Shown one piece after another: positions 1 to 64,000 of a stretch of 64,000 nt of DNA. The notes beneath the pieces were generated by a model. It saw only the letters and a program-made list of their open reading frames with translations. It did not search any database and was not told the origin of the DNA. How positions within the stretch are numbered: position 1 is the stretch's first letter; the number at the start of each line of letters is the position of its first letter. Source of the stretch: Scenedesmus sp. PABB004. Taxonomy: Eukaryota. The DNA lies in NCBI GenBank assembly GCA_014905635.1, contig JABVCE010000003.1, positions 310,001 through 374,000 on the forward strand, given 5' to 3'. Position numbers and translations under genes: made by a program.

Positions 1-591
1 CCGCGCGCGCCGGCCGAGCAGGCGGTCCATGCCGGCGCGGCGCGGCGCGGCGCGCTCGCCAGCAGTCCTGCTGGCTCACACACGCGCGTGCCGCTGCTGC
101 GCCGCGCCGAGCCGGCGGGGGCCGCGGGGCATGGCCTGCGCCGGAGCCAGCGGCTGCCGCCGTGTGCGCGGCGGCGGGGCTGCGGCGGCGCCGCGAGGCG
201 GTTGGCAGCGGCGCGCGCCGACGTTCGGCGGGGGCCTGCGCGGCGAGGCCTGTGCGGCGAGGGCTGTGCAGCGGCGAGGGGGACTCTGCCGGGCGGTCTG
301 GGGGGCGATCGGAGCTGCAGCGCGCTGACAGCAGGGCAGCAGGGCAGCAAACCCTCGCGCTTCTGCAGTCTGCCCTGCTGTCATGCTTTGAGCGCCCGCA
401 CCCTCGCCGCAGAACGCACCGCCAGGACGATCCACCCACGCCGCCACCACGCGCAGCTCGGCACGCAGAGAGACAGCGCCCCAGCTCGCAATCACCGCCC
501 CCCAGCGCCCCGCCCGCCGCGCCAGCGCGCTTGCCCGCTCGCCCCGACACCCCTCCGGAGTCCCCGGCGCCTCACGAGCAGCCGCAGCGCC

Positions 592-1418
592 ATGGTGCGG
601 GACCGGCAGGCGCCGGCGGGGGCCGCCGCTGCTGCCGCCGCCCGGCGCTCACGCGCTGCCGCGCCGCGCCGCGCCGCAGGAGATGCACCACAAGCTCCGC
701 CGCGACCCGTCGTGGCACCCCAACGGCTGCAACCTCTGCGGCCAGGTGCGCTGGCGGCGCCAGGCGCTGCCGAGCGCGGCTCGCCGGCCGCGGTCGCTGA
801 CGCCGCGCGGCCGCTCCCGCCCGCCGCTGCGGCGGCGCGCAGCTGGGCCACCAAGCGGCGGAGTGCCCCAACGGCACGGTGAACTGGAAGGCCATATACG
901 GCGAGGACACGTTTGTGCTGCGGCCGCCCGTGTACGAGAGCCAGCTGCGCGAGCGGCGCAAGCTCAAGACCGTCGACGCCGCCGACCTGACGCGCCGCGC
1001 CGAGGAGTTTGCAAAGGCCGCGCTCGAGAAGCAGGGCAAGGCGTGGGAGGAGGTGCAGCGCGAGGCGGAGGCCTCGCAGACCGCCGTGCAGCCGCCGGCG
1101 GCGCAGGCAGCAGCAGACGCGGGCGGCGCGGCGGCGCAGCCGGCGGCGGCAGGTGCGCGCGGCCGGCGGCGGCGGCGGCGGCGGCGGGCCGCGCGTGCGC
1201 CCGTGCGCCCGTGCGTGCCGCGCCAAAGCCCACGCCGCCGGCCCCGCGCGGTGCTGGCCGCCCGCCCCGCCCCGCCGCCGCCGACGCCAGGAAGCGCGCC
1301 CAAGCCGGACGAGGGGCTGCCGGAGGGCTGGGCCGTCGCGCACGACCCCAACGGCAAGCCCTACTACTGGCACAAGGCGACGCAGAAAGTGCAGTGGGAC
1401 AAGCCCACCGCCGCGTGA
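592..1418 (+). CDS. CCHC zinc-knuckle + WW-domain protein (4 exons: 592-609, 680-745, 843-1152, 1291-1418)
   Basis: Splicing gives MVRDRQEMHHKLRRDPSWHPNGCNLCGQLGHQAAEC (C-x2-C-x4-H-x4-C across intron 2) and a C-terminal WW domain LPEGWAVAHDPNGKPYYWHKATQKVQWDKP. Intron 1 is GC-AG. Confidence 0.8.
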
Positions 1419-1751
1419 GCAGTGGCGGCGCGGTGTCGGCACTTTGCACGTCCGGCGTCGTAACCCGCGCCGGCGTGTGACCGCGTGGCGCCCCCGCCAC
1501 TGGCGAGCAAGCAGGCTCAGCAGGGCGGTCCCGATCCGCTGCCGGCCGACACCGCCGCCGCTGCGGAGCCCCGACCGTTGCGCCGCCGCCGCTGTCGCCG
1601 CGGCCTGGCTGCCCGCCCGCCCGGCCCTCGAGCCGGCAGTCCACACGCCCGTCGTCGACACGCACACGCGCACGCCAGCGCTCGCCCGCCGGCGCGTTGG
1701 AGGGGCCGTCGCTGCTGCTGCTCCCGCGCTCGCGCGGGGCGGGTGGGCAAG

Positions 1752-4700
1752 CTGGGCTGTGCGGGCTCCAAGGAGGCTGATCGCGAGCCCGTCGGGAGCA
1801 GCGACGCGTGCGTGTGCCACGGGCCGCGCTCGCGCCCGCCGACTGGCGCCCACGCGCCCCGGATCGGCCGCGCCGCCCGGCCCCGGCTCGCGGCCCGGCT
1901 CCTGGCGCGGCCTGAGCGCGCGGGCTGAGCGCGGCCCGCTGCCTCGCCCGCGCGCAGGTCAGCACCAGCACCCGGCGCCAAGGGGCAGCAGCCCGCTGGG
2001 CAGGCGCCCGCTGCTGCTGCCCTCCCTGCGGGGCAGCAAGCGGCGGGCCTAGGTGCGCGGACAGCCGCGCCAACGGGGGCGGCCGCGCCCGGGAGGGGTG
2101 TGCATGCTTCTGCGCTCGCCCACCGCCCCCGCGCGCGAGCGGGGCCCCCTGCGCCCGTGCCGACGCGCCCCCCGCCGCCCGCGCGCAGGTACCACACCAT
2201 GCCGCGAGGACAGCTTCAGCCGGCAGCTCGCGGCGCTCGCGCCGCTCGCGGCGGCGCAGCAGCAGCAGCAGCGGGCGGGCGGCGAGGGCAGCCACCGGGG
2301 CGGCGAGGGCAGCAACCGGGGCGTGCACCGCGCCGGCAGCGCTGAGTACGGGCCCGGGCCGTACAGCGTCGCGTCGTACGATGACACGCACGGCACCGAC
2401 AGCGCGGCGTCGACGCCGCGCTCGCGGTCGAGCTGGGCGCCGTCGCACGGCAGCCACCAGCCGCCCTCCAGGTGGGGCGCGCGCGGGGAGGGTCTGGCCC
2501 GCTGCCGGACACGGTCGCGTGCACCGCCCGCGGCGGTGCCGCGGGGCGCCCCCTCGCGGGGGGCCGCCGCTCGCGCGCGCCGCCGCGCGCCCGCGCTCAG
2601 TCGCGCGCGCCCGCCCGCCCGCCCTGCGCGGCACCAGGGGCGCGTCGGCGTCTGGCGCGGCGGAGATGCGCTCCGCGAGCGGCGGCAAGCTGCGGCGGCC
2701 GCCGCGCGCGACCAGCAGCGGGCTGCGCAGCGCGCTGCTGGGGGAGCACATGCAGCCGAGCTTCACCGACAGCGTGACCAACACAACCAACAGCAGCGAG
2801 GCGTCACCGCGGAGAGGGTGCGCGCGCGGCGCTGCGGGAGTCGGGCGGCCGGGCCTCCCGCCGTGAGCTGCGCGGCCGGCCCCGCCCCGCGGCGCTGCGC
2901 TGCACTGATCGCGCGCCGCGCCGCTCTCTCTCCTGCCGCCGCGCAGGGGCCAGGGCGAGGGCGAGCGGGACGGGGGCGACCGCGACTGGTTCCGCAGCGG
3001 CAGCGGCCTGCTGGACAGCGGCAGCCACCCGCTGCCGCGGCTGAACAGCGACGACCCCGGCGGCGCCGCGCGGCGCCTGGGCAGCTTTGGCCAGCACTCT
3101 GGCGACGGCGACGGCGCGTCGGCGTACGGTGACGGCGCGTCGACGTTTGGCGGCAGCAGCGTGACGGGCGGCTTTGGCGGCCTGCGCGCGCACAGCATGA
3201 CGAGCGCGAGCACGGCGCACGGGCGGCGGCACAGCCTCGAGCCGCACACCGCGGGCAAGATGTCGCTGCTGCAGCTGCAGCGCGCGATCGAGAAGATCAT
3301 GGTCAGCGACGGCGAGATGTACGCCAAGCTCCAGGCGGGGCTCAAGGGCATCCACAGCCTCGCGCGCGAGACCGACCGCCTGCGCGTCGCGCGCGACGTG
3401 ACCGGCGCGACGTGCATCAACCAGTACGTCGTGGTCAAGACGCTCGGGCGCGGGAGCTACGGCAAGGTCAAGCTCTGCCTCAACACGCTCGACGGCTCGC
3501 TCTACGCCATCAAGATGATGAACCGCTCGTGCCTGCTGCGCACGCTGCAGCGCCCCGGGCGCGCAGGGCTGCGCAAGCCGACGCGGCGCAGCATCAGCGC
3601 GGGCAGCGGCATCGGCACGCCGGGGCCGGCGCCCGCCGCGCCGCCGGCGCCGCCGGCGCGCGCCGAGGCGGACGAGGCGGGCGATGTCAACCGGGAGATC
3701 GCGATCCTCAAGAAGCTGGACCACCCCAACGTCGTCAAGCTCTACGAGGTGCGGCCGCGACTCGCGGCGCGGCGCGTGGGGGTGGTGCGCGCGCGGCGCT
3801 CACGCGCGCCCCGCCGCCGCCGCCACTGCCGCTGCTCCCCGCCAGGTGATCGACCCGCCCGGCAGCCAGTACATGATGCTGGTGATGGAGTTCCTGGAGA
3901 AGGGGCCCGTGCTGCAGGTGCGGGGGGGGGGGGGGCCTGCGCCGGCAGCGGCCGCGTGCCGCGCGCCGCCGCGCCGCCGCGCCGCCGCGCCGCCGCGCCG
4001 CCGCGCCCACTCCTCCGCCCGCGCCGCGCCCACGCCTCCGCGCCCTCCGCGCTGCGCTCGCCAGACGCTGGACCAGGCCGGCTTTGACTGCCTGCCCGAG
4101 GAGGTCGCGGCGGACTACTTCCGCCAGGCCGTGGCGGGGCTGGAGTACCTGCACTTCCACAAGGTCGTGCACGGCGACATCAAGCCCGAGAACCTGCTCG
4201 TCTCGAGCAACGGCGAGCTCAAGATCAGCGACTTTGGCTGCAGCCGCATGGCCGACGGCAAGAGCAGCCACACGCGGCTGAGCGGCACGCCCGCGTTCAC
4301 CGCGCCGGAGCTCGTGTCGGGCAACGCGGCCGACCCGTTTGCGGCCGACGTGTGGGCGCTGGGCGCGGTGCTCTACTGCTTCATCTACGGCCGCCTGCCC
4401 TTCCAGGGCGGCAGCGTGCTCGACGTGTTCAAGGCCATCACCGGCACGCCGCTCGCGCTGCCCGACGACACGCCGATCAGCCCCAGCCTGCGGCACCTCT
4501 TCGGCCGCCTCTTTGACAAGGACCCCGCCACGCGCATCACGCTGCAGGCGCGCGCGCGCGCGGCGGCGGCGCAGCGCTGCGCGCGGGGCGACGCGCGCGA
4601 CACAGCGCGCACAGCACGCACAGCGCGCGCCCGCCGACGCCCGCCCGCGCCGCCGACACCCGCCCGCGCCGCCGCGGCGCGCGCAGGAGGTCATGGCGCA

Positions 4701-5041
4701 CCCGTGGGTGACGGACGAGGGCCGCGTGCCGCTGCAGGCGTGCGCCGACATGGGGCTGGGGCTCATCGAGGTCACCGCGCAGGAGCAGCTCGGCGCGATC
4801 GACCGCGCGAGCGTGGTCAGCATGATCCGCGCGCGCCTCAAGGAGAAGGCCTTCCGCAACAGGGAGCACCTCTTCACGGTGGTGCGCGGCCCGCGCCGGC
4901 GCAGACAAACGCCCGCCCGCCGCCCCGCGCCCGCGCGCGCGCGCGCGCGCGCGCCGCGCGCGCCCGCGCGCCCGCCCGCCCGCCAACCCACCCGCGCCTC
5001 CGCCCTGCCTCCCTGCCTCTCCCTCTCCCTGCCTGCCTGCC

Positions 5042-5109
<68 letters not shown>

Positions 5110-6093
5110 GGCGCGCCGATGAACTGCGTCTACTTTGTGATGAGCGGCGTGGTCGAGATCACCAAGACCGCGACGCTCGATGACGCGGAGCGCGACGCGA
5201 GCGCGGGCGCGTCGATCGAGCAGAGCTTCACCGTCGACCTGGACGAGTCGCTCATGCTCGACTGCTCGCTCGCGGGCCTCGGCGCGGAGGGCCTCTTCCC
5301 GAGCGCCGCCGTCAACGGGCGGCTGCACATCGACCGCAGCAAGGCGCGCGACCTGCGCAGCCGGCAGCGCAGCTACCTGGTGGAGGGCAGCGAGGTGGTG
5401 ATCGACGTCAAGGGCCCCGGCCAGGTCGTGGGCGAGGTGTTCATGCAGGACACGCCGCCGCCGTGCCGCTACAGCGCGCGCGCGCGCGGCGAGGTGCTCG
5501 CGCTCAAGCTCACGCAGGAGAACTACGTGCGCGCGCTCGCGGCGATGTACTACGAGGCCGAGAACGGCGCGCGCGCGGTCGCGGCGAGCACGACGCCGAG
5601 CGGCCGCCCGCTGCCCGGGCCGAGCGCGAGCAGCCCGGGCCTGCTCGGGAGCGGGCTGACCGCGGCGCAGCGCGCCGCGCTCGTCGCCGGCGACGGCGCG
5701 GGCAGCAGCGCCGCCGCCGCGGCCGCGGGCGGCGGCGGCGCGCTCGCCGCGGCGCTCGCGGCGGGGCTGCTCGACGGCGGCGGCCCGCTCGGCGACGGCC
5801 TCGCGCCGCGCGGGGCGGGCGGGGACGGCCCCACGTCGGCGCCCATCCCCCGCGGCGCGAGCATCACCAGTCGCACGAGCGGCGTGAGCATGGACGACAG
5901 CACCTCCGCGCTCGCCGCGGGCCTGCACAGCAGCAGCGGCAGCCTCACGCGGCCCGCGCCGCGCAGCTCGAGCCGCCTCGGCAGCGCCGGGGAGGGGCCC
6001 GGCATGGACAGCGTGCCGCTGCACCTGCTGGCGGTGGGCTCGGACGCGGAGGAGGAGGAGGCGGCGGCGGCGGCGGCGGCGGGCACGGTGTGA
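1752..6093 (+). CDS. Ser/Thr kinase, CaMKK/GRIK(SnAK)-like, with C-terminal cyclic-nucleotide-binding-like domain (9 exons: 1752-1807, 1958-2052, 2189-2471, 2638-2817, 2947-3748, 3846-3917, 4065-4547, 4687-4881, 5110-6093)
   Basis: INQYVVVKTLGRGSYGKV, YAIK, HGDIKPEN, DFG, GTPAFTAPE, DVWALG; C-terminal HLFTVGAPMNCVYFVMSGVVEI...GPGQVVGE...YSARA. All intron phases are consistent. The start is an inferred CTG (see findings). Confidence 0.85.
5044..5107 (+). repeat. (CT)n microsatellite forming the pyrimidine tract of kinase intron 8
   Basis: Perfect CT run ending at the CAG acceptor (5109). Confidence 0.95.
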
Positions 6094-6185
6094 GCTCGAG
6101 CGCGCACGCGCCAGGGCGGGGCCACAGCGCTGTGGCGGGGGCGCAGGGCGCAGGGCGCAGCACGGGAACGGGTGTGTCGCGGCCT

Positions 6186-6186
<1 letters not shown>

Positions 6187-6277
<91 letters not shown>
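6187..6277. repeat. (GT)n microsatellite in kinase 3' UTR
   Basis: Perfect GT dinucleotide run. Confidence 0.95.
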
Positions 6278-6278
<1 letters not shown>

Positions 6279-6698
6279 TGCTCCTTTGATGTCGCTGTGT
6301 GCCTGATGCATGCGCAAACAACGCAGGAGCACGGCAGCGCGCACGGCGGTGCGCAAGGTCGTGCGCACGCCGTGCCGCGCCGCGGCCGTGCCCCCCTCAA
6401 CGAGACACTGCCACTGCCATTCGGTAGACTGACCACCGACTTTGCTGTCGCTCCGTGTTCCTCTCTGTTTGGGCAGGCAAAATGCCCGCCGGCCGCCGTG
6501 CGTGCCGGCTGGCCTGTCGGCGGTGCCCGGCGGCGCCCCCAGCGCACTGAGCTGCGCGTGCGCGCCCAGCTGCGAAAAGAACGCCGCAGTCGGGCCGAGC
6601 GATTGCAGCCGCCGCTGGCTGACGTCGGGGGAGGGATGGCCGGCGGGATCTGTTTGCGCGCAGACCAGAGCTCTGAGCCCTCGAGGGAGCTCCGCACA

Positions 6699-6742
6699 TG
6701 TAACATTCCCCATCGCGTCGGCACATGCGGACACAGTTTACA
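6699..6742. terminator. Paired convergent UGUAA poly(A) signals (kinase + at 6699-6703; ClpP5 - at 6742-6738)
   Basis: TGTAA on + and TTACA 35 nt later, between two convergent genes. UGUAA is the known chlorophyte poly(A) signal. Confidence 0.65.
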
Positions 6743-6790
6743 TGAGTGAGGCCGCCCCCGCGCAGCCGCCGCCCCCACGCTCGCGCGCGC

Positions 6791-8609
6791 TCACGCGCTG
6801 CCGGCGGTGGCCAGGTCGCGCGCAGGCAGCACCTGCGCGCGCGGCGGCGGCGGCGGGCGCGTGAGCGTGCGCCCTCCTTGGAACGGGGCAGCCGCGGCCG
6901 CACGCGCGCCGCGCGGCCGCCCGCGCGCTGGCAGCCGCGCCGGGCGCGCGGCGCGCGCGCCTGGGGCTTGGCGATGATGGCGTCCACGAGGCCATACTCG
7001 ATCGCCTCCTGGGGCGACATGAAAAAGTCGCGGTCGGTGTCGCGCGTGATCGTCTCCATGCTCTGCCCCGTGAACTGGGCCTGTGGCCAGGGCGGGGGCG
7101 GGCGCGGGGTCGGCGCCCGCGCGCGCGCGCGCGGCGCCCGGCGGCGCGCGGCCGTGGCGCCGCCCACGCGGCGAGCCCGGCCGTCGTGCGCCGCGCGCGC
7201 GGCCCCCGGGCGCACGGGCGCACCAGGTAGCCGTTGAGGGTGAGCTTGTGGTGGAGGATCTCGTTGGCCTGGATCTCAATGTCCGTCGCCTGGCCCTGCG
7301 CACCGCCGAGGGGCTGGTGGATCATGATGCGGCTGTTGGGAAGGCTGTAGCGCTTGCCCTGCGGCCGACGCGGTGGCGGCGGCGCACGGGGTGAGACACG
7401 TACGGGGTGAGACAACGAGCGCGGGCGCGCCGCTGCGCCGCCGGCGGCGGGGGCGCCCCCGCCGCGAGGCGCCGGCTGGCGGGCGCGGCGCGCACCTGCT
7501 GGCCCGAGGCGAGCAGGAAGGCGCCCATGGAGGCGGCGAGGCCGATGCACACGGTGCTCACGTCGGGCCGGATGTGGCGCATGGTGTCAAACACGGCCAT
7601 GCCTGCGTTGCCGCGCCACACCGGCGCAGGCGCAGAGTCGGCGCCGCGCCTCGGCGCCGCCGGCGCGCGCGCGCGCGCGGCGCAAAGGGCCCTCCGCGCG
7701 CTGGCTGCGCACGCGCGGCGCGGCGCGGCGCGGCGCGCACCCGCGGTGACGGAGCCGCCGGGGCTGTTGACGTACATGGTGATGTCGCGCGCGTTGTCGG
7801 CGCTGTCGAGGTAGAGCAGCTGCGCGACGATGAGGTTGGCCATGTCGTCGTCGACGGGGCCGCCCATGCGCACGATGCGCTGCGGCGGGCGGCGGCGGCG
7901 GCGAGGAGCGGCGAGGCGCGGCCGCGGCGCGCGGTGAGGCGCGGCTGCGGTGGCCGGCGGCCGGTGGGCGCGGCGTCGCGACTCTGCCGCGCGCCCGCAC
8001 GGCAGGTGGGTGGCGCAGCACCCACCTGCTGGAAGAGCTGCGACACGACCGACTGGAAGCGCTCGACGACGAGCGGGTTGGGCGGCGGCGGGCCCTGGTT
8101 GCACGTGGTCGTCGGCTGCCGGCTCTTGGAGCTCACGAACTCCACCCTGCGCGCGGGCCGGCGGCGCGGGCCGGTCAGGCAACCAACCGCGCGCCCGCCG
8201 CGCACCGCCGCGCGCCGCCGCGCTGCCGCGCGCGTGCGCGCCGCCGCGCACCGCAGCTCCGACGCCGGCATCCACAGCTTGGGCTCGCTGCTCTGCCTGC
8301 GGTCGCGAGCGAGAGAGAGCGAGGGGCGGGGCGGGCCGGCACCGCCGGGGTCGGTGCACGGCGAGCGCGTGGCCCAGCCGATCATCTGCTGCTGCCGGCC
8401 CCAGCGCCCGACTGCGCGCCCGCAGCGCGCCGGCGCGGCCAGCATTCGGCGCGGCAGGTCCGATCTCCCGCCCCGGGCAGCCGCATGGGCCGCCTGGCGC
8501 GCCGTGCGCACCTGGAGGCCTGCACCCGCAGCTGCCGGCTGCGCTGCGGCGCCTGCGGCCGCGAGGCCGCACGGCCGCAGCTGCTGCTGGAAGCCTGCAG
8601 CGACGCCAT
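6791..8609 (-). CDS. CLPP5: Plastid ATP-dependent Clp protease proteolytic subunit ClpP5 (8 exons)
   Basis: Transit-peptide-like N-terminus; [43 protein letters not shown] (catalytic Ser), RIMIHQP (His), TDRDFFMS. Last intron is GC-AG. Confidence 0.9.
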
Positions 8610-8959
8610 GGCGGCCCGGCGCTGGGGTGCTGCGCGACTGCTGCTGCCGCGGCGAGGGGCGCCTGGGCTGGCCGCTGCTGGCTGCTGCGGGCGCTGAGAT
8701 CGCGGGAGAGAGCGCACTGGCGGCCGGCGGGCGCCGCAGGCCGCTCGCGCGCCGCCCGCGGCAGCCGGCCGGGCGCCCGGCGGCGCGGCGGCGTGACGAG
8801 CCTGCGCGCCCGCCGCCCAGAGCCTGCCGCGTCCCCGGCCCCGCCCAGAGAGCTCGCCAGCGGCGCCCTCCGCCCGACGCGGCGCGGCAGCACCCGCGGC
8901 GCCTCGCACTCCGCCCGGCGGCAGCGGCGCCGGCACCGGCGCGGCGGCCGAGCGCAGCG

Positions 8960-10830
8960 ATGGCGGCGGCGCCCGACTTTGAGGCCTTGCTGGCGGCATG
9001 CCTGTCGGTCGACAACGCGGTGGGGCGCGCGAGCGAGCGCAGCGCAGCTGCCGCCGGCGCGCCGCCGGCCGCCGGCCCCGCGCGGCGGCGGCCGCCGACC
9101 GCGCGCGCCCGGCGGCTGCGGCGGCCGCAGGTGCGCAAGGCAGCCGAGGACGGCGTGCGCGCGCTGGCGGCGCAGCCGGCGATCGTGCCGGAGCTGCTGC
9201 AGCGCACGGCGGGCGCGGCCGACCCGCAAGTGCGCCAGCTCGCGGCGGTGCTGCTGCGCAAGTGGGGCGCGCGCCACTGGGCGGCGCTGCCGGGCGAGGT
9301 GCGGTCGGGCGCGCAGGAGCTGCTGCTCCAGCGCGTCGCGTGCGAGCCGGTGCACGGCGTGCGGCGCAGCCTCGCGGGCGTGGTCGCCGCGGTCGCGAGC
9401 CAGGCGGTGCCGGCGGGGCACTGGCCGGGGCTGCTCGGCTTCCTGCAGCAGGCGGCCGCGGCGGAGAGCGCGGAGCACCGCGAGGTCGGCCTGCTGCTCT
9501 TCGCCGCGCTGTTCGAGACCATCGGTGCGCGCGCGCGGGGGCGCGCCCCGCGAGCGGCACGCGGCGAGCGGCCCGCGGCCGCGCGCGGCGGCGCCGCCGC
9601 CCGCCCGCCGCACTGCGCGCTTGCGTCGCCGCGCGCGCCGCCCGACCCGCGCCCGCCGCCCGACCCGCGCCCGCCCCGCGCCGCGGCCAGGCGAGCACCT
9701 GCAGCCGCACGTCCCGGCCATCCTCGCGGCGCTCGCGGCGGGCGCGGCGCACCCGAGCGGCCTCGTGCAGGCGGCGGCGCTGAGCGCGGTCGAGCCGCTG
9801 CTGCCGTTTGTGAGCGACGCCCAGGTCCCAGACTTCCACCGCCTGCTGGCGGCGCTGCTGCCGTGCGCCCAGGCGGCGCTGGCGGCCGGCAACGAGGAGC
9901 TGCTGGTGCAGCTGTGCATGGTGCTGGTCGAGGTCGCGGAGAGCCCCGCGCCGCTGCTGCAGCCGTGCCTGCAGCAGGTCCTGGAGATGTGCATGGCCGT
10001 CGCGACGCGGCGCGACTTTGAGCCCGCCACGCGCGAGCAGGCGCTGCACCTGCTGCACTGGATGGCGCAGTGAGGCGCCGCGCGCGCGCGCGCGCGCCGC
10101 GCCGCCGTCGCGGGCAGCTGCTGCGCCGCCGCGCGCGCCGGCCCGCGCTCGTGGCGGCGGCGGCGGGCGCGCTCACGCGCCGCGCCGTGGCGTCGCGCGC
10201 CCAGGTTTAAGCCCAAGCAGCTGACGCGGCTCAAGCCGCTGCTCAAGGCCATCGTCGAGGCGCTGTGCGAGATGGCGGCCGAGCCCGCGGCCGACGACGC
10301 GGACGACGCCGACGACCTGCCGCCCGCCAAGGTCGCCGCGCAGGCGCTCGACGCGCTCGCCGTCGCGCTCAACAGCCAGCACGTCTTCCCCACGGCCTGG
10401 CACTTTGTGCAGTGAGCGCCGCGCGCACCGCGCCGCTCCTCGCGGCGGCCGCGCGCAGCGCGCCGGCGCGCGCCCGCGCCCGCCTAGCCCGCCGCGCCCC
10501 GCCCCGCCCCGCGCGGCCCGCCAGGGCCGCCGCCGCCTCGCCCGACCCGCACCGCCGCGCGGCGGGCATGATGGTGTGCGCCGTGCTGTCGGAGGGCTGC
10601 GCCGAGCCGCTGCGCCGGCGGCTCGGCGCGGCGCTGCCGCTGCTGCTCGCGGGCCTCGCGGACGGCGCGGCGCCGGTGCGCGCGGCCGCGGCGTTTGCGC
10701 TGGGGCAGTTTGCCGAGTACCTCCAGCCCGAGATACTGGGCCACTACCGGGAGGTCATGCCGCGCGTGGCGGGCCTGCTGCGCGACGCCGACGCGGGCGT
10801 GCAGGAGCGCGGCTGCTACGGTGCGCGCGC

Positions 10831-10894
<64 letters not shown>

Positions 10895-11631
10895 TGCCGC
10901 CGCCGCCGCTGTGGCGCTCGCGCCGGGGGCCGCTGCGCCGCGCCCGACCGCGCCGCGCCGCCGCGCCGCCGCCGCCTGGCGCAGCGCTGGACACGTTCTG
11001 CGAGAACCTGGAGGCGTCCGAGCTGCTGCCCTACATGCCGCAGCTGGTGGAGACGCTGCTGTGCGTGCTGGCGGCGTCGCGGCCGGCGGTGCAGGAGATG
11101 GCGCTGAGCGCGGTCGCCAGCATCGCCGCGGCGGCGCAGGGCGCGTTCCAGCCCTACGCGGGTGCGGCGGCCTGGTGGTGGGGGGGGGGAGCGCCGGCCC
11201 AGCCCACCCGTCCTGCCTGGCGCGCACAGCGCACAGCGCACTCGCCGCGCCCGCCGCGCCACGCCACGCCGCGCAGGCGCGGTGCTTCCGGTGCTTGACC
11301 ACTTCATGCGCGCGCCTGGCAAGGACCTGCTGCTATGCCGCTGCCGCGCGGTCGAGTGCGCGGGGCTGCTCGTGTCTGCGCTGGGGCCGAGCGACGCAGT
11401 CGTGGGGCCGCACGTGGGCGCCATGCTGGAGCTCGTGCTCGCCGGCTTTGCCGCGACGGACAGCCCCGACCTGCGCGACTACAGCCACGCCATGTTTGCA
11501 AACGTCGCCAAGGCGCTCGGCGAGGGCTTTGCGCCCTGGCTGCCGCGCGTGGTGCCGCTCGCGTTTGCGAGCTGCGCCGCGGAGGACGGGCAGGCCGACG
11601 CCGGCGGCGGCACAGACGGCGCCAGCGAGGG

Positions 11632-11666
<35 letters not shown>

Positions 11667-13284
11667 GCGGCGGCCGCGCGTTCAACGTGCGCACCGGGCT
11701 GATGGATGAGAAGGTCTCTGCCACCGCGGCGCTGGGCGGCTACGCCGAGGCCTGCCCCGCCGGCTTCATGCCGTACGCCGAGGAGGCGGGCGCCGTGCTG
11801 CGCCGCATGTGCGCCTACTGGCACGACGAGGCCCGCGCCGCGGCGTACGAGGCGCTCGCGCGCCTCGCGCTCGCCGCGCATGCCGCGTTCCCGCCGCCGC
11901 CGGGCGGCGGCGGCCTGTCGCCGCAGGCGGCCGCGCTCGCCGACGCGGCGCTGCCGCTGCTCGTCGCGCCGGTGGAGGACGACGTGAGCAAGGCCGCCGT
12001 CGCGGCGGCGGCGGGCGGCGTCGCGGCGCTGCTCAAGGGCCTCGGACCCGGCGCCGCGGCGCCGGGGCTGCTCGAGGGCGCGGCCAACATGGCGGCGCTG
12101 CTGCTCGAGGGCAAGGCGGTCTGCCAGGTCGGCAGGCGGCCGCCCCGCGGCATGCCGCGCCGCGCGCCGCGCCGCGCGCCGCACGCGGCGCCCCCTCACG
12201 CGGCGGCCGCGCCGCGCGCGCACGCCGCGTGCCACAGGAGGTGGAGGACGACGACGGCGACGACGACGACGACGAGGCGGGCGCGGAGGACGAGGAGCTG
12301 CTCACGGCCGCGGCCGAACTGCTGCCCGCGCTCGCGGCGGCCATGGGCGCGGACGCCTACGCGCCGGTGTTCCTCACGCTCCACGCGGCGCCGCTCCTCG
12401 CGCGGCTCAAGCCGCAGCAGGCGACGGCGCTGCGCGCCGTCGCGTCGGGCGCGGCGGCCGAGGTCGCGGAGGCGCTCGGCCCGCGCGTCGCGGGCGTCGC
12501 GCCGGCGCTCATGCCGCTCCTGCTGCGCGAGCTCCAGTCCGACGTGAGCGCCGCGGGGCTGGTTGAGCGGGCGACAGCCGCTCCCTCGGCACGCCTTGCT
12601 TTCCCCCGTCCACACTTGCACACCCCGCCCACCCTTGCCGCCACGGCCGCAGGACGCCATCAACCGCCAGAACGCCGCGTACTGCGCGGGGCTGCTCGTG
12701 GCCGCGGCGCCGCAGGCGGCGGCGCCGTTTGTGCAGCAGCTGCTGGCCGCGCTGCACGGCCTGTTTGGGGGCGACGAGGCCGCCGGCGCGCGCGACAACG
12801 CGGTCGGCGCGGTCGGCCGCATCCTCGCCGCGCTGCCGGGCGCGCTGCCGCTCGGCCAGGTGCTGCCGGTGCTGCTGGGCGCGCTGCCGCTCAAGGTGCG
12901 GCGCCTTGGGGGGGGGGGGGCACGTGGCGCCCGGGGTGGCGCCGCGTTCGCCGCCCGCCGCGCCCGCCGCGCACGTCGCTCCCAGCGCCCGCCGCCGCGG
13001 CGCCTGCGCAGGAGGACCTGAGCGAGACCGCGCCCGCCGTGTCCGCGCTGTGCAAGCTGCTGGCGGAGCAGCTGCGCGACGTCGAGGCGCACGTGCCGGC
13101 GATCGTCGCCGCGTTTGGCGCGGTCGCGGCGCAGCCCGGCGCGCCGGCCGCCGCCAAGGCGGACGCCGCGCGCGCGCTGCTGCGCCTGCAGCAGGCCCAC
13201 CCCGAGCAGCTGGCCCCGCTGCTCGCGGCGCTGCCGGCGGAGCAGCAGGCCGCGCTGGCAGCGGCCGCCGCGCACGGCAGCTGA
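8960..13284 (+). CDS. Importin-beta family karyopherin, importin-4/Kap123-like (10 exons)
   Basis: N-terminal IBN_N-like DNAVRKAAE...[15 protein letters not shown] repeats ([20 protein letters not shown]); acidic loop followed by [31 protein letters not shown]. Confidence 0.85.
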
Positions 13285-13637
13285 GCGGGCGGCGAGGCGT
13301 GAAACTGACTCCCGCGCGTGAATCGGACTCTCCCGCGCGTCCCGCGGCCCGTCGAGAGGCCAGAGAGCGCGCCCCAACCTGCTCGCGCCCGCGCCGCCGC
13401 GGTCTTCGTTTCGCGCCGCCAGACGCTGCCGCGCGTCCCTGCGCCGCCCGCAGCTCCCGCCGCCCCGCCCCGCGCTCTCCCGCACCGCTACGCATCTCTC
13501 AGGACCGCGCCGCGAGCAGGCCAGCCCTGCGGCACCTCCCGCGCCGCGCTGCTGCGCGCGCGACCCCCGCCGACCGGCGGCCGCGCAGCGAGCGCTGCGC
13601 CGGCAAGCCGCGAGCCCGAGCAGCCCGCCAGGCGGCC

Positions 13638-14035
13638 ATGGCAGCCCAGGCGCCGGCGCAGGCGCTGCCGGGCAGCGCGGCGGTGGGGACGGGGCAGGTG
13701 CGTGCGCGGGCCGGGCAGCAGCCGCTCTGCGGGGCTCTGGAGCCCCGCAGGGGCTGCGGGGCCGCCGCGACCGACCGCGCCGCGCCGGCCCGCAGGCGGC
13801 GCCGCCGCGCGCGCAGCTGCGCAGCACCAAGGAGGAGGCGAGCGCCGCGGCCAAAGCGCTGGCCGCGCTCGAGGACGCGACGGAGGAGGACGTGGACGCG
13901 GAGCTGCGCCTCGTGCGCCAGGCCGGCTCGCGGCGCAGCCTGCAGCGCTCGTTCGGCTTCGGCCGCTCCAGCAAGGCGGTCGTGGCCGCGGCCGCCGCCG
14001 CGGTGGACAAGGCGCCGGCGCCGGCGGCGCAGTGA
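13638..14035 (+). CDS. Small Ala-rich hypothetical protein (2 exons, about 90-100 aa)
   Basis: gccATGG start, CAG|GTGCGT donor at 13698, in-frame acceptor at 13795 or 13816, GC3-rich codons, TGA stop; no family recognised. Confidence 0.45.
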
Positions 14036-14045
14036 CCGCGCGGAG

Positions 14046-14142
14046 CAGATGGCGCCGGAGGCGGCCGCGGTGGCGGTTCAGGGCGGGCGACGTGCAACCT
14101 TGGGGACGCCGCCGCGCCCGCTCCCGCCGCGCGATCGCGCGC
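14046..14142 (+). repeat. Dispersed ~90-100 bp intergenic element, copy 1
   Basis: Colinear blocks shared with 17896-17982: CAGATGGCGC.GGAGGCGGCCGCGG, TTCAGGGCGGGCG, TGGGG, CCCGCCGCGCGATCGCGCGC. Confidence 0.75.
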
Positions 14143-14532
14143 GCCCGGCGACCGCCGTCCGACGTTGCGCCGCGCGACGCGCCGCTGCCTGGCGGGCGGT
14201 GCGGCGGCGCAGGCGGCCAGGCGCAGGGAGCAGAGCGGGGCGCGGGCCGCGCGCCCGCGCTGTGCGGCGGCGGATGCGGTGGCGGCACCGGGGCGCGCGG
14301 CGCGGGACGCGGCCGGCGGCGCGACACAGCCGGCCTCTCCCCGCACTGGTCGCCTGGGCAGGCCCCACCTCGGGTGGCGTGCGCGCAGCGAGCGGACGCG
14401 ACGTCCGCCGGACTACTACCACGCTGCGCGCGCGTGGCGAGGTGCCGCGACGCTCATTGGCGTCGCCCTCTCCCCCGCCACCTCCTCCGCCCCTCCGCAC
14501 GCCCCCCGCGCGCCCCCCGCCCGCCCGCCAAG

Positions 14533-16414
14533 ATGAGGAACGCCGCGCAGCGCGTGCTGGCCCAGGGCTGGCAGGCCGTGCAGTCCAGCGCGGCCGAGTT
14601 CTCCACCCGCGCCGCCAAGGAGCGCAAGGTGGCGGTGCTGGGCGCGGCGGGCGGCATCGGCCAGCCCCTGTCGCTGCTCATGAAGGTGCGGGCCCCGCAC
14701 GCCCCCGCGCCCGGCCCGGGGGGCGGCGCGCGCGTAATTGGAGCCGCGGCGCGGCCGGCGCGGCGCGCAGCGGCGTGGGCGGGGGCGGGCGGGCCCGATC
14801 TCGCCCCGCGCCGGGCCCCACGCGCGCCGCGGCGCCGCAGATGAACCCCCAAGTCACCCAGCTGTCGCTCTACGATGTTGCCAACACCAAGGGCGTGGCG
14901 GCGGACTGCAGCCACATCAACAGCAGCGCGCGCGTGGAGGTGCGTCTGCTGCTCGCGATGGAGAGCCCTCCCGCGCGCCGCCCGGCGCCGGCGCCCACGC
15001 CCGCCCGCCCGCCGCCGCGCAGGGCTTCGAGGGCGACGCGTCGCTGGCGGACGCGCTCAAGGGGTGCGACCTGGTTATCATCCCCGCCGGCGTGCCCCGC
15101 AAGCCCGGCATGACCCGCGACGACCTGTTCAAGGCGCGTGGCATGCCCGCCCGCCGCCGCGTCGCGGCGGGGGCGACGCCGGCCGCACCGGGGCGCCGGC
15201 GCGGCGGCCGTGCGCGGCCCGGCGCGGCGGCCGGCGCGCTGCGCGCCGCGCTGCGCGCCGCTCACGCCGGCGGCGGCCGCCCCCGCGCCGCGCTGTGCGC
15301 GCACGCGCAGATCAACGCCGGCATCGTCAAGGGCCTGGTGGAGGCGTGCGGCAAGCACTGCCCCGGCGCGATCCTGAACATCATCTCCAACCCCGTTAAC
15401 TCGACGGTGCCGATCGCGGCCGAGGCGCTGAAGCGCATGGGCGTGTACGACAAGCGCAAGCTCATGGGCGTCACCACGCTCGACGTCGTGCGCGCCAAGA
15501 CGTTCTACGCCGAGAAGCTCGGCCTCGACGTCGGCACCGTGGACGTGCCCGTCGTGGGCGGCCACGCCGGCATCACCATCCTGCCGCTCTTCTCCCAGGC
15601 GCGCGCACGCGCGCGCGCGCCCCGCGCCGTGCCGCCCGCCACGGCCGGCCGGCGGGCCGCCGCCCGCGAGCACCGCGCTCAGCGCCCCGCGCCGCCCGCC
15701 GCCGCACTGCCCGCGCGCGCGCAGGCGACGCCGACGATGCCGTCCAGCACCCCCGCGGACGTGATTGACGCGCTCACCAAGCGCACCCAGGACGGCGGCA
15801 CGGAGGTCGTCAACGCCAAGGCCGGCAAGGTGCGCGGCGGCGCGGCGGCGCGGCGGCGCGGCGGCGCGGCGGCGCGGCGGCGCGGCGGCGCGCAGCTGCT
15901 GGGGGCCACGGCGGCAGCTCGCGGTGGGCGGGGGAGCGAGCGGGGGTGTGGGGCCGCCCCCGACGCGCTGCGCGCGTCCCCCGCGCGCGCAGGGCTCCGC
16001 CACGCTGTCGATGGCGTACGCGGCGGCGCTGTTTGCGGACGCGTGCCTGCGCGGCATGAACGGCGCGACCGCGACCGAGTGCACGTTTGTGGAGAGCGAC
16101 GTCACCGACCTGCCCTTCTTCGCGACCAAGGTCAAGCTCGGCACCGAGGGTGAGCCGCGCCGCGCCGCGCCGCACGCGCGCGCCGCCGCCGCGCGGCGCG
16201 CCCGGGCGCCGCCCCTGCGGCGGCCGCGCCGCCGCCGCGCCGCGGCGCGCCCCGACCGGCCGCGCCGCGCCGCACACCGCGCGCGCGCGCAGGCGTGGAG
16301 GCCATCCACCCCGTCGGCAGCATGAGCGACTACGAGAAGGAGGTCTTTGCGACCATGTCGCCCGAGCTGCTGGCCTCCATCGAGAAGGGCATCAAGTTCG
16401 TCAAGGACAACTGA
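14533..16414 (+). CDS. MDH: Mitochondrial NAD-dependent malate dehydrogenase (7 exons)
   Basis: Presequence; [64 protein letters not shown]. Two GC donors (15134, 15599) are required by conserved sequence. Confidence 0.95.
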
Positions 16415-16752
16415 GCGGCGTTTCGCGTTGTGCGGCGGCGACGCGCGGCGCGCGCATTGATCGCGGCTTGACAAACTGACGCGCGCGGCGGCGGCGGCGC
16501 GTGGGCTGCAGGCTGCATGGCCGGCGCGCGCGTGCGCGGTGGTAACGGTTCGCAGCTGGGTCCAGGGCGGGGCCCGCCGGCCGCCGTCGGCGGGCCGGGC
16601 AGCACCGCGCGCTGCCGACAGCCCGTCGCGCGCTGCTGCCGCTGGCAGCCGCCGAGCGCGTCGCCGCTGCCATCGCTCGCTCGCTGGCTGACCGCTGCCG
16701 CCGCCGCCGTCGGGGCCGTTGAGGAGCCCTTGAGGAGCCGTTGAGGACGAGG

Positions 16753-16757
16753 TTACA
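16753..16757 (-). terminator. UGUAA poly(A) signal of RPL36
   Basis: TTACA on + about 80 nt past the RPL36 stop. Confidence 0.55.
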
Positions 16758-16837
16758 TCACCACCCCCGCGCCCGCCGGCTGGCCTGCTGCGCGCTGCAG
16801 CTGCCGCCGGCAGGGCGCGCCACGCCGCGGGTCGGGC

Positions 16838-17238
16838 TCACTTGTGCGCGGCCTTCTGCTGCTTGCGCAGCACGTTGGCCATCTCCTCCCTCTTCTTCTT
16901 GCCACGCAGGTGCGTGCCCAGCTGCGGGCGGCGGCGCAGGCAGGCGGGGGCGCGTGAGCCGACCGCGGGCCGACCTGACCGGGCGCGCGCGCGCGCGCGG
17001 GGTGCGGCGACGAGCTCGCCCCTGCCGCTGCCGGCGTCGCGCGCTGCTGCAGGTGGCGCCCGTGCTGCGCGCGAGGGGCTGCCGATTGCTGGCCAGCGGC
17101 TGGCGCGGCCGCTGCAGCGGTTGCGCGGCTGCGACTGCCGTCGCCGCGACCAGCAGCGGCGCCGCCGTCGCCGCGACCAGCGCTGGCGTCGCTGCCGCCA
17201 CAGCTGGCGCCGCCGCCGCCGCCGCCGGCACTGGCGCT

Positions 17239-17283
<45 letters not shown>

Positions 17284-17499
17284 GGCGCTGCCGCCGCCGC
17301 TGCTGCTGCCGCTGCTGCCGCTGCTGCCGCAGCCGCTGCACGGCTGCCGCCCGCCGCTGCGCGACCGCCCGTGCGCCGGCGCGCCCGGGGAGAGAGCAGC
17401 CGGCCCCGGGGAAGGGCCCCGCGCCGCGGTACGCACGCTGCGCGGATCCGCGCCGCGCTGCGGCGCCCGGCGGCTGCCCCGCTGGCGCTGCTGCTGCTC

Positions 17500-17533
<34 letters not shown>

Positions 17534-17843
17534 ACCTTCTTCTTCGCCACCTTGAGCGCGCGCTTGTCCTTGCCGACCTTGAGCAGCTCGATGATGCGCT
17601 TCTCGTAGGGCGCGAGGCCGGCCACCTCCCTGATGAGGTCGCGCACCTCCTTCACGCTCTTGCTCTGGAACTGCGGGCCGAGCGGGGCGGCTCAGCGGCC
17701 GGTCCGCAGCCCGGGGCGGCCCCCTGGCGCCGCAGCGGCGCGCGGCTCACCCCCTTTCGCCGGCTCGGCCGGGGCGCGAGGTCGCGCTTGGTCACCACAT
17801 GCCCCTTGCCGGCGCCGACCGCAATGCCCGTGGCGGCGACCAT
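16838..17843 (-). CDS. RPL36: 60S ribosomal protein eL36 (3 exons)
   Basis: [14 protein letters not shown]...[72 protein letters not shown]. Confidence 0.95.
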
Positions 17844-17895
17844 CGTGGCGAGCCTGCTGACCTCGCGGAAAGGCCGGGCGCCGCGGGCGGGCGGC

Positions 17896-17982
17896 CAGAT
17901 GGCGCAGGAGGCGGCCGCGGTTCAGGGCGGGCGCGAGTGGAGCCTGGGGCTGCCACGCCCCGCCCGCCGCGCGATCGCGCGC
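17896..17982 (+). repeat. Dispersed ~90 bp intergenic element, copy 2
   Basis: Homologous to 14046-14142. Confidence 0.75.
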
Positions 17983-18493
17983 CCCTGATTCAACCCCGGC
18001 GGCCCCCCGCCCCCCTGCTGCGCCCGCGTGCAGCGCCCCCCCCCCCCCCCCCCCCCCCGCAGCGGGGCGCGGGCGGCGGCGCGCGCGGCGCGTGCCGCGG
18101 CGCAGCGCGCCGACCACCACAGGGAGGGTGGCGACGGATAAAGGAGGATGCCCCGGGCCCGGGACTCGCCCGGCGCGGCGCAGCAGGCCCGGTCGGCGCC
18201 GCGCTCCGCGGCGCCGGCGTCGCCGCCGCGCGCCGACCTGGCGCTTGGGGCTGGTTGGCCGCGCAGTAGCGTGCTGCTGCGCCCGACGGCCCCCGCCGCC
18301 GCTCGGCCGCCGCCGCCGTCGCCACGGCCGCTGCTGCTGCCGGGCGCGCGCCTCCGAGCGGCGGCCGCCCGCCCGGCAGCCACCAGCAGGCCTCCCCCCT
18401 GCGCGGGAGGCGGCACGTTTGGCGCCGCCGGCGCCGGCGGCGTCGCCAAGAACCCCGCCACGGCGGCGCGCCCGCCGGCTCCCCTGTGCCCCT

Positions 18494-19003
18494 ATGCCGC
18501 CCACCGCCCGCCGGCCCCAGTGCGCCCTCCCCCGCGACCGCGCCAGCCCCCCGACACGCCCCCTCCGCCCGCCGAGCGCCCGCCCGCGATCTGCGCCCGC
18601 TGCCGACTGTCGGCACGCCCCGTGAGCCGGCGCGCGGCGCGGGCGGCCCCGCGCGCCCATGCGCGGCGCGGGGGGTGCCGGGCGGGTCTGATCTCGCGCT
18701 GAGGCCGCCGCCCGCGCCGCTGCCGCGCGCAGGCGGCCCCACAGCGCGCCCGCGAGCATGGCGCCGAGCCCGGACCTCGCGCAGAAGGTGCTGGACATGC
18801 GCAAGTCGCTGGAGGAGTACGGCGGGCGGTCGTCCAAGCAGGACGTCGTCAGCGGCGCCGCCCTCGCCCCGGCGGGCGCGGCGACGGCCGCCCCGCGCGC
18901 CGCGCAGCAGCTGCTGACCACGGCGACCTACTCGCTGACCTGCAGCTGCCGGTTGAGCAGCTTCGCCATCCTGCCCCTGCCCTGGGCGGCGGGGGGGCGG
19001 TGA
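18494..19003 (+). CDS. Hypothetical small protein (possible exons 18494-18621, 18733-19003; alternative start 18758)
   Basis: GTGAGC donor at 18622 and CAG acceptor at 18732 are phase-compatible. The segment MAPSPDLAQKVLDMRKSLEEYGG has coding-like codon use. No homology recognised. Confidence 0.3.
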
Positions 19004-20172
19004 GGCCCGGGGCAGCGCATCAGCAGCAAACCGAAACGCAGCCGGGCGCCCTCCACGCGCCCCCGCCCCCGCCCGGCACCGCCCGGGGGCGGGGGGCGCG
19101 CTGTACTACTAGTCGCCGCGCGTGGCAGCGCCGCCGCGGCGGCGGCGACGCGGCGGTGCCCCGCGCGCGCCAACCGCTGCTCGCGTGCGGCGGCGGCGCG
19201 CGCGCGCTTGCGCGGCGGCTGCCGGCGATCCTCGCCGTCTGGGGTATTTGATCGCACTTGCGGCGGCGGGCGGGCCTGCTGCGCGCGGCGCGCGGGCTCG
19301 CATCGCAGGATTCATCGTTTTGGGGCGCGCGCGCGCGCGGGCGCGGCGGCGATACTATGCTGTTGCTGTAGTAGCACGGAGCTCGTGGCCCCCGCGCACG
19401 GCCTGACGCACGGCCTGACGACGGCAGCGACTGCACTCACGCTCCCCAGCGCGCGCGCGGGCACTTACTACGGTTGGGCTCCACACTGACGCTCTCACCT
19501 GTGGTGGTCGTCGACACCCTCGTTGCGCGGCGCCGTCCGGCGCGCGCCCCGGTCGCGTGGTGCGGCGCGGCGCCGGCGGCCGCCAGTGGTCGGGGGCTGG
19601 GGCGGACCGCGCGCGGCGCGGCGCGGCGCGGCGCGGCGCGGCGCGGCGCGGCGCGCGCTGCCGCGGCAGCCATGTGTTGCCCAGCGGCGCGCGCGCCGCG
19701 CGGCGCCCGCCGCCGGCGCGCGTGCCGTGCGCGGGGGCGTGGGGGGGGGGGTGTGGGCGCACGGGCCGCACACATGTGCTGCGACTGGGCCCGAACGCGG
19801 GGCTGCCGCAGTGCGGCCCCGCCCGCCGATCGGCTCCCCCCTGCACGCCTCGGGGCTCGCCACCCGCCACTCTATGCATCTGTGTTTCGTCGGCGGCGGT
19901 TGCCAGACCCCGACCGCGCGTTGACCGTCCGTTGCTTCGCTGGCTTGCTCCGCGCGCCCACGCGCAGGTGTGTGTGGCGCAGCCGCCGCGCACCGCCGGC
20001 TGTAACTCGATTACGCGATCACGCTGCAGCCTCGCCCTCGCCTATTGATACAAGCGCGACCCCGCCGCGACCGACGCCCCGCGACCGACGCGCGAGCCGC
20101 CGCGGCAGGCCGGGGCGCAGAGGGCGCCCGCCGCCTGCCGCCGCCGTGCCCGCCCGCCCGTGTCGCGCCGCG

Positions 20173-20760
20173 TCACGGGCGCTTGTCCCAGTCGGGGTGC
20201 GCCTGCTTGTACACTGCGAGCGCGTTGTCAAACACGCTGCTCATGTGCCGGGAGACCTTGGCGCACTCCTCGCACGCGCCGACCAGCGCCTGCGCCGCCG
20301 TGACCTCGCCTGCGCGCGGACCGCGCGCGAGCGGCGCGGGCGCGGGGGCGTGGCCGCGCGGCACCGGCGCGCGGGGCGCGCAGCGGCGCCTGGCCGCCGC
20401 CTGCAGCGCGCAGCAGAGGCGGCTGGCGCCATGCGCCCTCCAGCAGCCGCCGCCGCACCCGTGGTCTGCACGCGGATGTTCACCACGTCCTCGGTGGGGT
20501 GGGGGATGCTGTAACCGCAGAACGTGACCTGCGGGCTGCGCGGCGGCGCGGCGGCGGCCGCGCGCGCGTCGGCAGCGGCGGCGGCGGCGGCGCGGCGGCG
20601 GCTGGCGCGCGGCGGCCGGCGCGCGCGGCGGCGCACACTTTTTGTTCAGGAAGAAGCGCAGCGCGTTGGCCAGCGTGTGGTCCTCCTCCACCACCGCAAA
20701 GGTGGTGCCGGTGTAGCGCTCCTCGGCGCCGCCGCCTGCGCCGTCTGCCGCTGCCGCCAT
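20173..20760 (-). CDS. RPAC2: RNA polymerase I/III shared subunit AC19 (RPAC2/POLR1D; 3 exons)
   Basis: [46 protein letters not shown]. Confidence 0.9.
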   Translation of the reverse strand: [195 protein letters not shown]

Positions 20761-21197
20761 GCCGCGCCGCGGCCGCCGGCGCGCTGGCGCTGGCGCTGGC
20801 GCGAGGGGCTGAGGGACTGGGGATTGGGGCCGTGCGGGCGGCGGCGTGGGGGCGGCCGGGCGGCCGCGCGCGACCAGGGTCTCGCTCAACCCGCCCGCCG
20901 GTCGCGGCGCGCGGCCGCAGCGCCCCTGCCGCCCACGATCGCCGCCCGCCGCACACGTGAGCAGGCTCCCCGCCCACCGCGCGCCTTTCAACCGCTGCCG
21001 GCTCCTGGCGCGGCCCGCCCCCCGCTCCCCGCGCCGTCCGCGCACCGCTCGCGCTCCCGCGTCCCCATGGCCCGCCCGCCGGCCAGGCGCGGCCGTCCCG
21101 CGTAGAGGCGCAGCCCGGGGGCGAGCAGTAGCGAGGGCCGGAGGGATCAGGCGCAGCAGCACGAGCCCCCGGCCAGCCCCGGGCCCCCCGGGGCCGC

Positions 21198-24100
21198 ATG
21201 GCGTTCTGGAAGGTGGCCGGCTTCTCGCAGCCGTCGCCCATAGAGGTGGGGGACGGCGGGGCGCGCCGACGGCGGCGCGGCGGCGCAGGCGCAGCAGCGG
21301 CGGCGGCGGCGCGCCGGCCGAGCGCGCGCGCCCGCGCGCCGCCGCAGTCCATCCTCGACAAGGAGGAGTACACGCTCGAGGAGCTGCTGGACGAGGATGA
21401 CATCATCCAGGAGTGCAAGTCGCTCAACGGGCGCCTGATCACGTTGTGAGCAGCGCGGCGGCGCGCCTGCGCGCGGGAGGCCCGCATGCATGCCCGCGGC
21501 GGCGCGCCCCGCGCGGCGCGCCGGCGCCGACCCCGCCTGTCCCGCCTCGCGCGTCGCAGCCTGCGCGAAAAGAAGACCGTGGAGCAGCTGCTGCGCTACC
21601 TCATCGAGCCCCAGAATGACGCCGACGACCCCAAGAAGCAGTACAGGTCCGCGGCGCCGCCGAGCGCCGCCGTGCGCGCCCCAGCGCCGCGCCCGGCAGT
21701 GCCGGCGGCGGCGGCGGCGCGCGGCCGCAGGCCTGGCGCCGGCCGCCGCGGGGGGCGCCCGCCGCCACGCCTGCGCCGCCCCGCTCCTGCCCCGCTCCCG
21801 CCCCCGCTCTCGCCCGTGCGCCGCTCTCACCCCTTGCCGCCCCTCTCGGCCGCCCGCCGCCGCGCCGCCGCGCCCGCGCGCAGGTACCCCTTCACGGCGT
21901 GCGAGGTGTTTTGCTGCGAGGTCGAGGCGGTGTTCAACACGCTGCTCGAGGACGAGGCGCTGCTCGCGCTGCTCTTCTCGCTGCTCGACGCGTCGCCGCC
22001 GCTGCCCTGCAAGGCGGCGGGCTACTTTGGGCGCGTCGTGGGGCAGCTGCTGCTGCGCAAGACCAACGAGATGATGCAGCACCTCTCCAACAACGACGAG
22101 ATCCTCGCCCGCCTCATCCGCCACGTCGACACGACGTCCATCGCCGACATCATCAAGCGCCTCGTCGGCGCGGACGACCACAGCAGCATGATCTTCCTGC
22201 CCATGCACACGCAGGCGCGCCGCGCGGCGGCTGCTGCAGCGCCGCGCCGCCGCGGCGGCCACGGCGGCGGCGCCGCCGCCGCCGCGTGCGCGCGGGCGCG
22301 GCGGCGCTCGCGGCGCTCGCGGCTCACGCGCGCCGCCGCGCCGCCGCCGCCGCAGTGGCTGGCCGAGACGCCGCTGGTGAGCATGCTGCTGGACCGGCTG
22401 GCGCCGGAGCACTCGGCGCACGTGCAGGCCAACGCGGCGGACATCCTCACCGCGATCGCGCACACGCAGCCCTCGGCGCTCGCGAGCCAGCTCATGCAGC
22501 AGCCCTGCATCGCGGCGCTCTTCAGCCGCGCGCTGGAGCCGGGCAGCCAGGTGCTCGTGACGGCGCTGGACGTGTGCGCCGCGCTGCTGGAGCCGCGGCG
22601 CGCGCAGCAGGAGTCGCTCGCGGAGGGCGGCTCGCCGCGCAGCGGCGGCGCGGGCCCCCACCCCGAGGCGGTCGCCAGCATGCTCGCCTACCTGCCCGCG
22701 CTGCTGGACGCGCTGCGCTCGCCCGGCGACCCGGGCGCGCTGCAGGAGACGCCGTACGGCGTGCTCGCGCCGCCGCTCGGCCGCGCGCGGCTGCGCATCG
22801 TGGAGCTGCTCGCCGCGCTGCTGCGCGTCGGCGACGACGGCGTCGACGGCGCGCTCATCGGCGCGCGGGCGCTGCCGCTGGTGCAGGAGCTGTTTGCGGC
22901 GTACCCGTTCAACAACCTGCTGCACCACCAGATGTACGCGCTGCTCGCGGCGGCGCTGCGCCGCGGCAGCGCGCCGATGGTGGCCCACATCTTTGGCGAG
23001 TGCGGCCTCGTCGGCTGGCTCGCGGGCCTGCCGGCCGAGGTCTCGCCGCGGCCGCGGCCGGGCTTCGAGGCCAAGGGCCCGCTGCGCGCGGGCTACCTCG
23101 GCCACGTCACGCGCATCGGGCAGGCGCTGCAGGAGGCCGCGGGCAGCCAGCAGGAGGTCGCAGACGCGCTGCGCGACTGCGCCGACTGGGCGGGCTTTGT
23201 GGAGCAGCAGCTCGCGCCGCGCCTGGAGGTCGAGGACGTCACGCACTGGCAGTGCGGGCGGCCCGTCAACACCGAGGGCGGCGAGCTGGACAGCGACGGC
23301 GACTTCCAGGTGCGCGGCGGCGGCCCGCGCGCGCCCGCGCCCCGCGCGCGCCCCAGCTGCGCGCGGCGCCGATGCCCTGCGCCGCGCCGCCGCGCCGCCG
23401 GGCGTCGCGCCGCAGAACGACATGGACGCGCTGGAGCAGATCCAGGGCATGCCGCCGGGCATGTACCACCGCTACGGCGTGCTGGACGACATCGACGACG
23501 ACGACGACGAGCCCGGCGAGCCCGGGCCCGACGCGTTTGGCAGCGCGCCGCCCGGCGCCGCCACCGGCGCGGGCGGCGCGGGCGACTACAACGCCGACAT
23601 GCTTGTCGCGGGCATGGCGGGGCTCGGCGTGAGCGACGGGCCCGACGGCGACGGCGCCGCCGGCGCCGGCGCCGAGCCCGGCGCCGAGGCGGGCGCCGAG
23701 GGCGGCGCCGGCGGGGCGGGCATCGGCAACTGGAGCCTGCTCGCCCACCCAGGTGCGCGCTGGCGGCGCGCCGCGCCCGCCGCCCGGCGACGTGCAGCGC
23801 TGTTGGGTTGCCGCGCCCGCCCGTGCGCGGCCAACTTGCAATGCGCTGCCAGAGCACCGGCGGCAAGATCTTTTGCTCCCTGCAGGCTCTTGTGCTGCAG
23901 GGAGTTCTTTCCCCTTGCCACATGCGCGCCCGCGCGGGCCCCCGCGCAGCGCCGCGGCGCGCCCGCGCCGCCGCGCTCACGCCCGCGCCGCCGCGTGCGC
24001 GCGTCGCCCGCGCCGCCGCGCCCAGGCGCGAGCTCCTCCGCCGTCGACATCCCCGGCGAGCGCTCGATGGAGGACGACGCCGTGCTGCTGGCGGACGACG

Positions 24101-24630
24101 AGGAGATGGGCGCGCTGAGCGCCGCCACGATGCAGGGCGGCAGCCCGCCGCCCGGCCGCGCCGCCGGCGGTGAGGCGGGCGGGCAGGCGGCGTCGCCGAT
24201 CGACGACATGGTCATGGTGGAGGAGCCCGGCGACGTGCTCAGCTCCTCGCCCGCCGAGGAGGCCTCCCCCGCGGCGCCGCAGCCGGGCGCGGCGCGCGAG
24301 GCGCCCGCGGGCGGCGCTGCTGACGCGGCGCCGCACGGCGGCGCGGAGCCGGCCGCGCCGCCGCCAGCGGGCGGCGGGGCGGGGCCGTCGGCCAACCCCT
24401 TCTCGCCCGGCGGCGGCAGCGAACCGTGCGCGCCTGCAGCGGCAGGCGCGGACGGCGGCGCGCCCCCGCCCGCCGCACCGGCGCCGGCGGCGGCGGCAGC
24501 GGCGGCGGCGGCGGCGGCGGTCGAGGCGCCGGCAGCGGCCGGCGCCGGCGACGGCTGCGGCAGCAGCGACGGCAAGCAGCAGTGGCAGGTCGCCGCGTCG
24601 CACCCGGTGGAGGTGTCCGATGAGACGTGA
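21198..24630 (+). CDS. SIT4-associated (SAPS) protein / PP6 regulatory subunit (7 exons)
   Basis: MAFWK...SPIESILDKEEYTLEELLDEDDIIQECK, YPFTACEVFCCE, PPLGRARLRIVE, YPFNNLLH, RAGYLGHVTRI. GC donor at 22215. Confidence 0.9.
23793..23925 (+). ncRNA. Intronic box H/ACA snoRNA
   Basis: Hairpin 1 (GCAGCGC/GCGCTGC base, GTTG-CCGCGC/GCGCGG-CAAC top), H box AGAGCA at 23851-23856, hairpin 2 (GGCAAG/CTTGCC base, CTCCCTGCAG/CTGCAGGGAG top), ACA at 23920-23922. Lies in SAPS intron 23753-24025. Confidence 0.85.
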
Positions 24631-24794
24631 GCCGTGCCCCCGCCGGGCCCCACATATTGTACGGTGAGCACTCCCCGTAGATTGCGTGTGTGCGTTTCAC
24701 CCGCCCGGCAGCTCGCGAGCGGCTGGGCGGGTTGTGAGCGGCGGCGCCGCGCGGCGCGCCCGCGGTCGCCCTCCGCGGCGCGCTGGGCGTGCGC

Positions 24795-24799
24795 TGTAA
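24795..24799 (+). terminator. UGUAA poly(A) signal of SAPS gene
   Basis: TGTAA 165 nt after the stop. Confidence 0.55.
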
Positions 24800-25105
24800 T
24801 TCGGCCCCCGCGCGCGCGCTCGGCGTCGTCGCCCGCCACCAGCACTGACCGATCAACATCCGCACGGCGCGGCAGCCGCGACAGGCGCGGTCAAACGCGT
24901 TGCCCCCCGCCCGCCCGGCTGCCAGCTTGCCGCGGACCTCGCCCGCGAGCGCCCTGCATCTGTCGCATCTCGTTCGAACCGCTGTCGCGCGCAGGGCAGC
25001 GCTGCGCAGGGGGAGGCAGCGACCGGCCGCGCAGCAGCAGATGGCGGCGCCCCGCGCGCCGTGCCGGGTGCCGAAGCGCCTCCGCAGCCGGCTCCAGGCT
25101 GCGTG

Positions 25106-28100
25106 ATGGCGCTCGAGACAGACCCGATGGACGCTGGCGCCCAGCTGGCCGCGGATGGCCGCGTGCAGCACCTCGCGGGCCTGGCGTCCACCTTCCTGGC
25201 CGTGGGCCCGTCCGCCCTGGCCGCCCTGCTGCGCCAGCAGGCAGCCCAACAGCGCCTTCAGGCCTTTCTGGACGGCAAGGGTGCGCCGGGTCGCGAGCGG
25301 GGGGCGCCGCCGCTGTGCGCTGCTCGCGCTGCTCACGCGCCGTGCGGCGCCGCAGCCGCCTCCGCGCTGCTGATCTGCCTGGAGGCACGGGGGGAAGAGG
25401 CTGAGGAGGCTGGGCAGCCGCCGGCCAGGTGCGCTGGCCGCGCGCGCGGCGACGCGGCGCGGCGCGGCGCGGGCGGCGGCCGTTGACGCGCCGCGCTGCG
25501 CGCGCCGCCACAGCCCGGGCAGCGAGCAGCAGGCGGAAGCGGCGCCCGTCGACGCGGCTGGAGCGCCATCGCGACCGTCCACCAGCGCCGCGGACGGTGC
25601 GCGCGGCCGCCGACGCCAGCGGCAGCTTTCCGCGCGCGCCCGCGCGCGCGGGCCGCGCCTCACGCGCCGCGCTGCTGCGAGCGCCGCAGGCGCAGTGGAG
25701 CAGGAGGCCGCGGCGCAGGAGCTGGGCGAGCAGCAGGCGCTGCCGCAGCAAGAGGAGGGCGCCTCGCGCCCCGCCACCGCTGGCCAGCCGCAGCAGGCGG
25801 CTGCAGCAGGCGGCGCCAGCTCTGCTGAGCAGCAGCTGCCAGGCCCGGGCCAGCCGCTGGACGGCCCGGCGGCGGGCGGCCAGCAGCCGCCGCTGCCGGA
25901 GCAGCAGCAGCAGGAGCAGCAGGGGCTGGAGCAGCAGCTGGGACCGGGGCCGCAGCAGTCAGAGGGGGCGCAGCAGCCGGAGCAGCAGCAAGAGCAGCAG
26001 CCGGAGCAGCCGTGCGGGCTGCAGCTGTTCCTGGGGCACGTGCCCGCGCAGTTTGCGCACTGCAGGCGAGGCGCCGCCGCGCCCCGCGAGCTGCCGGCGC
26101 CGGCCGCGGCTGCCGCGCGCGCCAACCGGCCGCGCCGCCGCGCTGTGCTGCTCGCAGGACGTTCTACTGCATCAACTCGCGCGAGGGCCCGCTGCCGCAC
26201 GAGGGCCTGTCCGAGGTGCTGGACTGCGGCCTGCTCACGCTGGCGCCGTCGCTGAGCTCGCTGGAGCAGGTGAGGGAGGGGGGGAGGCTCCAGGGCGCGC
26301 GGGATGCAGCCGGGCGCGGCGCGCCCCGCGCGCGCGCCGACGCGCCGCCCGCCGCCGCGGCTGCTGGCGCTTCTGCGCAGGTGCTGTCGGAGGTCTTCCT
26401 GCCGCTGCTGGTGCAGCAGGTCGGCACGGCCGACCCCGCGGCGGTCGGCGCCGGCGGCGCTGGCGCGGCCGGTGGGGGCCGCGCGCGCGAGCTGCTGGGC
26501 GGCATGCAGAAGTACTTGGCCACCATACAGCAGGCGGCGCAGCAGCTGACCGGGGACGTGGCGCTGCCGATGCCGGCGGTCCCGCCGGGCGCGGCGGCGC
26601 GCGACCCCGACGCGCTGCACGCGCTCGAGGAGGCGGTCGCGGGCTGGTCGGCGACGCTGTCCGACGTGCTGCAGCGCGAAAGCGAGAAGCGCCCGGGCGG
26701 CAAGGGCCCGCTCGCGGAGGTCGACTTTTGGCGCGCGCGCAGCGCGGCGCTGTCGGGCCTCGCGGAGCAGCTGTCGGGCCGCGCCGCGAGCGACGTGCTC
26801 GCGGCGCTCGAGGCCGGCAGCGACGACCGCGCCCTCATCGCCGCGATCCGCGCCCAGGCGGCGGAGCTGGGCAAGCTCGCGCACGAGGTGGGGCGGAGAC
26901 GGGCGCGCGCGGGCGCGGGGGAAGGGGGTCGGTCCACAGCGCCACGCATGCGCCGCGCCGCGCCGCGCCGCGCCGCGCGCGCGCCGCGCCGCACGCCGCG
27001 CCCACGCCGCCGCGCCGCCGCCTCGGCGTGCAGGCGCGTGACAACGTCAAGTTCCTGACCACGCTGGAGCGTCACTTCCGCAGCATCGCGACCGGGCCGC
27101 TGCCCGGCATCCTCGACACGCTGCCGCCGCTCATGAACGCGCTGCGCATGGTCTGGATCATCAGCCGCCACTACAGCGACGACGCGCGCATGGGCGCGCT
27201 CTTCGCGCGCGTCGCGTGCGAGCTGTGCGACCGCGTGGAGGGCGCGGTGCTGCCGCACGCGCTCTTCCGCGTGCCAGCGGCCGAGGCGGCCAAGCTGCTG
27301 CGCGTGAGCAAGGCGGTGCTGGAGAGCTGGCAGTCGACCTACATGCAGGCGCGCGGCGTGGGGCGCGGCACGGCGGCGGCGCGCGCTGTGTGTGCCGGGG
27401 CCGCCGCACGCCTCGCGGCGTGACCGACCGCGCTGGCCGGCGCGCCGCCGCCGCCGCCGCCGTGACCGCCGCGGCAGGTTCGCGAGAAGATCGAGGCCAA
27501 CGGGCGCGACGCGCGGTGGGAGTTCAGCAAGGCGAGCCTCTTTGCGCGCAGCAGCTACATGGCCGACGTGTGCGGGCAGCTCGCGGAGATGGTGGAGGTC
27601 GTGGACGACTTTTTCAAGTTCCTGGGCCCCGAGCTCAAGGCCGTCACCGGTGTGTGGGCTGGGCGCGGCACTGAGCGCGTCGCCGCACGCCGCACGCCGC
27701 GCGCCGGGCGCCGGGCGCCGAGCGCCGCGCGCCGAGGGCCGCGCGCCGCGCGCCGGGCGCCGCGCGTCGCGCACCGCCGGCCACAGGCGACGCCAAGGGC
27801 ATCGACGACGTGATTGAGGCGGTGGAGCTCATGGTCGAGCCGGTGGAGACGGCGCCCTTCTGCGTCTTTGACGCGGCCGCTGCGCCGCAGTGGCGCGAGC
27901 TGCGCCGCGCGTTTGCGGCGGACAACGACAAGGTCAAGGCCTCGACGCGCGAGCTCATCGACACGAGCTTCAGGAAGCTGCGCAGCGCGGAGGGCGCGTT
28001 CGAGCTGCTGCAGGTGCGGCGGCGCGGCGCGGCGGTGGGGCGGGGCGGGGCGGTGGGGCGGGGCAGGTGGGGGCGGCTGGCGGGCGCCCGGGTGCGCCGC

Positions 28101-31100
28101 CGCGCACCGCGCGCCCACGCGCGCCCCGCGGCCGGGGGACTCGCGCGCTCGTCAGAACTTCAAGTCCATCAAGAGCCGTGGCGCCATCCAGGCGCAGATG
28201 ATGAACAAGCTGCAGGACATCCTCGAGCAGTTTGTGCGCGAGATCGCGGGCGCGCAGGAGATGTTTGACCGCTGCCGCGCCGCGCCGCCGCTCACGCGCA
28301 ACCAGCCGCCCGTGGCCGGTGCGCCGGGGGTGGCTTGGGGAGGGGAGGGGGGGGGCAGCAGTGGCCCCTCTCGCGGCAGGTGGGGCGCGCGAAAACCTCG
28401 GACGCCCGCCCCGCGCGCGCGTGTGGGGCCGCAGGCGCCATCCACTGGAGCCACCAGCTGTTCAGCCGCGTCAAGCTCACCATGTCCAAGCTCGACGCGG
28501 TGGAGCCCGACGGCGCGTGGCGCGCGCTGCCGGTGGGGCAGCAGGTGCACGAGCGCTACATGGGCCTCGCGCGCGCGGTGCTGGAGTTTGAGAAGGCCTG
28601 GTTTGCCGGCTGGCGCGACTCGGCGGACGGCGAGGCGATGCGGCACCTCAAGGCGCCGATCTTTGCGCGCCACCCCGACACGGGTGCGTGCGAGCACGCG
28701 GGGCCGCGCCGCGCCGCGCCCCTCCGCGGGCTCGCCGCTGACCGTCTCACTCGACCGCCCGCTCGCCCACGCGCCGCGCGCGGCGCGGCGCGCGGCGTGC
28801 GCGCAGGTGTGGTGGCCGTCAACTTCCACCCCGCGCTGCGCGAGCTCATGGCCGAGGCGCACTACCTCGACCGCAAGGGCTTTGCCATCCCGCCGCTGGC
28901 GCTGCAGGTCGCGCTGCAGGAGGGCGAGTACCGCGGCTGGACGGAGAGCCTGGAGCGCCTGCTGGACCTCTTCTACCAGGCGCGCCGGCGCACGGCGGCG
29001 CGCGGCGGCGCGCGGGGCGCGTGCCGCCTGGCTCGGCGGCGGGCCGGCAGGCCCCCTCGTACGCTCCCGTCTCCTGGCGGCGCCCACACGCCGCGCCGCG
29101 CCGCGCCGCCGTCGGCCTGGCGCCGCCAGGTCACGGGCGCGCTGAGCCCCGTCGAGGTCAGCCTGCTCGGCGCAAAGCTGGCGGAGCTCGAGCGCTGCCT
29201 CGAGCCCGGCCTGGCGCGGCTCAACTGGAACAACCGCGGCATCGACGCGTTTGTTGCAACCACCACGCGCGCGGTGACCGAGTTCCAGGCCCTGCACCAC
29301 AGCGTGCAGAAAAGCGGCGGCATCATGGAGAAGCTGGTCGGCGGCATCGCCGCGGCGCGGCTCGTCGCCGACCTGCCGCCGGGTGCGCGCGGCGGGCGCG
29401 GGGCGCCGCCCCCGCGCGGTGCGCGGCTGGCTCCCAGCCGCGCGTGCCCCCCCCCCCCCCCGGGCGAGCCGCGCCCGCCGGCGCCGCCGCAGGCGGGGAG
29501 GTGATGGAGCTGCAGGAGTTTTACGAGCACATGGAGCAGCACCGCGCGGCGGCGGTCGACGCGGCGGTGTCGCGCTACCGGTCGCTCACGCCGCTGCTGG
29601 GCAAGGTGTGGGCCCGCCGCCGCGGGGGGCCGGGCCGCGCCGCGCCGCGCTGAGCGCCTGCGCTCACACGCTTCGCGCCGCTGCCGCTGCGCCGGCTGCG
29701 CCGCCAGATTGAGGAGCTGGTCGCGGGCACCAACAGCGGCAAGGCGCCGCAGCTGGGCGCGTACTACAGCTACTGGGAGATGGCGGTGTTCAACGCGCTG
29801 GTGGTCATGGTGCTGCGCGGCCTGGACAAGCTGCACGGCATGCTGGGCAGCGCCGGCAAGCGGCCGCTGTTCAAGGTGCGCGCGCGCCGCGGCGGCAGAG
29901 CACAGCGCCGCGCCGTGCCGCGCTGAGCGCGCGCCCGCGCCCGCCGCCGCCCCGGCGCAGCTCAAGACGTCGCTGCAGAACAGCGAGGTCGTGGTGGCGC
30001 CGCCGGTGAAGGAGGCGGGCAAGCTGCTGTCGGCGTACGTGAAGAACGTGGCCGAGTCGTGCCGCGAGTTTGTGCGGTGGATGGACGGCACCTGCGTGGA
30101 GATGCCGGACCAGCGGCGCAAGGGCGACACCGACGGTGACCCGCTCGTGCTGCACTTTAGCAGCGAGGTGCTGCGCATGCAGCAGGTGCGCCGCGCGGGC
30201 CGCCCGCGTCGCGGCTCGGGGGCGCGGCCGCGCGGCGGCGCGCCGCGCGCGGCGCGGCGTGCGGCCGACCCTGCCGCCGCCCCGGGCGCGCGGTCGCGCG
30301 CAGGTCATGGCGGCGGCGGTGCAGCTGCACCAGGACATCTCCAAGCTCACGGGCCGGCTCAACCGGCACGTCGAGGGCTGGCGCAAGTCGTCCGACATCT
30401 GGAAGGCCGACCGCGGCGCGCTCATGGACAAGTTCAAGGCGCGGGCGCCGCCGACGGCCGCGTTTGAGGACAAGTTTGCAAAGTTCCAAAAGGTGCGCCG
30501 CCGCCGGCGCGGCGCCATGCCGCGCCGCAGCCTGGCGGGCGGGCCAGCCCGCCGACCGCCGCCGACCGCTGGCGCCGCCGCCGCCGCCGGCTGCATGCCC
30601 ACCGCCGCGCAGCAAGCCGCGTACTTCTGGGAGCAGGCGCACGACGTCGACGTCGGCTGCGTGAGCGTGAGCAACGCCGCGCTCGCGCTCGCGGTGCACG
30701 AGGAGTGCTGCGCGTGGACCCGCGCGCTCACGGGCGCGATGCGGGAGCTCGACGCCGCCGCGGTCGCGGGCCTGCGCGAGCGCATGGTCGCCGACGCTGC
30801 GGCGCTGCGCGGCGCGCCGGCCGACCTGGAGCAGCTCAAGGCAGTGCTGCACGTCGTCGCCGCCGTCAGGTGCGGCGCGGCTGGTCGCCGCTGCCGCGCG
30901 GAGAGCGGCCGCTCAGCGCGCGCGGCGCGCCGGCGGGCGTCGCAGGTCTGGCGGCATGGCCATGGAGCTGCAGTGCGCCGACCTCGTGGAGCGCTTCCGC
31001 ACGCGCCTGCTCTACGCGATCAGCGAGGCGGAGCAGGCCGCGGCGGCGGCGGAGCTCGCGGACGCGGCGCGGCTGAGCGACGAGTGGGCGGCGCTGTGCG

Positions 31101-32788
31101 CAGAGGCGGAGGCGGTGGACGCGCGGCTGGAGGGCGTGAAGCGGGCGTTCTCGCAGACCACGCGCCAGCAGGTGGGCTGCAGGGAGGCTGTGTGTGGCTG
31201 GCAGCGTGGTGTACTAGCAGTGTGCTGCGTGCGCTCACCACGCGCGCGTGCGCTCTCTGCCGCCGCGCGGCAGGTCGAGGCGTTTGCCGCCGTGACCGCC
31301 GACCTGGAGGCGCGCATGCGCGCAGCGGGGCCGGGCCTGCCCAGCAGGCAGCTTCCGGCCGGCCTGGAGCTGCTGAAGGCCTTCCAGGAGGAGGCGGAGG
31401 GCCTGGCGCGGCAGCGTGAGGCACTGCGCCTCGCGGAGCAGCTCTTTGACATGGACGCGACCAGCTACCCCTGCCTGTCCAAGGTCGGCGCGCGCCAGCC
31501 CGCCGCGCTGCCGCCGCGCGCGCGCGCTGTGCCCCGGGGTTGCGCGCGCGCACCTGCTCCACACGGCGCCCGGCTGCCGCCGCCCCGTGCCCCGCCGCGC
31601 AGGTCGAGTCGGAGCTGCGCCGCCTGGCGGCGGTGTACGCCGTCTACGCGGAGCACGCCGAGGCGGTGCGGCAGTACGGGGCCATGCTGTGGAGCGAGCT
31701 CGACGTCGGCGCGATGATGGCGGGCGTGCAGGGCGTGGCGGGGCGGCTCAAGAAGCTCAAGGCCGCCACGGAGGACCTGCCCGTCTACGCCCTCGTGGCG
31801 GCAGAGGTCGCGGGCTTTGCCGACAGCCTGCCGCTCATGCGCGAGCTCAAGAGCGAGGCGCTGCGGTGCGCTGCGAGGCGTGCGCGCGCGCGCGCCGCGG
31901 CCGCCGCCGGGCGCCGCTGCCGAGCGCCGCCGCCGGGGCTGGCGCCGCCGCAGGCCGCGGCACTGGAAGCAGCTCATGGCGGTCACGGGGCAGGCGTTTG
32001 AGCTTGACCCCAAGACCTTCACGCTCTCGGCCATGTTCGACATGCAGCTGCACAAGTTTGCCGACGACATCGCCAGGATCACGAGCGCGGCGCTCAAGGA
32101 GCTGACGATTGAGAACGAGCTGCGCAAGCTCGCCGAGGCGTGGAAAGAGCAGCGCTTCGACCTCCACAAGTACAGCGAGGTGCGGCGCGGCGCGCGCTGG
32201 CCGCGGCCTGCCGCCTGGCGGGCCGTGCCGCGCCGCCTGGCCGCGCCGCCTGGCCGGCGGCCGCGCCGCACCCTCCTCCCTGCGAGCGCGCCCGCCGCGT
32301 CATGCGCGGCCGCTGCGGGCCCGCAGGGCGGCTGCGACCGCGGGTGCGTGCTGAAGGGCGTGGACGAGGTGAGCCTGCTCCTGGAGGACATGGGCCTGAA
32401 CCTGCAGTCCATGCTGGCCAGCCCCCACGTGCGGCCCTTTGCCGACGAGGTCCGCGCGTGGGAGCAGCGCCTCTCGCTCATCGCCGAGTGCATCGAGGTG
32501 CGCCGCCATCTGCGGGGCGCTGCGGGGCCGCGCGCCGAGGCCTGCGCTGAGCTTCCGAGGCCTGCGCCGCGCCGCGCCGTCGCTCAGGTGTGGATGCTGG
32601 TGCAGCGCAAGTGGATGTACCTGGAGGGCATCTTCATCGGCAGCGACGACATCCGCAGCCAGCTGCCTGCCGAGGCCAAGCGCTTTGACGGCATCGACCG
32701 CACGTGGCTCAAGATCATGGCCGACACGGCCAAGAACACCAACGTCCTCGACGCCTGCAGCACCGACGGGCGGTGCGGCGCGCCGCGT

Positions 32789-32860
<72 letters not shown>

Positions 32861-35800
32861 TGGCCGAGCCGCGGCCAGGCGCGCGCACGGCCGGCCAACG
32901 CCCACCCGCGCGCCGCCGCCGCGCGCGCGCAGGCTGGACCAGCTGCGCGCGCTGTCGGAGCAGCTCGAGGTGTGCCAGAAGAGCCTGTCGGAGTACCTCG
33001 ACACCAAGCGCTGCGCCTTCCCCAGGCGCGCTGGGGCGCCGGGGCGCTGGGGCGCCGGGGCGCCTGCCGCCTGCCGGGGGACGGCACGTGCTGCGCGCGC
33101 GACGCGCGTGTGAGCCCCCTGTCGTGCCGCGGCGCCGCCGCGACAGGTTTTACTTCATCAGCGACGACGAGCTGCTCGCCATCCTGGGCACGTCCGACCC
33201 CACGAGCGTGCAGGAGCACATGCTCAAGCTCTTTGACAACTGCGCGGGTGAGCGGCGCGGCAGTGTCCGCGGCGCCGGCGGCGCGGCGCCAGGGGCGAGC
33301 CGGGCGCGTCGGGCGCGCGCGGACGCAGCCGGCCAAGACGGCCTGACCCGACCGCCGCCGCCGCCGCCGCGGCCGCCGCCGCGCGCGCAGCGCTCAAGTT
33401 TGGGCGCGGCGACAAGAGCATCACCGGCATGGTGTCGTCCGAGGGCGAGGCGTTTGCGTTCCGCAGCGTCGTGCCGGTCGAGGGCCCAGTGGAGGGCTGG
33501 ATGCGGGGCGTGGAGGCGGAGATGCGGCGCACGCTGGCGGCGGTCATGAAGGAGGGCGAGTGGATGATGACCCCGCACGGGCGGGGCCGGGGGGCGGGGG
33601 CTGGGCAGCAGCGGCACGCGGCGGGGCGCGGCGCCTGCGAGAGCGCCTGCCGGGCGCAGGCGCCGACCGCCGCTGCCGCGCGCGCCGCCGCCCGCGCGCC
33701 GCCACGCAGGCGTGTGGAGCTACGCGCACACGCCGCGCAGCCGCTGGATCGCCGACGTGCTCGGCATGGTCACGCTCGCGGGCAGCGCGGTGTGGTGGAC
33801 GTGGGAGACGGAGGACGCCTTCCGGCGCGTGCGCGAGGGCGACAAGCACGCGATGAAGGGCCTCGCGACCAAGCTCACCGACCAGCTCGCGCAGCTCACC
33901 GGCATGGTGCGCGCGCGGCCGCCGCGCTGTGTGGCCCCGCCGCGGGCGCGCTGCCACAGCGTCTGACCCGCGCGCCGGCGCGGCGGCGTGGCGCGCAGGT
34001 GCGGGGCGAGCTCGGGGCGGACGTGCGGCGCAAGGTCAACACGCTCATCATCACCGACGTGCACGCGCGCGACATCGTGCACGCGTTTGTGCGCGACAGC
34101 GTCATGGACGCGCGCGAGTTTGCGTGGGAGAGCCAGCTCCGCTTCTACTGGGACAAGCCCACGGTGCGGGCCCGCGGCGCGGCGCTGCAGTGCGGCCGGG
34201 CGGCCGCGCGGGGCGGCTCAAGTGCGCCGCGGCGCGCCGCGCACGACGACGCGCTGCCGCGCAGGATGACCTGGCCATCCGGCAGTGCAGCGGCGCGTTC
34301 CGGTACGGCTACGAGTTCATGGGCCAGAGCGGGCGCCTCGTCATCACCGCGCTCACCGACCGCTGCTACATGACGCTCACGACGGCGATGACCTTCCGCC
34401 TCGGCGGCGCGCCCGCGGGGCCCGCGGGCACGGGTGCGCGCCGCGGCGGCGGCGGCGCGCAGGGCGGGGGCCCCGCGCTGCGCTGCAGCCTGGCCGCGCG
34501 CCTGCCGGGGGCGGCAGCGGTGGGCGACGCGCTGAGCCTGCTGCGCCGCGGTGCAGGCAAGACGGAGACGGTGAAGGACCTCGCCAAGGCCATGGGCGTG
34601 CAGTGCGTGGTCTTCAACTGCGGCGAGGGGCTGGACTACAAGGCCATGGTGCGCCGCAGGGCTGGCGGGCGGGGAGCGCGCCTGCCCCGCGCCCCGCCCA
34701 CGCGCCGTGCTGTGCGCTGCACCGTGCAGGGCGGCATCTTCTCTGGCCTGGTGCAGTGCGGCGCGTGGGGGTGCTTTGACGAGTTCAACCGCATCGAGGC
34801 CGAGGTGCTCAGCGTGGTGTCGAGCCAGATCAAGCAGGTGCGGCGCGCGCTACCCCTGCCCCTGCCCGCGCGCGCGCCCTCGGCGGCGGCACCTCGCGGC
34901 GCCTGACGCCGTGGTCCGCCGTGCCGTGTCCGCGCCGCCGCCGCCCAGATCCAGGAGGCGCTGAAGAACGACCTCGCGCGCTTCCAGTTTGAGGGGCGCG
35001 AGATCCGGCTGGACCCGCGGTGCGGCATCTTCATCACCATGAACCCCGGCTACGCGGGTGCGGCGGCGCGGCGCGGGCCGCGGGGCGCGGGCGCTGGGGC
35101 GGGCGCTGCCGCGGCGCTGCCCGAGGCCGGGAGCCGCCGCCGGGGCCCGCGCCCGGCCGCCGCCGCTGACTCGCTGACCGCCGGCCGCCGGCCGCCGCGT
35201 TCTGCAGGGCGCACGGAGCTGCCGGACAACCTCAAGGCCCTGTTCCGCCCGGTGACGATGGTCGTGCCCGACATGGAGCAGATCTGCGAGATCATGCTCT
35301 TCAGCGAGGGCTTCGACTCGGCCAAGGTGTGGGAGACGGGGTCAGCACCCCTGCCGCGCCGCGCCGCGCCGCGCTGCGCGCCGCCGCCGGGCGCGCCGGC
35401 CGGCACACGGCACGCCGCGCCCGCGCCTCAGGTGCTGGCCAAGAAGATGACCGTGCTCTACAAGCTCGCCCGCGAGCAGCTGTCCAAGCAGCACCACTAC
35501 GTGAGCGCCAGCCGCGCGCCGGCGCCACGGCTGGCTGGCGCGGCCCCGGGGCCGGCGACGCGCAGGGCGCGCGCCCCACGCGCGCCACCGCACCGCCGCG
35601 CCGCCGCGCAGGACTTTGGGCTGCGCGCGCTGAAGAGCGTGCTGGTGATGGCGGGCGCGCTGAAGCGCGGCGCGCCGGGCATGAGCGAGGCGCTCGTGCT
35701 CATGCGCGCGCTGCGGGACAGCAACCTGCCCAAGTGTGTGTACGACGACGTCCCCCTCTTCCTCGGCCTCGTGGGAGACCTCTTCCCAGGTACACCACGT

Positions 35801-38800
35801 GTGGCCCGCGGCGCCGGCCCCGGCCGGGGCTCCGCCGCCCGCGCGCGCGCGCGCCGCCCGCGCAGGCCGTCGCGCCCGCTGACCGCTCCCCGCCGCGCCA
35901 CGCCGGGCCCTCGCTAGGCATGGACTGCCCGCGCGTGCGCTACCCGCGCTTCAACGACGCCGTCGAGGCGGAGCTGGCGGCGGCGGGGCTGCAGGTCCTG
36001 GCCGGCCCCGGGGAGCAGGTGGACAAGGTGGTGCAGCTCCACGAGGTCCTGATGACCCGGCACACCGTCATGCTGGTCGGCCAGACCGGCGGCGGCAAGA
36101 GCGCGATCCTCGGCGCGCTCGCGCGCGCGCAGACCGCGCTCGGGCGGCGCACGGCGCTGCACGTGCTCAACCCCAAGGCCCTGCCCGTGTCGGAGCTCTA
36201 CGGCGTGCTCGACAAGGACACGCGCGACTGGACCGACGGCCTGCTCAGCAACATTTTCAGGCGCGGCCGGCCGGCGGGGCTGGGGTGGGCGCGCCGGCGT
36301 CGCGGCCCCCGCGATGCGCGCCTCGCCGCCCGCCGCCCCACCGCTTGTGCGTCGCCGCTGCTCTGCGCGGGGCGCAGGGAGGTCAACCGCCCGCTGCCGC
36401 CCGAGCGCGACGAGGCGGCGTACATCGTGTTTGACGGCGACGTCGACGCGGTGTGGGTGGAGAACATGAACAGCGTGATGGACGACAACAAGCTCCTCAC
36501 GCTGCCCAACGGCGAGCGCATCCGCCTGCAGCCGCACGCCAAGCTGCTCTTCGAGGTCGCCGACCTGCAGTACGCCAGCCCCGCGACCATCTCGCGGTGC
36601 GCGCCGCGCGGCGTTGACCGCCGCTCTGCCAGCCCGCGCGCGCCGCCGCCGGCCCACGCTGCGCGCCGGCCCACGCCCTGCGCCCCGCCCCCGCCCCCGC
36701 CTCCTGCCGCCCCCGCGCCTGTGCGTCGCGCCGCAGGTGCGGCATGGTGTACGTCGACTCGCGCGTCCTCGGGTACAGGCCCTATGTCTGGCGCTGGCTC
36801 AACGGCCGCACGCGGCCGGGCGAGGCCGAGGCGCTGTCGCTGCTGTTTGACAAGTACGCGGCGCCCGCGATCGACTGGGTCAGCGAGGGCCTCGACGGCC
36901 ACGACCTGGTGCGGCGCCCCGCGCAGAGCGTGCCGCACACGGCGCTCAACATGGCGGCGCAGCTCTGCCGCCTGCTGGACGCCACGATCGTCGACCATCC
37001 CAAGATGGCAGACCCGCAGGCGCGCACAGCGCGCGCAGCACGCGCAGCGCACTCAGCGTGGCGCAAGGCTTGCGCTGCCCACGCGCCGCCGCCGCCAAGC
37101 GCCGCGCCGCCGGCGCTGCGCGCGCGCAGGTGCTGGACGCGCTGTTCCTCTTCTGCGTCGTCTGGAGCGTGGGCGCGCTGCTGGTGCAGCGCCCCGAGGC
37201 GCGCGAGCGCGAGCGCTTCGACGCGCTGCTGCGCTCGCTCGCGGGGCTGGGCACGCTCGACGCCGAGCGCGTCAGCGCGTCGCAGCTCCCCGCGCGCAGC
37301 CTGTACGACTACGCGTTTGACGTCGGCGACGGCTGCTGGCGGTCGTGGCGCAGCTACGCCGCGCCCTACACGCCGCCGCCTGGGCTGCCCTTTGCGCAGA
37401 TCCTGGTGCCGACCGCCGACAGCGTCAGGCGCGCGCGCCCGCGCAGCGGCGATGCGCATCGGAGGGCTGGCCCCGCCGTCGGCGGGTGCGTGGCACGCCC
37501 CGCACGCAGCGCGGGCTGAGCCGCCGCCGCCGCTGCCGCAGGACGACGTGGCTGCTCAAGACGGTGGTGGGCGCGGGCTCGCCCTGCCTGCTGGTCGGCG
37601 AGAGCGGGACGTCCAAGAGCGTCACCGTCGCGGCCTTCCTGGCGGGGCTCGACCCCGGCACGCACGCGAGCCTGACCATGAGCTTCAGCAGCCGCACGAG
37701 CAGCCTCGACGTGCAGCGCGCGATCGAGGACGCCGTGGAGAAGCGCACCAAGGTGGGCGCGACCGCGCGCGCGCTGGGCCTGGCCCCGCCCGCCCCGCAT
37801 CCGCGGGCGCCGCCGCTGCCGCCTCTGCCGCCACACCGCCCGCGCGCCGCCGCCGCCGCCGCAGGACACGTTTGGCCCGCCGCTGGGCCGGCGGCTGCTG
37901 CTGTTCCTGGACGACCTCAACATGCCGCGCGTGGACGCGTACGGCACGCAGCAGCCGCTCACGCTGATGCGCACGTTTGTCGAGCGCCGCGGCTTCTACG
38001 ACCGCGGCAAGGAGCTGGGCTGGAAGCACGTCAAGGACGTGCAGGCGCTCGCCGCGATGGGCCCGCCCGGCGGCGCGCGCAACGCGGTCGACCCGCGCTT
38101 CGTGAGCCTCTTCTCGGCCTTTGGCATCGCGCCGCCGGGCGCCGACACGCTGCGCACCATCTTCCAGGCGCGCGCCACCGCGGGCGTCGCGCCGGCGGCG
38201 GGGGGGGGGGGGGGGGGCGCCGTCCCCGGTCGCGCCCACGCTGCCCGCGCTGCCCGCGCCGCGCGCGCCGCAGGCCATCCTGGGCGGCCACCTCGCGCGC
38301 GACGCGGCGCCGGGCGTCGCCGAGGCGCTAGGCGAGAGCCTGACCGACGTCACGCTGGAGCTGTACGCGGCGGTGCTGGAGGCGCTGCCGCCGACGCCGA
38401 GCCGCTTCCACTACGTCTTCAACCTCCGCGACCTCAGCCGCGTGTACGAGGGCCTCCTGCGCTCGACGCCGGCGACGGCGCCCGGGCCGGCCGAGCTGCT
38501 GCGCCTCTGGCGCAACGAGGTGCTGCGCGTCTTCCACGACCGCCTCATCTCGGCCGAGGACAAGGGCCTGCTGCAGGCCAAGGTCGCGGAGCTGGTCACG
38601 CGCAGGCGCGTGCCGGCCCGCGCCGCGCGCGCGAGTCCAGGGCGCCCGCGGCCGCGGCGCCGCCCGCCCGCGCAGCGCCGACACCCCCGCCGCGCAGGTA
38701 CGCGCCGCTGGCGGAGCGCGTGCTGGTCGAGCCCGTGCTCTTCGGCGACTTTGGCGGCCTGCTGGCCGACCCCGACGGCCCCGGTGGGCCGCCGCCGCGG

Positions 38801-41800
38801 CGGTACGCGGACCTCGGCTCCTACGCGTCGCTGCAGCCGCTCGCGGAGGCCGCGCTCGCGGCGTACAACGCCGACGCGGCGCACCGCCCCATGGCGCTCG
38901 TGTTCTTTGACGACGCGCTGGAGCACCTCGCGCGCATCACGCGCACGCTGCGCCTGCCCCTGGTGCGAGAGAGCGCGCGGCGGTGGCGCGGCCCGTGGCC
39001 CCGGCCGGGGCGGGCGCTCAGCGCCGCCCCTGCCGCCGCGCGCGCCGCGCCAGGGCCACTGCCTGCTGGTGGGCGTCGGCGGCAGCGGCAAGCAGAGCCT
39101 TGCGCGCCTCGCGGCGCACATGGCGGGCGCGGGCGTGTTTGAGATTGTTCTCACGCGCGGCTACGATGAGGCGGCGTTCCGGGAGGACCTCAAGGCCCTC
39201 TACACCCGCCTCGGCGGGCGGGGCGGCGCGCCGACGGTGCTGCTGTTCACCGACAGCCACGTCGCGGACGAGGGCTTCATGGAGCTGGTGAACAACATGC
39301 TCACCTCGGGTGCGGCGGCGCGGCGGGGACGGCCACGGGGGCTGCGGTGATCCGCGGTGATCGGGCTCATGAGCCCGCCCACCGCCCTGGCAAGGCGGCC
39401 GGCGCCCACCGCGCTGCGCGCGCGCGGCGCGCGGCCGCAGGCGTGGTGCCGGCGCTCTTTGACGACGCCGAGAAGGAGGCGCTCGTGGCGGACGTCCGGG
39501 CGCAGCGCGCCGCCGCGGGCCTGCCCGACGGGCGCGAGGTGTGCTGGGGCGCGTACGTGGAGCAGTGCCGCGCCAACCTGCACGTCGTGCTCGCGATGAG
39601 CCCCGTGGGCGAGGCGCTGCGCACGCGCTGCCGCAACTTCCCCGGCCTCGTCAACAGCACCGTCATTGACTGGTTCGAGCCCTGGCCCGAGCAGGCGCGC
39701 CGAGGCTGTCGGCTGGGCTGGCCGGCGCCGCGCCGCCGCCGAGCGGGCTGGCTGGCCCGCCTGCCGCTCATGCCCGCCGGCCGCCGCGCCCCGCCTCAGG
39801 CCCTGTCGAGCGTGGCCAGCGCGTTCCTGGAGGCCGAGGACCTGCCGGCGGCGCTGCGGCCGGCGATCGTGGAGCACATGGTGCTCGTGCACCAGAGCGT
39901 GCGCCGCTTCAGCGCGCAGTTTGCAGAGGAGCTGCGCCGCCACAACTACGTCACGGTGCGCCCGCGCGGCGGCTGCGCCACGCCCGTACGGGCGTGGCGG
40001 CCCACGCGTGGGCCGGCGCGCCGGCCGTGTGCTTGACTGCCGGCCCCTCTCACGCCCTCCCTCCCTCCTCGCCCTCCCTCCTGCCCTGCCTCCATTGGCC
40101 GCCAGCCCAAGAACTACCTGGACTTCATCGCCACCTACCGCCGCAGCCTCGCCGCGCGGCGCCGCGACACCGCCGACAGCACCGCGCGCCTCTCCAGCGG
40201 GCTCGCCAAGCTCGAGCAGGCGGCGACCGAGGTGGACGGCCTGCAGCGCGAGCTCTCGCGCGCACAGGTCGTCGTGGCGGCGGCCACGGCCGAGTGCGAC
40301 GCGCTGCTGGCCTCCATCACGACCAGCACCGCCGACGCGGAGGGCAAGCAGCGCGCGGCGGTGGAGAAGGAGGCGCAGCTGCAGGTGGAGAGCGTGCAGA
40401 TCGCGGCGGACAAGGCCGACGCGGAGCAGGCGCTCAGCGAGGCCATCCCTGCGCTCGAGGACGCCGCGGCGGCGCTGAACGACCTCAAGCGCGACGACAT
40501 CACCGAGATCCGCTCCTTCGCCAAGCCGCACGTGCTCGTGCAGCGGGTGCGCTGCCGCGCGGCGCGCGCGGGCTGCCCGGCGCGCGGGGCGCACGGCGCG
40601 CGGCGGCTGAGCGGCCGCGCCCCTGCGCCGCGCCGGTGCAGGTGTGCGAGTGCGTGGTCATCCTGAAGGGCCTCAAGGACGTGTCGTGGGGCGGGGCCAA
40701 GTCCATGATGACCGACCCCGGCTTCCTCAAGAGCCTGGTCGAGTTTGACAAGGACGGCCTGAGCGAGAAGCAGGTCAAGCGCGTGCGCGGCGAGTACATG
40801 CGTGACCCGGGGTTCACGCACGAGAGCCTGCGCACCGTCTCCACCGCCGGCGCGGGTGCGGCGCGCGGCGCGCGCGGGGCCGGCGGGGCGGCCAGGCCGC
40901 GGCGCGGTGGCGCGCCCGCGCGCGCGAGCGGCGCGGGGCTCAGGCGCGGGGCTCGCGCGACTGACCCCCGGCGGCCGCGCAGGGCTGCTCAAGTGGGTGC
41001 TGGCCATGGTCAACTACTATGCGGTGGCAAAGGGCGTGGAGCCGAAGCGCCGCAAGGTGGCCGAGGCTGAGAAGAACCTGCGCCTCGCGCAGCGCGACCT
41101 CGCTGACACCAAGGACCAGCTCGCCGCGCTCAACACCCAGCTCGCCGCCCTGCGCGCGGCGTTTGCCGACAAGACCGCGGAGCAGCAGGCGCGGCGGGCG
41201 CGCGGGTTTGGGGGTGGAGGCTGCCGGGGCTGCGGCTGGCGGCCAGCCGGCCCTGCTGACCCGGTCCGCGCCGCTCCTGCCCTGCCCCGCCCTGCCGCAC
41301 AGGACCTGCGGTCCAAGGCTGACCTCGTGGAGCGCCGCCTGCTGGCCGCGGAGCGCCTGATCGCGGGCCTCGGCAGCGAGCGCCTGCGCTGGGCGGCCGA
41401 CGTCCGCGCGCTCGAGGCGTCGTCGACGCGCCTCGTCGGCGACTGCCTGCTCTGCTCCTCCTTCCTCAGCTACACGGGTGCGCGCACGTGCATGCTGTCG
41501 GCGGCTCCGCGGCGGCGCGCCGGGGCGGGGCGCCACCAGCCGGGGGCGCCGCCGCGCCTGGCACACACAGCGCGCCCGACTCCGCGCCGAGCCCCGCCTT
41601 GCCCCCCCCCCCCCCCCCCCCCCCCCCGGCAGGCGCGTTCACGCACAAGTACCGCAGCGAGATGGTGTACGGGCTGTGGCAGTCCGACCTGCGCGCGCGG
41701 GGCGTGCCGCTGAGCGAGCCGTTCAGCCTCGAGCGCGTCATGACCACCGACGTGGAGGTCGCCGCCTGGGCGAGCGAGGGCCTGCCCGGCGACGAGCTGA

Positions 41801-44800
41801 GCGTGCAGAACGGCCTGCTCACGACGCGCGCGGCGCGCTGGCCGCTCTGCATCGACCCCCAGCAGCAGGCGGTCGCGTGGATCAAGCGCCGCGAGGGCAA
41901 GCAGCTGGAGGGCAAGGTCCGCGCGGCGCGCGGGGGCCTGGCTGGCCGCCGCCGCCGGCCGCGGGCGCCGCGCCCCGACCAAACCCCTAAAACCTAGGCT
42001 GCCGCGCCCTGAGAGGTGAACCGCCGCCGCGCGCCTGGCCGCCAGGTCAAGAGCTTCCACGACCCCGACTTCCTCAAGGCCCTGGAGCTGGCGGTGCAGT
42101 ACGGCAGCCCGCTCCTGCTCGAGGGCTGCGACGAGTACATCGACCCGGTGATCGACCCGGTGCTCGAGCGCGCGCCCGCGGGGCCGCCGGGCCCGGGCGG
42201 CGGCGGCGGCGCCGGCGGTGCCGGCGGCAAGGTGGTGATCCGGCTGGGCGACAAGGAGGTTGAGCTGGACCCCAACTTCCGGCTGTACCTCACCACCCGC
42301 CTGCCCAACCCGCACTACGGGCCAGAGGTGGCGGGCAAGACGAGCATCATCAACTACGGCCTCACCCAGCAGGCGCGGGGCGGGGGGGGGGGGGGGTGGC
42401 GGCGGCGCTGCGTGTGTGGGTTGGGGGGGGGGGGGGGGGGAGGCGGGCAGGGCGCGTGGCGTCTGGCGGTGCTGCGCAGCGCCCGCGCCGACTCGCGCGC
42501 TCGCTCACGCACCCGCGCGGCCCCCACGCGCTGCAGGGTCTGGCGGAGCAGCTGCTGGCCGTCACCGTCGCGCACGAGCGCCCCGACCTGGAGGAGGCGA
42601 GGTGGGCGCGGCCGCCGCCTGCCGCCGGCGCGCGCGCGCGCGCGCGCGCGCTGCGGGCCTCACGCGGACCGCCTGCGCGCGCCGCCGCGCCCGCGCAGGG
42701 CGGGGCTGGTGGCTGACATGTCGACCAACAAGGCGCTGCTGAAGCGGCTCGAGGATACGCTGTTGCGCGAGCTCAGCGCCGCGAGCGGCAACATCCTCGA
42801 CAACGGCGAGCTCATCGCCACGCTCGAGGGCGCCAAGGACAAGGCCGTGGACATCGCGGCCAAGCTCGAGGCGGCGCGCCGCACCGCGGCCGCGATTGAC
42901 GACGCGCGCGTGCGCTACGTCCCCGCTGCGGCGCGCGGCGCGACGCTGTTCTTCGTGCTGGCGGGCCTCTCCCGCGTGAGCAGCATGTACGAGTACAGCC
43001 TGGCCGCCTTCCTCAAGGTCTTCAACGCGGTGCGCCGAGAGAGAGAGAGAAACCGTTCCCCGCCGCGCGGCAGCTCCCCGGAGGCCCCGCCGCCGCCGCC
43101 GCCGCCCGCCGCACCTCCGCGCCGCGCCGCCGCGCAGTCGCTGGCGGGCAGCAAGCGCGAGGCGACGCTCGAGGGCCGGCTGCGCGCGATCACCGACACG
43201 CTCACGTGGGACGTCTTTGCCTTCACCTGCCTGGGCCTCTTTGAGCGCCACAAGCTCATGCTGAGCTTCCAGATGGCGGTCAAGGTCCTCGAGGGCGGCC
43301 CCGCCGCGCTCGACCCCGCCCTGCTCGACTTTTTCCTCAAGGGCAGCCTCAGCCTCGAGCCCCACGCGCAGCCGCGGCCCCACGACTGGCTCCCCGCGCA
43401 GGGCTGGCAGGACCTCATGCGCCTCACAGACCTCGCGGCCGCGCGCCCCGCGCCCGACGGTGCGGGGGCGGGCCCGCGCGCGTGCCGAGGGCCTCAAGCG
43501 GGGGCACGCCGGGCGACAAGCCGCGCCTGCCCCGGCGCCCGCCCACCCGCGCCGCGCGCCGCCCGCGCGCTGCGCGTTTGCCACGCAGGCGGGCGCCACC
43601 CGCTGTGCGGCGTGGCGGATGACATCGCGGCGCACGGGAACGCGTGGCGGGCGTACTGCGAGGCCGATGCGCCCGAGAGCGCGGCGCTGCCGGGTGGCCT
43701 CAGCGCGGCGCTGACCCAGTTTGAGGCGCTGCTGCTGCTGCGCTGCCTGCGCGTCGACCGCGTGAGCGTGGGCGTGAGCGCCTTTGTCGCGGCCACGCTG
43801 GGCGAGCGCTTTGTGTCGCCGCCGGTGCTCGACTACGGCGCCATCTTCAGGCAGAGCAGCGAGACCACGCCCGTCGTGTTCGTCCTCTCGCCCGGCGCCG
43901 ACCCGGCGTTTGACGTCTTCAGGCGCGCCGCGCAGCTGCGTCGGCCGCCGCTGCGTGACCGACTGCGTGCTGTGTGCTGCGCCAGCGCCGGGCCCGTGTC
44001 GCGTGGCGGCTGGGGCTCAGCGGCGCGCGCCGCCCGCGCGCCCGCGCGCAGGCTGGGCGAGGAGCTCGGGTTCAAGCCGGGCGCGAAGCTCAAGTACATG
44101 GCCCTGGGGCAGGGCATGGGGCCCAAGGCGGCGGAGCTCATCGAGGCCGGCGCGGCGCGGGGGCTGTGGGTGATGCTGCAGAACGTCCACCTCCTGCCGC
44201 GCTGGCTCTCCGGCCTCGACAAGCTGCTCGACCGCCTGACCCGCCCGCACAAGGACTTCCGGCTCTGGCTCACGACCGAGCCGAGCGAGGCCTTCCCGCT
44301 CGGCCTGCTGCAGCGCAGCCTCAAGGTCGTGACCGAGCCGCCCAACGGGCTGCGCCTCAACATGCGGCAGAGCTTTGGGAAGATCAGCGAGGACGTGCTG
44401 TCGCAGTGCGAGCACCCCGCGTTCAGGCCGCTCGTCTACGTGCTCGCATTCTTCCACGCCGTCGTGCAGGCGCGCCGCCGCGGCAGTCCCCGCGCCCCCG
44501 CGGAGGCCCCAGCGCGGAGCTGCCGCCGTGGCCGTGCGCAGCCGCGCGCAACAGCCGGGCCCGCGCGCGCGCGCGCGCGCCCGACGCCCCGCCCGCCCCC
44601 GCCGCCGCCGCGCCGCCCGGCGCGGCCAGGAGCGCCGCAAGTACGGCAAGCTGGGCTGGAACGTGGCGTACGACTTCAACGAGACCGACTTCCGCATCTC
44701 CCTCGCCCTCATTGCGACGTACCTGGGCAAGGCCCTCGCGCGCCGCGGCGCACCCGGGCCGGCGGCTGCCGGCAGCGCCGGCGCCGGCGGCGGCGAGGAG

Positions 44801-46668
44801 GGCACCATCCCCTGGGCCACGCTGCGGTACCTGATCGGGGAGGCCATGTACGGTGCGTGGCGGCGGCGCGGGCGCCGCGCGTGGGCGGCCGCCCCCTTGC
44901 CCCCCCTGACCACATCCGCCCGCTCGCCCGCACCCGCGCCCCGCGCGCAGGCGGGCGCGTGTCTGACTCGTTTGACCGCCGCGTGCTGGGCACCTACCTG
45001 GAGGAGTACCTGGGCGACTTCCTCTTTGACGCCCACACGCCCTTCCACCTGCACGTGTCCCGCGACGGCGCGGCGCTCGACGTCCCGCCCCCGGGGCCGC
45101 GCGAGGCGTACGCCGCGGCGATCGACGCGCTGCCGGTGGTGCAGAGCCCCGAGGTGTTTGGCCTGCACGGCAACGCCGACATCAGCCACTACACCTCCGT
45201 GGCCAAGGCGCTGTGGGCCAACCTGGTCGACCTGCAGCCCCGCGTCGGCGCCGCGCCGGGCAGCGTCAGCCGCGACGACTTTGTGCGCGGCGTCGCGCGC
45301 GACGTCGCGGCCAAGCTCCCGGAGCCCTTCGACCTGCCGCTGCTGGCGAAGGGCCTGGGCGTGCCGACGCCGACGCAGGCGCGCACCGCGCGGCGGCGGG
45401 GGCGGGGGGGGGGGGGGGGCGTGCGCCGCGCCGCGCCCGCGTGGGGCGGGGGGCGACCGCTGCGCCGGCGCCGTGCCGATGCGACGCCGAGGCGCCGTCT
45501 GGCCGCGCCGCGCCGCGCAGGTGGTGCTGCTGCAGGAGCTGGCGCGCTGGAACGGCGTGCTGGAGGCGATGGCGGCCAGCCTCAAGGACCTGCAGCGCGC
45601 GCTGTCGGGTGCGCGCCGCGCGCGGCGCGCGGCGCGCGGCGCGCAGGGCCATCGTCGCTGCTGGCTCGTGCGCCGCCGCCACGCCCCCTCGCCCCCTGCC
45701 TCCCCGCGCGCAGGCGAGGTCGGGTTCAGCGCCGCGCTGGAGGAGCTGTGCGGCGCGCTCTACAACGGCAAGCTGCCGCCCGCGTGGGCTCGGCTCAACC
45801 CGGCGACAGAGAAGCCGCTGGGCCCCTGGATGGCCTGGTTTGCGCGCCGCACGGAGCAGTACAAGGCGCGACGGCGGCGGCAGCGCCCGCGCCCGCGCCC
45901 GCGGCGCGCGCGGCTGCGCGCGCGGTGCTGAGCGGCCCTCCCGCCCGCCCGCGCGCGCGCACGCGCAGGCGTGGGCCGAGGAGGGCGAGCCGAAGGTCAT
46001 GTGGCTCGCGGGGCTGCACGCGCCGGAGACCTACCTTGCCGCGCTGCTGCAGGCGGCGTGCCGCGACCGGGGCTGGCCGCTCGACCGCAGCGCGCTGTGC
46101 AGCCAGGTCAGTCGCCTGACTGACCCGGCGCAGGTGCAGGAGAGGCCCACGTGGGTGCCGCGCGCGCGCGCTGCGCGCCGGCGAGGGGAGCTGCCGGGGC
46201 TCGTGGCTGTGCCGCCGCGGCGGCGTGCGCCGCACCCGCGGAGCGCGGCGCCCCTGCGCCACCGGCGCAGGCACGGCTGCTACGTGTCGGGTCTGTACCT
46301 CGAGGGCGCCGCGTGGGACCGCGAGGCGGGGAAGATCTGCCGGCAGGCGCCGCGGCAGACGGTGGACGAGCTGCCGCTGCTGCAGGCGCGTCGCGGCCGC
46401 CGCGCGGGGGCGCAGGCGCCGCCTCAGGCCGCGCACGCGCGCGCTCAGCGCCGCCGCCCCGCACCGCCGCGCCGCGCCGCAGATCATCCCGGTGGAGGCG
46501 AGCCGGGCGCAGCTGGCGGGCACGTTCCGCGCGCCCGTGTACGTGACGCAGGCGCGGCGCGGCGCGATGGGCGGCGGGCTGGTGTTTGAGGCGGACCTCG
46601 CGACCGACGCGCACGCGAGCCACTGGGTGCTGCAGGGCGTCGCGCTCGTGCTCAACACGGACCGCTGA
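25106..46668 (+). CDS. DHC1: Axonemal inner-arm I1/f dynein heavy chain 1-alpha (DNAH10 / Chlamydomonas DHC1 type), about 65 exons
   Basis: P-loops [87 protein letters not shown]-terminus [15 protein letters not shown] resembles DNAH10. The first few exons are less certain. Confidence 0.9.
32803..32857. repeat. (GA)n microsatellite in dynein intron
   Basis: Perfect GA run. Confidence 0.95.
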
Positions 46669-46836
46669 GCACGACCGGGCTGCGCCAGCGGCTGTGATTC
46701 ATTGGGGAGGGGGGCGCTGCGTTTGAAAAGCCGTGCGTCGTCGCCCACTGCGAGAGCGAGCGATGCAGCGAGGCCATGCGCGCCAGAGAGAACGCGCCGC
46801 AGCCACGCGCTCCCGGCCGAGCCTCACAGCCGAGCC

Positions 46837-48959
46837 TCACAGCCGGCTGCGCGCGCCGCCGCCGCCGGCGCCGCCGCCCGCGCCCGCGCCCGCGTCGGCG
46901 TCGCGCAGGCCGAGCAGCAGCTCCACCGCCTCCGCGAACACGGTCGTGAGGCGGTCGACGTCCGCGGCGGTCGTCTGGGGGCAAATGAGCATCATGTTGT
47001 GGAACGGCGTGAGCAGCAGGCCGCGGTTCAGGCACGCGAGGTGCATGTAGCGGTCAATTTCAGCATCCACCGCCGCCGCCGCCTCGGCGCCGTTGCGCGG
47101 CGGGGTCGGCGAGGTCCAGAACTCGACGCGGCAGCCGAGGCGCTTCACGATCCAGGGCAGGCCGTGCGCGGCGATGACGCCCGCGATGCCAGCCTCGCAG
47201 CGCGCGCCGAGGGCGATCATGTGCCTGCCGCCCGCGGGCGCGCGCAGCGGGGGCGGCGGCGCCGTGCGTCGGTGCATGCCGACTGCGAACGGCAGGCGCA
47301 CGGCGGGCGCGCGCGCGCTGAGCGCGCGCACTCAAAGGCGTCGTCGGTGAGCACGTGCTCCAGCGTGGACCGCATCGCGGCCAGGCTGAGCGCGTTGCCC
47401 GCGAGCGTGCCGCCGATGCCGCCGGTGTCGCTCTCGTCGTCGCGGATGCGCCCCGTCAGCCGCGCTGCGAGCTCGGCACTGAAGCCGTACGCCGCCGCGG
47501 GCACGCCGCCTGGCCGCGGCGGCGGCGGGCGAGGCCAGGTCGGGCGCGTGCTGGCCCCGGGGCCGGCGCCGCACGCTGGTAGCCGCGCCGCCAGCGCCCG
47601 ACCGACCCCGCGGCGGCAGCGGGCAGCCGATCGCGCCGCACCCGCGATGGGCTTGCCAATGACCAGCATGTCGGGCTGCAGGCCGTGCGCGCGCGTGAAG
47701 CCGCCCGGCCCCGCGCTGATGGTGTGCGTTTCGTCGATGATCAGCAGGGTGCCAGCGCTGTACGGCGGCGCGGCGCGGCGCGGCGCGGTCGGCGCGATCG
47801 GGGGCGGCGATCCCGCTCTCCGCGCGCGCCCCGCGCGGCGCGCGGGGCCCCTCCTCACCGGCGCGTGAGGTCGCGCAGCGCGTCGTGGAAGCCCGGGTCG
47901 GGGTGGACGATGCCGATGTTGGTCAGCGCCGGCTCGCACAGCACGGCCGCGACGTCGCCCGCCGCGAGCGCGGCGGCGAGGCCGGGGACGTCGTTGAACT
48001 CCACCACCCGCGTCGTCTCGCGTGGGTGCACGGGCGGGCCGAGGTTGCCGGCGCGCTGCTCGACGCGGCCGTCCGCCCTGCGCGCGCAGGGCGGCGCGCC
48101 GCGCGGTGCCGTGGGCGACGGCGGGGCGCGCGTGCGCGTGCGCGGGCGCAGGCGCGTGCAGCGTGCAGAGTGGCATGGCCGGCGGCCCGCGCAGTGCTCG
48201 AGGCTGCGCGCGCACGTGAGCGTGGCAAAGGTCTCATCAACGGTGCCGTGGTAGCACCAGTTGAAGACCAGGAGCTTGGGCCTGCGCGCAGCAGCGGGCG
48301 GGGAGCAGGCGGGGCGGCGGGGCCGGGTCCACCCCGCGCTTGGCCGCGGGGGCCCCACCGCGCTTGCTGGCAGCAGCTGGCAGCGCCGCGCGCGCCGCGC
48401 GCCGCGCGCCTGCCGGTGACGTGGCGCGCGAGGCGGATGGCGAAGCGGTTGGCGTCGGTCGCGGTCAGCGCAAACTGCCAGAGCGGCAGCCCGAAGCGGC
48501 GCGTCAGCTCGCGCCCGACCCAGACCGCGTCGCGCGTCGGCAGCATGAACGTCGCGCCCGCGGCCATGCGCTCGCTCACCGCCTGCGCCGCCGCGCGCGG
48601 CGCGAGCTGGGCGGCGCGGCGCGCGCGCGAGCGGCCGCGCAGCGCGGCGCCGCCACAGCACACGCGTGCGCGCGCGCCTGCGCGGCGGCGCGCGGGGCGT
48701 GGCCGGCCATCGCGCCGGTGTCGCCGAGGCAAAAGTCGACGTAGTTGTCGCCGTCGACCGACGTGAAGTGCGCGCCGCGCGCGGCGTCCACAAAGATGGG
48801 GAACTGCCCCGCCGAGCGCACCATCCAGTGCATCGGCACGCCGCCGAGCAGGCAGCCGCTGGCCTCGCGGAAGAGCGCCGCGCTGCGGGGGTTGCGCGCG
48901 GCGAAGCGGGCCTCCTCGTCCGCGATCAGGCGCGCCAGGCGCCGCCGGTCGATGGCCAT
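46837..48959 (-). CDS. PLP-dependent class III aminotransferase, GSA-aminomutase-like fold (7 exons)
   Basis: GAHFTSVDGDNYVDFCLG, YHGTVD, AAVLCEP, GTLLIIDETHT, PDMLVIGKPIAGGVP (PLP Lys), GGTLAGNALS. Two GC donors (48677, 48409). Confidence 0.9.
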
Positions 48960-49866
48960 GCTGCCTGGCTGGCCGGCCTGACGCTCGTGGCCCTGGGGGG
49001 CGGTGCCGCCTGCCGCTTGCGGGAGCGCGCGCCGGCGGCGAAAGAGGGAGAGCAGCGGCGCCGCCGGTCACTCGCGGTGCGACGAGCTCGCGTGGCGCCG
49101 TGCGGGAGGAGGAGGAGTGCGAGGAGGTGAGGCACTGGGTGGACAGTGGCGCGGGCGGACGCGCCGGCGGGGGGCTGCCCGCGCCCAGGCGGCGCCGCTC
49201 GCAGGGTTGAGCCCGGTGACGCTGCGGCCGGCGGTCGTGCAGGTCGTGCGGGGTCTGCGGCCGCTCCCAGGGCTGCCGCAAGAGCTGGGAGGGGCGTCGC
49301 TCGCCCAGGCGGCGCCTTTGGCCCGCGCGCCGACGGCGCCGCCGCCCCGCGCCGCGGAGCCGCCGGTCGCGGCTGCTGCGTGGAGCTGTGATCGTGCCAG
49401 GGCGACCGGGCGGGGCGGGGCGGGGCGTTCTACGCACTGCTGCACGCCGCGGCGCGCGCCCGGGAAGCCGGGCGCTGCGCGGCGGCGCCAGCAGCCTCGC
49501 CCTGCCGCGGCGGCGCGCGCGCGGCGGGGTACTGCCCTCTACGAGACGCTGCGACTGCGTCCGGCTCAGCATCCGCCCGCCCGCATGAGCCCCGGCCGCG
49601 TCGCAGTCAGCTGCGCGCGGCACCCGCCTGTGCCGCATTGCGTGCCGCCGCGCCCCGCCCACACCGGCCAGTCGCGAGGTGCCGCTCGCCGCATCGCCGC
49701 GCCGCGTCGTCGCAGCCCCGCGCCCCCCGGCGCCCGACAGGCCCGGCGCGCGCCCGGCAGCGCCCCTTTTCGGCCGGCCGCTCGTCCCGGGCGACCGCCT
49801 CGCGACCGCAACCCCGCCGGCGGCGCAGCACGCCGCGCCGCGCCCGCACGCGTCGCCTAGGCCGAC

Positions 49867-52495
49867 ATGATGGCCCTCCGCGCCACGCCGACGGCCGGCC
49901 GCGCGGCCGCGGCCGCGCCCTCGGTGCGCGACGGCTCGGAAGGGGTGGCTCCCCGCAGCGCGCGGCGCGCCCTGGGGCGCGGCCCGCGGGCCGCGGGGCG
50001 CTGCGCGATGGCAGCAGCAGCAGCCCCCGCGAGCGTTATGAGCGCAGCCCCGCCGCCCGGCCGCCAATTGGGGGCCCGCCCGCGTCCTGCACGCACGAGG
50101 CGGGCGGGCGCGGCCGGCGGGCGGGCGCGCGCGCCGCGGCGCGCGCCGGCAGCGGCGCGGCAGCAGCAGCGGCGGCGCCGGCGCTGCCGCCCCGCGGCGC
50201 GCCGCCTGCCGCGCGCCCTCGCTCGCCCACCGCTCGCCGCCGCCCCTCCCGCCGCTCCCGCCGCCGCGCAGGCGCCGCGCCTCGCGCCCGCGCCCGCGCC
50301 GCGCCGCGCGGCGCCGCGCGCGCCGGCGCCGCCGCGCGCCGCGCCCGACAAGAACGGCGCGTTTGACGGCCTCTCCATGGGCCCCATCAGCGTCGGCGCG
50401 TCGGCGGAGGCCAAGGACCGCGGCGGCGGGTCGGCCAAGCCGGTGGACCGCAGCAAGGGCCTGTGGACGCGGTGCGACAAGTGCGGCGTCATCCTCTACA
50501 TCAAGCACCTCAAGGAGCACCACCACATCTGCTTCGGCTGCAACTACCACCTCAAGATGTCCAGCCAGGAGCGCATCGACCACATGCTCGACGCCGGTGC
50601 GCGCCGCGCCGCCGCGCGCGCCGCGCCGCGCCGCCGCGCGGGGGCCTCTGCCGACCCTCACGCCGCCGCGCCGCCGCCGCCGCGCCGCCAGGCACGTGGC
50701 GCGCGCTGGACGAGACGCTGAGCCCGTGCGATCCGCTGGACTTTGTTGACATGAAGCCCTACCCCGACCGCGTGCGCGACAGCCAGGACAAGACCGGTGC
50801 GCGCGCCGCGCCGCGCTGCGCTGCGCCGCGCCGGCCGCGGCCGCACGTGCCTCTCCCACCCACCCACCCACCCACCCACCACACGCGCCGCGCCCCGGCA
50901 GGCATGAACGACGCGATCCGCACCGGCACGGGCCTGCTGCACGGCATCCCCGTCGCGCTGGCGGTGATGGAGTTTGGCTTCATGGGCGGCAGCATGGGCA
51001 GCGTGGTGGGCGAGAAGCTCACGCGGCTCATCGAGTACGCGACGCAGGAGGGCCTCACCCTGCTCGTCGTCTGCACCAGCGGCGGCGCGCGCATGCAGGC
51101 GCGTGCGCGCGCAGGGCTCGCACGCCGCGCCGCGCCGCGCCGCGCCGCGCGGGGGCGCCCGCGCGGGGGCTCGCATGCCCCTGCCGCGTGCGCCCTCACG
51201 CCGCCGCCGCTGCCGCCGCCGCGCCTGCGCCGCCCCTCCCTCCCTGCGCGCGCGCGCGCAGGAGGGCATCATGAGCCTGATGCAGATGGCCAAGATCAGC
51301 GGCGCGCTGCACGTGCACCAGAACGAGGCCAACCTGCTCTACATCTCAATCCTCACCAGCCCCACCACCGGCGGCGTGACCGCGAGCTTTGGCATGCTCG
51401 GCGACATCATCATCGCCGAGCCCCAGGCCATCATCGGCTTTGCCGGCCGCCGCGTCATCGAGCAGACGCTGCGCGAGGAGCTGCCCGACGACTTCCAGGC
51501 GCGGCGCGGCGCGGCGCGACGCGGCTGTGGCGGCGGCGGCGGCAGCGCGCGGCGCGCCCCGCCCTCCCCGCAGTCCCCGCGCGCCCGCCTGACCCGCCCT
51601 CCCGCCCTCTCGCGCCCCTCCCTGCCACGCCCTCCCTGCCTCCCTGCCTGCCCCCCCCCCACGCACACGCACACGCCCAGACCGCGGAGTACCTGCTGGA
51701 CAAGGGCCTGCTTGACCTGGTCGTGCCGCGCTCCTTCCTCAAGGGCGCGCTCTTCGAGATCATCGACTTCTACAAGGTGCGTGTGTGTGTGTGGGGGGGG
51801 GGCACCACGGCACCAAGCAGCAGGCACATCCACACACACACACACCCACACACCCACACACGCACACGTACGCATCTGCACGCGCGGCCCGGCCCTGCCC
51901 GGGCGTCTGCGCGCTGTGCGCTGAGTGCGCTGCGTGCTGAGCGCCACCGCGCCGCTGCGCCGCGCCGCCGCAGAACGCTCCGTACAAGCGGCGCGGCAAG
52001 ATTCCGTTTGGCGTGCAGCGCGGCACGTACGGGCTGACGTCGGAGGAGAAGATGCGGCGCCGCTGGCGGGAGTGGGCCGCCGCGGGCGGGCCCGCCAACG
52101 GCAGCGGCGCGCCCGCGCTCGCGGCGGCGGGCGGCGAGCCCAGCTACCAGGTGCGCGGGGGAGGCAGGGCCGCGCCCGGCGCGCGGCCGGCGCCACCGGC
52201 GCGCCCGCGCCCGGCTCACGCGCGCCGCCGCGCCGCGCGTCGCGTCGCGTCGCTGCAGGACCTGGTGTCGTCGTTCCAGAGCGTCTGCGCGTCTGCGGCG
52301 GAGCAGCTGGTCGGCGGCGAGCTGGACGTGAGCGAGCTGGTGGGCGAGCCGGCGGCGCTGGACGACGCGGTCGCGCTGAGCAAGGACAGCGTGATCGAGT
52401 GGATGGAGGTGCAGGCGGAGCTGCTCGCCAAGGAGCCGGCGCCGGAGTTTGTGTTCAGGGTCAAGGAGGCCACCTACTCGGGCCGCCAGGTCTGA
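49867..52495 (+). CDS. accD: Plastid acetyl-CoA carboxylase carboxyltransferase beta subunit, nuclear-encoded (7 exons; start 49867 or 50008)
   Basis: LWTRCDKC...ICFGC zinc finger, [51 protein letters not shown]; long Ala/Arg-rich transit peptide. GC donors at 51099 and 51499. Confidence 0.92.
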
Positions 52496-53319
52496 GACTG
52501 GGCGTGTCGGGCCCGCGGGCGCGCGCGGGCGGTCGGGGCGGCGGGCGGCGGGGCGGGGCGGCGGGCGGGCGGGCGGCGGGCTTGCACTGCAGCTGGGGCA
52601 GTGGCTCGTGCGGGGCAGCAGCAGCGGGGGGCCAGCGCCGGCGGCGGCGGCGGTGGCGCGTTGCCGCGCCCGGCGGCGGCTTGCGGGCGCGCGGGCTCCT
52701 GCCCGCCGCCCGCACGCGGCCCGCGCGCGCGGCTGCGCCCTTTTTTGAACAGCGGAGCTCCGTCCCGCCGGGCGCGGGAATGCGGTCGTGGCAGGGCGGG
52801 TGGCTCGTCGGGGCACGGCGCGGGCGGGTGCTGGCGGGCGGGCGGGTGTCCAGGGCCTGCGGCCATGGCGCGGCCATGGCCATGGCGCGGGCTGGCTGGC
52901 GGAGGGCAATTGAGCCGAGGTAACGCGAGCGACGGAGCGCGGCACGTCGCGAGATCACCACCCGTCGGCAGCGCCACCGCCGCCCAGCGTTCCGCAACCC
53001 GCCGGCGCCGACGCGCACAGCCTCCCACACGCGCCGCGCGCTTCTCACCAGCTGACACAGTGCATTCGCATTCATGCCGGACAGTGCACCGGCCGGCGCA
53101 CACGCCGCGCCGGCGCTCAATGCTCTACCTGGAGTCCTGGAACTGCCGCCTGACAAGGAAGTGAGAATGTTTGAGGCTGTGCAAGATGTGGGTGCTGGCT
53201 CAAGAATCATACAAAGCAATGGGCCGAGCCGGCCGCCGTGCGGCGTGGCGTCAGGCGACGCAGAGCGTTCGAATCGCCGGCCGACGACTGAGCGAGCGGC
53301 GACGTGCCTCCGCGTGCGC

Positions 53320-55675
53320 TCAGCGGCAGCGGGCGTTCCTCGCGATGCAGCGGCCCCTGCACAGCTTCTGGTTGGCCGGGCAGGCGCAGCTCCCGCCCTT
53401 GCTGCTGCCCTTCTTCACGCAGGCCTGGGGCGCGCGGCAGTCGGCGCTGGAGCAGCACTGCTTGTTCGGGATGCACGTGCCGTCGCAGAACCTGGCCACG
53501 GCGGCGGCGGGCAGGCGGCGGCGGCGGCGGCGGCTCAGCGCCTGCGGCCGACGCCGGAACAGGGAAGGGGTCGCCGCCGCGCGCGACTCACTTTGAGCCG
53601 CGCGGGCAGGCGCAAAGTTTGCCGTCGCCGGGGCAGGTCAGGCCGACCGGGCAGGTCGGGTCGGGGTTGCTCTTGCAGCACACGGGCGGCCCATCCTCGA
53701 CGGGCGGGTAGCACCAGCCCTCGCAGTAAAACCAGCCCGGGTCGCAGGGCGACAAGCACTGCGCGCCACTCTCAGGGCAGTACGTGTCATAGCTGCAGGT
53801 GTCGCCGTCGGGACCGTCGGGACAGCACGCGTCCTCGGAGATGCACTCGCCTGCACGGCGCGGCGCGGCGCGGCGCGGCGCGGGCCGTCAGCGTGGAGCG
53901 GGCGGCGGCGGCGCGGGCCCGGCGCGCTGGCCGTGCGCAGAGCTGGCCTCAGCGCGCCCGGGCGAGCGTGTGCGGCACGCACCCCCGCACGGGCGCTCGC
54001 CGCCCGAGCAGCACGACCCAGAGCCGGCGTTGCAGGAGCAATAGCTGGCAAAGGGCACCCCGTCGGTGTCGTACGTGAGGGGCGGGCTGTGCGGGCGGGA
54101 GGGGGGGCGGCGTGAGGCGGCGGTGCGAGCGGCCCGGCGCAGGCGGGCCACGCGCCGCAGCGCCGCGCAGCTGCCCCCGGCGCGCGCACCAGGTGAAGCC
54201 GTCTGCCTGGTTGCACTCGTTGTAGCCGTCCAGCGGGCAGCACGAGCCGTCGGGCGTGCACCAGGCCTCTGCCGGGCGGCGGCGGGCGGCGGCGTGGCGC
54301 GCTGCCGCGTGCGGCGCGCTGCCCGCTGCTGCGCGCCCGGCCCCCGCCCGCGCGAGCGCGGGCGCCGGGCCCTCGCTCACCGTCCTGGTCCGCGCACAGG
54401 CGGAACTTGGCCGGGCACAGGTCATCGCACTTGCCGCCGTTCTCGGGGCAGTACTGGGTCGCGGAGCAGTCGTCAGGCTCAGAGCAGCACGTGTCCTTTG
54501 CGATGCAATCGACGCCGCACTCCTTGGTGCCGGCGGGGCAGCCGCTGCACTGAGACGCGTCCTCGACGCCGCACACGCACTGCGTGCCGGACTCGGTGCA
54601 GGTGAAGGGGCTGGGGCAGGTTGAGGAGCTGGTGATGCAGCACGTGCCCTCCAGCACGCACACGTCCTCGCCGTTGCTCCCGCCGTTGGCGCAGAAGAGA
54701 TAGCCAGGACTGGGGGCAGGGCGGGCACGGGCGGGCGTGCAGGTGAGGGGCTGGGTGGATTGGACCAGCGAGCGCGGCCGCCGCCGCGCGGGCCGGGCCG
54801 GCAGCGCCGCTCACTCGCAGAGGGCGGTGCACTTGCTGGTCGCCGCGTCGCAGCGCTGGCCGAGCGGGCAGTCTTCCGCGGTGGGGCAGCAATCGGTGAC
54901 CGGGATGCAGCCGCTGCCGCAGGCCTTGGTGCCCGCCGCGCAGCCGCCGCCCGGCGGCGGCGGCGGCGGCACCCCGCCGCCGCCGCCGCTCTTGTCCGTG
55001 TAGTACGCTGCGATGCGCGCGGCGGAGTCGCCGATGCGCTTGGCGCAGTTGGCCGTGACGGCGTCGCCCGCGGGCAGGCCCTGGTAGCTGACGGCCGGGT
55101 TGGAGAAGAGCGTGACGCGCTGGGACGACTTGTCGCCGCAGTCTCCGTAGCTGCGGCGCGGGGCGGCGAGAGGGCGGCACGCGTGTCGCGGCGGGGCGGG
55201 CGCGGCGCGGCGCGGGTGCGGCGCGGCGGCGGCGGTAGCGCGCGGGCGACGGCGGCGCGCCGCGCACCTGAGGATCGTGTTCCACGGCTGCGCCAGCTCG
55301 CACCTGCGGCGCGGACAGCGGCGCTCGGCGGCGCCCCAAGCGGGCCGCGGCCCGGGCGGCGGCTGCGGGCGGCTGCGGGCGGGGCTCACCGCTTGAAGCC
55401 GAACGCCCACGAGTCCATGTCGGCGTTCGGCCTGTAGTCCACCGCATAGTCGTGGCCACAGCCAGCGTTGTGACCTGCAGGCGGCCCGGCGGCCGTGGGG
55501 TGGCGCGCGCACAGCCGGCCGAGCAGCGCCGCCGAGCGGCAGCAGCAGGGCACGCTGCTGCAGCAGCGAGTGGCAGGGCAGCAGGCGCGCGGCGTGCCAG
55601 CAGTCTCGCGCGCTGCAGCAGGCACCTGTCTCGTGAGCCAATGTGAGGCTGTACCAGCAGCCACGCATCACCTGC

Positions 55676-55715
<40 letters not shown>

Positions 55716-57558
55716 CGGCGTGTGAGCGGATCGGCGGGCTGACCGGGGCGGAGCGCGCGCGGAGAGGGGGGAGAAGGCGCAGAGCTGGGCAGCGGGGCCA
55801 GCGCAGGCGCTGCCGCGCACCGCGGTGAACATCCAGTCCGCGGGCGCGTCGTAGTTGCCGGGCGCGTAGCCGATGCCGCACACGGTGTTGTCGGCGTTGG
55901 CAAAGGTCACCAGGTCGGCGCCGAGCTGCCACGGCGGCGGCGGCGCGGGGTCGGCTCGCTGCGCGGGCGCGGGCGCGGGCGCGCGCCGCAGCCGCGGCCG
56001 CGGCGCCGCCGCACCTCCTCGCGCCACGCCAACACGCCGGGGATCTTGCCGCCCGAGAGGTCATCAATGATCTTCTCGGCGCTGCTGGGGGAGGGCGTGG
56101 GCTCCGTGTAGGTGCTGACCTGGCGCGCGGCGGCAACACGGTGGCGGCCAGGGCGGCAGCGAGCGGCGTTTGGCGGCGGCCCGCGGGGCGGCCGCGTCTG
56201 CTGCGGCGCGGCTGCGGCGCGGCTGCGGCTGCGGCTGCGGCTGCGGCTGCAGCTGCGGCGGCGCACCTTGCGGAAGCCGACCTTGCGGATGACCACGTTG
56301 ACGCCCGAGTCTGTGAAGGCCTTGTTCATGAGCGCGACGCTCATGTCAATCTGCTTCTCCAGCTCCGCCTCGCCGTTGGCCGTGCTCGCGGCGGCGGCAC
56401 TGTAGACGACGAGCAGCGTCTGCTCGATGCGCCCGTCTTGGAGGAGCCGGCGCCGGCCGCCGCCGCCGCCGCCGCGCGGCACGGGCGCGTACATCGCGGC
56501 GCCGGGCACGTCGCGCACGGGGCGGACGTTGCGCGCGGTGCTGGCGTTGGCCCGCGGCGCGGCGCCGGTCACGCGGACGGCGGTCATGCCAGACGGGGCG
56601 GCGCGCGACACGGGGGCCATGCTCCGCCGCGTGGGCATGACGCCGCGCAGCGTGGCCGCCGCGCTCTTGGCCGGCTTGGCCTGCGCGCTGCGCTTGCTGT
56701 TGAACTGCACCGGGTGCCCGTGGCGGCGCTTGGGCTCGCCCGCGTGCTCGACGACGACGTGCACGCGCGGCGCGCCGCCCTCGGCGGCCGCGGCCGCGCC
56801 GGCCCCCCCGCCAGCCTTCCACCTGGCGGGCAGCACCTGCGGCGGCCGCGTTGGCGGCGACGCGGGTGAGCGGCGCGCGCGGGGCGGGCGCGGGCGAGGC
56901 GGGCGCGCGCGCGGGCGGGCGGGCGCGCGGGCGGGCGCGGGCGGGGCGGGCGCGGGCGGGGCGGGCGCGGGCGCGGGCGCACGCGGCGCACCAGGTAGTA
57001 GCGCCACGCCGCCGGCTGCACGCTCTTGTCCAGGAACTGCACGTTGCCGTGCACCGCGCCGCTGGCGTCAAACATGAGCGCCACGAAGCTCTCGGGCGCG
57101 GGCCGGTCGGCGAGCTGGCCGACCCACATGCCGGCGGGCGCGTCGACGTCGGAGCGGCGCACCGCCGCGACGGGCGCGTCCGAGTCGGGCAGCAGCAGCG
57201 TCACCGCCGTGGGCAGGCCCGAGAGCGCGTCCACGTCGACGTGCACCAGCTTCACCGGCCAGGCGCCCGCGCCTGCGGGCAGCGGCGGCGGCGGCGGGTG
57301 ACGCCGCTGCTGCTCGCGCGCGCGGGTGCCGCCGCCCCGGCGCCGCCCGGCGCTGCCCTCACCGCCGGCGGCCGCCGCGCCCGCGCCGCGCGCGGGGGGC
57401 GGCAGCAGATCAGGCGGCAGCTGCAGGAGCGTGGCGACGGGAGCAGCCGACGCGGGGCCGCTGAACTGCACGGCGCTCATCAGCGGCGTGGGCGCGCCCG
57501 CGGCCGCGGCGAGGCCCGACAGCGCGACGACGACGACCATCAGCATGCTGGGCGTCAT
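53320..57558 (-). CDS. Secreted metzincin (reprolysin-like) zinc metalloprotease with Cys-rich C-terminal repeats (about 14 exons)
   Basis: Hydrophobic signal (MLMVVVVALSGLAAAAG), prodomain ending RRRLLQ, LLVVYS, GADLV, CGIGY, HETGHNAGCGH (HExxHxxGxxH across an intron), FSNP, Pro linker, repeated C-x3-C-x4-5-CC modules. Confidence 0.85.
55475..55625 (-). repeat. Intron homologous, in inverted orientation, to 58640-58798
   Basis: Shared blocks ACCTGCAGGCGGCCCGGC and GCGCGCACAGCCGGCCGAG.AGCGCCGCCGAGCGGCAGCAGCAGGGC.CG.TGCTGCAGCAGC.AGTGGCAGGGCAGCAGGCGCGCG. Confidence 0.9.
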
Positions 57559-58011
57559 CGAGGCGGCCCCGGACGGCCTGCGGGAGCGCGGCAGCGCGCA
57601 GGAAGGTCGCCGAGGCATTCGCGGTGCGAACGCGGACCAATGGCCCCGCTCGCGTGCTGCGCGGGGCCGCCGTTCGAGCGCTGAGGCAGCTGGCTGCCCG
57701 GCCGGCCGTGAAGGGCCACGCCAAAGCGGCTCACCGCGGAGGAGGCGGGCGCGCCGGGATGCCGGCGGGCGGGGCTGCGCGACAATGCGGCTGGCAGCCA
57801 GTCAGCCTCTCCCAGCGTCGCGGACGGAGGAAGTAGGTGATGTGCTGAGCCGGGCGCCGCACAAGATAGCCGAGCGTCACCGATTGGGCTTGCCTGCACC
57901 ACGGTCCCGGCCAAACCCCCGCCTGCGCTTTCGCCCAGCTCCGATAAGGCCGCCCGTCGCTCTCGATGCTGCCGCCAGCGCGCAGGCACGCGCGCGGGGC
58001 CCGGTGCGCGC

Positions 58012-58546
58012 TCAGCCCATCTGGCTGGCGACCTTGATGCACTGGAGCACGTACTCGTGCAGCTTGTCCAGCGCCTCGCCAAAGTTGCCGTACGCAACCT
58101 TGACCACGGGAAGGCCCTGCGCCTCGTACGCGCACAGGTACTCCTGCAGGAGCCGCATGCGCCGCAGCGCCTCGCCCGGCGGCACCGCGCAGCCGCCCAG
58201 CTGCGCGAGCGCCTCCTCCTGCATGAGCTGGTGGTCGGCCTCGTCCATGCACACCAGGATGGGCACAAACAGCGGCCGCAGCACCTCGGCGCCGCACTGC
58301 GCGCCCGCCGCCGCCGCCGCCGCAGCACGCGCCGCGCCGCGGCCGAGGCCGGCAGCTGCCGGCTCGCGCGCCGGCGCCAGCGCCGGTGCGGGCGGCGCGT
58401 CCGCGGCCACCGCTGCTGCGGCACGCGGCGGGCCGGCCGCCTGGGCGCCAGCTGCACCCGCCTGCTGCTGCTGGTGCTGGGCTGGCGGGCCGCCGGCCGT
58501 GCCGTTGGCACCGCCACAGCCACCACCACTCCGCTGCAGCCCTCCC

Positions 58547-58609
<63 letters not shown>

Positions 58610-60807
58610 GGCAGCAGCGGCGGCTCCCCCCCGCGCTCGCCCTGCGCAGCCTGCAGAGACAGCTGCGCGACGCGCGCCTGCTGCCCTGCCACTAGCTGCT
58701 GCAGCATCGCGCCCTGCTGCTGCCGCTCGGCGGCGCTCCTCGGCCGGCTGTGCGCGCCAGGCGCCCCGCCGCCCAGGGGTGCCGGGCCGCCTGCAGGTGC
58801 CGCTAGGCTCAGCTCAGAAGCAGAGGGCTCCTGGCTGAGCAGGGGCGAGCAGCAGGAGGCCTGCCGGCTCACCACTTCCGTGGTGGAGTGCTCCAGGCTG
58901 ACTGCGGGCGAGGAGGCGCCGGGCATGGCGTCGCTGTCCTCCGAGTAGGGACTGCCCGGCAGCGGCAGCTGCCGGCCCAGCGCGTGGGCCAGCTGCTGCC
59001 GCGCCTGCCGCTGCCGGTCCGCCGACTGCGCGGTGCGCTGGCGGTGCTGGCGCAGCGCCACCGCCTCTGCGGTGGCCGCGCACACCTCGAGCTGGTCCAG
59101 CATCACCACCGCCGGCTGCGCCGCGGACGGCGTACGGGGCGAGGCGGCGGCCGGCCAGCCGGGCGCGGGCTCCTGCTGCTCCAGTTGCTGCTGCTGCTGC
59201 TGCTGCTGCTCCACCCGTTGCCCCTGTCGCTGCTGTGCACCAGGCGGCGACGCCGGCGGCAGCCGCGCCAGCACCTCTGCACCGGCAGAGAAGCTTCGCG
59301 CCGCGTGCGGCCCGCTACCGCGGCACGCCAGCGGCGAGGCGGTCTCAGGGTCCGCGGGGCTGCGCCCGCTGCCCGGCGGCGCCGGCGCCGCCGCCGGCGC
59401 GGGGGCGCGCGGCGGGCGCGCGGGGCCGGGCGCGTGCGGGCCGGGGCGCGCGGGCAGCATGATGACGCCGCGCTGGCCAAAGTCCTGGATGAGCAGCCCC
59501 GGGTCGAGGTGGAGGCCCTCAATGATGATGGGCTTGCCGTCACACAGCGTCTGCGCGGCGGGCGGGCGGGCGCGCCGCGCGCCGCGCGGCGTCGCCGCGG
59601 GGGCCCGGCGGCCGCGGGGCGCCCGCGCGCGCCCCGTGCGTGCGCGCGCGCCGCGCCTTGGTGAGGTCGCCGTCCATGCCCTTGCGCACGACGCACGCCT
59701 CGCGCCGGAACTCACCGACCAGCGCCGCGTCGCTCAGCCCCGGCGCGCCCAGAGCGGCTGCGGCGCGAGCGGGCAGTCGCCGCCGGCGCACAGCAGCTGC
59801 GGCGGCGGCGGCGGCGGCGGCGGCGCGCGTGGTGCCTGAGCCGCGCGCCCGCCCCGGCGGCGCGCCCCGGCGCCGCCCGGCTGCGTCGTGGGCGCCGTCC
59901 AGCGGCGGCCGCGCGGTCGGCTCGCCTCGTGGATGACGTCCGTCTGCATCACGTTGGGCACGTTGATGCGCGACGCGAGCTGCTGCGCGATCGTCGACTT
60001 GCCTGCGGCGCCGCCGCGGCGTGGGCGCGCGCCGGCGGGCGCGCGGGCGCGCGGGCGGGCGCGCGGGCGGGCGGGCGCACCGGTCCAGGCGGTGCCGCAG
60101 ATGATGATGGCCAGCGGGCGCCGCGCCGCGAAGAAGGCGGCGACCATGCGGTACGCGTCGATGTGGCTCTCGTCCAGGCCCTTGGCGCGCACGATGCTGA
60201 ACAGAACGCTCTCCAGCTGCGCCTGCGCGCCGCGCGCGCGCGCGCGCCCGTGCGCCCTGCTGGGCCGCGCCGCCGCCGCGCGCCCGGGCGGCGGCGCCGG
60301 CGGCCGTGCCGGCGCCGGCGGCGCGAGCGCGTGCGCGCCGCGCCTGCGTGACGTCTGTGAGGTTGCTGTCCACCAGGTACTTCTTGGTCTCCAGCGCGAT
60401 CTTCACCGCCTGCGCCCGCCCGCGGCGCGCCGCGGGGCGCGCTGCTCGCGCCGCGGGGCGCTGCCCTCGCGGCGGGGCGCTGCCCGCGCGGCGGTCGCGC
60501 GGCGGCGCGCGTGGCCGGCGCCGGCGCGGCGGCCGCGCCTTGATGTATGGGATCTTGGTGACGGTGAGCATGCGGCAGATGAGGAAGCGGGAGAGCACGT
60601 AGTAGTGGTCCAGGTTGGCGCCGAGCCACACCTTGACCTGCGCGCCGCGCTGGCGCGTCGGCTGCTGCGGCGGCGGTGCGCGCTGCGGCTGGCGCGCACG
60701 CAGTGGCCGGCGCGCCGTTCGCGCGCCTTGAAGAAGTCATACTTGGACGTGCCGGTGCGCTTCTTGGGCCGCGCGGGGTCGCGCGGCAGCGGCGGCGGCG
60801 CCTCCAT
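58012..60807 (-). CDS. P-loop NTPase, 2-phosphoglycerate-kinase-related plant family (7 exons)
   Basis: SKYDFFKVKVWLGANLDHYYVLSRFL, IIICGTAWTGKSTIAQQLA (Walker A), KPIIIEGLHLDP, C-terminal LDKLHEYVLQCI; long low-complexity insert in the last exon. Confidence 0.85.
58549..58606 (-). repeat. (CAG)n polyglutamine tract
   Basis: Perfect CTG run on +. Confidence 0.9.
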
Positions 60808-61230
60808 CGCGCCGGCGGCGCTGCTGCTCGCGCGCCGGAGGCGCCGCAGGCGCGGTCACCCGCGGCTCACATGGCCCGGCGCGGGCGGGCGCCGGGGCCG
60901 GCACGGCAAGGGCTGCGGCGGCGGTTCGATGCCCGCCTGGGCGCAGCAGCGGCGCGGCGCGCGGCGTCGCGGGCGCGGGCGCGGCGGGTGGCGGCGGCGC
61001 GGCTGGCGGCGGGTGTGAAGGCCGAGCTGGTCCCGAGCTGGGATCGTGAAGAGCGGGGTGCAGCCACAGGGCCCTGCAGTCAGAGGCCGCGACCCCTGCG
61101 CTCCCTGGAACTGCAGCGCTCCGGCCAGTCCGCACGAGCTGGTCCACGAGCTGGAGATCGCGGTCCGCGCCTAGAGGGCACGCCCGCCTCGCGCGCGCCA
61201 GCGCTCGCGCGACCAGCTCAGCGCGCAGCG

Positions 61231-62250
61231 ATGCCGCAACGAGGAATGGCGCGCCCAGGTGCGGGCGGGGCCTAGCGACTGCGAACGCGCCTCGCCGCGA
61301 CGCGCCGCGCGTGCTCCGCGCGGCGCCGCGGGTCGCGCGGCCCAGCGTCGCGCGCAGCGCACATTGGAGGCCGCGCGGCCGGCTGCACGTGCACCCCAAC
61401 CTGGAAGCCCCGTCGCGCCGCCGCGCGCGACCGCAGGACCGCCAGGCGGCGGCAGCGGGACGCGGCATGCCTGCGGGGCCTCCGCCCGGGCCAGCCCCGC
61501 CCCCGCCCGCCTGCCCGGCGCCTCGAGGCGGCCCGCCGCGCCCCCGGGCGCGACGGCGGGGCGCTGCGGCGCGGCACGGCCGGGCGGCGGGCCGGCGCGG
61601 GCGGCGGCGCGCCAGACGCGCGCGCCCGCTGCCGCGGCGCCCGCGGCGCTCGGCGAGGCGGTGCAGAGCTTCAACGAGCTCTTCCAGCAGCACGACGAGG
61701 GGGGCTGGGACGCCGCGCGCGCGCGGGGCTCGCCGCGGCGGGCGCGCGACGTGGACGTGCACCTCGGCGTCACGTGCCCGACTGAGTACGGGCAGTCGCT
61801 GCGCGTCGTCGGCGCCGGCCCCGCGCTCGGCGACTGGGACGTCGAGCGCGGGCCGCGCCTGGTGTGGCACGAGGGCAACGTCTGGTCGGCGCGCGTGGGG
61901 CTGCCGCCGGGCGCGAGCGTCGAGTTCAAGGTGCGCCGCGCCGCGGCGCCGCGGCCGGGCACCGCGCGCGCGCGCCGCGCCGCCGCCGCCAAACTGCTGC
62001 TGCTGCTGCTGAACCGCCCGCGGCGCGCAGTACGTGCTGATGCACTGCTCGGGCGACGCCGAGTGGGAGCCGGGCAGCAACCGCGCGCTGGAGGTGCCGG
62101 CCTCGGCGGCGGCGCTCGAGGTCGCCGCGGCGTGGGGCGCGACGAGCGAGACGGACGTGCTGGAGCTGCGGCGCAGCAGCAGCGCGGCCGGGGGCAGCGG
62201 CCGCGGCGGCGCCGCCGCCAAGCCCGCGAGGCCGCAGCAGCAGCGCCGTG

Positions 62251-62282
<32 letters not shown>

Positions 62283-63064
62283 GAGGCGTCGCCGGCGCGC
62301 AGCGCGCTCGACGAGCTGCTGGACACGATCGACGAGGACAGCGAGCACCTCGACCAGCAGGCGCTGCTGGAACAGGAGCAGCTGCTGCGCGTGCTGCAGC
62401 AGTGGCAGCGCCTGGAGCAGCGCGAGGCCGCGCGGCGCGGCGGCGCCGCCGACGGCGCCGGCGCCGACGGCGCCACCGCCGACGGCAGCGGCCCGCCGCG
62501 CCGCCGCCGCCGCAGCGCGGGGCGGCGCGGCCGCAGCGGCGCGAGCAGCCCCGCGCGCGCGCGCTGCGCCGCGGACGCCGAGGCCGACGGCGCGGCGGCG
62601 GCGGCGGCGGCCGCCGCCGCGCTGGGCCGGCTGCAGCACGACCAGGACGAGGAGCTCGCCCACATGGCGGCCGAGGCGAGCTACATGCACCAGGCCGCGG
62701 CGGCGGCGGCCAAGGCCGCCGCGGCGGTCGCGGCCAAGGTGCTCGCCTCGGTCGACGACGCGTCCGCGTCCGACGGCGAGGCGGTGACGGTCGAGGAGCT
62801 GGCCGCGGCAGAGGCGGCGGCCGCGGCCGCGGGCGCGGCCGCGGGCGCGGCCGCGGACGCGGCCGCCGTCGTGCGCGCGGGCGCGCGCGCGGGCGCGCTG
62901 CCGGCGCTCGCCGACGCGCAGGAGGCGCTGGTTGCGACGCTGCTCGGCATGCGGGCGGAGCTGACGAGCAACATTGCGAGCGCGACGGCCGCGATGCTGG
63001 AGCTGCAGGAGGAGATGGCCGACGTGCAGCAGGAGGTCGCGCGGCTCACCGCGGAGCGCATCCT

Positions 63065-63099
<35 letters not shown>

Positions 63100-64000
63100 G
63101 CGCGCTGGGCGGCGGCGACGGCCCGGCGTTTGGCGACTCTGGCATCGCCGCCGCGCTCATGGCGGGCCTCGGCGCCGACGCGGTGGGCGACTGGTTCGGC
63201 GAGAGCTCGGGCAGCGACGACGACGATGACGTCGTCGCGCCCGCAGCGTGGCTGGAGCTCGCGCTGGAGGCGCGCGACGACGACGAGGCGGAGGAGGAGG
63301 CCGACGGCGAGCCGGCGCCCGCGCTCTCCAGCCGCCTTGGACAGGCGGCTGCCTCGCTCGCGACGTCCGACCTCACGCCCGCGGCGCTGTCGGGTCTGCA
63401 GTCGGCGGTGCTCAACTGGCGCCAGGAGCTGCTCACGTTCCGGCAGGAGTCGCTGCTGCTTCGCGCCGAGCTCAACGAGCTGCGCGACAGCCTCAGCACG
63501 GTGGAGCACCAGCTGCTCACCAACATGGCCGCGCTGCAGGGCCTCGGTGACATCGACGACGACGACGCCCCGGGAGCCGCCCCCGCCACCGCCGGCGCCG
63601 CACCCGCGCCGCGCGTGCCACGCGCGGCCGCGCGCGCCGCCGCGGCCGCCGAGGCCGCCGAGGCCGGCGGCCGCAGCGCCGCGCGCGGCGCGGACGGCGC
63701 GCCGCCGCCGGCGCGCCGCGAGGCGCCCGGGCCCGAGCGCGGCGCGGCGGCGCCGCCGCCGCCGGCGGCGCTGGCGCCGGCCGCGCCAGCGCGCGCTGCG
63801 TCGCCGGCGTACGAGGAGCTTATGTCCAGCGTGATGTCCCAGCTCTGGACGAGCGTGCCGCCCGAGCAGCTCGAGTCCACACTGGCCGCCGAGCTCGACG
63901 CCGCGGCGGCAAGCGCGCAGGCTCAGGCGCAGGCGCAGGTGCAGGCCGGCGTCGACGCGGAGCTGCTCGTGTCGCGGCTGCTCGGCAGCGGGCACGCGCA
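61231..64000 (+). CDS. CBM20 starch-binding-domain protein with long coiled-coil region, 3'-truncated by window edge; start uncertain
   Basis: VHLGVTCPTEYGQSLRVVGAGPALGDWDVERGPRLVWHEGNVWSA...VEFK|YVL...WEPGSNR; intron 61931-62030; open frame to the window end. Confidence 0.8.

Follow-up and report, generated by a model that had tools for sequence, protein, structure and literature searches.

Plant CDPKs carry dual-acylated MGC N-termini, and the longer isoform of the kinase HCK starts at a CUG codon. Other cellular near-cognate starts are the GUG of eIF4G2, the AUU of TEAD1 and the ACG of the plant gene AGAMOUS; as an obligate start, CUG is seldom used and as a rule works inefficiently. In the Src-family kinases HCK and LCK, the MGC N-terminus is described as myristoylated at Gly2 and palmitoylated at Cys3, leading to membrane attachment (PMC4599235). 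The aquareovirus FAST protein NS22 is reported to be CUG-initiated and to carry the myristoylation consensus MGXXXS (PMC3135578). Near-cognate start codons are described as being mostly decoded as Met (PMC13082882). For green-algal bicistronic genes translated by leaky scanning, few alternative starts upstream of ORF 2 are reported to favour the translation of ORF 2 (PMC11291117).

We analysed a 64,000-nucleotide stretch of the genome of Scenedesmus sp. PABB004 (the window), which contains a gene for a CaMKK/GRIK-like kinase with a C-terminal cNMP-binding domain. Like the Src-family kinases, this protein is predicted to present Met-Gly-Cys-x-x-Ser/Cys-x at its extreme N-terminus. Unlike them, it belongs to the Ser/Thr kinases of CaMKK-like type, carries a cNMP-binding domain and probably starts at a CTG, and no AUG-initiated sister isoform is evident. 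As described for NS22 (PMC3135578), the CUG stands between a purine at -3 and a G at +4, is apparently the one start of its ORF and is followed by a myristoylation consensus; NS22, however, is a viral fusion protein from a short viral mRNA with mutational proof, whereas the algal case concerns a cellular kinase with comparative evidence. The c-Myc and Pim-1 CUG cases (PMC13082882) are similar in that a near-cognate codon in strong context is followed by conserved coding sequence before the first AUG. Most known near-cognate cases extend an AUG-initiated form, whereas the algal CTG sits at the position of the relatives' ATG and is apparently the sole productive start.

Outside the algae, the kinase exon matched animal CaMKK1/2 best, with about 40% identity across some 45% of the query. 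The gene was deposited under the name GRIK2, and one Chlorella relative is named CaMKK. Unlike CaMKK and the SnRK1-activating plant GRIK, the protein has a C-terminal cNMP-binding domain and a long disordered N-terminal region, and it is because of this C-terminal domain that relatives are named "cGMP-dependent protein kinase" in UniRef. In the full-text literature on non-AUG initiation together with myristoylation or Chlamydomonas, we found no algal kinase.

Gene structure of the locus

All features described here lie on the plus strand. The upstream gene (592-1418) encodes a 168 aa protein in four exons (592-594, 680-745, 843-1152 and 1291-1418), in which Pfam revealed WW and zf-CCHC (zinc-knuckle) domains. 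It ends with a TGA stop at 1416-1418. The earlier note had taken this codon simply as the upstream stop; the stop is present, but it belongs to the separate WW/zinc-knuckle gene and overlaps a GT donor (1415-1416), the hexamer GTGAGC at 1415-1420 being the donor used in the deposited fused model P0001. Positions 1419-1751 comprise the intergenic region and the presumed short 5′ leader of the kinase gene, which is free of ATG and has an in-frame TAA at 1461-1463.

The sequence AAG-CTG-GGC-TGT-GCG-GGC-TCC-AAG at 1749-1772, with a preceding C at 1748, encodes (K)LGCAGSK as the earlier note had read it. The proposed initiation codon is the CTG at 1752-1754 (context AAG CTG G, 1749-1755), and the six codons after it (1755-1772) encode GCAGSK, with Gly2 predicted from the motif pattern to be myristoylated and Cys3 to be palmitoylated, followed by Ser6 and Lys7. 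Kinase exon 1 (1752-1807, 56 nt) ends in a phase-2 donor, GC/GTGCGT, with the GT at 1808. Exon 2 (1958-2052) encodes a low-complexity Ala/Gln/Pro stretch of atypical codon usage and links exon 1 to the frame of exon 3. Intron 2 (2053-2188) has canonical GT..AG ends and is spliced out in the deposited model. Exon 3 (2189-2471) is clearly coding without any in-frame ATG, and exon 4 (2638-2817) holds the first in-frame ATG of the spliced mRNA. Exons 5-9 (2947-3748, 3846-3917, 4065-4547, 4687-4881 and 5110-6093) encode the kinase and cNMP-binding domains; the intron at 4548-4686 has a GC donor, and the stop codon is at 6091-6093.

Joining exons 1752-1807, 1958-2052, 2189-2471, 2638-2817 and 2947-3748 gave one continuous frame, which confirmed that the exons can be joined in phase through exons 2-5, as had been claimed before, and from exon 2 onward the translation equals the deposited protein P0001 exactly. 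Pfam detected Pkinase (9e-59) and cNMP_binding (2.2e-9) in P0001, and both domains were also found in P0002 and P0014. With exon 2 skipped, exon 1 meets exon 3 out of frame, and use of another acceptor at 2214 would remove the conserved PCxEDSF; both options were rejected from the sequence.

Start codons available to the kinase gene

The plus strand contains no ATG from 686 to 2103, between the flanking ATGs at 683-685 and 2104-2106, which confirms the earlier statement that none occurs between the stop at 1418 and the CTG. This 1421-nt gap is the largest in the window, where 404 plus-strand ATGs occur with a mean gap of 158; no other gap exceeds 1149 on the plus or 1210 on the minus strand. 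The first in-frame ATG had been placed in exon 4. That holds for the spliced mRNA (2666-2668, 305 codons downstream of CTG 1752), but the ATG within intron 2 (2104-2106, context tgc ATG C), which intron retention would place in frame with exon 3, had been overlooked. Two out-of-frame ATGs in exon 3, at 2199 (48-codon ORF) and 2381 (76-codon ORF), precede the one at 2666.

CTG 1752 has A at -3 and G at +4, a favourable near-cognate context of purine and G that was also found at the metagenome locus L002 (GCC CTG G, with G at both positions). The MDH gene in the window starts at 14533 in the context gccaag-ATG, so the noted likeness of the two CAAG contexts was borne out. Two further in-frame near-cognates are situated upstream, CTG 1605 (G at -3, G at +4) and GTG 1743 (C at -3). 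The pattern [ML]GC..S[KR] matched at 2 of the 127,996 six-frame codon positions of the window, one of them being the CTG 1752 site. No special RNA hairpin was detected 3′ of the CUG in the folded spliced exons 1 and 2: the structures were stable but no more so than shuffles (z = -0.2 to -0.7), and a hairpin was dropped as evidence.

Codon usage around the proposed start

In the CTG frame, exon 1 had a codon LLR of +18.9 bits over 18 codons, which was reached by 1 of 1014 held-out non-coding windows. The leader scored negative in all three frames (-43.6 to -74.1 bits over 95-96 codons), with -74.1 bits for 1464-1751 in the CTG frame, and the in-frame score becomes positive at about 1734-1743, within about 20 bases of the CTG. 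Exon 3 had a GC3 of 89/93 and +81.8 bits and showed 59% identity to the Tetradesmus obliquus protein (E 2.6e-15). Read in the frame that the gene needs, exon 2 resembles non-coding sequence (GC3 20/31, -26.3 bits; +9.4 bits in the +1 frame), and its peptide is similar to that of T. obliquus exon 2. Coding-like conserved sequence ahead of the first in-frame AUG, as looked for in a near-cognate gene, was found in exons 1 and 3, exon 2 being the exception.

N-termini of related kinases

Sixteen N-termini, picked by hand for a recognisable motif, were compared; sequences with partial or unrecognisable N-termini (P0003, P0005-P0011, P0013, P0017 and Gonium P0130) were left out. Ten begin with Met followed by a motif-positive GC or GGC (M-G-C-x-x-S-[KR] or MGGC), namely L001, L003, Dunaliella tertiolecta, D. 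salina, Chlamydomonas eustigma, Haematococcus (its Met being internal to a dubious gene model), Chlorella vulgaris, Nannochloris, Pedinophyceae and a Trebouxia-like sequence. L001 starts with ATG GGT TGT and has an in-frame TAG three codons upstream, and L003 starts with ATG GGC GGG TGC. Four have Leu before a motif-positive sequence: the window, L002 and two T. obliquus strains. For L002 the codons were read from DNA (CTG GGT TGC GCG GGG TCA AGA), and the Leu of T. obliquus is known from protein models. The remaining two, Monoraphidium (AGCDVK) and P0012 (AGCDAP), carry Ala and no longer show the motif.

The myristoylation pattern is G-{EDRKHPFYW}-x(2)-[STAGCN]-{P} (PROSITE PS00008). GCAGSK agrees with it, as do all 4 Leu forms and all 10 Met forms, and neither of the 2 Ala forms does. 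The Cys codon TGT (1758-1760) stands beside the Gly2 codon, as in the dual-acylation motif MGC, and this Cys is kept in the window, T. obliquus, L001, L002, Dunaliella and Haematococcus, with L003 having it at position 4. Between the window and T. obliquus, all 5 identities in exon 1 fall in the first 7 of 19 residues (hypergeometric p = 0.0018), and the two T. obliquus strains differ at 2 residues just after the motif and at 0 inside it. A phase-2 end of exon 1 was common to the 4 loci examined (window, L001, L002 and L003). Among 262 fetched kinases longer than 400 aa, 24 start with MGC and 50 with MG. The MGCTCDV at position 564 of L004 was put aside as a chance match, lying too near the pre-kinase region and failing the S[KR] of the motif. 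When exon 3 was used to look for more Scenedesmaceae N-termini, the 891 candidates contained only three matching proteins: that of the window itself, the T. obliquus one and a single genomic ORF resembling T. obliquus.

In a quick IQ-TREE analysis, the window grouped with T. obliquus (support 100) in a Sphaeropleales-like clade, and L002 fell in a Chlamydomonadales-like clade as the sister (support 92) of L001, which bears an ATG. The tree suggests at least two independent ATG-to-CTG changes at the start codon of this kinase, and in the window the CTG appears to occupy the ancestral start codon position. The alignment of orthologues proposed in the earlier note, for a CTG conserved before GCxxS, found it in L002, a Leu in T. 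obliquus and Met in ten relatives.

The upstream gene and the deposited fusion

There are 75 stand-alone homologues of the WW protein, the near-full-length ones having 147-185 aa, and transcript-derived complete ORFs of 147-157 aa are among them. The aligned homologues finish at ..QW[DE][KR]PTA, the same point as the stop of the window ORF, and a T. obliquus-like WW ORF of 157 aa terminates in QWDRPTA. At L003, a stop codon closes the WW gene, and the kinase begins 275 nt later at an ATG of its own. Judged from these homologues, the upstream WW/zinc-knuckle ORF is a separate and widely conserved gene, and its stop at 1416-1418 is therefore real. Only 4 TGTAA poly(A) signals occur on the plus strand of the window, with 0 from the WW stop to 6699, which is too few to judge a separate WW 3′ end. 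The GenBank "GRIK2" model (P0001) joins 1414 to 1958, bypasses 1752-1807 and reads ..KVQWDKPTAA/SAPAPG.. at the junction; this WW-kinase fusion is most likely an artefact. We also considered a link from the WW exon into the LGCAGSK frame through an intron at 1415-1507. It keeps the frame, but it was rejected since the bridged codon usage is non-coding and "gggcaag/CTG" is unlike the gene's eight C-rich acceptors (..CAG/G or A).

Alternative explanations

That the deposited model is right, with a WW-zinc-knuckle-kinase fusion running from ATG 592 through the splice 1414 to 1958 and 1752-1807 being intronic or an isoform-specific exon, seems to us improbable. GenBank models of PABB004 (P0001), T. 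obliquus (P0122 and P0123) and Monoraphidium minutum (P0004) all show the two proteins fused, GTGAGC at 1415 is a good donor of the same phase as the exon 1 donor, and the head-to-tail WW-kinase neighbourhood is conserved in four taxa including L003. The stand-alone WW homologues and the separate genes of L003 speak against it, as do the T. obliquus models: those with the fusion truncate the WW domain ahead of the second Trp, and the three models from this species place the junction differently; by locus tags, the WW and kinase genes of Gonium and C. eustigma are far apart. Initiation at a non-AUG codon further upstream, CTG 1605 or GTG 1743, would, provided that these codons are transcribed, give an N-terminal extension with the Gly internal and unacylated. 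The frame is open from 1464 to 1752, CTG 1605 has a favourable context, and the codon score is already positive in a 6-codon window from 1734. We hold this quite unlikely in view of the score of the leader; GTG 1743 in addition would yield MGKLGC, with a Lys after Gly that the NMT pattern bars, and any extension would take away the reason for conservation of the motif. An assembly or sequencing error hiding an ATG at 1752 would need only one base change in a region of 78% GC that is hard to sequence. Such an error is extremely improbable, since two T. obliquus assemblies with differences close by, as well as the independent assembly of L002, have a Leu at this place.

Two ordinary ATGs have also to be weighed. 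Transcription starting in or near introns 1-2, or retention of intron 2, would allow translation from ATG 2104, giving MLLRSPTAPARERGPLRPCRRAPRRPRAG joined to exon 3 with exons 1-2 untranslated or missing from the transcript and LGCAGSK left as a relic. This ATG is the first past the ATG-free stretch, it is in frame with exon 3 without a stop between, and the non-coding appearance of exon 2 favours it. We consider such a start unlikely: with -14.9 bits over 28 codons, 2104-2188 is intron-like, the flanking bases (T at -3, C at +4) are unfavourable, the canonical intron is removed in the deposited model, and the coding signal in exon 1 argues against it. Moreover, a relic would not be expected to retain G, C, S and K in Scenedesmus and Tetradesmus while the remaining exon 1 fully diverged. 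Loss of the start, with the protein made from AUG 2666 and exons 1-3 serving as a long 5′ leader, agrees with the in-frame position of this ATG and with a Met at the matching place in T. obliquus (..GAGEMM..). It is very unlikely, however, as exon 3, upstream of ATG 2666, is plainly coding and conserved and should therefore be translated, which was counted against an AUG alternative in the spliced mRNA, and two out-of-frame AUGs come before this one.

Proposed initiation and membrane anchoring

Taking these points together, we think it rather probable that CTG 1752 is a real CUG start of the kinase. The earlier proposal of a CTG start exposing Gly2-Cys3 gains good comparative support from homology, retention of the motif in the Leu forms, the phase of exon 1, the onset of coding signal and the separate upstream gene. 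No second isoform was seen that would fit the further idea of the earlier note, control of a kinase isoform by this start. Exposure of Gly2 would require initiation exactly at CTG 1752, an initiation that homology, context and coding-signal onset favour at the level of sequence. The kinase gene would thus be distinct from the upstream WW gene and have no AUG start, and scanning ribosomes would most likely initiate at CUG 1752 in its good context after a short AUG-free leader. The CUG would be decoded as Met by initiator tRNA, and this Met would be cleaved off by methionine aminopeptidase. Gly2 could then be acylated by N-myristoyltransferase, after which Cys3 would be open to palmitoylation, and the kinase would thereby be anchored at a membrane, like the relatives with an MGC..S[KR] start. 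The ATG may have changed to CTG at the same codon in the common ancestor of the PABB004 Scenedesmus and T. obliquus, and a second time, independently, in the lineage of L002.

A wider proposal is that ATG-to-CTG swaps at the acylated N-terminus are recurrent and selected as a dose control through start-codon stringency, perhaps, in Sphaeropleales, with leak-through past the AUG-poor WW gene to the kinase on one bicistronic mRNA; we regard it as doubtful. Like the green-algal bicistronic loci, this locus has a conserved short ORF head-to-tail with a downstream ORF and no AUG between the starts of ORF 1 and ORF 2. Unlike those loci, it is known from neighbourhood and the ATG-free stretch, the L003 spacer contains ATGs, and WW transcript contigs have only about 1.1 kb. 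If the leak-through were true, a small WW protein would be translationally coupled to a membrane-anchored cNMP-regulated CaMKK-like kinase.

The CUG start would account for four public kinase models, each faulty in its own way, three being WW fusions and one having an invented upstream start, and it suggests as an annotation rule to look for a near-cognate codon before a conserved GC..S[KR]. A further prediction is that this CaMKK-like kinase, with its cyclic-nucleotide-binding domain, is anchored to a membrane. If correct, this would be a cellular gene with CUG as its sole productive start, conserved in two genera and arisen at least twice, and its N-terminus, functional only when the CUG is the initiator, would provide a natural test bed for green-algal non-AUG initiation.

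Gene structure and the upstream WW gene

The translated exon at 2948–3748 matched a GenBank protein of 1198 aa, "GRIK2 [Scenedesmus sp. PABB004]" (P0001, the deposited fused model), at 100% identity. Pfam revealed Pkinase (9e-59), cNMP_binding (2.2e-9), WW and zf-CCHC in P0001. A protein search with the translated exon gave 212 matches at E <= 0.001 (8000 candidates scored), and the best matches outside algae were animal CaMKKs. The rebuilt plus-strand kinase gene comprises nine exons (1752–1807, 1958–2052, 2189–2471, 2638–2817, 2947–3748, 3846–3917, 4065–4547, 4687–4881 and 5110–6093). The chain is in frame throughout and identical to P0001 from exon 2 to the stop, in line with the earlier note's claim that exon 1 splices in phase into the kinase.

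Intron 7 (4548–4686) has a GC-AG boundary (CAG|GCGCGC) needed for the deposited protein. A poly-G run (~3921–3931) sits at the start of intron 6, a long (CT)n microsatellite (5035–5108) lies directly 5' of the acceptor of intron 8, and a long (GT)n run (6185–6275) was found in the 3' UTR. TGTAA occurs just four times on the plus strand of the window; the copy at 6699, ~600 nt past the kinase stop, is a likely poly(A) signal. This canonical green-algal signal seems absent from most genes of the window.

P0001 lacks 1752–1807. It begins at ATG 592 in the WW/zinc-knuckle ORF (592–1418) and joins a donor GT at 1415, within GTGAGC and overlapping the TGA of that ORF (1416–1418), to 1958. Four lines speak against this fusion as a real gene. 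Stand-alone homologues exist: with P0001 residues 1–168 as query, 75 shorter proteins were found among 2138 candidates, the near-full-length ones being 147–185 aa across Chlorophyta, including transcript-derived ORFs marked as complete (P0287, 154 aa; P0288, 147 aa), a 160-aa protein in Chlamydomonas reinhardtii and a 157-aa T. obliquus-like ORF on contigs of ~1.1 kb. The ends are shared: the window ORF stops at the point where aligned homologues terminate in ..QW[DE][KR]PTA, those of Chlamydomonadales adding a short extension. The models conflict: each of the three T. obliquus models gives a different junction, and the fused ones truncate the WW domain ahead of the second Trp. Finally, the metagenome locus L003 has a separate WW stop with the kinase ATG 275 nt downstream. 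On these comparisons we think that the fusion is not real, so the stop at 1416–1418 is real and the kinase requires its own start. Fused public models were seen in Scenedesmus PABB004 (P0001), T. obliquus (two of three, P0122 and P0123) and Monoraphidium minutum (P0004), and the third T. obliquus model (P0002) has an invented upstream Met and no WW fusion; such models are probably artefacts of annotation, brought about by the lack of an ATG.

The CTG site and alternative starts

The sequence 1748–1772 reads CAAG CTG GGC TGT GCG GGC TCC AAG, as had been noticed, and the frame stays open to 1807, followed by GTGCGT. The reported lack of upstream ATG also held: the plus strand has none between 683–685 and 2104–2106. 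In this window of ~78% G+C, with 404 plus-strand ATGs (mean gap 158), the 1421-nt gap is the longest on either strand (runners-up 1149 and 1210). [ML]GC..S[KR] occurs twice in the 127,996 six-frame codon positions, once at the CTG. Given this rarity and the record gap, the site is a real feature and no chance pattern. The malate dehydrogenase gene at 14533 does begin gccaag-ATG, as the earlier note remarked.

Codon log-likelihood was trained on 1168 codons (exons 3–9 and the WW gene), with introns as the non-coding contrast. Exon 1 scored +18.9 bits over 18 codons in the CTG frame and negative in the remaining two. Among held-out non-coding windows of that length a single one out of 1014 reached this value, and 34% of the in-frame coding windows fell below it. 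The leader (1464–1751) scored -43.6 to -74.1 bits across three frames. Because the in-frame score turns positive at ~1734–1743, codon statistics alone do not separate GTG 1743 from CTG 1752; GTG 1743 has C at -3 and would yield MGKLGC, which are set against it. CTG 1605, upstream in frame and in good context, counts against CUG 1752. RNA folding revealed nothing unusual as a hairpin downstream of the CUG.

After the CTG, the spliced mRNA carries ATG 2199 and 2381, both out of frame (ORFs of 48 and 76 codons), and only then the in-frame ATG 2666, in agreement with the claim of a distant first in-frame ATG. Exon 3 upstream of ATG 2666 has GC3 of 89/93 and 59% identity to T. obliquus, so it is translated; the spliced mRNA offering no AUG alternative, a non-AUG start is therefore required unless ATG 2104 is used. 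ATG 2104 shares the frame of exon 3, which counts against the CUG, but 2104–2188 scored -14.9 bits in that frame. Exon 2 (1958–2052) also speaks against the CUG: the frame linking exons 1 and 3 scores -26.3 bits with a GC3 of 20/31, whereas the +1 frame reaches +9.4 bits and 30/31 and closes with a TAG at the very end of the exon. The required frame encodes a low-complexity peptide like that of T. obliquus exon 2.

Homologous N-termini

Orthologues and relatives bear MGC..S[KR] N-terminally. They begin MGCFASKP (Dunaliella tertiolecta, transcriptome), MGCLASKP (D. salina) and MGCLISVP (Chlamydomonas eustigma), and the motif is also N-terminal in Chlorella vulgaris, Nannochloris, Pedinophyceae and Trebouxia-like relatives. 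Among 262 fetched kinases >400 aa, 24 start with MGC and 50 with MG. In Haematococcus, ..MGCAGSKP lies internally in a doubtful gene model; in P0015 (H. lacustris) a 282-residue annotated extension precedes it, contains a duplicated RGRVVLVDEHRTSRVSS segment and resembles a mis-joined repeat or an ORF derived from a transposon.

Scanning metagenome contigs with one kinase exon gave at least 600 pattern matches; 20 loci were confirmed among the matches listed, three of which have the first exon. L001 starts ATG GGT TGT ACG CTC AGC AAA, three codons downstream of an in-frame TAG, and L003 starts ATG GGC GGG TGC CTC TCG CGC. L002 reads gccgcc CTG GGT TGC GCG GGG TCA AGA CCA (LGCAGSRPAEEV; compare MGCAGSKPSDVL of Haematococcus), with no in-frame ATG upstream as far as a stop ~99 codons away. 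All four loci read from DNA have a short first exon (35–68 nt) that ends in phase 2. In T. obliquus, two assemblies carry ..AAVK-LGCISSKT.. and differ at two residues right after the motif. Among the relatives, L002 has CTG ahead of the motif, T. obliquus has Leu and ten have Met. P0157 (EukProt, 2209 aa) reads ..RRSVK-I-GCFQST.. near its annotated N-terminus, Lys preceding the Ile before the motif-positive GC; it may be a further near-cognate (AUH) start masked by an invented N-terminal extension.

We compared 16 N-termini with a recognisable motif, omitting partial or different ones (P0003, P0005–P0011, P0013, P0017 and Gonium P0130). The PROSITE PS00008 myristoylation pattern was passed by all Met (10/10) and Leu (4/4) forms and failed by both Ala forms (Monoraphidium AGCDVK, P0012 AGCDAP). 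All 5 identities between exon 1 of the window and that of T. obliquus lie at residues 1–7 of 19 (p = 0.0018), and a common Lys codon ahead of Leu keeps A at -3. A quick IQ-TREE of 21 rows, the four locus rows just 19–38% filled, recovered a Sphaeropleales-like clade in which the window groups with T. obliquus (support 100) and a Chlamydomonadales-like clade in which L002 is sister to ATG-bearing L001 (support 92). This quick tree with sparse locus rows implies that ATG changed to CTG at least twice independently. What is unusual in the putative CTG start is its position exactly at the ancestral ATG, its seeming role as the one productive start, its conservation across genera and its recurrence.

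Proposed initiation and the WW-kinase locus

The proposal of a CUG start exposing an acylation motif was supported by homology, motif retention and coding onset close to 1752, but exon 2 codon usage and the in-frame ATG 2104 stand against it. Most likely, cap-dependent scanning through a short AUG-free leader would let initiator Met-tRNA initiate at CUG 1752; Met would be taken off, Gly2 myristoylated and Cys3 palmitoylated. A review describes near-cognate starts as decoded chiefly as Met (PMC13082882). No algal example of a non-AUG start with myristoylation was found in the literature searched. One HCK start is a CUG. Two precedents for the proposed start and motif are HCK, described with two in-frame starts and MGC acylation (PMC4599235), and the aquareovirus FAST protein, with a CUG start proven by mutation and the MGXXXS consensus (PMC3135578).

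The WW gene and kinase lie head-to-tail in four Sphaeropleales-like taxa (window, T. obliquus, Monoraphidium and L003), and by locus tags this adjacency is absent in Gonium and C. eustigma. Past the WW start, no AUG precedes the CTG in the window (no plus-strand ATG at 686–2103), unlike L003, whose spacer contains ATGs. Bicistronic mRNAs translated by leaky scanning are described in green algae (PMC11291117); the window locus is similar in its head-to-tail ORFs with an AUG-free spacer. We keep, only as the boldest reading of the locus, that the WW gene and the kinase may share one bicistronic transcript.

Follow-up and report, generated by a model that had tools for sequence, protein, structure and literature searches.

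The best described counterparts of the locus presented here are the box H/ACA snoRNAs of Arabidopsis compiled by Chen and Wu 2009 (Table 3, PMC2685112). In that table they measure 132-171 nt and share a hairpin-hinge-hairpin-tail layout, and their pockets lie 13-16 nt upstream of box H/ACA and bind the target by at least 9 bp in total and at least 3 bp per arm. Here, we describe a candidate from Scenedesmus sp. PABB004 that falls into the same size class and follows the same layout and pocket rule. It was found in a 64-kb stretch of genomic DNA, which is called the window in its entirety below, and it resides on the sense strand of a SAPS-domain gene inside a GT..AG intron.

The part of the host gene upstream of this intron matches the SAPS domain in Pfam (PF04499, E = 2.4e-40), which bears out the description of the host as a phosphatase regulator in the first-pass annotation. 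Four introns were delineated within 21450-24300 (273, 237, about 141 and about 105 nt), and the one hosting the candidate is, as had been proposed, the longest of them. The gene segments concerned are the following.

21450-23752, plus strand: upstream exons and introns of the host gene (part analysed), based on PF04499, exon frames from GC3 periodicity and SAPS clusters as atlas neighbours
23753-24025, plus strand: hosting intron of the SAPS-domain gene, 273 nt, with GT at 23753-23754 and AG at 24024-24025, based on splice-site contexts
24026-24300, plus strand: downstream exon of the host gene, with GC3 of 0.97-1.00 and a metagenome contig fitting 24023-24115

The length of the putative intron is a multiple of three and it stays open in the exon frame, and the plus-strand frame 22561-24630 runs through the region free of stops, so that the stretch could also be read as the coding, low-complexity tail of the SAPS protein with no intron at all. 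We consider this hardly credible. Open frames are ubiquitous at 78% GC (59 stop-to-stop ORFs of at least 60 aa overlap 20000-27000), GC3 falls from 0.95-1.00 in the flanking exons to 0.68-0.70 across 23793-23925, and the borders carry GT and AG. Furthermore, the metagenome contig that fits the next exon (three differences, no gap) ceases to fit 3 nt upstream of the predicted acceptor junction, and its 63 upstream letters find no counterpart here. Given the GC3 drop and the GT..AG borders, the element at 23793-23925 is non-coding.

A complete hairpin-H box-hairpin-ACA arrangement of about 133 nt had been proposed for this element, and every part of it was recovered at its proposed place. The components are listed below in the order in which they occur.

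23793-23925, plus strand: predicted box H/ACA snoRNA of about 132-133 nt with predicted ends, based on the fold (z = -3.75), the layout scanner (17+19 bp), a GC content of 0.647 and a contig fit over 23794-23935
23794-23849, plus strand: 5' hairpin, with lower stem 23794-23800/23843-23849 (GCAGCGC/GCGCUGC) from centroid structures
23806-23816 / 23825-23831 + 23833-23836, plus strand: upper stem of the 5' hairpin, with bulged C23832 and apical loop 23817-23824
23801-23805, plus strand: 5' strand of the 5' pocket, UGUUG, from the centroid structure
23837-23842, plus strand: 3' strand of the 5' pocket, UGCAAU, from the centroid structure, with the pocket top 14 nt from the H box
23851-23856, plus strand: H box AGAGCA (ANANNA), 1 nt past the 5' hairpin
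23862-23919, plus strand: 3' hairpin, with lower stem 23862-23867/23914-23919 (GGCAAG/CUUGCC), upper stem 23875-23885/23895-23905 and apical loop 23886-23894
23868-23874, plus strand: 5' strand of the 3' pocket, AUCUUUU, of which UCUUUU (23869-23874) pairs with LSU AAAAGA
23906-23913, plus strand: 3' strand of the 3' pocket, UCUUUCCC, which pairs with LSU GGGAAAGA and lies 14 nt from ACA
23920-23922, plus strand: ACA box, abutting the 3' lower stem, with the inferred 3' end 3 nt further at 23925

The two hairpins are 56 nt (5') and 58 nt (3') long. In the centroid structures both pockets are 14 nt away from their box and thus within the range of 13-16 nt. For the 3' pocket a distance of 14-15 nt from ACA had been claimed, and this holds exactly, as its top is 14 nt away, or 15 nt when the closing G23875-U23905 wobble is not counted as paired. 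Such an architecture with these distances is canonical for box H/ACA.

The 133-nt element folds with a minimum free energy of -66.8 kcal/mol (z = -3.75), a stability reached by 0 of 200 shuffles. The same holds for the 3' hairpin alone (z = -3.76; 0 of 200), whose minimum free energy structure is the pocket hairpin and accounts for 35% of the ensemble, and the 5' hairpin alone reaches z = -2.63 with 5 of 200 shuffles as stable. The hairpins fold equally well on both strands and the H and ACA boxes are present on the plus strand only; since folding favours neither strand, it is the boxes that determine the strand assignment. When both strands of the window were searched with a custom H/ACA layout scanner, two hits were obtained, namely 23793-23925 with 17+19 stem base pairs and a weak one on the minus strand (10+14 bp). 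Dinucleotide shuffling of the 64-kb window (100 replicates) yielded a mean of 3.03 minimal layouts per shuffle, and the arrangement as such is thus no rarity in DNA of 78% GC. Layouts with at least 36 stem base pairs occurred in 2 of the 100 shuffles, both strands being counted. With 64.7% GC the element forms an island in its intron, whereas the flanks reach 94.7% and 94%. It is single-copy in the window, and blastn revealed neither a repeat nor a paralogue of it within these 64 kb, the other matches being short, GC-rich and of low complexity.

Comparative evidence is provided by a single freshwater metagenome contig of 205 nt (run X1, depth 5.2), which fits 23794-23935 with six substitutions and two gaps, and whose other letters (45+16) have no counterpart in the surrounding intron. 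Among its differences a TC insertion behind 23819 falls into the 5' apical loop and A23833G converts the pair U23809-A into U-G. Four of the six substitutions and one of the two gaps are without assigned position. The two placed differences are structure-neutral. The freshwater metagenome run, which contains a fraction of 0.05 of the words sampled from the window, is of DNA type and has no bearing on expression. A pattern of pockets and boxes, applied to metagenome contigs in search of further homologues, gave 22 matches, and none of the 22 has the full H/ACA layout; 10 pass a weak single-hairpin test and 7 are repeats of two sequences. As the pattern allowed no variation in the spacing, in the strands of the pocket or in one pair of the lower stem, diverged homologues would escape it. 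One of the 22 matches lies, as seen by eye, within an apparent bacterial membrane-protein ORF.

Rfam at gathering thresholds yields no match in the whole window, and with E values up to 10 there are five noise matches in 23500-24200, no H/ACA family being among them. Neither tRNA nor tmRNA was detected in 23000-24600. On either strand the 3' hairpin attracts Rfam hits to a miRNA precursor family, but these stay at noise level, with 14.1-14.5 bits as compared to a gathering score of 70.

Two alternatives deny the element its role as a guide RNA. According to the first one a chance pair of hairpins and chance box-like motifs came together in a very GC-rich intron and give rise to no RNA product. 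GC-rich DNA forms stems easily, as seen from the shuffled windows, the candidate was picked from a scan of many windows, and the missing Rfam match also speaks for this explanation. It leaves jointly unexplained, however, the GC island, the contig fit limited to the element, the structure-neutral differences and the 14-bp in-register complementarity to rRNA described below, and we regard it as improbable. The second alternative, in which the intron carries a conserved structure that serves a different purpose (for example as a regulator of SAPS splicing or retention or as a hairpin precursor of a small RNA), appears highly improbable to us. The perfect stem of 10-11 bp in the 3' hairpin and the miRNA-family hits mentioned would suit such an element, and an island of conservation does not by itself specify a function. 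Yet miRNA precursors of the plant type have longer stems, and an element of this kind would need neither ANANNA and ACA exactly at hinge and tail, nor two 14-nt pockets, nor complementarity to rRNA. The stretch 23793-23925 very likely represents a genuine box H/ACA snoRNA.

The question of its target leads to the 3' pocket. It pairs with LSU GGGAAAGA-UG-AAAAGA through 8+6 Watson-Crick base pairs flanking an unpaired U-G, the rRNA used being foreign eukaryotic rRNA and not the organism's own. This is the pairing around U-G that the first-pass annotation had suggested. The LSU motif named there turned out to be real. The predicted target segment, GGGAAAGAUGAAAAGA, equals the Rfam LSU_rRNA_eukarya consensus at model positions 355-374, with the target uridine at position 365, and is unpaired in the consensus structure. 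This uridine corresponds to U366 of Arabidopsis 25S, U367 of tobacco and U372 of human 28S rRNA. The pairing lies within the bipartite rule of at least 9 bp in total and at least 3 bp per arm.

All six eukaryotic LSU loci verified with Rfam allow the contiguous 14-bp pairing (8+6). They were retrieved with the target motif itself, so that the match in them is circular and only proves the motif to be real eukaryotic LSU sequence; the next-best site on these sequences has at most 11 bp. In prokaryote genome contigs the motif occurs in at least 98 loci, mostly bacterial 23S with the same 20-mer, and a eukaryote-type downstream context was found in 11 of the matches listed. Five of those 11 were scored with Rfam together with one locus of variant context (L025), and all six are eukaryotic LSU. 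No match of the motif occurs in viral contigs. Pockets made of the same letters in shuffled order reach at least 14 bp in 25 of 3000 trials, and among uniform random pockets 1 of 3000 does.

The pseudouridine lists of Arabidopsis and tobacco do not contain the equivalent uridine (PMC10281867, PMC6793436), human 28S U372 is printed as plain U in a modification map (PMC6182160), and yeast 25S has no modification before position 643 (PMC5062969). Arabidopsis U366, tobacco U367 and human U372 are thus not listed as modified in these sources. The neighbourhood does carry modifications in the same sources, namely Am369 and Um378 of tobacco 25S, Um/pseudouridine 377 of Arabidopsis 25S and Am389/Am391 of human 28S (PMC10281867, PMC6793436, PMC6182160). 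In land plants, the conserved LSU domain I segment carries modifications of the snoRNA type at two positions downstream of the predicted uridine, at distances of 2 nt and 11 nt. A full-text search for the target motif returned no paper dealing with rRNA modification in its title or abstract. A lineage-specific LSU target is plausible.

In yeast, human, Arabidopsis and tobacco this uridine is either unmodified or missing from the lists, which would also agree with a genuine H/ACA RNA that leaves its LSU complementarity unused and is an orphan or serves another rRNA site, an snRNA or an mRNA. The pocket is moreover of low complexity (U/C), as reflected by the trials with pockets of the same composition, and the target search was confined to rRNA, namely SSU beyond position 1267 and LSU up to model position 2671. 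Against this stands a 14-bp duplex made up entirely of Watson-Crick pairs in exact register, with an unpaired U-N where the pocket ends at its top, at a distance of 14 nt from ACA, and with the next-best sites on the rRNA searched at 11 bp or below. We therefore regard an unused LSU complementarity as unlikely.

The CAB box of Cajal-body scaRNAs is UGAG in the apical loop. Inspection by eye detected UGAG in neither of the apical loops, CCGCCCGU and GCUCUUGUG, and this argues against an H/ACA-type scaRNA as a variant of the unused LSU complementarity.

On the whole, it is likely that the element is an intron-encoded H/ACA snoRNA of about 132 nt whose 3' pocket guides pseudouridylation of LSU at Rfam position 365.

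For the 5' pocket the first-pass annotation had left the target unassigned, and this did not change with the partial rRNA compared. Three pocket definitions applied to rRNA outside SSU model positions 1-1267 and LSU beyond 2671 gave a best match of 8 bp, which is at chance level and falls short of the bipartite rule. Worked by hand, its pairing with the site of pseudouridine 1486 in Arabidopsis 18S is weak (4+5 bp including two G-U). Sequencing revealed this pseudouridine, which is classed as novel, i.e. outside the sites predicted from known guides. The 18S stretch around the equivalent of pseudouridine 1486 differs in the two eukaryotic SSU loci compared. Chlorophyte 18S may offer a better match to the 5' pocket at this site.

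If the preferred reading of an intronic guide RNA is correct, an RNA of about 132 nt would be transcribed within the pre-mRNA of the SAPS gene. By analogy with intronic H/ACA RNAs elsewhere, it would be freed from the spliced intron and trimmed by exonucleases to the part protected by Cbf5/dyskerin, Nop10, Nhp2 and Gar1, and then move, as such snoRNAs do in other systems, to the nucleolus. There, the 3' pocket would pair through UCUUUCCC with the 5' half of the target, GGGAAAGA, and through UCUUUU with its 3' half, AAAAGA. U-G would stay free where the upper stem begins, 14 nt from ACA, and so have the geometry that places the uridine in the active site of Cbf5; a pseudouridine at LSU Rfam model position 365 is predicted to result. 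For the candidate RNA we infer its expression, its processing, the binding of proteins and the modification.

A more far-reaching interpretation combines a lineage-specific pseudouridine at Rfam 365, within a universally conserved single-stranded segment of LSU domain I and 2 nt from a position 2'-O-methylated in tobacco, with a 5' pocket that may guide the 18S equivalent of Arabidopsis pseudouridine 1486. This combination is possible, and we put it forward tentatively, without quite leaning towards it. If the prediction for the 3' pocket is true, the map of rRNA modifications in a eukaryote with about 78% GC would gain a guide RNA and a new site, and the new site would be situated in a core LSU segment at a uridine left unmodified in the well-mapped model ribosomes. 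For annotation the lesson would be that functional small RNAs can stand out as islands of low GC in introns of about 95% GC. Knowledge about the H/ACA mechanism would remain unchanged, and there is nothing unusual about an intronic snoRNA whose host gene is unrelated to the ribosome.

Arabidopsis examples that are intronic like the candidate are snoR103-2, which has 132 nt and lies in At4g30680, and snoR140, which has 142 nt and lies in At5g08180 (Chen and Wu 2009, Table 3, PMC2685112); some of the snoRNAs listed there reside, as the candidate does, in introns of protein-coding genes. The candidate differs from this set in matching no Rfam family and in showing no detectable sequence relationship to its members, and none of the targets given in that table is the equivalent of 25S U366. 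It is a single gene in its intron and not part of a cluster. Judging by its title, the study of Chen et al. 2008, Genetics 179:21, reportedly deals with intron-organised C/D and H/ACA snoRNAs of the GC-rich green alga Chlamydomonas reinhardtii. Titles and abstracts on green-algal H/ACA RNAs and pseudouridine suggest no guide for the LSU site, and the Chlamydomonas snoRNA catalogue may describe a homologue; it is most likely the place where a described relative of the Scenedesmus candidate is to be expected.

The 133-nt element at positions 23793-23925 (+ strand) of the window displays, as judged from its sequence, every feature expected of a putative box H/ACA snoRNA. The first-pass annotation had described a complete hairpin-H box-hairpin-ACA layout, and all of its parts are found at their coordinates:

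23794-23849, + strand: 5' hairpin; lower stem GCAGCGC/GCGCUGC, upper stem GC-rich with one C bulged
23851-23856, + strand: H box AGAGCA, which fits the consensus ANANNA
23862-23919, + strand: 3' hairpin; lower stem GGCAAG/CUUGCC, upper stem of 10 Watson-Crick pairs and a closing G-U
23920-23922, + strand: ACA box, adjoining the 3' end of the lower stem of the 3' hairpin

The internal loops of the two hairpins are the pockets that would pair with target rRNA. AUCUUUU and UCUUUCCC form the two sides of the 3' pocket, whose top is separated from ACA by 14 nt, in agreement with the distance proposed earlier; according to the centroid structure, the 5' pocket (UGUUG/UGCAAU) is likewise 14 nt away from the H box. 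The whole RNA folds with -66.8 kcal/mol (z = -3.75), a stability reached by none of 200 shuffles. For the 3' hairpin alone the minimum-energy fold is the pocket structure (z = -3.76); the 5' hairpin alone is less exceptional (z = -2.63, 5 of 200 shuffles as stable). Folding of the hairpins is equally good on both strands, but only the + strand, sense with respect to the host gene, has the H and ACA boxes. A snoRNA processed from an intron needs its boxes on the sense strand of its host.

This host is recognized by a SAPS domain (PF04499, E = 2.4e-40) in the frame 21450-24170. Among protein-atlas clusters the closest to it consist of SAPS proteins, most often from Streptophyta, a lead rather than a finding that the organism may belong to the green lineage. 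The borders CAG/GT at 23752/23753 and CAG/G at 24025/24026 define an intron of 273 nt around the element, indeed the longest SAPS intron among those delineated within 21450-24300, the other three having 237, about 141 and about 105 nt. The gene's second intron (22215-22355, + strand) has an apparent GC start (ACGCAG/GCGCGCC) with no GT nearby and is possibly a GC-AG intron. Just downstream of the SAPS gene the open frame 25405-27420 (+ strand) contains dynein heavy chain N-terminal region 1 (PF08385, E = 7.5e-25), so the organism probably has flagella or cilia. An exon at 50443-50595 (+ strand), perhaps continuing to about 51776, shows an acetyl-CoA carboxylase zinc-ribbon (PF17848, 28.3 bits, cut-off 24.5), a domain characteristic of AccD, the beta subunit of the carboxyltransferase. 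The gene to which this exon belongs is GC-rich, has introns and is of nuclear type; most plants encode accD in the plastid.

With a GC content of 75-81% throughout the window stems are cheap. A layout scanner was applied that needs ACA, a pocket hairpin with its upper stem ending 13-16 nt upstream, ANANNA at most 6 nt upstream of this 3' hairpin and then a second pocket hairpin with equal spacing. In 100 dinucleotide-preserving shuffles of the window such a minimal layout appeared 3.03 times per shuffle, so that the bare layout means little; 2 of the 100 shuffles contained a match with 36 stem pairs or more. Both strands of the real window gave two matches, among which the element has 17+19 stem pairs. 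The second one (35238-35386, - strand, H-like box AGAGCA, ACA, 10+14 stem pairs) is weak and probably a chance match, since its stem content lies within the shuffled range (best shuffled match of at least 24 bp in 90 of 100 shuffles). Taken alone the architecture of the element is suggestive and not conclusive, and the case is carried by other lines of evidence.

One of these is composition. The GC content is 64.7% in the element versus 94.7% and 94% in the intron on either side, and its minimum over 40 nt is among the lowest 0.3% of the window. Elsewhere in the window, the eleven lowest-GC islands of 60 nt that were inspected are mostly microsatellites or coding exons, along with a few unannotated non-coding stretches. 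Long dinucleotide microsatellites (CT)n, (GT)n and (GA)n at about 5046-5105, 6187-6277 and 32804-32857 represent several of the window's lowest-GC islands; the lowest non-repeat island (53111-53233, minimum 0.45 over 60 nt) has no obvious coding character and no Rfam match. The stretch of the element is open in the exon frame, which at such a GC content is true of nearly any sequence; its reading as coding sequence is countered by the lost codon periodicity, third-position GC being 0.95-1.00 in coding exons of the SAPS gene and 0.68-0.70 in the same phase over the element. Within the window blastn found only the element itself and short GC-rich low-complexity matches, thus it is not a dispersed repeat.

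Contigs of one public freshwater metagenome run, in which a small fraction of the sequence words from 23300-24500 occurs, were compared at 80% likeness, and most matches were GC-rich noise. A contig of 205 nt (depth 5.2) fits 23794-23935 with 6 differing letters and 2 gaps, its other 45 + 16 letters having no fit to the window; on its left side this match starts exactly where the 5' lower stem does. A separate contig of 156 nt fits 24023-24115 with 3 differing letters and no gap, the 63 letters upstream being left unmatched. Identity in the sample is about 94-95% for the copy of the element, a single low-depth contig, and about 97% for that of the next exon, with the adjoining intron not alignable and the two contigs not shown to share one locus. 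The placed differences of the 205-nt contig are a TC insertion behind 23819, located in the loop that caps the 5' hairpin, and A23833G, by which the pair U23809-A23833 becomes U-G; four substitutions and one gap are without position.

The LSU rRNA motif named in the first-pass annotation is genuine. It equals the Rfam eukaryotic LSU consensus, GUGAggGAAAGaUGAAAAGaAC at model positions 353-374, with the predicted target U at 365 in upper case and in a region marked unpaired, and it occurs in all six LSU loci scored with Rfam. Viral contigs gave no match to the motif; the prokaryote genome collection contains it in at least 98 loci. The 20-mer is not eukaryote-specific, as most of the loci listed (L023-L120, contigs of that collection) are bacterial 23S with the identical 20-mer followed by bacterial-type context, and 11 of those listed have a eukaryote-type downstream context. 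Five of these 11 and L025, with a variant downstream context, were sent to Rfam and all score as LSU_rRNA_eukarya (659-1779 bits), in some cases with 5.8S and SSU next to the LSU. L025, L037, L042, L058, L069 and L077 are short contigs assigned to metagenome-assembled genomes of bacteria; Rfam recognizes eukaryotic LSU, 5.8S and SSU rRNA in them, and they look like rDNA of eukaryotes that was wrongly binned with prokaryotes.

In the target geometry the 3' strand of the pocket binds the 5' half of the target and the 5' strand binds the target's 3' half, leaving U-N unpaired at the pocket top. In the eukaryotic LSU loci tested the proposed pairing holds, with 8+6 = 14 contiguous Watson-Crick pairs around the unpaired U-N; the next-best sites in the same sequences reach at most 11. 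Because these loci were fetched with the motif, presence of the site in all six is circular; they establish that the motif is a true eukaryotic LSU sequence and, over about 7.7 kb of rDNA (LSU model positions 1-2671, 5.8S, SSU 1268-1831 and spacers), the top-ranking site. On the same rDNA at least 14 pairs were obtained with 25 of 3000 letter-shuffled pockets, a conservative value because many shuffles of the low-complexity strands recreate the same words, and with 1 of 3000 uniform random pockets.

For the 5' pocket three definitions gave at most 8 pairs on partial rRNA (LSU 1-2671, 5.8S, SSU 1268-1831), the level of random pockets. By hand, 4+5 pairs are possible with Arabidopsis 18S pseudouridine 1486; two of them are G-U, which breaks the at-most-one-G-U rule given in PMC2685112, and the surrounding 18S stretch differs in both eukaryotic SSU loci compared. 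The equivalent of 1486 may be regarded as a lead only. The Arabidopsis H/ACA table of that paper, in its accessible portion, has no guide for the LSU 365-equivalent site, no Rfam family matches the element, and in a metagenome pattern scan with pocket strands and ACA fixed none of the 22 matches had the H/ACA layout.

In the excerpts available, published maps do not list the target uridine as modified. The Arabidopsis Pseudo-seq 25S list has no entry at U366, the nearest pseudouridine being 377 (PMC6793436, supplementary table 7), and the tobacco 80S cryo-EM table gives the neighbours Am369 and Um378 and no pseudouridine at 367 (PMC10281867, supplementary table 6). The yeast mass-spectrometric table leaves 25S unmodified from the 5' end to position 643 (PMC5062969, supplementary file 2), and the human 28S map prints GGGAAAGUUGAAAAGAAC in plain letters with 389 and 391 as first marked residues (PMC6182160, supplement). 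A guide acting as predicted would thus make this a lineage-specific site. This somewhat lowers confidence in the target and is no contradiction: lineage-specific guide sites are common, as the 26 'novel' 25S sites gained in Arabidopsis illustrate (PMC6793436).

The compositional island, the conserved island and the in-register rRNA complementarity together support the H/ACA reading. We consider it very probable that the element is a real H/ACA RNA; that it is one and has the LSU site as its most likely function is, as a joint statement, still probable. The element belongs to a well-known kind of RNA.

Follow-up and report, generated by a model that had tools for sequence, protein, structure and literature searches.

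The origin of new spliceosomal introns has long been in question, and most recent gains cannot be traced to a source sequence (PMC4202315, PMC3443670). According to one review, the evidence available at its time came from introns that resembled mitochondrial DNA and not nuclear DNA (PMC3443670). For Daphnia, the intron sources given were either mitochondrial or ribosomal RNA genes, or else the matches were doubtful (PMC4202315), and nuclear source matches for Drosophila, in the portion of the report that bears on them, had e-values of up to 0.1 (PMC3296678). An intron can also form by tandem duplication of an AGGT-containing exon segment, which, as one section of the review has it, leaves the protein unchanged (PMC3443670). 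Introner families, for which one survey uses a criterion of at least four similar introns in unrelated genes of one genome, comprise from 5 to more than 2,000 copies there (PMC9860276). Many introner families, but not all, have terminal inverted repeats (TIRs) or locus-specific target-site duplications. Here we describe a candidate intron in a gene of a very GC-rich green alga near Scenedesmaceae, for which the raw material still appears to be visible, in an exon of the neighbouring gene.

Results

The window, by which we mean the whole 64-kb stretch of DNA analysed, has a GC content of 76-81% and contains many CAG/GCC runs. All intron and exon models given here are our own and were made from the sequence. 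On the minus strand, a putative protease gene is split by a candidate GT..AG intron of 151 nt (55475..55625), placed by its boundaries, by the reading frame and by its match to an inverted copy. The upstream exon (55626..55671, minus strand), supported by frame and spliced translation, ends in ...LAHETG with the first base of the Gly codon, and the downstream exon (55390..55474, minus strand) starts with the GT of that codon followed by HNAGCGHD..., completing an HExxHxxGxxHD zinc motif. The donor reads CAG/GTGCCT and the acceptor CCTGCAG/GT. A preliminary description of this DNA had proposed that this 151-nt intron splits the zinc motif, and indeed excision of 55625-55475 joins ...LAHETG in frame to HNAGCGHD..., in a translation computed from the coordinates, and restores HETG/HNAGCGHD. 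The interval is not a multiple of three and its unspliced reading is a frameshift; the HExxHxxGxxH(D) motif of the host gene, which is the metzincin zinc-binding consensus, is present only once the interval has been removed. The exons 3' of the candidate intron keep the zinc motif and coding periodicity, with a third-codon-position GC of 0.89 in 55390-55474, which argues for an interval that is predicted to be spliced rather than for an insertion that killed the gene. Single exons of the protease gene had no match in Pfam, PDB or Atlas (a 27-residue exon gave 0 matches in a PDB sequence search and none that was usable in Atlas), the long open frames were likewise without a usable Pfam match, and no paralogous protease for comparison was found in the 64-kb window. 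We call the putative protease metzincin-like from its motif alone and give it no further family name.

At 151 nt, the candidate intron compares with 147 and 149 nt for the neighbouring introns. Its donor, GTGCCT, lacks the +5 G that is present in all five of the other GT donors modelled, as would be expected of a splice site that has not been shaped for long. CAGGT does stand at both ends of the candidate intron, as noted earlier, but it does not count as evidence: a 4-base boundary repeat (AGGT or GGTG) also occurs in three of the four other modelled introns of the protease gene, because of the splice consensus, and direct repeats or microhomology at the candidate junctions are not above the background of the gene's other introns. 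In view of these sister introns, CAGGT was rejected as a target-site duplication.

The sense strand of the candidate intron corresponds to the plus strand of 58641-58798, that is, to an inverted copy ~3.1 kb apart. In the local alignment of 55622..55473 with 58641..58798, 135 of 160 columns are identical, in line with the preliminary description, according to which the intron aligns almost end to end with the antisense of the neighbour's exon. It had also held that the match takes in the acceptor, and the matched stretch opens at the fourth base of the intron and stops 2 bases after the acceptor; the 18 bases ending CTGCAGGT are identical in both copies and absent elsewhere in the 64-kb window. 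Both translations quoted there are correct too. The alignment differences amount to 13 substitutions (13 of 148 aligned bases) and 5 indel events, on account of which the copying event would not be very recent. BLASTN of the intron against the neighbour gave 84.2% identity over 158 columns at 161 bits (E 1.7e-42), and a repeat search returned two segments, 55505-55597 against 58665-58757 (93 nt, 94%) and 55473-55510 against 58761-58798 (38 nt, 79%), the first being the best-conserved core of the intronic copy (55505..55597, minus strand).

As controls, the intron's second-best match in the 64-kb window scored 37.4 bits, and the best matches of 100 dinucleotide-preserving shuffles had a mean of 40.6, an SD of 4.6 and a maximum of 54.5 bits. 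With 161-165 bits against that shuffle maximum, the partner of the intron is a candidate donor sequence identifiable beyond chance. Comparing the 64-kb window with itself at E<1e-10 recovered the intron/exon pair and one unrelated, weaker pair only; no third copy of the intron sequence was found in the 64-kb window, and the BLASTN search for further copies that had been suggested at the outset, run within this window, returned only the two. When the alignment was extended from the 93-nt core by anchored extension with linear gap costs, neither flank was significant alone (left P 0.035-0.12, right P 0.36-0.38); the right flank fails because of a 9-base indel and is rescued by the unique 18-mer. 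The two stretches are true homologues and the sole copies in the 64-kb window.

The second copy (158 nt; 58641..58798, minus strand), placed by alignment at residues ~312-365 of the open frame, lies in the coding linker of the long last exon of a P-loop NTPase gene. This exon runs from TLCDGKPIIIEG to the stop (58012..59553, minus strand) and is supported by the open frame 59733-58012 and by orthologue islands. The gene is recognised as a P-loop NTPase by its Walker A loop (GTAWTG/KST, interrupted by an intron) and by homology to PF13238 proteins: the homologues P0003 and P0009 carry PF13238 (AAA_18), and over its best local alignment P0003 is 85% identical, with five of the nine matches lying at 83-92%. 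We take the NTPase to be 2-phosphoglycerate-kinase/LPA1-like. Two of its three modelled introns lack a GT donor at the expected place and are either GC-AG or of uncertain limits.

The last exon encodes a Q-rich disordered linker with conserved islands, which follow in the same order in the orthologues, one of them a transcript-derived protein. The copied segment is in frame, has a third-position GC of 0.92-0.96 over the core and comes directly after the conserved island ...EHSTTEVVSRQ..LLSQEPSA. It fills the spacer between this island and the next Q-run, which measures 69 residues in the NTPase and 47, 48, 95 and 97 residues in the four orthologues that have the island; minus the 53-residue element, the NTPase spacer is 16 residues long. 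Alignment of the element to the orthologues is weak, the BLASTP match to P0001 continuing from the island into no more than the first ~20 residues of the element, at low identity.

The GC content of the candidate intron is 0.79, against 0.84-0.97 in the 7 other modelled introns, and in its core (55505-55597) the three-base GC periodicity (D) has a value of 0.35, against 0.07-0.10 in these 7 introns and 0.27-0.61 in 9 exons. When 72-nt windows were compared, 75% of the candidate intron's 80 windows exceeded the maximum of the 299 windows from other introns. In composition, the candidate intron is a piece of exon. The three-base periodicity could instead come from CAG/CTG microsatellite-like sequence.

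Three further origins were considered and rejected: a MITE-like hairpin, as no inverted pair joins the intron ends and the fold has a z-score of -0.25; an intron made by tandem AGGT duplication, as the copy is inverted, 3.1 kb off and in another gene; and intron transposition by reverse splicing, as the partner is coding-like exon sequence and the match is antisense to its gene.

Copies were also sought in larger collections. A 20-base core word found 7 loci in JGI metagenome contigs, all of them chance matches of 20-40 bases on contigs with 50-72% GC, in a collection from which the window is absent; there were 0 matches to a 27-base word in GTDB genomes and 0 in a scan of IMG/VR, the organism being absent from both. 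At the protein level, NTPase residues 281-372 had a single match among 5.8 billion proteins (315-1003 residues), P0001, which was reached solely through the neighbouring island. A profile built from the two translations had 0 matches among 1.84 billion representatives, again with the organism absent, and the 93-residue frame of intron plus exon had 0 matches among candidate proteins of 51-163 residues. In two freshwater metagenome runs there were a few pieces, 150-420 bases long, from a near-identical organism, but 55475-55625 and 58641-58798 were covered by none of them. The joints listed in these runs come from unrelated GC-rich contigs.

Discussion

We put at about even the chances that a local inverted templated insertion at an AG/GT site created the intron. 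Some 150-160 bases of the Q-rich coding linker of the NTPase would have been copied, inverted, into the metzincin-like gene ~3.1 kb away, at an AG/GT site within the Gly codon of HETGH. Read in antisense, a coding stretch rich in CAG is pyrimidine-rich and ends in CTGCAG/GT, which would provide a ready acceptor and restore the Gly codon; as donor, either the codon's own original GT or the opening bases of the insert would have served. With the insert removed as an intron, the zinc site would survive. The likely route would be templated synthesis from nearby sequence, in double-strand-break repair or by a replication template switch, and an inverted copy a few kilobases away has the layout that template-switch or templated-insertion events produce. 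Homology to within 3 bases of the intron at each end is what an insertion turned intron would predict. We infer the direction of copying, the absence of an earlier intron, the repair mechanism and splicing. The templated-insertion reading put forward in the preliminary description is partly supported: the homology, its extent, its orientation and its uniqueness in the 64-kb window are shown, the exon-like make-up of the intron favours copying from exon to intron, and CAGGT lends no support.

The same description had named as an alternative a copy made in the reverse direction and then exonised. In that case the NTPase linker would have captured either the intron itself or a cDNA made from excised intron RNA, and the captured sequence would have become coding. 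Exonisation of this kind is unlikely in our judgement. It would explain why the copied unit is almost exactly the intron (base 4 to the end plus 2), as a copy of an excised intron would be, and it fits an NTPase copy that is in frame within a disordered Q-rich linker, which would tolerate 53 extra residues, and that is only weakly similar to the orthologue linkers. It does not fit an intron whose GC and three-base periodicity are exon-like, unlike those of the 7 other introns, nor a match that has 2 exon bases past the acceptor and misses the first 3 intron bases; moreover, with the element removed, the NTPase would have a 16-residue spacer compared with 47-97 residues in four of four orthologues. 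Copying from exon to intron is favoured over exonisation because the intron is exon-like in GC and periodicity and because the NTPase segment fills a spacer that the orthologues share. For the proposed gain and its polarity, the support comes from composition and from spacer lengths at the protein level, the latter in a disordered linker that evolves fast.

Slightly less probable than exonisation is that both copies come from a dispersed family of short mobile elements, introner or MITE-like, with one member in the intron and the other in the NTPase exon. The coincidence of the unit with an intron speaks for such a family, as does the frequency of introners in aquatic eukaryotes, where, according to the part of the survey that treats them, they can be GC-rich and are 30-654 nt long (PMC9860276), and our copy count covers the 64-kb window. 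Yet there are just two copies in 64 kb, at 3.1 kb from each other, a proximity that would be improbable for a sparse family, and they have a coding-like composition, no terminal inverted repeats and a fold no better than that of shuffles (z -0.25). The metagenome, genome, virus and protein collections held no further copy, a weak argument given that the organism itself is absent there, and two sphaeroplealean genomes are entered without introners in Supplementary Table 4 of PMC9860276.

More doubtful again is the overwriting of an older intron at this site, by conversion or by a templated patch from the NTPase exon, which would entail no new intron position. A length of 151 nt, close to the 147 and 149 nt of the neighbouring introns, would suit this explanation. 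The patch would nonetheless have had to replace everything from intron base 4 to the last base and leave the exons untouched, an extent too complete for any remnant of an older intron to have survived, and conversion needs prior homology, which would be unexpected between an intron and the antisense of another exon. That low-complexity GC/CAG-rich DNA is similar here by chance, or that the assembly is at fault, has a negligible probability: even in a window of 76-81% GC with many CAG/GCC runs, the pair has 161-165 bits, whereas none of 100 shuffles exceeded 54.5 and the next real match scored 37.4, and 84% identity with indels is not the near-identity of a collapsed or chimeric assembly.

The NTPase and protease genes are on the same strand, ~450 bases apart, and the copy is inverted, so the intron is antisense to the NTPase mRNA over the copied segment: intron RNA would be antisense to ~150 bases of that mRNA, and a read-through transcript of both genes would fold into a long hairpin. 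It is nevertheless very improbable that the inverted pair couples the two genes via small RNAs or a duplex, turning the intron gain into a regulatory link. The alignment of the two copies held no positive sign of antisense regulation; as we read it, the mismatches show no preference for G:U-compatible changes, and the core, with substitutions at 6 of 93 bases, is not clearly better conserved than the flanks, with 7 of ~53.

If an intron was indeed gained by templated insertion, the antisense of a CAG-rich coding exon would be a ready-made intron, pyrimidine-rich and with a CTGCAG/GT acceptor, and a local templated copy could land harmlessly right inside a catalytic motif. A genome-wide screen for introns that match nearby inverted exons suggests itself, above all in algae whose genomes are very GC-rich and encode many Q-rich linkers.

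As in intron gain from captured DNA, ectopic DNA at a protosplice-like site would here form the whole intron, its source is recognisable, and target and insert would each contribute part of the splice sites. Unlike in those cases, the proposed source is nuclear and belongs to a coding exon of the gene next to it, in inverted orientation, at 3.1 kb and with an E of ~1e-41; the gains in Daphnia are polymorphic, whereas the gain here is a proposal from one sequence. With the tandem duplication of AGGT the locus shares exon-derived sequence turned intron, but there the duplicated AGGT supplies both splice sites, while here the copy is inverted and from the neighbouring gene rather than tandem, direct or from the same gene. 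Introners resemble it in being a discrete ~150-nt unit coincident with an intron, with a similar copy elsewhere and in an aquatic alga; it differs from them in that 64 kb contain a single intronic and a single exonic copy, that there is no TIR and that the composition is coding-like. Template switches and templated inverted insertions reportedly place an inverted copy of nearby sequence at a break, as such a copy would have been inserted here; the events are said to be mostly much shorter or much larger, and none reportedly was presented as making an intron. The locus would be one unconfirmed case of a known class of intron origin, not a new mechanism.

Results

The predicted intron of the metzincin-like protease gene (55625-55475, minus strand, 151 nt) is homologous, well above chance, to a segment of the last exon of the adjacent P-loop NTPase gene (58641-58798). 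Its sense strand corresponds to the plus strand of this segment. The two genes share the minus strand, which makes the intron antisense to the coding strand of the NTPase, as the preliminary description had reported. Blastn aligned the two copies at 84.2% identity over 158 columns (161 bits, E 1.7e-42), local alignment gave 135 identical columns out of 160, with 13 substitutions and five indel events, and a repeat search returned a 93-nt core at 94% identity plus a 38-nt end at 79%. The best matches of 100 dinucleotide-preserving shuffles scored 40.6 +/- 4.6 bits, with a maximum of 54.5, and the next-best match of the intron within the window reached 37.4 bits.

The local alignment runs from intron base 4 to two bases past the acceptor, and the final 18 bases of the match, ending CTGCAGGT, are identical in both copies and unique to those two places, so that the acceptor is indeed included. 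One test spoke against the claim that the match extends almost end to end: when the alignment was extended outwards from the core (anchored extension, linear gap costs), neither flank was significant alone (left P 0.035-0.12, right P 0.36-0.38). A 9-base indel interrupts the right flank, but the unique 18-mer on its far side still secures it; the weakest stretch is the left 28 bases, with 20 of 26 columns identical.

Compared with itself (E<1e-10, low-complexity filter on), the window gave two non-self pairs: at 165 bits the intron with its second copy, and at 78 bits a direct repeat unrelated to them. The latter, the sole other internal repeat at this threshold, joins 14020-14145 and 17873-17985 (~115-125 nt, ~76% identity, 3.85 kb apart) and includes the palindrome GCGCGATCGCGCGC, with no clear coding frame visible.

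G+C content is 76-81% throughout the window, whose genes are split by short introns. The studied intron, GTGCCT...CCTGCAG, has GT..AG ends; the upstream exon terminates in ...LAHETG and the downstream exon opens with GT-CAC-AAC... (minus strand), giving HNAGCGHD. Excision yields an unbroken HExxHxxGxxHD in the translation computed from the coordinates, and read-through shifts the reading frame and keeps just the first half of the zinc motif. This type of zinc consensus is that of the metzincins, and no second such motif was found elsewhere in the window. Neighbouring introns measure 147 and 149 nt, and the exons downstream show strong coding periodicity (D, defined below, 0.44 and 0.34) even though the copies have diverged by ~9% through substitution. 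The GT..AG ends, neighbour-like length, restored motif and downstream periodicity argue, indirectly, that 55625-55475 is a working intron. Its donor lacks the +5 G present in all five other GT donors modelled, which is consistent with a young or weak splice site. The intron immediately upstream (55820-55672) carries a (GCC)12 run at 55680-55716, minus strand. Several Cys-rich repeats with patterns like C..G.K.CG..CI....CC occur towards the C-terminus of the protease (53600-55150, minus strand), and two 56-nt stretches within this region (54502-54557 and 54904-54959) are 75% alike.

The NTPase frame (59733-58012, minus strand) is open for 573 codons, and its conserved blocks, TL.DGKPIIIEG.HLDPGL, VVMLDQL.VCAATAEAVAL, EHSTTEVVSRQ...LLSQEPSA, PLFVP.LV.MDEADH and a highly conserved C-terminus, stand in the same order as in the orthologues. 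Among named relatives, the NTPase product is closest to transcript-derived proteins of Flechtneria rotunda and Enallax costatus (Scenedesmaceae, Sphaeropleales, Chlorophyceae). Orthologue P0003 is a complete transcriptome-derived ORF, so that in relatives the long Q-rich linker belongs to the coding part of the mRNA. The P-loop family PF13238 was assigned to two of nine matches (P0003 and P0009), and the Walker A loop lies in upstream exons, split by an intron. The copied element spans residues ~312-365, adjoining the LLSQEPSA island on its downstream side, and is coding-like (third-position GC 0.92-0.96 over the core, second-position 0.44-0.68). Just downstream of it, at 58548-58607 (minus strand), the linker has an unbroken run of ~20 CAG codons; orthologue Q-runs at this site are shorter or interrupted. 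Two NTPase introns placed by orthologue alignment (~60538-60413 and ~60343-60220, minus strand) have AG|GCGCGG in place of a GT at the expected donor; either they are of GC-AG type, a class that may be frequent given the extreme GC content of this genome, or their limits lie elsewhere.

Composition bears on the direction of copying. Seven other introns that we modelled, four from the protease and three from the NTPase (two of these without the expected GT donor), had GC 0.84-0.97 and nearly no three-base periodicity (D, the widest gap between any two of the three phases, 0.07-0.10); nine exons had GC 0.63-0.78 and D 0.27-0.61, and the studied intron has GC 0.79 with D 0.35 over the core. Over 72-nt windows, mean D was 0.10 (maximum 0.29) in the other introns (n=299), 0.45 in exons (n=830) and 0.355 in the studied intron (n=80), where 75% of windows exceeded the other introns' maximum. 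The contrast was unchanged with only the five comparison introns having clear GT..AG ends (D 0.08-0.10).

In this NTPase a spacer of 69 residues separates the LLSQEPSA-type island from the following Q-run; it would shrink to 16 with the 53-residue element removed, against 47, 48, 95 and 97 in four island-bearing orthologues (P0004 lacks the island, and P0005 and P0007 stop short of it), an argument tempered by the disordered, fast-evolving nature of the linker. Composition and spacer length favour copying from exon to intron, lending some support to the preliminary description on this point, although the element is barely alignable to orthologues: the BLASTP alignment to P0001 runs from the island weakly into it, and that to P0006 does not extend into it. 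The argument from composition is in turn limited by the fact that CAG-rich DNA can show periodicity without a coding past. The poor extensions would suit the opposite direction, from intron to NTPase exon, which is nevertheless unlikely given the exon-like GC and periodicity of the intron and the short spacer that would remain.

Less likely still is that both copies belong to a dispersed family. They lie 3.1 kb apart, and the remaining 60 kb of the window has no further copy; no terminal inverted repeats were found at the ends of the intron, which folds no better than shuffled sequence (z -0.25). The copied element had no matches in GTDB genomes, IMG/VR or 1.84 billion protein representatives, seven chance matches and no further copy among JGI metagenome contigs, and P0001 as sole, island-mediated match among 5.8 billion proteins. 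Such negative results carry little weight, since the collections lack the organism, as judged from fetched loci holding no part of the window and no match being flagged as the window's own. The proximity of the copies is a stronger argument, since two members of a sparse dispersed family would rarely end up 3 kb from each other. Supplementary Table 4 of PMC9860276 gives two sphaeroplealean genomes without introners. Two runs from a single freshwater metagenome study contain short contigs that are 98-99% identical to parts of 53500-60500 (for example 57772-58191, with five differences), so a near-identical alga is present in that habitat at low abundance.

Discussion

Templated insertion, as first proposed, is the best explanation to hand. 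In the simplest account, an inverted templated copy of a piece of the NTPase exon would have been inserted at ACAG|GT; with the source ending CTGCAGGT, this would create two AGGT sites, and splicing out the interval between them would leave the Gly codon intact. The polymerase may have switched templates at a fork, or the copy may have been made by templated filling-in of a break; the divergence of the copies makes the two routes indistinguishable. Overwriting of an older intron is less probable again than the alternatives considered so far, and chance or artefact can practically be dismissed at 161-165 bits against the shuffle maximum and the next-best match in the window.

The preliminary description had also pointed to CAGGT at both intron boundaries. 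The repeat is present, but AGGT or GGTG recurs at the junctions of three of the four other protease introns and we have dropped it as evidence; PMC3443670 notes that such boundary repeats need comparison with background.

Break repair is an accepted candidate route to intron gain, backed by few secure cases. Table 1 of PMC3443670 has five such events, and its text gives as evidence similarity to mitochondrial, not nuclear, DNA. Among the papers searched on templated or inverted-copy intron gain, none describes an intron derived from the antisense strand of an exon in the adjacent gene. If confirmed, templated insertion here would be a clean new instance of an intron origin already known. The Daphnia neointrons with named sources in PMC4202315 match mitochondrial or ribosomal RNA genes, or have doubtful matches, whereas the studied intron matches the antisense of a neighbouring nuclear gene's exon; and nuclear matches in Drosophila have e-values up to 0.1 (PMC3296678), compared with E 1.7e-42 here.
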